Of a stretch of 64,000 nt of DNA, positions 1-64,000 are shown one piece after another (position 1 is the stretch's first letter; every line of letters begins with the position of its first letter). The translations under genes and the position numbers were made by a program. The notes under the pieces are model-generated. The model ran no database searches and had not been told where the DNA came from. It was given only the letters and a program-made list of their open reading frames with translations. The stretch is from Lama guanicoe (lineage: Eukaryota), in contig MU053557.1 in NCBI GenBank assembly GCA_013239625.1, positions 4,060,123 to 4,124,122 on the forward strand, read 5' to 3'.

Positions 1-560
1 TAAATGGAGAGACAAAACAAGTATTCAGGGAATTACAGAACCATATATGATGTTTGGGGGTCCAGGTGATTTGTTAGGGGAGGTGGAATTTGAGCTGAAC
101 CTTTCAGGGATGGGTAGTATTTCAAAAAGTGAAGTCAGGAAAGGTTTTCTGGGCAGAAAAAACTAGAATGATTAATAGCTTCAGAGGCATTGGCAATGGG
201 AGATGACTAGGACATGATATGGAATAAAACAGAACTGCTCGGGCTAAAGCACAGCTCCAAATGTCAGGTGTTCAACCATATTTACTAAGCAGTAGTCAGT
301 GTTTTAAAGTTGTTCGGGAGGAAAGTGGTGAATTTAATCTACCAGTAGTATTTAGGATGGGTTGAGTGACTAGTGATGAGAATGTTAATTAGACTGTTGG
401 AATGGCCCAAATATGAAAAGCAGCATTACATTTCAGACAGTAGAGGGTGATCTTGTTTTGAAACAGTCAGTTGGAAATAGTAGTCTGACTGTTACTCCTT
501 TGGGAACCAAGTTGTAGAATTGAGAGTTGCCTAGCTGGAGTTTGAATGTGCTCTCTTTGA

Positions 561-758
<198 letters not shown>

Positions 759-918
759 TAATGTAAAAGAACTAAAGTTGCCATCATCTTTATATAGTTT
801 CTTTGCCCTTAAGAGAAGAGATTGGGAGCAGCTGCTTCTCACTTGTGCCAGTGAAAATATTTAAGCTTTAAAGAAAAAAGTACAGGAAGATGCATCTTTT
901 AAATTTTTCTCCTCCTAG

Positions 919-1062
<144 letters not shown>

Positions 1063-3157
1063 TAGTTTAAAAAATTAAGGATTCATAAATACTACAATAA
1101 CATTACTATATTCCTTTTTCGAAAGAATCATTATGTTAGTTTATTTTTAATTCTGTCCTCAATCTGTAGTTCTCAACTAATTACCCTGTTGTATTTGTGA
1201 GGGACCATGTGCAGAGATTTGATTCATCTTTTAATGTAGCCTCTCCTCCAGTTCCCTCCAGATGACCACTGCTACTTGATCTGACAAAGATTAGATTAAA
1301 CAGACTAATCCATGTATGGACTTTGGAGTCAAATAGAGCTCACCGTGGTTCCTGTCTTTACCATTTCCTTGCTGTGTGATGCTGGACATGTTTTGTCTGT
1401 GTCTTTTGGAGGAGGTGGTGACTGCGCCCTCAGTGCTTAATTGCTCTGAATTTGATTGATATAATCAACCATAACCTCAACTGAGGGCACATTATCCTTC
1501 GTCCACACCGCACTTTTCTTTTTAGTCCCATTTGTCCCTCATTACAGTCCCATCTGTTCCCAACACCTGTAGTCATGTACTGAATGTCCTTCCAGTCCAT
1601 CTCCCATGTCTTTATTTATATACATATTTAACTCTGAACAAATATAAGGTATTATTTTGTGTGAATTTTTAAAATTTTAGATATATAAATAGTATGTCCT
1701 ATACATGATCTGTTTATTTTTCCATTATTACTTGTAATTATATTTTTGATGCCTATCCATGTACAATTATGAAGATCTGATTTGTTTCTTGCTTTAGGCA
1801 AGTTATACATTCTGTGCTCATTTTTTTCATTCTGTAAAGTGTACGCTTGTGAAGGTTAAATAGTGACTGATACAAACACAGGCATGCATGTGTGTATGAA
1901 TGTGTGTACCTCCACAGACACATAGTAGAGGGTCTGACCTCTAGTAAAAGTCTAGTAAATGCTAACTTGTATTATATTAGTATGGCAAAAAAAAAAATTA
2001 GAGGCTTTCTTTGCACTTCTCTAATACTGGTAGTAAATAAAACAAGGGAATCCTTACCAAACATTTTGTCATAAACTAGGAGAATCCCAGAAAGGAGAGA
2101 TAAAATTGAGATTTAAGCACATCTCTCTTAAATTCTCAAAAACTCCAGACTTGTGGACCCCAGATACACCCTCACAAGGTGGTACTTTACTCCATTCCAA
2201 CCAGTGAGGTCTTCAAACATCTAATAAATGTCTCCTATTGGCGTGTCCCCCTATAACAGAACAGGGGTCCTTCAAAAGTTCAGAGATGGTACCAGCAGGA
2301 GAGCCCGCGCCTAAGAGCTTTCAATCTGTCAGCACTCTACCCTCTGAGGTCTGAGACTTTAATCCTCAGCATTTGGACTCTGCTGGTTGACTTCTCATTC
2401 GTATCTCTCTTCTGAGCTCTCTGAGAATCTGACTGGTTTTCACCCCTCCACTTGTCTGATGATTCTCCCCATATCTTCCCTAACCTAGTGATAGATCACA
2501 TGGCCTGGGGCCCAGCCTTTTCACCTTAAATCTGGTTGTTCAGCTTATCATGTGACAGGATCTTAGATAAGAAGCTCAGTGCCACCCACTGATGGATGGG
2601 TGGACTGTTCATGGTGGATGAGATGACTAAATGAGACTAGAAGTGACCTTAGCCATGGCTGGTTTTATGGCAGAGAACCATTGAACCCTTTTCGCCATCT
2701 AGTCCTCTCTTTTCTCTTTTCCTGTTCCCAACATTGCTTCCTCTTCCTCCTGCCATGTTCCTTTCATGTCACAGGTGAAAAATGAATCTGAAAGGCAGCA
2801 GACTTGCTCAGTGTTCAGACATCAAAGTTACAGAGCTAGATTGCTCAGTAAGATGATCACATTTGGGTCAAGGATGTCACAGAACACGTTTTTATGTAAT
2901 GTTAAAAAGATCAGGCATATTGGCCTTACGGATTTACAATACCTTTCATCTGATCTTCTCGTTGGAGTTGGACCAGACTGAAATCTATGATAAAAATTGG
3001 ATCAGAGTGAAAATTGAGATTTAAAAAAAAGGAAGGGAATACTTTTCTAACATTGGTACGCAGTTGTAATTAAATGTGTTTGTTATATCACAGCTATTTT
3101 TCTCTATAACCATGTATTTTTTGCATTAAACAAGAAGAGTATTTAATCATGTTTCAG

Positions 3158-3363
3158 ACGAGCATCTTCAATAGAACTTTTCTGCAGTGATGGAAATGTT
3201 CTGTATCTGCACTGTTTGATATGGTAACCACTAACTACATGCGAATATTGAACATTTGAACTGTGGCTAATGTCTTAAGAACTAAACTGTTAATTTTATT
3301 ACATTTTAGTTAAATTTAAGTAGCTTACAGATGGCTAGTGGCTACCACACAGGACTGTACAAC
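3158..3363 (+). mobile_element. MER3-like hAT-Charlie MITE
   Basis: caatagaactttctgcagtgatggaaatgttctgtatctgcactg...tggctagtggctacc. Confidence 0.8.
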
Positions 3364-3856
3364 TTTAGACCAAATATCCAAATATTTCTGGTTGTTTTTT
3401 TTTAAGGTTCTGGTTTTATGCTTGTGATAAAAATTAAAATCAACACTGCTCATTTCCTGTTGATGAATGTAAGATAATATAGGTGAAATATTTCAGGTAC
3501 CATTACCAATAAAATTGTATAATTCAATAGTTGCCATCATTCTCTTTAATGAATATTTCCTACGTATTTCCTATATTAAGGCAAGTCATTCTCTGGGACC
3601 TGAGTTTCTTGCCAGTAACATCTTAGATAGGAAAAGGTACCTTAATATCCCTTCTAGCATGAAGGTGACTGTCTTTTCAACAGGACAGAATCACATTTTT
3701 CAAGTCATTTTGATAACTTATCAGTTGTCCTTTATGATAGTGCTTGACCTATGTTAAAGATAGTTATATCTGCAGTATTTTATGCTAATAAAAGGTGAGC
3801 CAGTCCTTCAAAGAGGAATCCAGATAGGTTATACATTGCTCTGTAACTTTGTATAA

Positions 3857-4156
<300 letters not shown>

Positions 4157-4549
4157 TGATTCTGCAGATTATCTATAGGGTTCTTTTAACCAAGTTAGAC
4201 TACCTTACCAGTCTTCTTCATCAGTGCTCCTCTGACAGATTTATGTGGGTTTTTAGCAAGTTGTATGATGAAAGGAGTTGTTGTTCAACAAGTTTCTATA
4301 CTTATCAAAGTTGCCTGTGGTTAAGAGCACAGATGCTGGTTTCAGACTGCCTGACTCCAGTTCTGGTTCACTGACCTGTAGCAGGTTATTCAATTTCTGT
4401 GCCTTAGTTTCTTTGTCTCTAAAGTTAGAAGAACAAAAATCTGCAGTTACCGTGATGGTTACATTAGTACCTGTGAAGCACTAGAGCAGTTGCTGGCACG
4501 TAGTGAGCAGTCATGTGATAGTTGCTGTTGTTTTTATTAAGAGTAAACA

Positions 4550-4709
4550 TTTTCTTTTCTTGTATCTGTACGAGATGATGGTTGTCAGCTGGACCTATTG
4601 TGGTAATCACTTCATAAATCTATGTAAATCACACCATCATGCTGTATACCATAAACTTATACAGTGATGTATGTCAGTTATTTATCAATAAAACCGGGGT
4701 GGGGTGGGG
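4550..4709 (+). mobile_element. 5'-truncated old L1 3' end (L1MC-like) with 10-bp TSD
   Basis: ttgtggtaatcacttc...aaacttatacagtgatgtatgtcagtta...aataaaac; agagtaaaca at 4540-4549 and 4710-4719. Confidence 0.7.
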
Positions 4710-5403
4710 AGAGTAAACACTGTAAGACTCTGTGCTTGATGTCAGGAGAAGGTCTGAAGGAAATAATAAATGACCTTTGCAGTCAGTGTTTGAGCCTGGC
4801 CCCAGAGGAGTTATTTCAACACACAAATGCTTGTTGTGTTTATAATTTGCTGGGGCTGAAAAATGTACAGGACATTATCCTTCCCTTGAGAAGTTTGCCT
4901 TTCTACGAAGGAGGCAGACATGTATGTCTTTAAGATGGCAAAGCAGGATTTTATAAGCAAAGATAGGAATGAGGTCTTTCCATGAGAAGAAAGCTATATG
5001 AACAAAGGTTACAAGGGGGAAGGAAATGTGTTCCATCTTTAGGAACTGGCAGTAGTCCAGTTTGAATAGGTATACAGTACTACACATTCACAATTCCATA
5101 ATGCAGTCCTAACTTAAACTGAGAAGTGGATTCCTGGGATCAGTTATTGAATCCAGATTCTCTGGTTCAGTAGGCATTTATATAACAGGGAGATGTAAAT
5201 TGCTTGCTACACAGAAGAATTTGCGAAGTCTTATCCCTAATTTGGCAAGCAGTATGCAGGGTGGAATGTGACTATTTGATTTTTGAGTCAGCCCAAGATT
5301 TTAAAACTATGTTCTTAAGGAAAGATTGTTCAAGCCCTAGGTGACGGGTTTCTGAGGCATTCTCTTCCCTGGTCCAAAACCCTCTCTCCGGTGTCTCCCA
5401 TAG

Positions 5404-5550
<147 letters not shown>

Positions 5551-5720
5551 TAAGTGATATGCAGCCCCTGCCTGCCCTTCTGGTCAGTTCCCAGAGCGAG
5601 GGTGCCAGAAACAAGACCTGTTTAGTCTTTATCTTAAATGGCTCCATCTGGGCTTTTCAGGCTCTGAAAAGTATGAAATATAATGTGAAAACCAAAGGGA
5701 AATGAGGACTTTAAAACTAA

Positions 5721-6179
<459 letters not shown>

Positions 6180-6494
6180 TAACTAATTAGATGGAGAGAC
6201 ATGTCTTAGGAAAGATAGGAATGGGAGCCTTACAATTTCTCAAAATAATGGGAATATTGAATATCTGCAGGTAGCAGGGACCAGATAAATATTGCTCCCC
6301 TGTATGAGCCTTTACCATCCCTAAAATAATCAGAAGCAGTATTGAAACACAGAAAGTAGAAGAAAATTGCAACTTGTTGCAGTTTTAGAGTTGGCAGTGA
6401 CACGAGGGCATCTGTCTCAACCTCTGTATTTTGTATGTGTGTATACATGCATATATTGAGAGAGAAACTAACACTTAATGAAAGCAAAGGATGA

Positions 6495-6773
<279 letters not shown>

Positions 6774-7515
6774 TAGTTTGCGTATATCCTCTGCTGTGTT
6801 AGATGCTTAGTGTTTTTCTTGAGAGTTAGGAGCAGTGCAGCTTTTAAATCACTTCCCATGTAAATGTTTTTATTGGCTTTTTGTTATTGTTTGGTTCTCC
6901 CCTTTCAAAAAAACAGCTTTAAATTTATACACTAGGTAATCAGTTGACTTACTAGGGACTTATAAAGGTTGGTGGGAAGGAGTCTTTCGGACAAATTTTC
7001 CTACCTAGATTTTTTTATTACCTAAATGTTTGTAATTTTGTTACTCCCTATTGAAGAATTGGTCAACTCTGTTGTTTCAAAATTGTTCCAGTTACACTAA
7101 TTAATTCTGCTACTTATGAGTTGCTTCTTATTGGGTAGCAAACAGGAATTTATGATTTAACTATAGATACTTGGGGTGGGGGACAGATAACTGGAAACTT
7201 GAAGGAACTTTTAAATATAATTCTTTTAAATTAGCACACTTGAATATCCATTTGTAGGAAATTAAAAAAAAATATTTTAGGAGGAAGTGGATTTCATAAA
7301 TTCCATGTACATGTATATGACTTACCTCTCTGGTGTATTTTTCACCTTGGGCCTTTAATCCTATGTGCGCTCTTAGGCATCAAACATAGTGCTTAACCAG
7401 ACTGATGGGGACCCATTCCATGAGCTGTACATACATCAGTTATACTGCATTAGAGCACACAGTCATGTCCTATGGACTAGCTTTATCGGAGTGACCTTCC
7501 AAATGATCCTGATAA

Positions 7516-7728
<213 letters not shown>

Positions 7729-8430
7729 CTGGTCCCTTCCCTTTCCAGCTGTTCTGGCAGAAGCTGCAGGGCTGACCAGCTGGCAGAGAGCTCCACAGAG
7801 ACTTGGGGCATGCAGTTGGGAGACCCGGGCTCAGTTTGGTATATAGGAAATGTATAAGGAACGTTAAAGTTGTATACAAAGATTTGTACATAGAGGAAAT
7901 ATAAAGACACTTCCTAAGTACCAACTTTATATCATATGTTTATACAATTTAATTTAAAAATTCATTTTAATGAAGGCAGATAATTGGAAAGAGTTCATTT
8001 TTCCAGACTTAGTTCATACAGTGTCACTTTTTGGCTGAGCCCATATTTACTATATTCTTAATAATCACTGTCATCCCCTTAAATCTGTGCCTTTTTCTCG
8101 AGCAAAGCTGTTTTGAGTAAACCTGTTGAAGAGTCTTTGTGTCTTGTGCTTTTTTTGTGTTAATATTAAAACACCAACTAACCCTGTAGTCAGAGGCAGC
8201 TATATGTTTCTGTACAGAATTGTGGGGTTTTTTTTCTTTTGGTATTATAGTTGCCATATTTCTTAAAATCAAGCAAAAAAGACTCATGAGTTTAAAAAAA
8301 AATTTGAGTTTGAGGAGGAAATGGAAAAGTTTCCAAAGCATTTTTAGTTATTTATTTCCATATTCAATTGTGTATAATGCTTTATCTTGAGTATAAAAAT
8401 AAAAGTTTATTAAAACCTGTTTTCTTGCCT
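7729..8430 (+). other. FBXO38: FBXO38 3'UTR (end approximate)
   Basis: AU-rich, TGTA-containing sequence after the stop, ending at tandem poly(A) signals. Confidence 0.8.
8398..8414 (+). terminator. FBXO38: Polyadenylation signals of FBXO38 (AATAAA 8398-8403, ATTAAA 8409-8414)
   Basis: Hexamers seen directly, followed by a T/GT-rich element (tgttttcttgccttgg). Confidence 0.8.
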
Positions 8431-9561
8431 TGGACCTGATCCCTCATTGTAAAGAAGAGTACCAAATGCTACAACCGGACAAGGAATGTGTGGGTGTGTC
8501 TAGATAAGATTTCAGTGTAATCCCATTTCTGATCTCTTTGTGAAAGTTCTGTGGCTGCAAGATGTTCAACTCAGAACTCTATACAACAGAACACTGGGAC
8601 AGCAGAATTTCCCCAAATATCTGGTCATCGGGAGATGACCTTTCTTCTTTTTCAAGGGGAGAAATTCACCTGATACATGGCAGTTTATGTGCAATATCAC
8701 AGTGTCAGGAGCCAAGGCTGAAAAAGCTTTAGAGCAACCCACCTGCGTTTTTTGAGGACTTGCTTTGCCGCCTGCTTAGCTGAGTGACCTCAACAAACTG
8801 CACAAACTGAAGGTCTGTAGAAACTCTCTCCAAATAGAATATGTAGTTATGGCCTGTATGAGGTGTAAGGGTCCAACCCCTTCATTTTCAGAGGCTTAAC
8901 TGAAGCCCAGAGGGAAAACAGCTCACTCACAGACACTGTTAAGGCTGGGAGAGACGAGAATCCCGGTGCCTGATTCCCACCAGCTGCCTCTTACCTCCAT
9001 CGTTAATGTCCACAGAGATGCAAGGTGCCAGCAAGTTTCCCCATCGCTAACAGTGTGAATAATAATGCCTTTTCTTCAAAGTTTTCTAAGACTTTTAAAA
9101 TTCTATTTACATTAGGAAGAATGTTCCATGCTGCATTCAGTCATCTCTATTGTTTTTAACTCAGCTCACTTCTTTTAACTAAGAGTGTTCCGCTCGCCAG
9201 GTTAGGACTGTGATCAATAAAAGGTGGGAAACAAATTATAGGACATTCTAGATATTTCAAAGTAATACAGAACCCCCAACCCTCGGCTAAGACTTCATCT
9301 AAACCTGGTTGTTCACTGTAACCATAATCAAATTATCTAAATAATGCTTAGATTTAAGGCCACTAGAGGTTGCTGCTCTCTAACTTGTTGGTTTATCTGT
9401 CTGTCTCAAAACCCACTCTTAGAACAAGTACAGCGGGAAGCACGAAGATCATTCTAAAGATGCCTAGACTGGAACAACTGAAAAAAAACAAAATTTGGGA
9501 GATGCCTAGAGTAGGCATATAGTAAATGTGTGTGTAATGAATGGCTGAGTCGCACAACAGC

Positions 9562-9856
9562 AGCTGTCAGCACACTTTTTCTGTACAGGGCCAAACAGCA
9601 AACGTTTAGGCTCAGCTGTGACAGCCACTCAGTTCTGCTGTTGTAGTGTGAAAGCAGCCACGGAGGAAACACCAAGGAAGGGGCATGGCTGTGTTACAAT
9701 AAAGCTTTTATTTTTGGACACAAATTTGAATTTCACATAGTTTTCACATATCACAAAATATCTTGATTTGTTTTCCAACCACTTAAAAAAGTAAAAACCA
9801 CTCTTAGTTTACAGACTGGAGGATTTGGCCCCAGGCTGTTGTTTGCCCACACTTGC
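9562..9856 (+). mobile_element. MER58B-like hAT-Charlie element
   Basis: ttttctgtacagggcca...gtagtgtgaaagcagcca...catggctgtgttacaataaa...gatttggccc. Confidence 0.75.
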
Positions 9857-10296
9857 CAGAGAGAACTGAGTTGTCCTATTGGTCCATTCAATTCTGTGTA
9901 ACCAGCTTGTGGTGCAGTGTCTGGCATATAAAAGGCCTTAAATGTTTTCATGGATGATTTACTGAATTAATGTCAATTTTAGAAAATCTTGTCTCTCTTG
10001 TAACACTGCTGGGTGTGTGAGTAATAGATGGCACCACAGTGCTTCCAGGAACTTTCTATTTGGAATCCGAAGTCCTGGACTCTCATTCTGACTCCCTCAG
10101 ATGACTTCTGGGTGACCAGGAGATGGTCATAACACCTACTCTGGAGCCTCAGTTTCCTCATTTGTAAATAGCAACAATGACTAACGTACCCACCCCTCAG
10201 GGCAGTTGTGAAGATCCAGTGAGAGCCCTCAGTAAACTGGACACTGATGCAAATGGAGGTAGATTGCTTCCACGGTAATTCCCTTTATTATGAAAG

Positions 10297-10498
10297 GGCT
10301 GGCTGGCTGGCTGGCTGGCTTGCTTTCTCTTTCCTTCTTTTCTTTTCTTTTTCCTTCCTTCCTCCCTTCCTTCCTTCCTTCCTTTTCTTCCTTCCTTCCT
10401 TTCTTCCTTCCTTTCTTTCTTTCCTTCCTTCCTTCCTTTTCTTCCTTCCTTTCTTTCTCTTTCCTTCTTTCCTTCTTTTCTTCCTTTCTTTCTTTCTT
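10297..10498. repeat. Compound microsatellite: (GGCT)n then about 175 bp of (CCTT/CTTT)n
   Basis: Seen directly. Confidence 0.95.
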
Positions 10499-11461
10499 AA
10501 CTAATCTTTCTTCAGTTCCTTAGACCAGATCCCAGGGTGGTGAGAAGCAGAGAGAGAACGGGTGAGGCCATTAAGAGGAAATAAGGATACTGTGACAGCA
10601 TTTTTAAAGCATTTACCAAGTCTTTCTGTATACATCCTCATACTGACACTTTTAAAGTATGTCTGATCATTATGCCCCCTACTTTACTGTTAGGGAAATC
10701 AGAATTTAATAGGTTAAACACCTGGCTTACAAACACATATCCAGAGAGTAGTGGAAGCAGGGTGCCGCCAGCCTGACTCTAAAGCCCACTCAACTGAGCA
10801 AAGTGGCTCAGTCCCTCAAAAGTAGGGTGGAAGCCAGGTGAGGCCCATCTCAAGAGTGGGCCTTCTCCTCAGGAAGCTGCCCTGTCAGAGTTGCTGTTGC
10901 CGCTGAAACATGAAACAACTCCAGCTGATCTTCACATGTTAGTACAATCCCAGAAAATCAGAGGCTGTTGATTTCTGATGCAGGCCTCAAGTGTCCCACT
11001 CAGACGTGGGACATGGTTACAACACACACACACACACAAACCCAACAAAAAACCCAACATTGTTAACTATACAATGTCTATGGTATGAAATACACACACA
11101 GCAACTAATAAGAATGCAGAGGAATCACGTTGATGTGAAATGTTGAAGCTGTACCGCAGAAAAGGCAAGCTGCAGTTACTATATACTGCATCATCTTATT
11201 TATATATAAGAACAAACCAAAACCATGTATTTTTACATGTACATTTGGACACATGTAAATACACAGAACATATTCTTGAATTATATAAGCCAGCTGGTAA
11301 AAGGAAGTAACTTCTTGGGAGGGGAGTGGGGTTAAGGTGGTGTCAAGGGATATTTTACTGTATCCATATTATTAGAAATTTTTATAATGGGGATGGAGTG
11401 CATAAATATATTGTTTCTGTAACCCATCATTTATATCTAAAAATATAATCTGCACATTTAG

Positions 11462-11950
11462 AAATACTATTCAGCCATAAAAAATGACAACATAACGCCA
11501 TTTGCAGCACCATGAATGTCCCTGGAGAATATCATTCTAAGTGAAGTAAGCCAGAAAGAGAAAGATAAATACCATATGAAATCGCTCATATGTGGAATCA
11601 AAAAAAAAAGGACATAAATACAAAACAGAAACAGACTCATAGACATAGAATACAAACTTGTGGTTGCCAGAGGGGAGAGGGGTGGGAAGGGGCAGACTGG
11701 GAGTTCGAAATTTGTAGACACTGACAGGCATACGTAGAATAGATAAACAAGATTATACTGTATAGCTCAACTGTATAGCGAAATATATACAAGATCTTGT
11801 GGTAGCTCACAGTGAAAAAGAATGTGACAATGAATATATGTATGTTCATGTATAACTGAAAAATTGTGCCCTATACTGGAAACTGACACAACATTGTAAA
11901 CTGACTATAACTCAATAAAAAAAAAGATTAAACTCAAAAAATAAAATAGA
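11462..11950 (+). mobile_element. Relatively young 5'-truncated L1 (ORF2 end, 3'UTR, A-rich tail), camelid-like
   Basis: tactattcagccataaaaaa...ctaagtgaagtaagccag...gacacaacattgtaaactgactataactcaataaaaaa; tagaaata on both sides (11459, 11947). Confidence 0.85.
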
Positions 11951-12934
11951 AATATGTTAACAACAAGAAGAAAGCACTCCGTTAGGATGGAGTGACTTGA
12001 AGTGTTTTCAGTCCTGACTTCTGCCCCACCCCATATAAGCTCTGTGTTCTTGGGCAAAGTCTGTTTCTTTTTCTATAAAATGAAGTCAATAAGCTCTCCC
12101 TACAAGCTGCTGTGAGAGGCTCAGAGATCATGCTGTGAAAGTGCAGAGAAACTATGCAGTGCCTGCAGTGCTGAGCTGATGGGACGTACGCACATCCACA
12201 TACTGTTCCAAGTTTCAACTAACAATGTGGAGAAATCAAATTGCCTTCCACTGAGGCCACTCCTGGTGTGGGCAGCCCCAGGGACAGTACGGGACACAAA
12301 AGACTAATCCTTTCTTTGTCTCACACACCTGATTCTCAGGGTCTTTTGCTGGTTATTCAGGGCGCTGAATTTTGGGCAGTCTACAAAAGATCAGTGTGGA
12401 AGGGCCTTTCTTCCTGATCAATCATCTACCTGAACCCCCGCATTGTGTAAAGATGGAAACTGAAGCTCAGAGAGTGGAAGGCAGCAGAAGAAGGCAGAGC
12501 ACGTGAGTGGCAGAGTTTCAGTCTGGAGTAGGCATGTCCCAAGTTCCTCCCCGGGTCCCAGGCTGACTGGAAGGGAGCATCTCAGGCAGCAGGAGGACAG
12601 GGGCCAGCCTTGGCTTGTTCAGTACTCTCTCCTCGAACTGGGTCAAACACGGGAATGTGGAGTAAATTAATCCCAATGAGGAAGAGAGTTGCACGCACTG
12701 AAGACCTTGGGCGTTACAGTCAGGCTGCTGGCGTTTCCCTTCCAAATCCACACTTGCCGGGTCTGTTTCCTCGCGCTAGTCTCTAGATACCTCAGCGGAG
12801 ACAGCTCATCTGGGAAGCAGGGGCAGTTCTAGTACTTATCTTCTAAGGACTTTATGCAGATTAAACAAGATAATCCATGTAAAGTATTTACCACAGTGCC
12901 TAGCAGAAAGGAGCTCGTTAAATATTAGCTTTTC

Positions 12935-12968
12935 TTATTATTGCTACATATTATTATTATTATCATTG

Positions 12969-13009
<41 letters not shown>

Positions 13010-13016
13010 TTATTAC
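12935..13016. repeat. (TTA)n microsatellite at the end of a MIR-like fragment
   Basis: Seen directly. Confidence 0.9.
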
Positions 13017-15324
13017 TAAGACATGTGCTGGGGTGAGCTGGAAAAAAAGGAAAGAGAAAGGAGAGACCTAGTCTAAACTGAATATAATATAAATATAGTA
13101 GTTAGAAATATAAGCAGTTTCACTTTTCTTCTCTCTCTGTTGCCAAAATGTGTGGAATGCAGCCTTTCATTAAATCCCATCAACTCGTCAAGGTTGGAAG
13201 TTCATCTCTGGTAAATTCTCTTTCAACCCGCCCTAGCTTAAAGAGCCCCTCGTGGGAGGCGGGTGCCTAACAGCCCTCCAACGCTCACGTCTACCTTTTA
13301 AACGTGGAAGCAGAGGGCAGGCTCTGTGCACTGGCTCCCAGTTAGAATTTAATAACCTTGCTCTGTTTTCATTAATTTCTCTCTATGGCTGCTTCCTACT
13401 TATGGTGAGTAATACCGATTTTCCATTTGGTGTACTGACATAATATTTCTTTCTAAAATAAATTTATGTAAATGAAAACTTAAATTGACTTAAATTAAAA
13501 AAGTAAATAACAGTACAAGCAGGATACATATTAGGTATAAATCCTTGGGTGACACATGTTGGAACACTCAACGATCCTACCAGCTCAGAGATTTTCTTCA
13601 TTTTGTAGATGAGAAAAGGGAGTCAAGTCCTGGTTAAGCCCCAAAGTGACACGTTGTCCCAAACTCAGGCCTTCAAATCCGTCCCTGATTTGTTTAAATT
13701 CAAACCAAATATTCAGCCTCAGTTTTCTAGGTTGGATGGAAAAGAGATTGCAAATTACGGCTAGAAGAGGTAAATGCATTAGTCTTTCTTCCCCCTCCAG
13801 GCTAGCTATTACAGTAAGGACTTTGACCAGAGCAAAACAGAGTAATAGAGAAAAAGAGAAAAGCAATATTGATCTCCCACCAAAGAGAGATATAACACCA
13901 AAGAGAAAAACGGGGAGACAGCATAGCACCAAGAAGACGTTACTTTTGTTCTTACTTGAAGACAATATCAAAGGCAATTTAGTTATAGCCCCTCCCTGTC
14001 CCCTCCCTCATCCCCACCCCCATGCCCACCCTGCATTACCCAGCTAGACAGCAATTTGCTTTGGGACAGAGCAAATTAGCAGCATGACATGAAAATGTTG
14101 GTCAGATGAGATGGTGAAATCTCAGAAAGAACGAGTTTTTCTACAAACACATGCTTGGGCGTCAGCTGAATTTGGTTTTTATCTCTTTTGCTTTCTACCT
14201 GCTCATGGTGAGCTGGTCGGGAAGTGTCAGGGCTTCTACCTGGACAGCCCTGTGGGCTGGAGCGTCAAGTTGTGAAGCAGCGCAGGTGAACCCCCATTAT
14301 CCCAGGCATGGGGCAGTCTTATTGCAGCATCCATCACCCCAGAGATTGTCAAGGCCAATCTGGCAGACATGGCTGGGGCCACGTGCTCCTCCTCCCCAGA
14401 AGCATCCCTTCTTGACACTGCAGGCTTCCCAGAAGAGGATGGCCTTCTCAGAGAAGACGACAAGATACAGCTTGTCCTTCCTTGACGAGCTCTAAGTCTC
14501 CTCCTTGCGAGTCTTCCATACACAGGTTACATTACCTGGATTCCTGGAAGCCAGAGATTTAAGCAATACCAGGCTATCAGCTGTTCAGATAGAACAAGTC
14601 TGGTTCTGTCTTGTGAACCTCCAATGTGGGCATCACCCACATCATCTCTGCCCTGGTCCAAAGAGACAGTAAAGTTTGCTTGTGAGGCCCTCTCTGCAAA
14701 GGGGACCTCCTTCTTGACAATGGAAAGGGCTCCTATTCCTGCAGTTGCTGCCCTTTCCCTGATCCAGGGTGTGTGTGACCGCTACAGATACCAATCCCGG
14801 GCTGGCCCACAGAAGCATGACCGGAGAGTCCAGAAGATATAGATCTGTGACATGGTAAGATCTCATTTTCCCATCTATGTTGTAATCTCTGGATCCCTGT
14901 TGAATTCGAATAGCCATTTAATAAGGGAGACTGCCACTGAGAAATAAAATTTTGTGTAAGCAGATATGCTTGTGAGCTCCTGGGAAGAGAAACATTTGAC
15001 AGGGAAGAATCTTACTGTATTTATGTATGTGTGGATGCACATATGTATTAAACAGTAGGTCTTACTGGGTTTGGGGGGGCATTAAACAAAGTTTACTAGT
15101 TGCTGCAAAGCACTGAACATACCCTTCTCACTGTGAGGTCATTCTATGATCTCTGTCTTAGACCTTCCCAAAGAAGTTCTTTGTGCTTTGAGGAGAACAG
15201 AGACCACATTCAGACAGCAGGTGGAGAGCTCTGTACCCTCGAATTCATTCATCTCTGCCTTTTCTGTAAAAAAGTGGAAAAAAGGAAATACAACTCTGAG
15301 GAGGTGCATTAACCCTCAGCACGA

Positions 15325-15533
15325 GGCCCCACTGCCTCGCGCCTCTCTGGTCACGCTGAGGGTCAGGAGAGATGCCGGGGTGTCCTGTTCACGCAGACAA
15401 GAATGGGAATGAATGGCTTAGTTGTCAGCCACGTCCTCAATCAGCAGCTTGATCCCAGGGATTCTGGGTCTTTCTGTATGGGCAGTTTCTCGAGTTCCTG
15501 GTGATGTCCACTGTGCAGAACTGTGTACCTAGG
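15325..15533 (-). other. HTR4: Local duplicate of HTR4 exon a plus proximal 3'UTR (a'); potential tail [R]YTVLHSGHHQELEKLPIQKDPESLGSSC* at 15441-15528
   Basis: Ungapped manual alignment to 17188-17396: 13 mismatches in 209 bp, offset 1863. Confidence 0.93.
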
Positions 15534-15543
15534 TGACTTCGAT

Positions 15544-15634
15544 GAGGTGACCCACTAGCCTAGTTTGTCTTAGGACTGAGGGGTCTCCTGGGATGTGTGG
15601 CTTTTGGTGCTAAAACCAGGGTGTTGGCCCCCTA
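15544..15634 (-). mobile_element. MER81-like hAT-Blackjack MITE, internally deleted
   Basis: aggtgaccc...ggactgaggggtctcctgggatgtg...gtgctaaaacc...gttggcccccta resembles the MER81 consensus with both TIR remnants. Confidence 0.7.
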
Positions 15635-16416
15635 GTCCTATGTGGAGTCTGACTATCCCTCTCACCACATTTGGGAACAGAGAGAAGAGGGAAGGATATT
15701 GGGTTCTTCCCTCATGGATGAAACGGGTGATACGGAGGCAACAGTGGCTTCTGAGATCATACAGGAGTGAAGACAGGGCCAAGAGACCAAGTAGAAGGAC
15801 AAGGAAAACTGATGAGGTTAGACACTCCTGGGGCATCTTTATCTTGTAGTGCATGTTACATACGCACCAACCAGCCCCCAGGTTGCCTGTTCTCTAAGCT
15901 TCCCTATAAGGACCAGCAACCAGCTCTCTCAGTTAGGGTTTTTATCAGCAGCAAAAAGAAAGGCAACTGAAAAACCTCAGAGTCTCAACCAGAGGAGATA
16001 ACTCACCCCAACATAAAGTCATACGGTGGTAGCTTTGACATCTGGGGAGCATCTCCTTAGGAGCTTGGAGGAAGTGAGATACTGGAAAAAAATATAGGAA
16101 AATGGTAGCCCAGGAGCTTCACAGGAAGGAGGCCAATGAAGTTTCCCAGTAAAGTAAGATGGTCTGTGAGTATGTGTTTGCCCAAAGGAGTAAATTTCCC
16201 TGCTTAAGACCAGGCACTGCTTCAGCACGGGGCCTTTAAAGCCTCTAAAAAGTGTCTTATAGGAGCAACTAAGTTTACCTCCCAAAATCTGAGTGGTAGG
16301 ACTATTCTCAGTAAAGGTGTAGGTCCTTTTCCCACTGTCATGGAAGGGGAATTAATCAAGACTTATTTCAAATGACCTCACAGCCAGGATGCCAATGAGA
16401 AAATGCCATCTTTAAA

Positions 16417-16508
16417 CACACACACACACACATACACACACACACACACACACACAGACACACACACAGACACATACACACACACACATACACAGACACA
16501 CACACACA
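16417..16508. repeat. Imperfect (CA)n microsatellite between exon a and its duplicate
   Basis: Seen directly. Confidence 0.95.
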
Positions 16509-16779
16509 CCCCCCAGACCGGCTATAAAGATGCCTTTTGGCAATGGATCCAAAATCAAGACCTAAGCAGACCCAGACTTTCTAAAGGTCATCCCCAGGAG
16601 AAAAAGAAAAGAAAAATGTTCATGTCTATAAATCAAAAACTGTTGATGCTTCACTTATAATTCAGTGTTTCTGGACAGATATCCTGGCACTGATAGCAAT
16701 CTAACTTCATTGAAAGAGCCTTGATTAATTCACCCACCAATGCATGTCCAGAAAAGATGGCCAGAATGGAGAGGAAACT

Positions 16780-17130
16780 GGAGCTGTTGAGTTCAGAGAG
16801 AAGACTTAAAAGGGTAGGTAGGTGAGTGGAAGATCACTGTCTTCCAATATTTAAGAGTTCTCAGTGGAAGAATGGGCCAACTGCTTGGCCCCAGATAGAA
16901 AATGGAGCAGAGAGAAGTTTGTGTTCCAACAAAGGAAAGAGCTTCCTTACAACTAAAGCTTCTCCACATCAGAAGGAACTGCATTGGGAGATGGTGCACC
17001 CTGTCTCTGGAGGTGTACACGCAGAGACTGACTAGCTTCCAGGGATGCGATGGAGGAAGCTGCTCCTGCATTGAGTGGGAGCCTGGATCTGATGTTGTCT
17101 GAAGTCCCTTCTCAACTCTGAGATTCTGCA
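16780..17130 (+). mobile_element. L3/CR1 LINE 3' fragment
   Basis: agaagactta...ctgtcttccaatattt...ctggaggtgtac...gtcccttctcaactctgagattctg (CR1/MIR3-type 3' end). Confidence 0.65.
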
Positions 17131-17303
17131 TGCACTGGCCTTGGGTCCTGTCCAACCCTGTCATCCAGGTACCTTCCCTGGGTTCTCGGCCCCACTGCCT
17201 CGTGCCTCTCTGGTGGTGATGAGGGTCAGGAGACATGCCGGGGTGTCCTGTTCATGCAGACATGAATGGGAATGAATGGCTTAGTTGTCAGCCACGTCCT
17301 CAA

Positions 17304-17391
17304 TCAGAAGCATGATTCCAGGGATTCTGGGTCATTCTGTATGGGCAGTTTCTCGAGTTCCTGGTGATGTCCACTGTGCAGAACTGTGTAT
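17304..17391 (-). CDS. HTR4: HTR4 terminal exon a ([R]YTVLHSGHHQELEKLPIQNDPESLESCF*)
   Basis: ctttctttcctccctag|A TAC ACA GTT...TGC TTC TGA; matches the 5-HT4(a) tail. Confidence 0.96.
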
Positions 17392-18524
17392 CTAGGGAGG
17401 AAAGAAAGACAGTTTGAGAATTTGACAGGCATCCTTCAAATGCATCAAAGAGACCACTCCCACCACTCCCGACTTCTTTTGGGCTGCAAGCTTCTGGGAG
17501 CATGGCGAGGTGGCGCTGGGCATGGGTGGCACTTCATCAACAGGACAGCCCAAAGAATGGCACCTGAACTGCTCATTTTAAAGGTGAGGAACTGAAAGCC
17601 TGAAGGAAAGGACAGGACCAGGGGTAAAGAAATAGTAAGGGGCAGACCTAGGACTGGAACACACACTTCTTTCCCTGCAACAAAGCCTGGGGCTCTTGTG
17701 CTGCTCATCAAAATGGACCCTATGTACCACCTCAAGCTGTATCTAAATATGCTAAGTTCCCTGCCAGGGATGGTTCTGGGTTCAGCAATATCAGTGTGCT
17801 AACTGAGATCAGTAAACCACTCAGAGCCTGAAAGACAGTGTAGCTACATTTGTTAGTTGCATTCCCTTTGATGACATTTGGAACAATAAATCAATTAGAT
17901 GAATCTGAAGCAAGTCGACTCTAAGCATCAGAGTGAAACTTACTACTTGACAAGTGTTTATTATTTTTCTGCAGTATCCCACAGTTGCGCTCAATACGTT
18001 AATTGCATTTAAATCAATCTCAATTGCAAGTGGCTCTTGTCAGTAACTCAGTTTCCAGCATCTGGCAGTTATTCTCATGACATTTCTGCAGAGTTTAGGA
18101 GCACTATTACCTCTCATACCTGAGGCGAGCATCAAGCCCATTCAGTAAAACAAATAAACAAACACATACCAGTTACTTGGTACCATACGTTGACAACCAA
18201 CTTGGTGGTTTTTCAAGAATTATGAGAATGCTTTCTTCAAATCATAATAATTTATTGCTTACCTATGTTGACTGGTTGGTGTGTACCAGGTACTGGACTA
18301 AACCCTCTCCATGCATTACCTTATTTAGTCTGCACAACAGCCCCATGAGGTAGTCTTATATTCATTTTTCATTTGTGTAAAATGACACATAGCTTCAGTG
18401 ACTTGCTCAAAGGAGAACAGGTAATACATGAAGATACAGTAAGTCAAACCCAATCTATCTGATGCCAACACCCATGTGCTTAAGGGGTTTGCACACAGCC
18501 TCTGGACCACGTATAACTTTAGAA

Positions 18525-18704
18525 CAGTGGGTCTCAACAGACAATTCGGAGGTATTTTGGTTGTCATAGTAGGGCTATGCAGCTGGCATCTAGTGGGTAG
18601 AGACGAAGGATGCTGCTAAACATTGTTTAATGCACAGCACAGACTCCCACATCAAAGAATTATCTGGCCCAAAATGTCCACGGTGCCAAGACTGAGAAAC
18701 CCTG
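18525..18704 (+). mobile_element. MER20-like hAT-Charlie MITE
   Basis: cagtgggtctcaac...ctggcatctagtgggtagag...gatgctgctaaacat...tgagaaaccctg. Confidence 0.85.
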
Positions 18705-21700
18705 ATCTAGGATAAAAAATCCTCCTGGCTGGCTAGAAGCAGGTGTCAGCTGAGGAACACAGACCAAGCAAAGGGCATGAGTCTGCCTTCTCACAGAACT
18801 GTCCACCGAAGGTGCTGCTGAGATGGAGCCGAGCAGAGGGGATAGGACTTGAAGAACCATGAGCACCTGCTGGTGAGTGCTGAGGAGAAGAAAGTGGGAA
18901 GTGGTATAGGAAGGGTCGGATCACACAGCCTTCATGAGGGGGCTGGGGAAGGTCCTGGTGAGACATGTGAATAAAGGCCTCAGGGAGGTCAGCATCCCAG
19001 CTGTTTTCACTTGGCCCTAGAGGCAGCAGGTGCTCTCTGCGGTTGCTACCTCCATGATACCTTAGAATGTTCTTCTATTCCTTTTCAGTAGTTAACAATG
19101 ATGTGCCTAGTTAACAATCTTTCAGATTAAAATATTATTGAAACAGCTGGTGTAGTTTCTGCCTTCTGACTGAGCCCTATGAGATGTAACGAAGAAGGGA
19201 GCCATATGCATATCTGGGAGAAGAATGTTCTAGGTAGAGAGAAAAAGTGCAAAGGTCCTGAGGCTAGATCCTGTCTGGAATGTCTGAAGGAAAGCACGGA
19301 TGCTGGGGACCGAGGCAGAAGGAATGAGGGAGGAGTGGAAGGAGTTGAGAGCTAAGTCGAGTGAGTTAGCTGGGGCCAGAGTGGAGGGGTGAAGGGGGCA
19401 AGGCATGCAGATCCCTGTAAGGCTCTGACTGACTACACGTGAGGGGATCACGGAGGGGCCTGAGCAGTGCCCTGCCGTGATCTGAGTGACCTCTTAGCAG
19501 GCTCTCTCTGGCTGCCCTACTGAGAGCAGGTGGAATGGAGGTGGGGTGTGCACAGGGAGAACGGCTAGGAAGTTGCAGCCACAATCCAGGTGAAAGAGTA
19601 GTTTGCTGTTTCACTTCGTCCCAGCAGGTTTAGACTTCACAACTGTTCTCTGCATTTCCCCTGCCTTGTCTCACCAACTCGAGGCTGTGTGAAGCAACAA
19701 CAGTGACCTAAACCACGACTTGAGTGAGACAGACCTAGTCCCCAGACCATTCACCAGCTCCGTGGTATTTCACAAGTCATTTAATCTCTCTATGCCTCAC
19801 TTTCCTCCAGTGTAACGGAGAGTGACAATACCTAATTCACAGTATTGGTGTGTGGACCAAGTAACATCAAGTACGGAAAACACTATCACAGCATCTGCAA
19901 AGACCAGAATCTCAAAATATTGCAACGAAAATTATTCTATTTTCTTCTTTTCCTCAATACCTCATTTAGTTATGAGTACATGATAATGACGGTAATAATA
20001 TAAGCACAGCAGTTTACTGTTTAAAAATATTTTCCTCCTTTATTTCCTTTCTAGGTAAAACCTGAAAGAACCCAAGATGAGAGGGCCCCCAGAGCTTGCC
20101 TTCTCCCTTATCAGAATCACAAGCCCTCTTTCGGCAAGCATGCATACTAAAGCAGCACTAATTGATTTCCCCATCCTTGACATTACTTATAAGTAGCTCT
20201 GCAGGCCAGGAAAAGTAAGTGATAAGACCAATATCAAATGGAGGAGGAAAGTGAGGCTCAGAGCAGCTGCCTGAGCACTGAGCCTCACGGTGAGTGAGTG
20301 GCAGAGCCTGGCAGGACCACAGCCAGACTCCCACCCACGGCTCTTACTCCTAAGCCATATTGCTTAATGACTTAAATACAAGTCTTCAAAACAGAACTCA
20401 GAACTGTGAAATAGGGATGTGCTCCAGTATCTGAAGTGCAGGGATATCTCTGAAGTGGATGCTTGTGCAGGAGAAACTATTACTACTAATAATAAGAAAT
20501 CATACACAGATCATTTTATTGAGGAATGAGGATATTTGCCAGGCACGCCTTTTAGTAATGACATACATGATTTCACTTACATCATTTACTTTCACAACCC
20601 AAAGTGGGAGCTACTATGCTGAGAACTACCTTACAGACAAGAAAATTGAAGCTCAGAGAAGTCAAGCAATTTATGTAAGGTCACAGTGTCCACGATGCCC
20701 ACACTTTGAACCTCCAGACAGACTCCTGTACCTTTGCCCTGCTCATGGCCACTTTCACGGGCAATCAGTGGCACCTTCTCTCATACCAAGTCCACATGAA
20801 GAGGGTGTCCTGGTTGAGGGACATTTTTTACATTTCTGATCACATAAGAAGACACACGACTATGGAGTCAGGCACACCTCTCCAGCAGCCTTTAACACAT
20901 CTCTCCTGAGTACTCCTCATGTGCCAATGGGTGAGCTGTTTGGGAATAAAAAGTGGAGGCTCCCTTTATCCAGAGTGCAGTGGAAAGGCAGCAGCTCTCA
21001 TTAGAGATGGGAGTAAGCAGACGGGCATGTTTTCAGCTACAACTTTGGTGGGTGACGCAGAAGGTAGGAACCAGTCTGAGATTTCCTTGGCAGGGCTCTG
21101 GTAGAGGACAGCGTGTCTCACATTGAGTCTGGCCTGCAGAGGTTTTCCCCAAATCTCATGAGATATACTTTTAATTTGGTAATTTCACTTTGATAGTAAA
21201 TAAACAATCTGAGCAGATTTGGGATGATTTAGCAGCCCCCTTATGAACTCAAACTGCCTTGTGAATTCAGGGCTCGAATTGCATTCAGGCCTACCTGATG
21301 TTGCAGTGAAAGTGGCTGACTTTTTGCAGCGTTTCTCTAACAAGGGTGCATGAAAGTACTCAATACTGCAGGCAAACAGAACAGCATTCAGATCCTGACT
21401 CCACCATTTACTAGTTGCGCGACCTAACCAAGTAGATTAGTGCCACCTACCTCACAGCTTGGTCGTGATGTGATGATAAAATTAACATCTATAAAGAGCT
21501 TAGCAAAGGGCTGGACATGCAGTGGGTGCAGGAATTTTCACCCGGAAGAAAACCAAGGTGAAAAAAATGTGACTTTCCCAGGGTCAGAGAAGTAGCTGTG
21601 TATGGAATGGTTAAGAACATCGGCTTTTGAGCCAGAATGCCTGGGTTAAATCCTGCCTCTGGCACGTTCTAGCTCTGTGAATTATTCCAAACGTTCTGGG

Positions 21701-23178
21701 TGGTTGTGGGCCTTCAGTGAGATAACATACATAAAATGCTTATTAGAATCCTGCCAGCTGGCTAGTAAGCACTCCATAAATGTTTATTGGAACTGTTGCC
21801 ACTTGACAATAGAGGTAAGACGTGAACCCAGTACTTGACTGCTGACTCAGTGCAGAAATCCATTCTTTAATAATTGATCAAATATTTGTTCACTTAGCCA
21901 TTGACCATAGGGCTGAAAGAAACCTTCAAGATGGCTTTACAGATAAAGAAACAGCCCCAGAGAGGTGGAGGTGGGAGGCGGTCATCTGTTCGGAGTGGCA
22001 AAACCCTCCTGGCTCTGTTTGGTATAAGATCTCACTTGCAATCTTACAGCTGCGCTGGTGGAGAGCAGACTCTGGATGTGTGGGTGTACCTGGGCAGTTC
22101 CAAGTCCAGATGAAAAAACCCAACTGCTGTTTTCCAAGCAACAGCAAGGCAGGAGGCAACCCCCTTCAAGACTGGTTGCTTTTCTGCTTTGCATTAAGTT
22201 ACTCAAACATGATGGAAGCCCCATTTGCTCTGGTAATTACCTGAGTCAACAATTCATTCACTGAGCAATTAGCATCGCACTTAGAGCAGCCTAGATGCAG
22301 TAATTAGTTGTGTTATAATAGCCCCCTTTGCCTGCCCAGTTTAGGATTATAAGGAAATGATTAGACTTTATTACACATCACCCTGGCCCTCCCCCGCACG
22401 GCAGTGCTCACATGGGGGTGTTTGAAAGAAGATGTTTTAATTATTAAAATGCAAGGTGCATAGGTTTAGAGATTCAGCCCTAAGGCAGAGTTTTATGAAA
22501 GCCAGGGTCCCATCACCTGCAAACAAAGATCTCACATGGGGTGTTTCTTTGATATTCAGGGAGAAATGAGATTTTCAGATCCTAGGCATTTATTCATTCA
22601 GACACTTACTTATTTTAAAACATATTTTGAGTTTCTACCACTGTGTCATGCACTGGAGATAACAGGGTGGTGAGGAGAATCTACAGTCCCTCTCCTTGTG
22701 GAGTTCACAGTGGAGTGCAGGAGACCCAGTTAGATGCAAAAATCACAGCCATGAGAAGTGTCGGGAATGAGAGGATTTGGTGGTGCTATAAGAATGTGCC
22801 ACAGGAGATGTGGACAAGGTCAGTGTGTCAGAGTAGTGTGATGGAGGAAGTGACAGAGATGAGAACTGAAAGATGGGTAGGGATTAAACAGGCAAAGAGG
22901 AGGAAGATGTTGCCAAAAAGACCAGCAAACATGAAGGTCCACTGTCCTGGGGGCAGGTGGGCCCTGCAAGGGTAGAATAGGCGAGCAACAGCCTCAGATG
23001 ACGGTGAAGATGCAGAGGCTCACCATGCTAAGGGCCGAATGCTCATCCTAAGAGCAGTGGGAAGCTAGCCAAGGTAGTGAGCAGAGGACTTCACGTTTTG
23101 GAAGAACCTTCTCCCAGTGGTGTGTAGAAAATGGCAGAGGTGAGGATGGAGTGGGAGCCCAGAGGCAGATCAGGAGCT

Positions 23179-23648
23179 ATCTTAGCTTCCTAATGCTTCT
23201 ATAACAAACTACCACAAACTTTTAGCTTAAAAGAATGCAAATTTATTATCTCACAGTTCTGGAGGGCAGAAGTCCAAAATGGGCCTTAATGGCCTAAAAC
23301 CAAGGTGCTGGGCAGAGCTGCATTCTTTCCAGAGGCTCAAGGGAAGAGTCCATTCCTTGCCTTTTCCAGCTTCTAGAGACCGCCCACATTCCCTGGTTCC
23401 TGTCCTCATGACTCTGACCTCTGCTTCCATCATCACATCGTCTTCTCTGACTCTGACCCTCCCACCTCTTTATTACAAGGGTGTCTGTGATTGCAGTGGG
23501 CCCACCCAGATAATCCAGGATAATCTCCCCATGTCAATATGTGTAGCTTAATCACATCTACAAAGTCCCTTTTGCCGTCTAAAGTAAAACATTTGTAGAT
23601 TTGGGGGAGTAGGATGTAGGCCTCTTTGGACATTATTTTTCCTGTCAC
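23179..23648 (-). mobile_element. MLT1C/D-like MaLR solo LTR inserted in L2 fragments
   Basis: taacaaactaccacaaact...tttattatctcacagttctggagg...gggcccacccagataatccaggataatctccc. Confidence 0.8.
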
Positions 23649-26552
23649 GGGTAATTTTCAAGGTGTCCAGAGATGCTGGTGACTCAGATGTACGGTGGTA
23701 GCAGTGGAGGTGTTGAGAACTAGTCAGATTCAGGATATATCTTGAAGGCAGAGCCGACGGGACCTGCTGATGCACTGGGCATGGGGGCAACGAGTGCATT
23801 CAAGGCACAGCATGGGCGAGGAAAGGTGCAGAGGCAGGAAAGAGCATGGAGTGACACGCTTTGTTCAAGGAATGATGAATACTCTGTGGGTATATCCTAC
23901 GTGGTGGGGCTGAGGGTGCTGGGAGATGAGGCTTAAAGGAGGTGGAGGCAGCATTACTGAAGGTCTTAAAAGCCAGGCTAAAGAGGATGGGCTGAATCTT
24001 TAGGTAGTGGAGAGTGAAGCGGACACTGGCTGCTCTGTGGGGAATAGGTGGGATGACTGGGACACTGAGACCAGCATGGAGGCTCGTTCCTCGGGAAGGA
24101 AAAGGCCATAAGCCAAAGTGGTAGCAGTGGGTACGAGGAGAGAGCAGGACCTTGCAGACAGTGATGGGCAGGACACCATCACTGATTCCGTGTGGGGACC
24201 AACAGAGAAGGGCGTCCAAGTGAGTCCGAGTTTAGCCTGGAGACCTAAGTGGATGCTGATGCCATGAATGAGGGAGCCCCCAGCCCTCCTGAGACTTTTC
24301 TTCTCCAGGAGAAACACTTCCAGTCCTTCAGTATTCCTCATAGAACAGGGTTCCTAGCCTCCCTCGGGTCTTTGGTTGTTCCACTCTGGGCTAGCTTATT
24401 TTTGTCACTGGAAAACAGATCCCTGGTTAAGGGTGAAGGGATCCTGGCCTCAGGTCCTCTCTTTATCAGCAGAGACAGGCTCAAAATCCACCCCTATGAC
24501 CTAGCTATTTGTTTTTACACAGGTATTTATAACTAGTCCAAAATAGGGAATGTTTCCTTTAAGTGTGTTCCTTTCTTGGTCACCTCACCCCATGCCATCA
24601 TGGGCTCAACAATCTCCTAAATGTGCCTCTTCACTGTGGGACATATCCGTGGCAGAGCTCTCCAGCTCTGTCTCCCATAATCTAAGGGATGGTCCCCACC
24701 CCTGCAGGGGGCTCTATCTCCTGGCCATGGCAAAGTCCAAAGGCAGAGCACTCTGCTTCTATCTCCAGGAAATATGTGTCTGGGGAGCTGGAGGTACTAC
24801 CAAGGTCTTAATGCATGACTGGGGGAGCCAGGTTTGACCCATGTGTTCACAGAAGCAGAGACAATGGTCCAGAAAGAGAAAAAATAAAGTTGACACACAA
24901 TGAGTAACAGACAAGAGAAGAGAAAGCTAATCCCTGGGAGCACCCCTCTTCCTTATTTGTCACCTTGAAGGCCAGTAACTTCCTCCTCTGGGGATCCATG
25001 AGCTATTTTTGTATCTTTTCAATAAATCTCCTTTTGTTTTTCTTTAGGAAGCATGAACAGACTTATAGCCTATGGTTAGACATTGTGAATTATATACTTC
25101 AAAGCATGTGCCTGCACTCTCTTCTTTCTTTGCAGCAGGGCCTGACTCTTAGTAGACGCAGAAACACCAGAAGTATTACAACTAAGGGTTTGGCCTGTGA
25201 TCTTCTGACTGACAGAGCTTGAAGGTCTGCTAGGGGTATCTGCTGGAAAATGTTTTTCTCCTCAACAAAAGACAAGTATGAGAAGAGTCTGCCTTATCTT
25301 CCAGCCTTTGGTTATGGTTATGTGAGTGGGATGCAAAGCTTGGAGCTATTGCAGCTAGTTTGTGACCACAAGAGCATTATCCAGGATGAAAACTAACAGG
25401 CTGAAAAGAACAGATGGAAAGCATCTGGGTCCTTCACAATGTTGTGGAATCACTGAATTAACCAATCCTAAAACTACTAAACTCTGGGCTTCCTGTCTTG
25501 TAAATGGACAAATGACCTTATTTTTAAAGTTAATTTTAGTTAGCATTCTAGTGCTTCTAGGTCAAAGTGTCCAAAGATGACATAATGCCCACAATCCCTG
25601 ACTTCCATGTTCACAATGACTTCCTGCATTCTGCCACATCCAAATCCCATGCACCCTTTAAGACCCAGTTCAATGTCACCTCCTTCCAGAAGCCTTCAGT
25701 ACCATCCCTCAGCATTTACTGTCTACAGGAACACAAATTATCACAAATGTTAGATGTCTGAACATATGTCTGCCCTCCTGACACCCCTGGAAGGCAGAGT
25801 CTATATCTTATTATTATAAGAAGTAAACATTTTTTAGCCCTCTGTACCAGACCCTGCACTAAGTACTTTTAAAATATGATTGCATTTAATGCTAACAATG
25901 AGTCTGTGATGTCTGAGCTGTTATTTTATATACCTCCATTTCACAGATGAGGAAACTGAAACTCAGAGAGGTTAAGATTTGCCAGAGGTCACTCAGCTAG
26001 CAAAGGCAAAGCCAGGATTCAAACCCAGGCATGCTAGAATCCCAAGCCCTTTTCACTGTTAGTACTTTTTCTTCTTAATACTTGCTATATAGCTCACAAC
26101 ACCACACATAGAGTGCAGAATGTCACAGTATCTATAGAAATATTTACTGAATGGATTACAGAACGAGACAATCCTCTCCCACATTGCCTAGCATTTATGT
26201 TGATTACAAAGAACGTTGGCATTGATCTTCACGGCAGCCCCGAGTGTTGCACTACTCGGATTATTTCTGCATTTGTGATGCCGCTTTCCATTCTTTATGT
26301 TCAACGTCATACCTTCTGGGGGATGGGGTGGGAGGAGGTGCCTCCCCCTGTCACACTTCCCTCTTTTGGAAAAAGCCCTGCCATATGTATTTCTGGCTTT
26401 CAGTCTCTTCATGGGAAGGAGACTGAGAAAGCCATCATGGCACAAAAGTCACATCATGGGCTGGGGTCACTCCTACAGAAACTCCCTGGCAAAGAAGCTG
26501 GAAGTCTGACGATGAAAAAGGAATATTCTTCAGCTGGTATAGGATAGGAAGT

Positions 26553-26942
26553 TGTGATAAACTGAATGTTTTTATCCCTCCCCCAAATTCATATGCTAAA
26601 GCCCCAATATGATGGTATTTGCAGATGGGGCCTTTGGGAGGTAGTTAGGTTTAGATGCGGTCATGAGGGTGACGCATCCATGACGGGTTGAGTGCCCTTG
26701 TAAGAAGAGAAAGAAAGAACTGAGTTCCTCCGTCCTCCAACACACACACCCTCTTCTCTGCCACGTAAGGACAGTGACAAGGTGTCTGTATGCAAATGGG
26801 AGGCAGGTTCTCATGGGGAACCAAAGTTGCTGCCACCTCAATCTTGGATTTCCCAGCCTATAAACCTGTGAGAAATAAATCTCTTTGTGTAAGCCACCCA
26901 GTCTATGGTATTGTGTTACAGCAGTCTGAGCCGACTAGAACA
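26553..26942 (+). mobile_element. MLT1A-like MaLR solo LTR
   Basis: ctgaatgttt...aaattcatatg...ggcctttgggaggt...tgtgagaaataaat...aagccacccagtctatggtatt. Confidence 0.8.
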
Positions 26943-28297
26943 AGAGGTCTCAAGGAGTCAAAGAAAGTCAAAGAAAGGAGAGAGAAGGAGACAACAGTAC
27001 AGGCTGTGGACATAGGACTTTCTGCCTTCGGCCATTAATTCAGGAAACCTAAGGCATCAAGAGAAAACGAGCTACCAGAGAGCATGTGTATGTATATGTC
27101 TCTGTGAATCTTTTACTAGCAACACTTCAGTTATCCAAAGGTCAGGTATCCAGATCCAGTGACCGTAACTATCCACAAACCTGCACAGAGGTGTTTTTTG
27201 CTTTTTTTTTTTTTAAAGGCCTCTGAGTAATCAGAGTAGTTGCTCCAAAGGTACAAACTTTCCTTGTAGTCTTCCCTGGTTTTTCACTCAGAGGATATTT
27301 AAACTTAGTTCCCATACAATTCTAGAGTGCTTGGTTCTTCCACATACAGCAGAGCAGAGACTAGAAAATAGGATGGGAAGGGAGATAGGTAACGCTAATG
27401 CTAGATAAACTGATGATAGCTGACATGTGCAAAGAGAATAGAAACATAAAAAAGGCAACAAAAATCAACACAGCAAAACCAGCTGGGGCCATGTAAGGCA
27501 GAGGAAAATATTTCAAACATCCCCAAGGCCATTACTGTAGTGTAAAATAACTTACTAATAGAAGTTCAAAATAACGACTTTGAACAAAGTTACTCAAAAT
27601 CTGATTTGTTACTAGGGTAATCCAAATTGAGTCTATAGTTCACTTAATAATATTGGCTAAATGCTAATTTCCTGTCTTTTGATAAATGTTCCACCGTTAC
27701 ATAAAATGTCAGCATTAGGGGAAGCTGTGTGAAACGTATATGGAAACATTCTGTACCATCCCTGTACCATTCTTCTATAGATATGAAAGTCTTTCAAAAT
27801 AAAAGGGGTTTTAAAAAAATAAAGACTGAAAAAAACCAGTTTAGTCACAATTATTTGTTTGGGAAAGATGGAGTTCATCACTTCTAGCCAAAGACACACC
27901 GGATGAACTGAGTCCTCGGATAACCCAGATGAGAGAACTCTGGGGACCACAGCTACACTGGCTGAATTCGGCTCCAACAAGTGCTCGTCTCCCAGAGGAC
28001 GTGGGAAGTCTGTGCTCCCAGAACACGGAAGAAGCCCAAATCAAAATTTTAAGTTAAGGAATAGAAAATAAAGTTCTCAAGCCATATGAATCTTTGGCCT
28101 TCAGGTCAATAGCAATCAAGGTCCAGGAGAAACTCTGGGTGTGGCAGACCTCTGCCAACAACTGATAGTGATGTGTCCAGTGGACTCAACCTGGTCCAGT
28201 GAGGATGGAAGAGTAAGCAGAAACCAAGGGCACTTCGTAGGAAGAAGGGAGTGGACAGACACAGGCAGACGCGTAACACCGACAGTGACAGACTTAC

Positions 28298-28373
28298 AGA
28301 GCACGTTCAGAGTTAGACAGGAACTGGTCTATTGCAGAAGAGCAGGAAGAAGCTGGAGACAGAGGGACAGCCA
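28298..28373 (-). CDS. HTR4: HTR4 cassette exon g ([S]GCPSVSSFFLLFCNRPVPV*, coding 28313-28373) with nested e (28352) and f (28328) acceptors
   Basis: ctaaaag|T GGC TGT...GTC TAA; gtaagt donor at 28297-28292; RPVPV terminus is the known 5-HT4 e/f/g tail. Confidence 0.92.
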
Positions 28374-29380
28374 CTTTTAGTTGAAACAGAAAACAGCCAC
28401 AGATGAGGGAGAGCCAAGCAGAAGTTGGGAAAGAAAAAAGAAGGAAAACGCAGAGGTTAGTGGACAGGTGATCTCGGCCAAAGTGAGCACTGTAGTAGAC
28501 TCAGAGTGCCTCTAGGGGAGGGTCAGGAGGGGAGCATAATCGCTGTACAACATGGTTATGCCACACTGTACGTCTAAAAAGCACTCTCACAGCTAGAATC
28601 TCATTTGAGTTTCACAAACACCTGGGAGGTTCACAGTGCCGTTTATTACCTTTACTTACTAGGTAAGAAAACAGGCACAGAGAGGAAAGTCATCTGTCCA
28701 AGGGCACCTGGTCATTAGCAGCTAAGACACAACAGAAGCCAAGTGTTCTGAGTTACCTTCTGCAGTACTGTGACCGAGATGTGTGCAGAAAGCCACCCTC
28801 CTTCCTTCCCTTTCCTCTTCTTCATCATTAGCCAGGCCCCATCCTGTATTCCTGGCATAAATCATCCCACCTAAAATGTCCCCCTGTGTAACATTCCATA
28901 TAATACTCATGTCAACCTTGAGGTAGGTACTATTAACCCTCATTTTCTAATGTGGAACCTGAAGCTTAGATGCAACGTGACCAAGATAATCTAGTTAATA
29001 GGAGGGAAAACTGACTCGACCCCAGGGCCCTCTGGCTCAGAAGCACACACCTCTAAACTCTGAGCATTGTGGTTCTCCGAGCTTGCTTCTAAAATCTGGA
29101 GCGTCCTATTCCCCACCCTTCCCTTAGTCAGATTCTGGACCAGGAAAGCAAAGAAGCTCTTTTCTTCTTGAGCTCTGGGCCCCCTTTCAGGAAGGAAGAG
29201 CCATGCATGGCTCCCTCGTGTTTCCCAGAGATACCCCGCCCCCTGTATTAGGAAACCCTATTCAAACATCCCCTCCACACGTCCAGGGCCCCAGGTTCTT
29301 AAAGGCTCTTGCAACTCTGACCACTTCTTTCTGTATCAAGACATCAAGTTCCACTTCAGGTGACAAAAGGCCAGGCAGAA

Positions 29381-29416
29381 AGCCAGGATCCTGGAATTAG
29401 CCAGGATCCTGGAATT
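29381..29416. repeat. 18-bp tandem duplication agccaggatcctggaatt x2
   Basis: Exact copies at 29381-29398 and 29399-29416. Confidence 0.95.
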
Positions 29417-32232
29417 TTTAAGGGCAATTTGGTTAAACTCATTCAACATAAAGATTAAAAAGCACAGAGCATACCCTCTTCGTGCTTCTTCCATCTTCTT
29501 TAGCTAATCTCCTGATACGTCTATGCTGAGGAATCTTTAAGAATGCAGTTGGGTATGGCCACTTCCTTCTTAGCAATCATCTTTGGCCATCTCTATGTAT
29601 CCCTTTTCCCTTTTTTAAACAAACATAGCACTTTCTGCTTCTATAATTTATTTGACATTATAAACTGCCTCATGACAGCCCTTGCTGTGGCTTGTTAAAT
29701 GCAACTGTACGTACATTTAAATAGCACGTTTCCAGGCCAAATTACAAGCCTCCTGTAGAGGAGGAACCATGACCTAGTCATCTAACAGCTATTATTTTAT
29801 TGACTATTAGCTAAGCAATGGCGGTTGAGAGTTAAGCGTCCAGAATTCTTACCTCAGCTCTGTGACTTACTAGTCTCACAACCTTGCACCTCCCTGTGCC
29901 TCGTTTTCCTCATCTGTGACAGTACCTCCCTCCGCGAGTTATGGTGAGGCATGTTCAGGGTGCTCATCCTGCCTGGCATGGTGCTCATGAAATATCAGCC
30001 AGTTCTATGCTAGTCAAACATTAAGTTAATTACCTGATGAAACAATGATTGGACCCGCGATTTTTTCTTCTTTCAACTGGTTCTCTCTAGTCCTTCATTA
30101 GCCTGATGATATATCTTAGTATCCTTCATGAACAAGGCTCTGTAAGGGGTACCACTCAAACACTATGTCTACTCTATGGAAAGTTCCAATTTCAATAACT
30201 CATATGCTGGCATGAAATTTTAAGAAAGAAACTCAGAAACCTTTAGTAGGCTATAAGTAATCAATTGAAGATTTAAATATCTGGATATCTGTTCGCATGA
30301 CATGCTTTCCTGGAAATCAGACAATTAGGACCAGGCCACTCAAACACTAGCACCACGGTGCATTCTAGTGCAGCAGGTGAGAACACTCCTTGCCTCTAGG
30401 TTTTCCATGGTTCAGTAGTTTCCAGTATTCGTGTGGGGCTGGGATTACACATAGGGTAATATACATTATTACAAATAACTAACACTTGCTATATGTATAT
30501 ATATTATTTTATTAGACCTTAGTAATTATTTAACTAAAAATATAACTACCCTTACATATTTATAGCTTTTCTTTTAAATGCAAGTAACAATATTGTTTTT
30601 CTTGGATATAACCCTTAACGAGTTTAATGAGAGAACTTTTGAGAGTACAACGTGTAGGTAAGTTACAGACATGTCTGAAAGGAGGGAGCGATTCTGGCAA
30701 AAAGGGAAAAAAACCTTTCCTTGTGAAAATCTCAGAAGAGGATATAATTCTTACAAACACTTTTTTTGCACTGCACTACACTTTAAAATGGGCGAAGTGA
30801 TTAAAGCTACACATTGAAGAAATGTAAAGATAAAATTTTAAATATTAATATAAAATTAAAATTTAGATTTTCAGAATGTTTCTAATTTGTTTTAAAGACC
30901 TATTGCCTGTCCCCTGTCCATGTCGACCCTGCTGAATAGTTTTCCTGTGACCTCTGGCTGTTTGCATTTTTGCTGGCTGGAGTGATCATGCAAAACCTCA
31001 CCCAGCTGAATGTATGTTTTTGTACACAGAGATTGTTCCGTACATTTGTACTGCAGACCATGATCTTACAAAGCCTTTGATATCTATTATTTTACTTTTT
31101 ACTCTCCACAAACCCATGAGGTTAGTACTGTGCAAGTCTGAATGGAAAAGAAGGCACATATCCCTTCCCCTGCCCAGATAATGTAGAGGACTGCTAACTG
31201 ATTAGTTGCACCCTTCTTAAATTCAAACATATTCAATCCAGGCAGAGCCTTGGCCTGGCAGCTTGGAACAGAGCTGAGGTATGTCACAGGCCCAGGAAAC
31301 AGCACAGTGCAGGCTGCCTTGGCTGTTGTTTGGATGGGGATGTGACAAGCAGGGGTTGGTTTAGCCAACTGCCTGGCAGCAGGTGTTAGGAAAACTCAAA
31401 GCCAAGAAGACAAGGCTTGGTGGCAGATAGAGAAAAGAGGCCAGGCAGAGGGCTGGGATCCTAGATAATGGCTCGGAGTGTTTCCAATACCTGAACAGCT
31501 CCTGCAATCTGCTTTGGATAAGAACTCTGGCTTTCCCATTAACTCTACCTCATTACTCCCACCTAAAAGGGTCTTATCTACAAGTATTGAATTAATACCT
31601 TAAAATCATTTGCCATAGGCTCAGAAGAGCGGCCTATATCTGGCCCAGTGCAGGGGCCCACAGGGGTGTCCTCTCTGGGCAGGGAGGTCACATCATCCTC
31701 TTCCTCAGACTGAGGGCTCTACGTCTAATGGACAACAGTTGCTGGCCCAGTCTCAGAGCTGTTTCTAAGCAAAGCTTAATGTCGTAACCAAAGGCAAATC
31801 ATTAGCTTCCCCGAGCACAGCAAATCCTTACCTACCAAGTATACTTCCATTAATTCTGCCCTATACATCAGAGGCAATGCTGAAGCTTCTTAAGGGTAAT
31901 TTTCATTATCTTTGCTGCAACAATATCAGGATACACAACTTTACATACTGCCCAACAACAGCGTTTATCTGAGTCTACTGCCTTCAAAAAAAAAAATCCG
32001 AGCTAAAGTTGAACTAAGCTAAATCTGGTTGAAACTATAAGGACTCTTTTTGTGAGCTAACTTTCAAATGTTACCTACTTTTATAGTCATCAACTCAATC
32101 TAATACTGCACCACTACAATCTTAACAACTTGCTTTAAACATCACTCTGAATGCACACTTCGTTCAAGTGTGCTAAATTTAGCCTTTGGCCAGAATCAAA
32201 TAAAATACAGTTCTGATCTAACCACACCAGCT

Positions 32233-33992
32233 CTGCTGTCAAAAAAGTCCTGGCTCCTCGCCTCACACTTTCTTACTCCAGGTGCCTCAGCTTGTCCTTG
32301 GCGGCAGGTTAAGTAAGGTCTGGCACATTCTGAAGCCACCTCTGCCGGGGAGAGGAACTGTTAGAAGGCTGCTGCTGACCGCTCTTGATAAATCGCGCTC
32401 TCCGCACTATTAACGATGACATCCTACGGGGGGTGGTGTTTGTGTGGTCAGGGCTTTTTCCATTAGGCTTGGTCATCAGGAGTTGGCTGGTTACAAATTC
32501 AGTCCAAAGATCTAATGGCTGGAATCCAATTATCCCAGCTTCCTGTCTGCAGAGCCCTGCCAGGGAAGAACACAGTCGTGTTTGCCTGCCCTGTCAGGCT
32601 CCCAGGACTCAAAGTGTATCGTTTGGAGAAAAGTAACAAACAACAGGTCCTCAGATGTTTCGCTGCAGAGGCAACATGGTGTGGAAAGAGGATGCACTGG
32701 TCCAGAATGCAAAATCTAATGCTAGTCCATATTCTGCCTCGTCTTGACTCAGTGTCTAGCCCTTCCCTTCTTCGAGCTTCTGTTTCTCATTTATTAGAGG
32801 GAGAGTGTTAACACCAAACACTGGGCTGTTGGGAGCTTTTTAAGGAGATAATGCACGTGAAAGAGATTTGAAAACTGTAATGACGATGGTGCTGGTCATG
32901 ATGATAACAAGGTTAGCTGACATTTATTGAGTGCCTACTGCGAGAAGGGCACCATAGTAGGTGTTAAATAGACACCAGTTCACTTAATACTCACAAACAT
33001 CTTTTGAAAAATTGGTGATGATGGTAAAAATGATATTAATAACAATATTAATGTTTCTTAAGTGTTTACCATATACCAGCCTCCAGTGTCAGTATTTTAT
33101 GCATATTAACATAAGTAATCCTTACATCATTTGAAATAGATACTATTACCATCTATACTCGACATACAAGAAAAACTGGATACAGCACTTGAGTAATTTG
33201 CTCAAGATCATGCTGGTGATAAGAGGCCACAATGACTCAAACACAGGCATTCTGATTCTACAATGGGAGTTGATAAACTTTTTCTATAAAAGGCTAGATG
33301 TAAGGATTTCAGGTTGGCAGGGGCACATACCATTTCTGTTGCTTCTACTTTTTTGGGGGGGTCTGTTTAGTTTTTTATTGTTGTTGATTTTTGCTTACTT
33401 TTACACCCCTTTACAAATGTAAAAATCATTCTTAGCTCAAAGGTTACACAGAAATAGGCTGACAGCTGGACTTGGCCCACTGTAGTTTGATGACCCTTGC
33501 TCTAGAGATGATTTCATGTTTTACATGTAAAGAAGTTAATGCTCAGGCACTTTAGTAATGGAAATCAAGATCTGAATCCAGTTTTGTTTTTTTTCTGCTT
33601 CCAGAAACTGTGTCAACCCTTACTCTATTGCTTTCACATATGCTGTTAAAATGTAAAATATTACCGCCGAGGAAGGTACGCTGTACTCATCCTAGTTAAT
33701 TTCTAAACAGAATAGGCATTTTTCCTATTGGAACAGACTTGGGGACAAAATAATAGTCTGATATTTAGCAGACTCAATGCCTAGTACAGTGCCTGACACA
33801 TAGTAGGTATGCTATAGATCACTCTTCAGTGAAATAATTCTGATTTCTGATTAGATTCAATGATTCACTAAGATCTAAGCCACTTGCTCAAACTCTCTAG
33901 ACGTTGTGTTTGAGTCTGTAAATGAATAATCCTGCTGTCAAAAAATTCCTGGCTCCTCACCTCACATTTTCCTACTCCAGGTAACTCTGCTT
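32233..33992 (+). repeat. Dispersed 61-bp direct repeat pair (32233-32293 and 33932-33992)
   Basis: Ungapped manual alignment, 7 mismatches, offset 1699. Confidence 0.85.
33262..33500 (+). mobile_element. MER58-family hAT-Charlie element
   Basis: aaactttttctataaaaggc...tgtaaaaatcattcttagctc...ggacttggccc. Confidence 0.65.
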
Positions 33993-35649
33993 AGGGAGTC
34001 TGTAACAATTTGTGAGATAATTTCCACAGAGCTATTTGGAGGAAAGATGTTATGTGAAAAAAAAAGTATCTTCACAATGAATTGCTCTGTTGATAGCAAT
34101 GGCACTTGGGGACTCTATTTATGACTTTGAAATAAATACATCACTAACCAGAGGCAGGACAATATGGACAACTCTGCGACTTCATCAAGTTAATACTGTC
34201 ACATCCACCAATACAGTCTTGCAATAATGCGTGGATTTTTATTTTAACCTTGGGTTTTTACTTCAGGGAATAAATACACTTCTTAGAAATGTATTCAAAA
34301 TTCTGTCCAGATTTCTAGGGGAAAGGCTATCTATTTTATCAGACAAAGAGTTTTATTGTACCCTAAATGTTAGAACTGCAATAAAATTGCTGCACTATGG
34401 TTTACACCTGATGAGGGAAAGGGAAAACTTGCTGGTGTGTCGTGATCAGTATTAGGTTTTCCAGATGCCCCTGTCAGTATAATGCTTTCTTATACTCTCA
34501 GGATACCTACTTAGGGTCCTAGAGCAGCTCAGGTGTCTGGGTCTGCAATCCACCCAGAAGGTTAATCGCTGTTCTAGGCTGGCTGCAGTGACCCGCACAC
34601 AGGGAAACCAACAGGGTAAAAGCAGCCACAAAATGCAGCAATAGAGTCTCTTCCATTTTTATCTTCAGCCCAGGATCAGGCCCAGAGAGACTGCTATAAT
34701 AAGCCAGAGGCTGTTTTTTTCCCCCTCCTTAATAGCGCTTGGCACAACTCCTGGTACACTGAGAGGGTCTGATAAAAGTCTGTCTGAATGAAGATCAGGA
34801 TAATGATGACATTGATAAAAATTATCCCTTACATTCCTGGGATGATTAATAAGATTGCCTCATTCTGGTATCTCTTGAGATACTATCTCAAGTATACCGT
34901 CCATATAGGCCCCTGGCCTTTGTCAGTTAGGGGTTGTTTTTACCTTGTACTGTTTGCTGTTGGTGATGGCTTTACACTGGAAAAGCTTGGATGCTTCTCT
35001 TTTGTGTGTGAGCCTGAGAGCATCCTTCCTCGGGGAGCATGGTTGTTACCCCAGGGAATTAGGTCCTGTGGGCCTAGACCAGGGTGGGGTGGTTTAGGCT
35101 CCACAGACAAGTCAGTTCATGAACTATGCCTAAGCTTTAACTGGCAAGTGGTAGAAAAAAGCTGAGGGGTTGCTGCATACAGAGCAGGGAGAAATCACAC
35201 ATGGACCTGACAGCTGGAAAAGGAGGCGGGACTTGGCCCATTTTAACTCGTTTCACTCTGAGTTGGGTGTTGTGTCATGGGCACGAACAACACATCGATG
35301 AGCAACTGGGACCCACTTTGTTTTCGAGTAGGGCTGTTGAACGTGGAGAATTTTCAGCATATAGAACATGTTGGGGGTTGTTACTTGGTTCTTCTTTTTG
35401 TTAGTTGTTTCGTGTGTATGTGTGATTTTAAAGATAGATTAACCAATACAGATGTCAAGGGAAAAGAATTGGAAGATAAAGGTAGTTAACTAGCATAAGG
35501 TGACGGAGAACAAGCTCTAAGAGGTGGCAGTGAAACTGGAGAGAAAAGACTAGATTTAAGTCTTTTCAAAGTTAAGAGAATTTGGAGACTAAATGTAACA
35601 GGCATAGAAGGTAAAAAAAATCAGAGATGACTTCCCACCTGGAATACTG

Positions 35650-35650
<1 letters not shown>

Positions 35651-35711
<61 letters not shown>

Positions 35712-35719
35712 TAATAATA
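35651..35719. repeat. (AAT)n microsatellite, about 20 perfect units
   Basis: Seen directly; explains the poly-Leu ORF 35572..35790. Confidence 0.95.
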
Positions 35720-38689
35720 CTGTGCATATGTTGCCCACTCCTATACATTTTAGAATAGTGTGTCTTAACTGATCTCACTGGGCTTACCACTCCTTGCCTG
35801 GCTTTCTAGTTTTTGTGACTCTATCTTTTCCTGACCTATTCACGTGGAAGCCATCAAAGGTCAATGAAAAAAATTGATTTATCTCTCCTCTCTCAGCACA
35901 AAAATCTTTGTCAAGGGAATAAAATAAAAGGTGGTATCTGTGAGGTGAGCTAGAGCATTTCTTTCATGAGAAATTTAAGACCCAGAGAGCAAGCGGCTCG
36001 CCAGAAGTCCCCCAGCTGGTGAGAACAGGACTGAAGGTGGAATCAGAATCCATGTTTTTTTTTCCCCCATTATACAGGCTATTCCATATGAAACCATCAG
36101 TTGCAAAGGAAGGTTTAAATAGCAAATAAATGCCAGGAAATTAGAAAATAAAGAGAGACTGCTCTCCACCAAGAGGGCTACTATTAGATGAGACAGAATT
36201 CTGAAATGACTTTGGCCTTTTGCTTTTATAAGCTCAATGTTTCCGGAAGGCTCTGTGTGGACGAGAGGAGACAGCAGTAATAAGGGTGACCCTGATAAGA
36301 ACACTCTTCCCTGGTTCCTTCCATTGACTCACATCCCCTTGACCAACTGCCCACTCTCTGGCGGGCTGGGACAAGAGGTCCACCAGCAATGGTGCCTTGG
36401 CTCAGCCAGCCAGGGGCTTTTCACTTGAAATTATGAAACCCTGGCTCAACTTCTCTTTCACAAAGCCTTAGTAATGGATGACTCACAGTCTCCTCCATGG
36501 CCAGTTCCTGAGGATGACAGAGAGATTGCTATAAGGCTTTAGAGAAAGAATGTGGGGTGGTGGTGGGGTGGTCCATGTTCTAGCCAAGAATTTCATCATT
36601 AAGCAGTGGCATATGGGCCCCCATTTGGACCCTGTTGACAAGAAGACCATACACTAATGATTACCAGGCTCATTTAGGGGGACCAAGGCTGGAATGAAGT
36701 GACGTAACCCTCTAATGGCATTCGATACTGAGAAAGACTCAATTGAAATCAAATTATCTGATCTCAACCAAGTTTTTTAAGAACACACATAATGTCTGAC
36801 ATTTCATCCAAGGCTCCAGACTGATTTAAATGACTGTCCATCCAGGCTCCCAGGGTACTCACACATAATATAAAGTGTCTTCTAACACTGGAGGGAGTGT
36901 CTTTTCAAAATTTGATGGTATTAATTCTCTTACCTTCTGCACAGGCAGAAAAACTGAATATGAACTCTCAGGATAGGCAAATCTAGGCTTGTGTTCTGGC
37001 TTTGCTCATTATTATTTGTATAACCTTAGTTCAGAAACTTAGAAACCTTAAGCCTCATTTTACTTATCCATAAAATGGGGGTTATTATATATAATACAAC
37101 AATAAAATAATAACAAAATACAAATGATCTGTCTGGTGGTGTTCTAACTGCTATCATATACACAATTGTATTTAAATCATACGAACTCATAAGTTAGGTA
37201 GCATTAACATCTCAGTCTTACTCATGAAGAAACTGAGGCTCAGTGAAGTTAATTAACTTGCCCAAGGAAACACAGTTAGCAAGTTCGGAGGCTAGGATTC
37301 AACACAGCCACTGCTTTTTTTGAAAATTAAATGTTATAAGATACGTAAAGTGTCAAAGTGGTATTGACATATCTTAGGTGCTCAAAAAATTTGTGTCCCT
37401 TTACCATTTCAGAAGGAGAAGTTAACTCACAAACTGGAGAAAATAAAGAGACATTTTATGCATTCCATAACAAGACTCGAGTGACAACTGAACTCCATTT
37501 CCCACCCTCACGCAGCATGTAAATCTTCTCTGACTCTGTAACCAAATCCCTCTTCATCTCCAGCGTCTCCATAATAGTGCTCATAGCCAGCCCTTCTGTG
37601 GATCAGACGACTGACGTAGAAATAACCAGGGCCTACCACCTACACCACTTCCCCACCCTTGGTTTCTCAACAACCTTCCCACGTGTCTCTACATGCGGCT
37701 TTGAAACTTTCATTGTCATGGAATCCAGAGTAATAATAGTAACAGCTACACTTCAGGGAGCGCTAACTGTACACCAGGAACTATGCTCTACCGTTTTTGA
37801 GCTCTAACCCGCTGAAGCCTCACAACACTCTTGGGGATGTGCAATCATCATCCCCGTGCTAAGAAGAAACTGAGGCTCAGAGAGTCATGAACTTGGCCAA
37901 AGTCACACACAATTAGTAACTGGAAAAACCTGATTCTAAAACCATGTCTGTCGAATGACAAAGCCCAAGCTCTTAATGACAGGAAGTTTCTTGATTTATA
38001 GATGCAAAACTTAAGCGAGAGATGGGCAGGGACGTGCGCGGTCTTACCGCAAGTCAGTTAGGATGCTGAGGGGAACAACACTTCCTGACATCTCGTGAGC
38101 ATGTTTCATCACACTCTAGCCTGAGCAGCTCTCACTGTATCCAGTCCACATCCATGCCCCGGACCATCTGTCATTCACTCCGTGCTCTGTGCTGTCTCAA
38201 CAAATGCCACTACTGGTGAAATGGTAGCCAGTGTTTTCCAGGGTTAGACAATGTCAAGTAACTCATACTTCAGTCTGATTTACCACCACATTCTATACAT
38301 ATAAAACTTTAAGCTTAAATTCTTTTTCAACAGACAGTCATGAACCAAAAAAAGGGGGGGGTTTTGCCATAAATCAGGGAAATAATGGTATTTTAAAACT
38401 CTAATCCTTTGCTACTTTCAAGAAATATGATAAACATCTTGATTTTATTCAAAACCGTCACAGAAAGATTTTCCTCTTATCAGAAGGCTGCAGCTTTTGC
38501 AGTGGGTGGAGTATTAAATGGCAGAGCAGCAGTGAGATTTGGGGGCTGAAAGAGTTAAGCAGGATGGTGCAGTGCAGATGCAGATGTAAGCAATGAAAAA
38601 CTCCACATCATTCCATATAAATTCAGTGAATTTATTGGACAGCTTCAGTGCATAAAAACCTGTGTTGGGCACAAGAGAGGGGGGAAAAA

Positions 38690-38750
38690 GAAAGATGCTC
38701 AGTAAGAATTGGCTCCTGTCCTCAAGGAGCTCAAAATCCAGGAGGGAAGT
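38690..38750 (-). pseudogene. HTR4: Site corresponding to HTR4 exon d (RF*) with GG in place of the AG acceptor, in an L2 3' end
   Basis: Minus strand cttccctcctgg|A TTT TGA gctccttgaggacaggagcc; lies between exons c and g. Confidence 0.5.
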
Positions 38751-41430
38751 TCAGAATAGGCATCAATGAATCACACTGAAAAGCACAAGAAAATGCCATA
38801 GGAGAAGAACAAATAAAGTGCCTTCTGGATTGGAACAGATCAAAAACTGCATGCTGTCTTGGAAGCTGGAAAAGGCTTCAAGTAGAAGGTGGCATTTGAG
38901 ACAGACCATGTAAGAGATGCTGGAAGATGTGTGCTCAATGGAAAGAATAGAAGGATCAATAAACTGAGGGTAAAAATGCAGAGAGAAAGCAAGGGGGACA
39001 CGGAGCAGATCGTTTGCTTTGCAGGGATAAAGAGGAATAATTGGAGGCCAAACTGTAAATAGCAGACTTAGAAAAACTATGAACAGCCCAGAATCTGGTT
39101 GGCAATAGGAGTCCTTTGGAGGTTGTGATCAGGGAAATGGTATGCTCCAAGCTGTGTTCTAGAGCCTAACACCCTGGTCCAGATAAAGATAACATCACTT
39201 GTAGAGGGATGATGTCAGGAAGGATGGAGACAAGGAAATGCATGAGAAAAATCTACCAATTATATAACCAGATTGAATTTCCTCGTACTTCTCATGAAAT
39301 GAATAGCTTTATAGGAAACCACTTTCTGGCTGGTCAAAAATTGGTTTTTACTTCCAATTAGATATCTGGAATTAGCTTATGCAAAATCAATGAAGCACCA
39401 CTGTATAATGCATCTTCATTTGTTTACAGACAGCCAATACTCCATGGAGAAAGAAGGGAAGCAAAAGGAAAGAGACATACAAGGAGAGAATTCATCTGTA
39501 TCAAGGATGGTTCTTGCTGCTAAAGAAAAAAGGCCCTCAGATGGATCAGTCACCCCAGCAAGTGATGTAGGGGAGAAAGGCTTGACTTGGTAGGGTCTGG
39601 GTTCCATTTCCCCATTTCCAGCTCCAGGTAATCTCTTTATTCTTGGGGAAATTCTAGGTTAACTTCTCTGATGTGCTGCTTAGTTTCTTTATCTAAGTGA
39701 TGGGAGAATGAGACTTACCTTGTAAGGTTTCGTGTAAAATGCTCTCCACCAAGACTGACCCATAGGTAAGTGGCTGATGAATGGTCTCTAAAGCTGCTGC
39801 ATTATTGTTGGTCCTCACTTCTCTGATCACATCACCTCCCACTTTGCTGAGCACTGGGCACACATGCCAAGCTCCTTTCTGCCTTAGATTCTTTGCATTT
39901 GCTGTGCCCTTTGTCTGACATCATATTTCCCCTAGATCAACACATGACTGACTCCTCTTTAGCAATCTTGCCCCAGGTCACAGGAGGCTGACCTCCTTGA
40001 AGCTTTGTTTGACTACCCCAGGTAACGTACACACCCCTGCCTCACTCTTATTTTTTTTTTTTTGTTCTTTATAGCATTTGTGTGTATCTAAACTTGTCTA
40101 ATTCATGTGTGCAGGTCTCCTTGTTTGTTTTCTGGTTCCCAATAAGGGAGCAGGGACTTTATCAATATTGTTTATGAATGGACTTCTGGCAACAGACCCT
40201 GGCACATAGTAGGTGTTTAAAAAATCTGTTTCTGTAAACATGGTAGTGCTGCTGACAGCATTAAACTATGTAACACATAGAAATCACCTAGTACATAGTG
40301 AGTACTGAATCTATGTTAGCTCTTCCCCCTTGCACTGGTCCAGAGAATGGCTGCTCCAAAGTGAATAAACACAATTTGGAAGGAAACAAGAAAGGAGACA
40401 GTTGTCCAAGTCTAGGTTAGTCGCCTCAGTTAATTTCTGACGTCTAGCTCTCCGCCTTGACACAGCAGGTACGTCACAGGGTGCGAAGGCTTAGGTTGTC
40501 ATTCTAGGTGGGAGCTTCAGGAGATGGGCTGTTTTCTGTGTGCAGGAAGAGGTTTTGTAAATAAGCGGACAGGTGTGATTCTGAGGAGAGTCATCGGGAG
40601 AACTAGCTCACAGGGGTCTTATGAATGCTTTAGAAAAATTGAGGAGGAGGGAAAACCAAGCACCAACACAGACTTTTAGTGGAGAGTTCCTGGTCCAGCT
40701 GCTTAGGGTTTTTGACTCTCAAGAAGGCTCTTTCCAGAGATGGATTATAATGAGCAGAAAGACCCATATCTACCTGTTCTTCAACGTATTCTGACCTATT
40801 GCAATGGAGTTCCAGGTAAATTTGTGTACGGAGAAAGGATTCTAATTTAAAAACCTAATTCTTGTCTACCCCCTGTATTTTATATGTAAGATGATGGTGG
40901 CTCCAAGGATTAAACAGAAAACTTGGGGTGAGTACCGTGCCCCTGACTGCTGATGGGGGTCTTTCCATTGCCCCATACTCAGAAGAGCTGGGGCCTGGAT
41001 TTCATTGACACATACTCTAGGCCTAATAACCCAGGAGCTCCAGGGGAAGAGAGCTGTACTCCAGAATCCTGAGTGGTTCATGACATCAAAAAAGGAGGCT
41101 CATTCTTAATCACCTCAATCCAAGACCTCTGGTTATACAGTACAGCTGTCACGCTGCCTTGAATTATTCCTATGGTATGTGCCCTGAGTGTGACTGGGCT
41201 GGATCCTTCTCCATCCTCTGCTTGTGGGATGACCGTGTAAAAGAGGTCAGTCCTAGCACTTGAGGCCGAGCAATATGGCAGGCAGACAGACAGACAGACA
41301 GACAGACGGAGAATCACATTATCAAGGGGCCCTGGACTTCTGTCTTAACCTTGAGGAGAGAACTTGATACAGAGACAGAAAATTCTCCAGCTTCAAATGC
41401 CCAACGCTTCCACGGGATGAATGGGTTGGG

Positions 41431-41481
41431 CTACAGAGGTTACCAAGAAGCTCTACAGAGGTTACCAAGAAGCTCTACAGA
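41431..41481. repeat. 22-bp tandem repeat ctacagaggttaccaagaagct x2.3
   Basis: Exact copies at 41431-41452 and 41453-41474, partial to 41481. Confidence 0.95.
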
Positions 41482-41508
41482 ACTGAGGCACATAACTGAC
41501 TTTGGCAT

Positions 41509-41514
41509 TTTATT
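41509..41514 (-). terminator. HTR4: Candidate distal poly(A) signal of HTR4 b/c transcripts
   Basis: AATAAA on minus strand, TGTA motifs upstream, GT/T-rich sequence downstream. Confidence 0.6.
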
Positions 41515-43352
41515 GTGAATTCAAAATTCTGTCAATAGTTTTAAGACTTAAGATTTTCCTCCATATATGTTTTATATAAACACGTACAGACTGTACAAAT
41601 ATAAACATGTGTAACTTATCAATGTTTATCAATAAATAGAGAGAATTTATCAATGAAAAAACCAAATCCATGTAGGCTCCTGTTTTTTCCCAGAACACAT
41701 TCTTGGGAATGGCATCAAAAAGTGGATCATTATAAAGCCAAAGGTGTTCTCCACAGAAACAAATTAGAATCAGGGTTCCTAGTACTTCAAAGCTTTAGCT
41801 CCAGACAAATCATAGGCATAACTAACAATTTCATAAAAGCAAAAAAACTACATCATTAAAATTTATAATCCATTGAAGTTATATAATTAAGCTCCACGTT
41901 CTCTGTAACAGGCACACATGTATTTTACACGTCGATTTCCTAAGGGAACTCTGCCCTAGAAACTGTGTATGAGTGGCCCCACTTGTAATTCTGCTTTACT
42001 AAAAACGTAAACAAAATTAAGGTGCTAGCTAAATAACATTAAACCATAATTAATAATCATTTACACAGACTGATTAGAAAACAATCTTAAAATTATCTCA
42101 TTCAGCATTTTAGTAGACTATATAACAGTCTTATCAGCTGGTAATTTATAGTCTGGTCCATGTTTGAGGGTTCTTTTCATAGTATTTACATATATATAAA
42201 TATGAAGAAAGAGAGAGAGAATTTATGGGGTGGGGATAATTTCAACGACCTGTCTTTTTTCTCCAATAAATGTTTTCATGGCAAAAAGGCATTTGAATTT
42301 ATTCTATGTGACACTGAAGTTACACGAAAAATTTGTTTTTAGTTCCCATCTCTCTCCACCCATTCCTTTACTCTGAGAACAACAAAATCTCTTCAAATCA
42401 GAGTTTTTCTGATGTATAAATTGCAGTGATGGTGTGTGTTGAGTAACCTAGAGTGACCAAACACCGAGGGAGTGAATTTGGAAGAACTGACCCCCAAAAG
42501 ATGCTGTCTTGGTACTGTTTTTTTTTTTAACATAGAAAGCTCACTCACTAAATCGGTTCACTCCTTCATGAAGAAATTTTTAGTCCTTGAGAGCCCAGGA
42601 GCATCCAAAGTCATTCAATGTCATAATAAACAAATAGAATGGCATTTTATGATTTACATAATGGGTCACAAAAATTATCTTATTTATCTCCACAATAACT
42701 TTGTTGACAGATTTCAAAGAAGGCAGGAGAGATTGTTTCCGAGGCCAGAGAGGTCCAGCTGTTAGTTCAGCATCACACAGTAAGTCAGCAGCTGATTCAG
42801 TGCCTGTGCTGCTTCTCTGCTGCACCCGTCCTTACTACGTGTTCATGGAGGCGGTAGTCAGTGTGTAGCAACCAGACAGACAGTGTGGGTCTCACTGCCA
42901 GGTTCAGGGCCTTGGGACTCAAAACCTTGCTGCTCTTTCTTTTGTATTAGAGAAGAATCATCCTCAAATAGGCGGTTGCCTCCTAAGTCCCAATCTAGAA
43001 TCGGCAGAGGAATAATGACTTGGAAAAGCAAAGATGATTGGTCCAGCGAGAGTCACTGTGAACATCAGGACTTAAACTTTCTTCAAATATGATGAGAATA
43101 GGTCCCCAGATGAATCTGCTCCACTGATCAGTGAGATCCCCAGCCTACACCAGGAGAATTTCAACATGGCACAGCATTTCTAAATAGCATTCAGGAATTT
43201 GAAGTCACTTTTCTTGTTAGAGGCTTTTTCCCTTCTCTAAGGCATGCCTTTCTTCCCAGAAAAATTGTAAGCCTTTGCAGAACACAGAATTTTCATTTTA
43301 TTGATTGATTGATTGATTGCATTTGGATGGCTTTGAGGCAATCTTCTCTTCC

Positions 43353-43392
43353 TCATTCCAAAGTCTCTTTCCAGTCTGGTGCAATTCCAGAA
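43353..43392 (-). CDS. HTR4: HTR4 exon c homologue, short tail [S]SGIAPDWKETLE*, frameshifted relative to human c
   Basis: gttacctttag|T TCT GGA...; shifted frames encode KRLWNEEEKI and LGRKACLREGK, resembling the long human c tail as recalled. Confidence 0.65.
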
Positions 43393-44979
43393 CTAAAGGT
43401 AACATCAATGGAAATGAAAACAGACTTATTCAGCAGCAGGAATAAGGACAGTATGATAAAGTCCTGAGATTCTATCAAATCACAGCCAAGACCAAAGCTG
43501 AAACCTTACACAGGTCTGGGATGTGGCAGCATTTACCACCCTGGGACCTTCACTCTGGGGCAGCTGGCAAGAGCCATGAACTCAGCTTTGAATGAAGGAC
43601 ATTCAGGTTTACCTGAAAGGCAAAGCTGGCAAGGTCAAGGGTCTAGAAGGCCCAAATGAGACAGCTAGTTCCTTTGGAACAAAGTCAAAAGGCAGGCAGG
43701 CCATGCCTTTTCGAGGTAGCTGACGGCTGTAGCAGCATCCTGTTGTCATAGAAACGGAGAGAATCTGAGTGATCTCCTGGTCCAAACTGCAGTTGACAGA
43801 TGCAGAAAGTGAGGTCAAGGAATGGAAGGGCATGGGTCCCGATCTCATAGCGTGTTAGGAGCAGAGCCAGGGCTGGAATTCATGTTCTCTGACTTCAAGT
43901 GAAGCAATGTCTTCTGATCCCCAGCACTGCTTGGTCCTGCCTCCTCCACTGGGGAAACTGCAGTGAGAGACAAGTCTTGGTGGTGTGAGCCTCCAACAGG
44001 TCTCTCCTTTGGGACCAACATGGCCAGATTCAAGGTTATAAATTGGTACCATGGGCTTTGCCACAAACTCATGGGAAAGATTCCAAAGTCTTTTAGTAAA
44101 TGCTATGATGCCACTGGCCCTGCCCAAGGCTCTTTAGGACAAGGTCTGTTCTAGGAAGACGAGTGTCTCAGAGCAGAAGGTCCTGGGGCCCCAGGACTAG
44201 CAGGGGAGCTGTCCGTCTTCGGCTTCCCTCGGGGGTTGCCGCAGAGGCTGTTATCTCCTGAAGGATCTTTGCCCGGTTTCTTCCATGGTGAATAAATGGA
44301 GCATGTCCTGAAAGGACTGACATGGACACAAGCAAGAGCAAGTGGAACTCTGTGACTGACACAGGGGCTGACCAGGAGGACGCACATTTGGACCCAGACT
44401 CCTGGAGGAAAGTGCATTAGTATCTGGCACAGAGCAGGACAGAGATGAGCCAGAGAGTCGCTTGAACATGGCTGTGACAGACGTGAACAAGCAAGAGATG
44501 TGTGCTTTTTGACCAAGACAGGCACAGGGAGGATGTGTTCTGACAGTGTCTGTGAGCAGGCACAGCAAAGAAGGAATATTCGGAGACATCTATGACTGAG
44601 ATAGGACACGGTGACTGATCATGTTTGGAACACGAGCGAGACAAAGCAGGCACAGTAAGGGGACTTATCGGAGAGAACAGAGAGCGTGCAGCAAGGGCAA
44701 GATGCCACGAAGAGGGAGCGCTGGGAAATGAAAAGATCCCTTCAAGGAGGATCCCTGGAGGAGAACCCCCAGGGAACAAGGGGGCTGTCCTGTCCCCTGA
44801 CTCCCTCAAGTGCCACTTGCTGGAATCCTGGAGGAAAAGCCCAATGGACGTGAAGGGACTGCACCAACAGATGAAGTGCTGGATGAAGAGAATACCAGAT
44901 GCAGTCACGCACAAGCAGCAGCTTAGATCTGGCCCTCTCCCAGAGGGATGGCTGTCTTCCGGGTCACTGCCCCAGGGGC

Positions 44980-45070
44980 CTAAGTGTCTCTGGGATGAGC
45001 AGCCACCAAAGGAGAAGTTGCTGGGGGGTGGTATTGACTCTCCCATTGGCCACCACACTCCACTGCATCC
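44980..45070 (-). CDS. HTR4: HTR4 terminal exon b ([R][29 protein letters not shown])
   Basis: Minus strand cttctcccctctctag|G GAT GCA GTG...ACT TAG; matches the 5-HT4(b) tail. Confidence 0.95.
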
Positions 45071-48000
45071 CTAGAGAGGGGAGAAGATCATAGAACCTCA
45101 GAGTTGGAATGAATGTCACATGTGGTCTGATGAAAGAGCCCACCCACTGCAGGAAAGCCCCTCATGCCATGCAGATGGGTGGTTGTTTAGCCCCGACTTA
45201 GGAATCTCCACTGACTAGCCAGGCTATATTATTTTTGAGCAACTTTAGTTATCAGAAAGAGCTTATTAATGTGCAGCCCAAATCAGCCTTCCTACAGCTT
45301 CTACCCAGTGGAACTGCTATGCCCTCCAGGCCCACTCAAAATTCTTCCCTCCGCTAATTACGTCCTCCAAATTTTCTCTTCTCCAGGTTACACATTCCCA
45401 TTTTCTTTACTAGTTCATTATATATTATGTTTTCTAGATTATTGCCACAAGGGGCACTGTCTTCAACACAATTCTTATTATGATTATCTCTCTCGAAATA
45501 TAGTACCAGAAAAGAGCCCAGGTGTATATAGTGAGCCTCATTTATACCATGCACTTTTCATCATCAATTTACTTCTATGAATGTGGTCAACATTAAGTTC
45601 ATTTCTGACAGTGGTAATACGATATAGGCTTATATGTTATGTAAGCGGGCTGCCAACTTCTATCTTTTTGAAACAGACGTCAGCTCCTCTGGTTCTTTAT
45701 TACACTGGTGCATTTTTTTTGTTTTATTTTATTTTGAGCCAAAATGTAGGGCACTACACTTGTCCTAGTTAAATTTCATTTTACTGGTTTGGTATCACTT
45801 TAGTCAATTTAGATCATTCTAAAGCGTAACAACTTCAGCATTCAAGGTAGGATTACTTAGCACCCTTGCCAAGGAGAGGAGTTGTGAAGAATGGAAAACG
45901 GAGCAGCTTCTAACTCCGTGGAGGACTCACAACCAGCTTCCTCTCAGTGGGGGCTCGAGAATAATGACAGGGTGTTCCTGCGCCCCATACGGCCTGGGCA
46001 GCCTCACCTGACACTACTGTACTAAACTAATTGTTGTTAACAGTTTAATGTCGACTGCCTCTTAGGTCTTCATTCAAGATACAAAGTCATAGTGCGACAC
46101 GTTGTACCCCAAGAGGCCTCGTTCCAGTGCAAAAAACCACACTCAGCACACACAGCTACAACACTCACTGAGCCCCTCCCACTTTCAACCACAAGGCCAC
46201 CCACTAACTCAGTGATGTGAACAGCACACCAGAAGACAGAGGCCTGGGTTCTAATGCTCTTTTAGCCTGCATCCATCCGTGCTTCAGTGACTTAGTCCCC
46301 TTCCTGTGCCTCACTTTCCCCATTTGTTAGACAAGGAGGATTATCTTTAAGGTCTTTTGCAGCTCTGACATTCTGGTTCTATGGGCAGCAGAAATGGTGG
46401 GTGACAAACACAGACCTTCTGACTGGGCACCAGCTGTGTGTGGGACTGTTCTCCAAAGCTGTGGGTAATTGCTTCAAATTTGGCTTTTAATATTCTATTG
46501 TTAGTATCTGATACTTTACATTCTGTGTGGAGGGAAAAGGTTTCACTGGAAACACAGGGAGAATCATTTTTGGATTTGTATTAAAGAATTTGAAAGACCT
46601 CAATTTCTGAATCTGTGAAATTACATGGCAAAGCTGTTAAGTGTATCTGGATAGGATAGGATAGCGAGGGGCTGAGATGCCACAACTTAAAATGCAGTGA
46701 GATCACAACTGTCTCTCCTTAAACATATGCTTGATCAGAAATATTGGCAGAGCCACTTAAAATCTCTGATGCAAAACATCATTGAAAAAGAATCTCTGAT
46801 ATTTTTAACAGATGAGTTTTTTAAAATGCTGTTTCTTGTTTTAATAGTTTTAGTAAAATCCTCTACAATTTATGGAGCATTTCTGTAACATTTCCCACAT
46901 TTAATCTTCAATGGAAATCTATAAGGAAGCAGGATACAGAGCATTATTTCAAACAATACTCTGTGCAATGTAGATGCAATGTAGGGGCATGGATTGACTG
47001 ACAGGTAACAGCGGATACAGTGCTATGAATCAGAATTCTGCCTCCCAAATCAGGAATTCTATCCACCGGGAAACATGGAAATCATTTCTGCGGTGGGTAG
47101 AGTTTTATAGTGAAGTTTAATACAAATGGTTGATGAAATAGACTTACAATTACTTTCATTCCATAAGAAGGAGGAAGAGGAAGAGGAGAAGGAAGAGGAG
47201 GAAAAGAGACAAAGGATCACTAGCTAAGTCATCTTTCACAAAATTGTCCAGAGATTGTGCATCAGAATTACCTTAGGTACCCCCAGCAAATACAGATTCA
47301 CGAGATCCACACCACACCACACCACACCCTCAACAGTGAGAGATGAGAGGGCAGGGGTAGGGCAAGTAAAGTAGAAATCTGCATTTTAAAAAAGTGTTCC
47401 TACACGATTCTTACGCACACAGGATTATGAGTCCCTGAAGACGTATATTCTACTCACACCTGAGGCAGAGCTTAGCACTAGAGACATAGGGAGCAGTGAA
47501 GAGAAAGTCCAAGTGAGTGGGAAGGGCCAGAGCTAGCAGTGTGAGGCATTCAGTGATTATGCACAAGTGATAGGAATAAAAGCACTGAAATTCGTGCAAA
47601 CAATCCCTTTTAGCAAAGTGGACCAGCAGTATTTGTTGGCTTCCATGACACTGATGAAGAAATGAGAAAAGACTTGGTGATGAGCCACGAAAAGGAGGTG
47701 GCAAAAAACGTACAGAGATGCCGCAAAGCAATAATTTTAAGGTGCTTTCCATGTGATGGGACAAAAAAAATAAAAGCCAGATTGCTTGGATACAATTAGC
47801 TGATAAAAACTAACTGAACTGTTTCTAAATAGTGAGCACATACTTGTATTAACGTTATCAGAAAGTTCAAAGATTCAAAAGGTGATGACCTAGGCCAATT
47901 TTTTCACTTGTCTTTAGATCACTATCAACCAGAACATATTGACTCTGGAAGATGCAGTATTTCCCAAACATGGAATATGTTCCATGGGTGATATGCCAAA

Positions 48001-51000
48001 CAATGGAATACAGTATTAAGTCATTTTAATCACGGTGAGGAGATTCAATACTTCTTTCAGTCATTCTGCTTATTTTAAAGAGAAAGACTCAGTTTGGCCC
48101 CACTCTGGCTTTAAGTCTCTAATACCTAAAAGAATAGAGAGCAGGCTTTTGACTCGGAGCACTTGGCAAGCAATGGGATCAAGTTAAATTCTGATAATAA
48201 TTCACGCAAGTAATAATAATTTGTCTTCTTTTCTTTTCATTGGTTTATTTTAAAAATCATCTTCTTTATATGGGTTTGCATTTAAGGTCATGATACAGAG
48301 TTTCCTCTAGAAATAGATTTATTCAGATTAAAAATGTATTTAAAGACAAATAGTAAATAAATAATAGCTTGGGTAGAATGCTGACATGGGTGAAAATTGT
48401 GAAAATAGTAGGCAAATTACAAAAATCTCTATCAGGTAGATGAGAAAACTGAACTGCAGGGAGCATAGTGTCTTGGAAGGGACATAAAGTACCACATCCT
48501 CAGGGTGGAAACTCTGGGATCTTAGGCCAGCATTCATTCTATTATTTTGTGCTACTTACAGTAAGGACCCTAAAGAGTTGCATTTATAGTTTGGGATGCC
48601 TAACCTTGTAGGCTGAACAAACTGTATTCCCAGGGGCCCCTTAATTCCATCACCAGCCTCAGATATACCCATGTTTCAACATGCTAAAGTGCAAGATCAA
48701 ATTAGTAGGTATGGCTTATTTTAATCCCAATGCACCGCTGTTTCTCACAGTTATACGTACATGTAACTAAAGTCAAACCAGTTTCCTTGTGAGACTTTTT
48801 TCCATTGTCTACCACAGTTTCTAAATGACAAATGAAAGATTGGAACTTTGAATCTTTGGAGGCTCAGGCTGCCTGCTTTTTCTGCTGAACTATTTCGATA
48901 TGACAGAACCTAAAAATACGTAGGGGAAAACATCTTAAAAGTATGGATCCATAATAAAAACAGCCAATATTTACTGAGTATTTAATATGTACCACTAACT
49001 GTGCTAAGCTAATCATGGATTATCTCATATAATTTTCACCACAATCTTATCACAAAAGTTTTAATATTTACAGGCTCTAGTTGAGTGGAATGAGGACTAG
49101 TAACTTGCCTACGTCAAACATGTAGGGAGAGGTGGAGCCACGATCCAAACCAGGCAATCCAATTCAGTTTCACTGCACCAGCATCACTAAATGTGCACAT
49201 TCACCAAACAGGCATCCTCGACTCTTAGACACTGCAGGTAGGAAAATGTCCTGCTCTTGAGAAGCTGCCCAGATGAGCAGAGGATGTGTTGGGTGCATAA
49301 AAGTACTTAAGATCCCACAGGATGAGCTGAGCCTCCAAGCAAAAGAAAAGCAGGTGGTATGAGAGCCCAGAAAAGGAAGTGATTAGCTTGGAGGCTGAGG
49401 GAGCAGGGATCAGGAGAGTTTAAAGAGTCCATATTGGAACCTTATGCTGTTGCCTCAAGGAATAAGTAGGCTTGTGCCAGGCAAGAAAGTGAGAAAGAGT
49501 ATTTGAGGCAGCAAAAGTAATCCAGAGACTGGAGAATTAACTATTTATTTAAGGAAAATGATCAATTTAGCATGCTTATTGCATAGGGAGTTAGGTTGGG
49601 GGAAAGTTGAGGGAAATGAGTTGGAAAACCAGACTGGTCAGGCAAGAAGACATACCCTTCACTATCTGCCCATTGCAAGTCACACTATATTGCTCAAGGT
49701 TATTCTATCATAGCTCAATCCAGCTGGCATTTACAGTTTAAAATCCCACATGCCTGAATGGCCTTTCCATCCTCTTGAACAATACATATGAAATAGCTTC
49801 TCTCTCTATGGTTATGTTATACGCATAGTCCCAAAGGAAAACATTATAATGTGCAACCCTGCCAGTGTCTTGCCTTGGATAATAAGCTGCACTGCAGTGG
49901 GAGTAGAGACAGACAACTAACTACCAGATAAGTTGCTTGGGGTATTTGAACAAATCACTTCTGAAGCCCTTCCCATGTCTACAAATCAAAAGTTCTGCAT
50001 GATTTCAAGAGTTTCCAATTAATTAGCAAGGAGCACACCTTCATGGTTAATGGCAAGGAGCATAGCTTAGTGGTTAACAACCAGGGCTCTGAAATCAGAT
50101 GAACATCTGTTAGAATCTTGGCCCTACCACTCACCAGTTATAGGACATAAGCCAAGTTATTTAATCTCTCTGAGTCTCAATTTCCCCATCAGGAAAATGG
50201 GGATAATAATACTTGCTCCCATGATTATATTAAGGATTCAATAAGATGACATAGGTAATGAATGCACTTAGCTCAGTGCTGAGCATATAAAGCCAGTGCT
50301 CAGGAAATGGTAGACGCTAAGAATGATGATAATGAAGATGGTGATGTCTGGACAAGGAAACCAAATTATTTGTAGGCAATTCCTTATTATACATGACAAT
50401 CATATACACATACACTCCTTTCCCTAAAGTCAGAAACTCACAGCAGGCAATGACAATTCACAAACAGAATAAAAATTACATTATACCAGCCAGCAAGGGA
50501 AATAAAAGTCTGAAAAGAATAAAAGGAATATGAGCAGGCACTGAATATATTTGTTTGTCAGGTTTATCAAAATACAGATTTACTCATTTCTTAGAGAATA
50601 AAAAGTTCCCCAAGAACAATTCTAGCTGTGAAATGTTTCAAAGAATCCTGCTAAAAATAACCTAAAATAGCCATGTGAATGAGAAAAGACAATTCAGAAA
50701 TCACTTAGTGAAAAGCAAATTCTTGGCTCTCTGGTCGAATATAAACCAGAGCACACTCATGTTTGTTTCTATAACTAGAAGCCATCCGTTGGGTTTCCTT
50801 GCTCAAAGGTGAGAGATGACTTCACACACTTCTTGTAGGACAGCAGCTAGACCTTTCTCCCTCATTTCCTTCTCCACAATTCCCCAATCCCTGCAGTTGA
50901 AGTAATTTTCCCTCTCCTTCTGAACTTACAGCTCAGGAACTATCCTGTCCCTTATGAGGAGGATATTATGGTGACTTTGACACCAAACCACTTCCCCTCA

Positions 51001-52805
51001 GACCTGTTCTGACAATGAACCAGTGTTCCAGAAACAGGAGCCTTGTCTTCCCGACCTGTGTTCTGCCCTTTCGCCTACTAAGAGGATGATTATGACAGGG
51101 AGAACACAATTTACCAGTAACTTATTCCAGGCACTATATGTACAGTGTATCACACCAGCCTCAGAACAGTCTCATGAGGCAAGAACCACCTTTACTCCCA
51201 CTTTTGCACAGGAAGAAATCAAGGCACTGAGAGGTCAAGTAACTTGCCCAGGATCACACAGCTTCAAAGTGGCAGGACCTGAATTCAGGTCCATCAAATG
51301 CCAAGTTCTATGTTTTCAGCCATAACCCTGCACTGATTCAGCAGTGCTGTCACTTCCCCTAGGCTGGGGTGCTGCCTTGTTACTTCCAGAGCCTGAAGTC
51401 CTGGTCCTAACCGTGCCCACGTCAGAAAGGAAGAACATGAAAAACAGATTGAAGGCACATTTCTTCATAGGATAGGTCTCCTTCTCCCTACAAATCTTTA
51501 AACAGTAATTCTTTTCATATTAAAGCCTCAAACAATATAAACTTATCCTGATGCATAGATATGACAATATTTTTCTCAAACATAATCTCATGTATCAAAT
51601 CAGTTGTTTACCACCGAGCACTCACAGAGCCTAGGAATGGATTTCTTCCTTAAGTGTGTCTAAATTTCCCACTGGACAGATTACTAGAAGAATCATAAAG
51701 GGAAAGAGGTTGGCCCCTGCAATTGACAATATCACCTCTGGTACATCTTCCCACTGGTAACCTTTCCAGAAGGTCTCCATCTTCAACCAAACAAAATGCT
51801 ACACCAGCTGAAGTAGGGTTTTCTCTTTTGTATTTAACTGGACTGTGGGAGGACTTCTGTGGTTCTGTATTTCACACAATCACAAAGGAAGTGCCTGAGA
51901 ATGTCTCCTTCAACCTCCCACCTCTTTCCTGGCCATGCTGACTAAAAATCAGTCAATGCTTCCAGGGATCCATGGTCAATCAACACTTCTAAGTGACTGG
52001 TGATCATCCAATTTTCTCTTTCTACTTTATTAGGAATATCTTAGTAAAAGGGTCCGTTCCATTTTCTGCTAAAATAAATATTCTTAAAGCTTCAATACTT
52101 TGTACCCACCTCTCTCGGGACGTTGCAGAATAAACTGGATCCTTCTTTCCCATAACAGTCCTCAGTTATATTAAAAACAAGGCTTATGATCTGAATTTTC
52201 TTCAGATCCTAAACTCAGCATCCCCCATTCTTTATGTTCTTCATATGTCATGAATTCTGCAAAGAAAGTCATGATGTTTATACTCTCCTGGAGACACTCT
52301 AGTTTGCTGACACCCAGAATAAGATGAAACTTACACTACTTCTATGGGTCAGGGTTGGGCATCATTACTCTGTGGACTAAGCACACATTTACACAGGGGT
52401 ATGGTTTTCTGGTGGGTCTCCTAGTGTGCTTTGGAGGCAATTCCTTCCTGAACAGCTGCTCTGACTAAATTGGGATGGCTGCATCCCTGCCAAGTACACG
52501 CTGTAAGGGAACAAGCTCAGAGAGTCTGCCTCATGGAAAGGGCTTATCTGCAAGGTTACCGCCGGCACTCGAACCACGGACATTCAGGGCACTTCCTCTC
52601 AGAAACAACAGTTGCCTTCTGTGGGTTTTTTCCCACCCCCCTGTCTTGTCTTGGGAGTAGATGTGTATTAAGAGGAGCCAAAGGATGCAGGAGCTGAACG
52701 GATGTGGGCAGATAAAAGCACATATAACTCCTGGCATTGTTCAAAGACCTCTCCTGCAGTGGTAAGGAGGTGCTTTGTTGCAAAGCTCAGAGGATTAGTT
52801 TAAAG

Positions 52806-53028
52806 CAGAGTTTCTCAATCTCTGCACTGTTTTGAAATTTGGAACCAGACAATTCTTTGCGAGGGAGAGGATGGGAGTCCCATGCATTCTAAGATGTTTA
52901 GTAGCATCTCTGGCCTCTATCCACTGGATGCCAGTGGCATCCACCAGCTGTGAAAACCAAAAATGCCTCCAGACATTGCCAAATATGCCCTGGTAAACAA
53001 AACTGTCCACAGTTGAGACCTATCACTG
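52806..53028 (-). mobile_element. MER20-like hAT-Charlie MITE
   Basis: cagagtttctcaatctctgcact...gatgtttagtagcatctctggcctctatccactggatgccag...ctccagacattgccaaat. Confidence 0.85.
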
Positions 53029-54474
53029 TAAATCCACCCTCTCTGTAGTTTAAGACATGGAGCTAGCCTCAAGTTGAAGCATCATCAACTTTAACTTTCT
53101 TGTTCTATTGGTGCTGAGAAAAATGATAATGATCCCTAAGGGATTAGAAGACAGGCTTCCTGCTCTTTCTAGTGCACCAGTGGTTCTCAATCCTGCTGTA
53201 CAGTAGAGCTCCTAAAACATATGCATTTCTGGTCCCCAACTAGACCAATTAAAATAGAATCTCTACACGTGGAACCCAGGATCTCCCAGATGACTCCAGT
53301 GTGTAGCCAGGGTCAAGGCATCACACTGCCTCCATCCTTGACCTCTGATAAACCACCTTGAGCACCTCTGGAGCTGGGTATGGTTTGTGGTTTGTCCTGC
53401 AGGGTGGTATGCACAGTGGGGACCAACCAATCTCAGGGGGCTGGTACCCAGACCCTGAACACTCTAAGAACAAGAGCACCCGCAGAGCAGAGGGGGAGAG
53501 AAATACACACAGAATGTGCCCAACTTGTTTAACACGGTTAACATTTTATGTAGGGTCAGAAAAATGCCTGCAGGTAATTTAAAAGCCAGAAGGCATATTC
53601 AAAATAACAGACCCAACTGTTCAGCACAGGGCATGATGTACCCAGGAAACAAATCCTGTCTCATATTGCTGAAACAATTATTTATAAACAGTGTGGTTAA
53701 TTTAATTTCATTCATTTCTGGCTTTTCTTCTAGCAGAGGGACATTCCTTGTTTAAGGAGCAGTGTTTAGAACATAGAACTTTCTGTTGACTCATTTCTTA
53801 AGAAATGCTTTATCAGGAAGCTGAGAAAATAACTGGAGATGTCATTTGTTTATGAACAATGTTCTATCTACAAGTATAATAACAACACAGCAGCTTCTGT
53901 TCATGAAGCACTTTCTGTGTGACAGGAACTGGGCTCAGCTCTGCACACATGTTATCATGTTTAACCTTAACAGAAGCCTTAGAAGATGGGTTCTAATACT
54001 ATCCACACTTTACAGGTGAGGAAACAGAGCCCTAGAGATGTTTGGTCATTGTTAAAGATTATATTGGTGGTAAACGACAGATCTTGGACAAGACGGACAC
54101 CCACGTGTGCCTGACTGGAGCCCCTGCAGCCAGTAGGCTGCACTGGGTGCAATAACCCTCTGGTTACACACCAAAGTTCACCTTCCTCTGAGCCAAAGGT
54201 GGGAACTTTTCCTTGACAACATGTCTCCGTGGAAGGGATAATGTTTATGCTTCAGTACTTTGGCCCAGAAGTGGGCATCCTAGAAGGCAGCCTACGCCAC
54301 GTGATTACTAAACTTCTGCGAGTACATTCTGCAAATAGCACCAACTTTTCTAACCCTGAGTATTTGATGAGGCAAGTGGAGCTCTTCTGATGTTATTCTC
54401 ACTGCTTTCCTGGTGTGATCTCAACAAGAACACTATTTTGTGAGAGCTGCTCAATGCTGGGATCAGGGCAGGAC

Positions 54475-55613
54475 TGGGGACAGCTTCATGACTGTGTGAC
54501 CAGAGCAGTCATCACAAGGGAATCTAGAGTTTGGTGTGAAGTTCTGCTTGCTCTCATCTCGAAATCCTTGATAACTTCATCTTTGAACTTGTGAAGCCTG
54601 AGGGACAATGGAGCAGGCATGTAAGCAGAGGCAGTGCGTGCAGTATGTGTGTTCACCATAGTTCTTTGCTGCCCATGGCATTAGTGATGCTCTGGAAGCA
54701 CAGAATTCTGGGGTAACATCAGAATCTCAAATCGTAGAGTTTAACAAGACTCAAAGCAAATACAATGTAAACACATAGTGTATGTGAACCATTTTCCTTT
54801 CTTCTATCGTCTGTCAGCAGCTTCTGTAACATGCTTACCCTGTATTTGCTGACTCTTGCTGGATTCCCACAGATCATGGGTCCACTACAATTCTACATTC
54901 ATGCTCCTATCTACACGTCTATGGCTGAGCAAGAGGGATTGCTGATGGCCCTAAGAGTCCATGTTTTCCATCTGAACTAGAACTTGCCAGATGCAGAAAG
55001 AAGGCAGTAATTTCTTAAAATAAAAGGAACTGTCAAGATATCCTATCATGTCTTTTCTCACTTGTGTCCTTCCCTGTATTAGCCAAGCACTTACATTGAA
55101 AATACTGACACAGAAAGAAAGGATAAGGTAGACCAAATCATGGTTCTTTTTCCTTCCATCCTTCTTTACTCCTCAGTAAACCAAAGGGAGAGTGTTAGAA
55201 TATGTGTGTATCAAGAAGTGAAATAAAAACAGTTGCATTAGTTTTGTGCATTGTCTGGTGAAAATAAAATACATAAGCACATCTGAACTACAAAATAGGA
55301 TTTGTATAATTTGTGTAATTTTAGTGATTCCACATACAAGTTAAATGCTCTTATTTTTGCATTTAAAACTGTCATTGCACAATATAAAGACGAATGGTAA
55401 ATTTTCTGCTAGTAATTTAAAATTGTATTTTGTTTTTCCAGTAGAGAAAAGGTAAATTGCAAACAGAATACATATGACAAGTTGAAAGACTACAGATGAA
55501 CGAAAAAGGATTTACATTTTAATATCTTTTAAGGAAAATTGTTCCTGGCCTTTGAACCAGGGGCCCCACTTTTTCATTATGTGTCGGGGCTGCAAATTAT
55601 GTAGTCAGCCCCA
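54475..55613 (+). mobile_element. MER45B/R-like hAT-Tip100 DNA transposon relic
   Basis: 5' end gcttcatgactgtgtgacc...gcagtca and 3' end tttgaaccagggggcccc...ttttcatt...gcaaattatgtag match MER45 termini as recalled. Confidence 0.7.
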
Positions 55614-58478
55614 GAGGAGGCTGGGGAAGAGAAGGCAAGGTCACCACCATCCATCTTTGATTCACCCAGATTAAGACTACTTTGGCTCAAAACAATGAGG
55701 TAAATGATGAATCCAATTGCAGCCTCCAAAGTTCAAGGTAAAGGCCAAAAAATGGCTTTTAAATGTCAAACAACTTTACAACATTAGCAGAAAACTTTGA
55801 GGATCCAAAGTAAATCAAACCTAAATTATTTTCTCATTCATGGTTAATCTTCCAATCCACTGTGTGAAAACCTTTATTTAAACGGCGAATTCTGGTGGGT
55901 TGAAATTAAAAGTTGGCAAGTGGCTTCACAGTGGAAAAACAACTAACTATTCCAGTTATGGAACTGACAATTTTTTTTTAAAGTGATGAACATTTATTTG
56001 AGTAAATACAGTCCACAGGAACGACAGGGTCTGGGTAGGGTCTGCTAAGGGCATCCATTCATTCATTCAACAAATAACATTTACTGAGCAAAATACTACA
56101 CCCTGGGGAAATTCATGAGGATAGAACGATTGTTATCTGCCCTCAGGGACTGACAGTCTGACATGGGAGACAGACAACAGAGAAGTAAACAAAAAATAAA
56201 TACAGTTATAAGTTCTGATTAAAACAAGAGGCAATAATGAACTGAAAGGAAATTTTTTGCTTCTACTGTTTTTTTTTTTTTTGGAAAACCTCATTCTCTT
56301 TGCCTGTTTCTCACTTTCACTTTTTGTCTACCCTCATAAATTTCTCCTTTATTAAGTCCATCTATAAATATGAATATAGTAATCTTGTGCATGGAAATGC
56401 CAAAGACGTACATAGCCCATCCACTAGAATCAGTTTATTTGTTATTGAGTTTTGGTGGATAATAAGAGTTAATAAGTCTGATAGAAAATACATATTGCCT
56501 TCTTCCAGAGAGGGACTCAAATTGCTTTAGAGCTGTTTTGTCCATTAGAACTTTTTATGATGAATAAAATATTCTACATTTGCACTGTCTAATCAAGTAG
56601 CCACTTACAATATATAGCTACTGAGCTCTGGGAATGTGGCTAGTGGTCCCTCTATAGGACACCACAGGTCTACAGACCTCCAGGTCAATGGAAAACCTGT
56701 TTATCAGGGGGATTGTGGGTGGATAACAGAGGATGATAACCAAGAGCCCAGTCAGATAGGTAAGAAGTTCTTAGGAAAGTGCTTGCAGAATTTCTCAGCC
56801 TTCTCAGGAATCAGGTGAGTGACCTAGGTTTGAGCAAGATTTAAACTTGGAAAAGCAGGGAAGATATCATAGACTGGCATGAGCAGAGAAACCCATCTTC
56901 AAAGCTAAATTCTGCAGGCAATCTCTGCTTGTGTTACCTAACTTATAAATAGTCTGCTTTTATAACATAATTATCTCTCCCGTGAGGACAGAGCTTTGCA
57001 GTTAGCAAAGTAATTTCACATCCATTATCTTGTTTGACTTTCACAGTGAGGTAGTGACATAGGCAGGATGGGAATTATTTACCCAGGAAGGCAAAACTGG
57101 TATCCTTAGTAGATTTCAAGCAGAGAAAATCTGTGTTCTAAAACGATCGTCAGCACCCCAAGTCCATACCCTGCCTTGGATCATCTGGGCTAATCAGCAT
57201 AGAGACAGCTAAACAGGAGAGAGGTTGGGCCAGAAGAGAAGGAACAGAAGAATTCCTTCATTCCCTTGTCAAGTCTCACAATGTTCCAGGCACTTCACTA
57301 GGCTCTGAGGACAGAGCAATGAACAAGACTGGCAAAATCCTTGGCGTTTCCCCAATGAACAAAGAACTCCAGAATCAGAGCCCCAAAGAACCCCCAAATC
57401 AAGCCCATATGACCTTCTCCTATCACCTGTCACCCATGTGACTACGTGTGGTCACGGTCTATGTGTTCACACTATGCCTCCCAAGTAGGGATCATCACTT
57501 GGCTTGAAGAATGACTGAGCTGAGGTAAGCTTCCAAAGGAAAGTTCTCCCATATTTTACTAGTTAATATCAGATAAAACTGTTACCTTTTAAGAGACTCT
57601 AAAAGACCTAAGAATTATAAAATGTGTAATAACTCAAAAGCACAATCAATGACAACACACACTGGACTGTTTCAATCCATGAACGTCCAAGACTGTGATT
57701 CTCAAAGTTTAATATCCATTAGAATCATCTTGCCAAAAACGTCATTTCCTAAACCAGCCCTGATTCAGTGAATGGGATCTAGAAGAGTGTGTTTTCACTA
57801 AACTTCCAAGTGATTCTAACACAGGTGGTCTGCTGAACCACCATGCCGTGAAGGAAAAATGATCAAGAAAAGTAAAACTAAAGGCTTCAAATAAGGAGAC
57901 ATAATCATGTTCTCAAACTTTCAGCGACATTGCAGGTAGAGTAAAGGAAGAAACTGGGATATTTAGACTGTAAAGAAAAGCCTTAGATGGGACACATAAC
58001 TAAAATGTACAGAAAGGGTCATTTCAACAAAAGAGAAATGACCTAGTTTTCTTTTGCTCCAGGCAGAACTAGAGCCAGTGGATAGAAGTCATAGGGATTG
58101 AGACTTCAACTCAATGTAAGAAAGACCTTTTCGACTCTGGAGCTTCCCAACCATTGAGCAGGCTTATTGAGTAAGCAGTAAATCAGCTTCTCTCACTGCA
58201 GAAGTTCAAGCAGAGATTAAATGACCATCATCAGTGATGACAGGAAAACTGTTGGCTATGCAGCAATCCCTCCAGCTCCTGTTAAACCTTGTGCATGACC
58301 CCTGCCATGTCCATTGTACTGAGATTAGTTGTTTATGTGCCTCTTTCATCAGGCTCTGAGCTCAGGGGAACATCACCTCTAATTCACCTTTTTATTTACC
58401 AGCTCATACACAGTGCCTGGCACATTAGGTGCTCAGTCCATGATTACTGTGAATCAAACTCAGAACCTAATATATCAA

Positions 58479-58606
58479 CCTATAATGGAAAAGAATCTGA
58501 AAAAGAATACACACACACACGCACACACGTGTAACTGAATCACTTTGCTGTACAGCTGAAACTAACACTATATTGTAAATCAACTATACGTCAACTAAGA
58601 AAAAAG
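58479..58606 (+). mobile_element. Extreme 3' fragment of an artiodactyl-type L1 with 17-bp TSD
   Basis: cctataatggaaaagaatctgaaaaagaata...taactgaatcactttgctgtaca...gtaaatcaactata; agaacctaata(t/c)atcaa at 58462-58478 and 58607-58623. Confidence 0.85.
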
Positions 58607-59032
58607 AGAACCTAATACATCAAGTTCCAGCACATTGCAAACCTGGACTTCTAATGAATTTCTGTAACTTCAAAGAAAAACATGGATTTCACAGAATCTC
58701 TTCTGCTATCCACCATGGACTCTTAGCAATATTCCTATTCTTCTCCTTCAGTAAAGTTTAAAGGATTCTTTCACAAAGGTTTTATACTTTTCTTTTACTT
58801 TAAAAAAAAGTAATTTTAGTTACTGATTCTGTGGGCAGTAGTGTTTTTTCTAATTTGTTATTTCTAGTATGTAGGAGTCACTGAAAATCAAGTCTTATCT
58901 AATATCTGGACATCTCTGTGAAATGTCTTAGTTTTCAAGGCATTAGTAAATTTTAGTAAATTTTCAAGATCCATTATAAATAGTGACAGGTTTGCTCTTG
59001 TTTATTTTTTAATTTTTGAACATTTTAAAAAC

Positions 59033-59501
59033 ATTTTTTAAAATTTGAAGTATAGTTGATATATATATAAAACACGTATAAGAATGTATGTGTATATATA
59101 TGTGTGTGTACATATATATATTCTTTTTCAGATTATTTTCCATTATAGGTTATTACAAGATATTGAGTCTAGTTCCCTGTGCTATTCATTAGGTCCTGGT
59201 TGGTTATCTGTTTTATACACAGTAGTGTACATATGTTAATATCAAACTCCTAATTTATCCCTCCCCCAACCCTTTCCCCCTTGGTAACTATAAATTTATT
59301 TTCTATGCCTGTGAATCTATTTCTGTTTTGTAAATAAGTTCCTTTGTATCATTTTTTTTAGATTCCACACATAAGCATTATCGTATGATATTTGTCTTTC
59401 TTAGTATGACTTATTTCACTTAGTATGATAATCTCTGGGTCCATCCATGCTGCTGCAAATAGCTTTATTTCATTATTTTTTGTGGCTGAGTAATATTCTA
59501 T

Positions 59502-59533
<32 letters not shown>

Positions 59534-59580
59534 CACACCATATGTTCTTTATCCATTCATCTATTGATGGACACTTAGGT
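59033..59580 (-). mobile_element. 5'-truncated artiodactyl-type L1 (ORF2 C-terminus plus 3'UTR)
   Basis: ORF 59358..59615 contains PKCPSIDEWIK...EYYSA.K.NE...AAAWMD.E.IILSE, an L1 ORF2 C-terminal motif. Confidence 0.9.
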
Positions 59581-61359
59581 AACCTAAATGCCCTAAATGC
59601 TCTTTTTTTCCCCACTAATTTTTATACCTCATGTTTCTTCTTTTTGTCATTTGGATTTTGTACATACAATGCTGAACAGTAGAGGTGACAAGGCATCCTT
59701 GTCTTATTCCTGATTTGAGTAGAAATGTAGCCAATGTTTTCTCATTAGATTATTTCTTCCCTTTTCTGCTGTTATGTTTGATGTGAGTTTCCTAGAGTGG
59801 CGCAAGTGACTTCTGTAAGATTAAGAGATATTGGCAGATGCGGACAACACATTTACAGAATCAGGCTGTGACAAGGAGAGAGAAGCTGGCTCCATATTCA
59901 CTGAGAATCAGTTCACACACAGGATGAAGCTGTTAGAATCCATTGCACATGCTGACATTATGCTTCTTTCTTATATATGTGTGCATACAAGTTAAAGTTG
60001 CCCCAAGAAAAATTTATGACAATGATTCATATTTGGAAACTATTTTTTAATGGCTATGTAATGTAATATCTGGACAAACTATTTCATCAACCAATCAAAT
60101 GGTACCTTCACTTCTGTTTCGATTGTGGACTGGACATTCCCCCAAAAGACAACTAACTATCCAACAGAAAACAACCAAACACAACTGCAGGCATCTCTGC
60201 CACTATGTACATCAGCTCCTACAATCTGAGTGATCAAAGTCCTCTAAAAATGTCTTGCAAAAGCATATTTTATTTCATTGGCTACCCATTTGCTTGTTTA
60301 ATAATAAAATTGTAAGTCAAAGGGCTATGAGGATAGGGCCAAGCACTGTAAATATACTATTCTAAACCACTGAAGCAAGACTGGCTCATTTTTAATTCAA
60401 TGTGGAAAAATACAATTTCATTTTCTCAAGAACATTGTAAGAGAAAAAAATCCCACAGTCTCAGTGTGCTGCCATGATCTGGCTCTCCCCAATGTGACTC
60501 TTGGTTTGTAGACTATACTTTTTAGAGTCTCAGGGAAGATTATTTTAAAAAGTAGATAATTTTCATTTTGAGCATTTGAATCCTTCATAAACCTGAAGAT
60601 AATCATGAAGATATTTCACCAGCAAAAATGTGCTGATCATGTGATTAGCCGCTATTTTGCAGACACTACGTGAGGGACTATTTGGTACATAAAGAAGAGA
60701 AAGTCATCATTTCTACCAAGGAATAATTGGCCTTATAGGAATTAAATGAGGAATTCTGTACTCTAAAGCAGCAAAATGCCATGAAAAATAGTACTGTAAA
60801 CAGGCCATTGCCATTCAGAGGAAGTAGAAAAGAACAGATGACCCAAGTGAGAAAATGTGAAAACAGTGTTTTCTATAGAAGGAAGAGTTTAATATCAATC
60901 CTAAGGTGAGCTTCTATTAAACTGATTATTTCTTTGAATAGTCAGTGAACACCCAAGGATAGGAGTCAACATGAAATTACTAAGAATAGTCCCATCTGAT
61001 TTAACCTTAGTTCCTTTTTAGAAAAGAAATTTAAAATGACTTAGATTTGAACAAGTTACTGATCTTCACAGTTTGTAGATAAGACAGAGAAAATGAGCAG
61101 GATGGTAAAGTTGACAGACTGATAAATTTCCTACCAAATGTATCCAAAGAGTCAAAATAAACATGAGAAGTGGTAACCCTAACCCTGACTCTAAGTGGGC
61201 TGGACAAGATTGAGCTCTGTGATTAACGTTTTGCCCCTATGGCTGAATTTTACATTACTTTGATTTAACTCCATATTTTCAATATCAGCTAATTGGTTTT
61301 CCTTTTTAAAAATCTTTAGGTCTGCCTTCTAATGTTAGTTTTCCCTCGGAGCCACAAAA

Positions 61360-61840
61360 AGTGTCTGGTTTTAGGCACACAGTATAGGTGATGGTTCTAC
61401 TTATGGAGATAGGGAAGACTTAGGAAGTTTGTGGTTGGGGTGCAGAATATGGAACTCTGTTTTGGATGCACTAAATTTGACGTTCCAAAGAGGCACTAAA
61501 TGGAGTTGTCAAAGAAGCAAATTAGATCTGGTGGTCTGGAGCTCAGAGGACAGCTATGACCTGGAGATACTAATTAAAGAGAGTTGATACCATGATGACT
61601 GTTTTAAAGCTACTGATGATTAAGACACACAAAGTGAAAATGTAATTTGACAAGAGTATCAGGGACAAAGTCCCAGAGAACTCCAACATTCAGAGGCCAG
61701 ATAGAGGAGAAAGAACCTGTAAAGGATACTAAGAAAGAGCTCTAGTGAATTAGGAGGAAAACCGGACAAGTATGGTGTCTAGGAAAATTAATGTGGGAAA
61801 TATTTCAAGAAGGAAGGTGGGTCAATTTTAAGAGGTCAAA
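61360..61840 (-). mobile_element. L2 LINE fragment
   Basis: gttttggatgcactaaatttga...gtctggagctcagagga...ctggagatac...aactccaacatt, typical antisense L2. Confidence 0.65.
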
Positions 61841-61869
61841 TAAGAAAAGTGTTCTCAAAGTTTGAAACT

Positions 61870-62730
61870 TCTATAAGGCAAAAGTTAACCAAAGTTCAAA
61901 ACCAAGCAGAAGATGGGGAAATGTACTTGCAAATTATATAACAAAGGATTAATATTCAGAATAAAATAAAGAACAACTAGAAATTAATCAGAAAAATAAA
62001 ACAAAGTTGTCAGATAAAGCACCAAACATATGAAGGTGAAGTCAATAACAATTTAAAAGAGGTTCAATCTATCAATTCATCTGGAAAATGCAAATTAAAT
62101 GAAAGAGCATATTTTAAATTAGCATATTAATAGAAGATGCATAATATCCAGTGTTGGTGAGGGGAAAAAGTAGCAGACACTCTCACACCCTGCTGATGAG
62201 AATGCAAATCGTTATGGTGCTCTGGGAGGTCAATTTTACGGTAAACATAACATTTTTAAATGCACATACATGTCAACAGAGCAATTTCACTTTGGGTAGC
62301 TATTTGAAAGAAACACTGGCATAAGCACAATGAAATGTGTTCCAGGGTATTAAAAATAGTGCAGTATGTAATAGCAAAAGATTGGAGACACCTACATACC
62401 CACAAATGGGAAATAATTAAATACATTTTAATATGTATTTTTAATATGTATTTTTAGTACAGAAGATTATGGAACAGTTAAAAAGAATGAGTTAGATCTA
62501 TATGTTCTAAGGTGGGATGATCTCTAAAACGCATGTTAGGGATAAAAAGCAAGGTGCAGAAAGTACATAGAGAATGGCCTTGTTTAAGTAAAATAAAAGG
62601 AGAAAAACTACGAATTTTAATGTTTTTATGAATGTTTGTAAGTGCACAGAAAAGATCACCAGATAAATAGTAATTGTTGTTTCTCAAGGGTAGGGCTAGA
62701 AGGATAAAAGCTAATTTTACTTTTCATTGT
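61870..62730 (+). mobile_element. Old L1ME-like ORF2 end / 3'UTR fragment
   Basis: aaaatgcaaattaaa...cagtgttggtgaggg...gcaatttcactttggg...gtaatagcaaaagattgga...ttaaaaagaatgag. Confidence 0.7.
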
Positions 62731-64000
62731 TTTGGTTTTATATTTAATTATTTCATCTGAATTTGTTGATGTCCTATTTGTGGGATTTTTAAGAAAGACA
62801 AATTTTTCTTAGATTGTTTTAGATTATAACAATTTGATCTAAAGGATTAATTTTATAATGTATTAATTTATTCATCAAGAGTTTAAGTTCCTATGATACA
62901 TCGGGCAACATAGTGGATATTTGTTACACAGCAATGAAAAAAACAGGCAGGATTCCTGCCCTTGCAAGGCTAACGCTCTACTGGATACAGGGTTTAAACA
63001 GTTTTCTCTTCTCTCTATAGGCTACTCCCACTCTTACATGATTTTTTGGCCCACAGAACAATACCTCAGACCAACTTCTTGCACTTTTTATGATCCCAGG
63101 AAAAAGTAAATGTAAGGAATAGAGTATGGAGAGTCACATAAGCCATCTCTAAACTGCTACCTCTGCTTAACAATTCATGTTGCAGGTTTCCAAAAGCAAC
63201 AGGGATAAAACAGTACAGTATTAGTAAAATAGATCTCATAGGCTGCCCTAGAAACCCTGAACTCTTTCTATGACTATTTTTATGGGAAAACGCACCCAGT
63301 TCTAAACAACTGACTTAGTGAGTGCAGCACTGCTGGAGCATACTCTGGTTGTAAGTAGTTGACAGCCTGTACTCAGGCTACTGCTGAGCTTAAATAGCTA
63401 AAAACTACCTGGCACCCACACAGAAGTTCTTGTACACACATTTTACTTAACCGTTGGATCCTTTCTGTGACACTCATTAAGGCATAATAATTAAGAAAGA
63501 ATACCGGCCTACAGGAGTGTCCTCTGAGGTCCTTCTACCAGCTAGAATCTCAACACCATACTAGGCTTTAGCTACAAGACAGCCCACACTGACAGCAGAA
63601 AACTGAATTCATGCTTCTGAGCAGCCTCTGAGACAAAGCACTTATATATTTCATGACAATTCCTATTTTTTTCTTCTCCTTTCCTTATACCTACAAATGA
63701 AAAGGCCCCAATTTTCAGTTGCCAGAACAGGTGAATACTGTCATTATCAGAAAAATTAAATGCTTGTCTCAAAGAAGGAACTGTTTGGAAATTTCGGTGC
63801 CTCTCAGGACAAAGGAAAAAACATCATTGATAATTCGTCTTTGCTACAGGATGAATTTATTTATCATACATGGCTTTTTACAGCTGAGAACAACTCTAAG
63901 CCAGGGTAGAAAGAAAATTTTCAGGGCTCGAAAAGAGGCATCATACCTAGCTGCTGAAATTCAACTCCAAAGTTACTCCCACCTCCATCAACCTCTGTGA

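Follow-up and report, generated by a model that had tools for sequence, protein, structure and literature searches.

A 209-bp partial duplicate of HTR4 exon a in Lama guanicoe, probably a neutral pseudo-exon or passive 3'UTR sequence

Introduction

The HTR4 gene uses alternative 3' exons (a, b, g/e and others) to produce C-terminal variants of its receptor after Leu358, as described in PMC2644495. The same paper presents the SCF end of the 5-HT4(a) variant as a class I PDZ ligand, with SNX27 and NHERF among its binding partners. In 5-HT4(a), Cys386 is palmitoylated, and among 142 vertebrate species this residue is missing only from the sifaka receptor, according to PMC7292288. A first-pass annotation of the locus described here, made from the sequence alone, had treated the ESCF end as a PDZ ligand for SNX27/NHERF with a palmitoylated penultimate Cys, which agrees with what the two papers report (PMC2644495 for the ligand, PMC7292288 for the Cys).

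We searched the literature for a duplicated HTR4 exon a and found no published mention of one. De Maeyer et al. 2008 (Physiol Genomics 34:22) reportedly described 'exon duplication' variants of the porcine 5-HT4 receptor, that is, in an artiodactyl. The duplication in those variants is said to be a 'homofusion' of transmembrane exons and not to concern exon a.

Here we describe a second copy of the start of HTR4 exon a, denoted a', in the genome of Lama guanicoe. It is most likely a lineage-specific partial duplicate of the exon. We compare it with its parent, with the other HTR4 tail exons and with related mammalian sequences, and weigh whether it adds a tail to the receptor, adds a regulatory element to its mRNA, or does neither.

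Results

HTR4 tail exons and their surroundings

We analyzed a 64,000-nucleotide stretch of contig MU053557.1 (assembly GCA_013239625.1, positions 4,060,123 to 4,124,122), referred to below as the window; all coordinates are window positions. The HTR4 tail exons in the window all lie on the minus strand, with their first bases at 45070 (b), 28373 (g/e), 17391 (a) and 15528 (a'). The last common HTR4 exon is located 961 bp past the right end of the window and ends in ...INGSTHVL plus AG, followed by gtgagt. Because the common exon ends in this way, all tail exons are entered in phase 2. The intron that begins at the common exon is about 47 kb long, and the acceptors of a and a' are found at its end, 1.86 kb apart.

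The b tail exon (44980..45070, minus strand) begins with a split-codon (R). The g/e-type tail exon (28313..28373, minus strand) reads (S)GCPSVSSFFLLFCNRPVPV and has its stop codon at 28313-28315. A donor-like GTAAGT was observed at 28291-28297 (minus strand), 15 nt past this stop; the donor motif that the first-pass annotation had placed after the g exon is therefore present, as GTAAGT at 28297 on the minus strand.

Other open frames were observed in the window. Two of them, on the plus strand at 6495-6773 and 7516-7725, the second ending at 7725, have the appearance of final coding exons from a gene converging on the HTR4 3' end. This gene may be FBXO38, which the two frames resemble. In the Protein Atlas, the plus-strand frame 7516-7725 was present from residue 29 on, and the search returned no named match for it. 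At 10200-10520, a purine-rich low-complexity repeat lacks stops in several frames of both strands, which produces pseudo-ORFs of KEGRKE-like and SFLPSF-like sequence.

A 209-bp copy of the start of exon a

The copy a' (15325..15533, minus strand) aligns without gaps to the parent segment (17188..17396, minus strand), with 196 of 209 positions identical and 13 mismatches. The two segments have the same orientation and a start-to-start spacing of 1863 bp. In a blastn self-comparison of positions 11-22 kb, they formed the sole pair other than microsatellites (E 1.7e-87), and the flanks of the one could not be aligned with the flanks of the other. The parent segment is the start of the true HTR4 exon a, with its first exon base at 17391, its stop codon at 17304-17306 and a tail ending in ...ESLESCF. 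The homology runs from 5 nt upstream of the exon boundary, where both copies read cctag, to 113 nt past the stop codon. The copy (15325..15533) is thus made up of 5 nt of intron, one split-codon base, 28 codons, a stop codon and 113 nt of proximal 3'UTR. A gapless repeat of this spacing and mismatch count, starting 5 nt upstream of the exon boundary, had been noted in the first-pass annotation; the alignment and blastn reproduced the former, and the shared cctag in the alignment bears out the latter. A (CA)n microsatellite of about 130 bp is located between the parent and a', at 16398-16529.

The potential coding part of a' (15441..15528, minus strand) begins at exon base 15528 (G) and consists of 28 codons (15444-15527) and a TGA stop (15441-15443). 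The parent exon a translates to YTVLHSGHHQELEKLPIQNDPESLESCF and a' to YTVLHSGHHQELEKLPIQKDPESLGSSC, with the stop at the same codon in both. The two tails are identical at 24 of 28 residues. There are five differences in the coding part: an A>G change at the first exon base, which is silent in the split Arg codon, and the replacements N>K, E>G, C>S and F>C. The phase of the copy matches the common donor, since AG+A in exon a and AG+G in a' both give Arg, and the AG is kept at 15529-15530. The earlier statements that a' keeps the phase and has its TGA at the same codon, and that four of the five coding differences are non-synonymous with three of them in the last four residues, were borne out when the phase was checked against the common exon donor (...THVL plus AG, then gtgagt) and when the two copies were compared.

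The replacements change the end of the tail. The predicted a' tail ends in ...LGSSC, with GSSC where exon a has ESCF. By the definition of a class I PDZ ligand as S/T-X-hydrophobic in PMC2644495, the a' sequence does not form one: it ends in S-S-C, with Ser at -2 and Cys in place of Phe as the last residue. The penultimate palmitoylated Cys (Cys386 in mouse; PMC7292288) is replaced by Ser, and a Cys occupies the last position instead. From its sequence, the a' tail would therefore lack two defining features of an a-type tail, the PDZ ligand and the palmitoylated Cys.

This raises the alternative that a' is a working alternative last exon, in which case the common donor would splice to 15528 and the receptor would end in GSSC. 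Such a receptor would be without a class I PDZ ligand and without the penultimate palmitoyl-Cys, and its trafficking may be altered. The retention of the AG, phase 2, the open frame and the stop speaks for this alternative, as does the concentration of the amino-acid changes on the functional end of the tail.

Related tails in the protein database

We searched the protein database with the exon a tail preceded by 15 in-frame intron residues, which gave 9 matches from 10 candidates, the database being clustered at 90% identity. All nine relatives end in ...DPESLESCF, including a bat protein named by NCBI as '5-hydroxytryptamine receptor 4 isoform X2'. The a' tail was found in none of the nine. 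This counts as weak evidence against a working a' exon, as clusters at 90% identity could mask such an isoform.

One predicted database protein, P0012 (146 aa; 8 members from 5 contigs), contains the N-terminal third of the receptor up to the DRY motif, joined directly to the exon-a tail. It reads ...ISLDRYTVLHSG...ESCF and looks like an exon-skipping transcript that reuses a shared 'RY'.

Divergence of the two copies

To polarize the differences between the copies, we used seven outgroup tails for the coding part and six read-through outgroup sequences for the UTR. The latter (P0006-P0011) are ORF predictions in the protein database in which the TGA stop is read as W; being ORF-like predictions on mammalian contigs that read through the stop, they serve as outgroups for the 3'UTR too. 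The match of copy A, the segment at 17188-17396, to the exon-a loci of other mammals continues downstream of 17188. This identifies copy A as the parent, in its ancestral context.

Eleven of the 13 differences are derived in a', one is derived in A and one, at the first exon base, is unpolarized. Those derived in a' are seven UTR changes and the full set of amino-acid replacements (N>K, E>G, C>S and F>C). Residues E, C and F of the ESCF end, which is invariant in nine of nine outgroups, have been replaced in a'. At codon 18 (17337-17339 and 15474-15476, minus strand), both copies encode Q and all nine outgroups encode H (...LPIH). The shared Q, a lineage-specific change in an a tail that is otherwise highly conserved, means that the copy arose inside this lineage or that the two copies exchanged sequence later.

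We then compared the coding and UTR parts of the a' branch. They have diverged alike (4 changes in 84 coding nt and 7 in 119 UTR nt; Fisher p = 1.0). The branch carries four non-synonymous coding changes and no synonymous one; with counts this small, weak selection could still be present. Given N/(N+S) = 0.786, neutrality alone would make all four changes non-synonymous with a probability of 0.38. We ran 100,000 neutral simulations, each placing 12 substitutions in the 209 nt; the 28-codon frame and the stop survived in 73%, and the AG as well in 64.5%. As neutral simulations often keep the frame, the intact frame of a' is no evidence of function. On these counts, the substitution pattern of a' is that predicted by neutral decay. 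This weighs against a working exon in two ways: coding and UTR divergence are equal, with the polarized coding changes all non-synonymous and all on the a' branch, and 64.5% of neutral copies would look equally 'intact'.

The distribution of the changes along the copy is uneven. They form clusters at positions 80-89 and 178-182 of the copy. The end of the frame holds three of the four amino-acid changes within 10 nt, and four of the UTR changes are packed into five bases. The clustering of amino-acid changes at the end could reflect positive selection for a new end. However, the second cluster lies in the UTR, so a mutational cause, such as error-prone synthesis at the time of copying, would be no less likely than selection. 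No difference is seen in the first 56 exon bases of a' (p = 0.019, post hoc), which could reflect constraint or gene conversion instead of drift. For a working exon, this stretch identical to the real exon is a favorable point, as splicing enhancers were possibly copied with it and could offset the poor pyrimidine tract described next.

Splice acceptor of a'

We compared the acceptors of the four tail exons and ranked them against every AG dinucleotide of the window's minus strand (4,511 in total). The acceptor of exon a (17392..17433, minus strand) has an uninterrupted pyrimidine tract of 16 nt and a pyrimidine fraction of 0.94 (-20..-3), and the nearest upstream AG is 44 nt from the exon start. 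The acceptor of b has a fraction of 0.89, a longest run of 15 and its nearest upstream AG at 26 nt. For g, the fraction is 0.67 and the longest run 9, and a scan of 40 nt upstream revealed no AG. In the ranking, a and b reach the 100th percentile, and g the 91st-94th.

In the putative acceptor region of a' (15529..15570, minus strand), the AG is kept, the pyrimidine fraction is 0.61 (-20..-3) and the longest run is 4. A second AG is located 8 nt upstream, and the sole yTnAy motif has its A at -15. Among the 4,511 AGs, this acceptor ranks at the 83rd percentile for pyrimidine fraction and at the 42nd for run length. By these pyrimidine measures, the predicted a' acceptor resembles a random AG. 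The earlier suspicion that the pyrimidine tract of the parent had not been copied and that the acceptor is weak was correct, with a longest run of 4 against 16 in exon a. The missing tract and the AG 8 nt upstream both count against a working a' exon. The position of the two acceptors, 1.86 kb apart at the end of an intron of about 47 kb, would make kinetic competition between them possible and counts in its favor. Transcripts reaching a' would, however, already have been offered the far stronger acceptor of exon a.

Poly(A) signals and the place of a' in the transcript

We scanned the sequence downstream of exon a for poly(A) signals. Neither AATAAA nor ATTAAA was found between the exon a stop and position 14922, a distance of 2.38 kb. 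The first cluster of poly(A)-signal-like hexamers past both copies (14917..15097, minus strand) consists of AGTAAA, AATACA, CATAAA, AATACA and ATTAAA, and at 15097-14917 it sits 230-410 nt past the end of a'. The lack of a canonical hexamer between the exon a stop and a' suggests that a' is probably within the 3'UTR of exon a, and it is a further point against a working exon. In the simplest reading of these signals, a-type mRNAs would run through a' to the hexamer cluster, and a' would be 3'UTR. The weak poly(A) variants GATAAA, AATGAA and TTTAAA are present between the two copies, and given these, exon a could end before a'.

Taken together, a' is probably a neutral pseudo-exon or passive 3'UTR sequence. 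The first-pass annotation had put a' forward as a potential new tail, with the fallback that it 'may only be 3'UTR'. Of the first proposal, the duplication is confirmed, as is an open frame with its AG, phase and stop intact, but the working isoform gains no support, in view of the neutral-like decay and the random-like acceptor; the fallback is the better reading, given the strong exon-a acceptor upstream and the absence of a canonical hexamer before a'. It is unlikely that a' works as an alternative last exon. Appreciable use of it as such, in fifth position among the last exons, would give a natural 'PDZ-dead' a isoform born of a 209-bp duplication, matching 5-HT4(a) apart from a GSSC end and lacking the SNX27/NHERF ligand and the palmitoylation site of the Cys386 type; this is likewise improbable.

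A possible regulatory element in the copied 3'UTR

The roughly 110 nt after the exon a stop (17188-17303, minus strand) are strongly conserved in the six other mammalian sequences, P0006-P0011. This conserved stretch may be a regulatory element of a-type mRNAs. We therefore considered whether a', though non-coding, could be useful by doubling this proximal 3'UTR element, for example its microRNA or protein sites. The copied part includes the conserved stretch of about 110 nt, and the copy is probably in the same 3'UTR as exon a, both of which fit this idea. However, seven of the 11 changes derived in a' fall in its UTR part, at positions conserved among the outgroups. Changes at such positions are evidence against constraint on the element in a', and we consider a useful non-coding role very unlikely.

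Presence of both copies in the genome and in DNA data sets

We searched the assembly (2.05 Gb in 55,231 contigs) with an exon-a probe, which matched exactly two places (2 of 2 candidates): copy A, with 100% identity, and a', with 94%. Apart from a 78-bp repeat fragment, the flanks of a', taken as 851 bp upstream and 1021 bp downstream, occur nowhere else in the genome.

We also searched a word index of public sequencing runs with positions 15150-15650, which listed 24 runs on 43 sampled words. By this index, 14 DNA runs (8 studies, with six organism labels, A-F) contained 0.84-0.91 of the sampled a' words, both junctions included, and the RNA runs X15-X20 contained 0.05-0.23 of them. One of the 14 DNA runs may be the source of the assembly; the others are independent. 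The presence of a' words in independent DNA runs indicates that a' is not an artefact of a single assembly. With an assembly as fragmented as this one (55,231 contigs), there might be a single exon a, the second copy having come from mis-assembly of an allele or from a chimeric join. Such an artefact is extremely improbable, as 6% of sites differ between the copies, the flanks of each are unique to it, and 84-91% of the sampled a' words in the index are present in 14 DNA runs from 8 studies.

An alignment-based pattern search for the orthologous loci of other mammals matched 225 pattern stretches, of which none was confirmed. A protein search with an ORF spanning the 3' junction of a' (15137-15409, plus strand) gave no match.

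Origin and age of a'

Three routes by which the copy could have arisen were examined and rejected. The first is a tandem duplication of the whole exon plus spacer. The spacer is unlike the sequence past a', and only the 209-bp pair matches in 11-22 kb. The second is a retrocopy. The copy includes 5 intron bases and is flanked upstream by an old repeat fragment where a retrocopy would have the common exon; we saw neither an A-run nor a flanking direct repeat. The third is carriage or insertion by a transposon. The old dispersed repeat fragment next to a' (15543..15620, minus strand; 78 bp) stops 9 nt short of a'. Eleven further copies were scored in the genome, at 77-88% identity; the fragment ends where these relatives end and is uninterrupted.

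We propose that 209 nt, made up of the first 204 nt of the HTR4 terminal exon a and 5 intron bases, would have been duplicated at the DNA level and inserted 1.65 kb further downstream in the same orientation. The mechanism was probably break repair in which a short insertion was templated by the nearby exon, and error-prone synthesis at copying would fit the mutation clusters at 80-89 and 178-182. The copy would later have decayed neutrally, and the parent exon and its proximal 3'UTR would have stayed conserved. Without a pyrimidine tract, behind the strong exon-a acceptor and before the first good poly(A) signals, a' would, if transcribed at all, be found only inside the long 3'UTR of a-type mRNAs, and it would have added no protein tail.

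The a' branch carries 11 changes in 209 nt, or 5.3%. Neutral rates in mammals are 1-2.2e-9 per site per year. Together these suggest that a' is some 20-50 million years old. It would be younger if the change clusters date from the copying event.

Discussion

The two copies form a parent/copy pair that can be polarized, and the pair displays constraint on the exon-a tail and proximal 3'UTR against the free drift of a'. As a pseudo-exon, a' itself matters little, being one more lineage-specific example, though a clean one. Were a' to be spliced, nature would have provided a test of how the SCF end contributes to the trafficking of 5-HT4(a), and a GPCR tail variant would have arisen recently by micro-duplication. 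The open frame of a' may be called an isoform by annotation pipelines, and caution is advised for such calls.

Compared with known systems, a' is closest in sequence to HTR4 exon a, which it resembles in orientation, phase, frame length and stop position, with 94% identity over 209 nt. It differs from exon a in having no pyrimidine tract, GSSC instead of ESCF, and a neutral-like pattern of change. It is located in the same array as the HTR4 tail exons, downstream of the common donor, in the order b, g, a, a'. The known tail exons, however, are mutually unrelated in sequence and have good acceptors, whereas a' was copied recently from one of them and its acceptor is poor. In its chance open frame, lost splice signal and neutral rate of change, a' resembles the pseudo-exons and decayed tandem exon duplicates found in vertebrate introns and UTRs. 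It differs from decayed tandem exon duplicates in that only 209 bp were copied and not a whole tandem unit.
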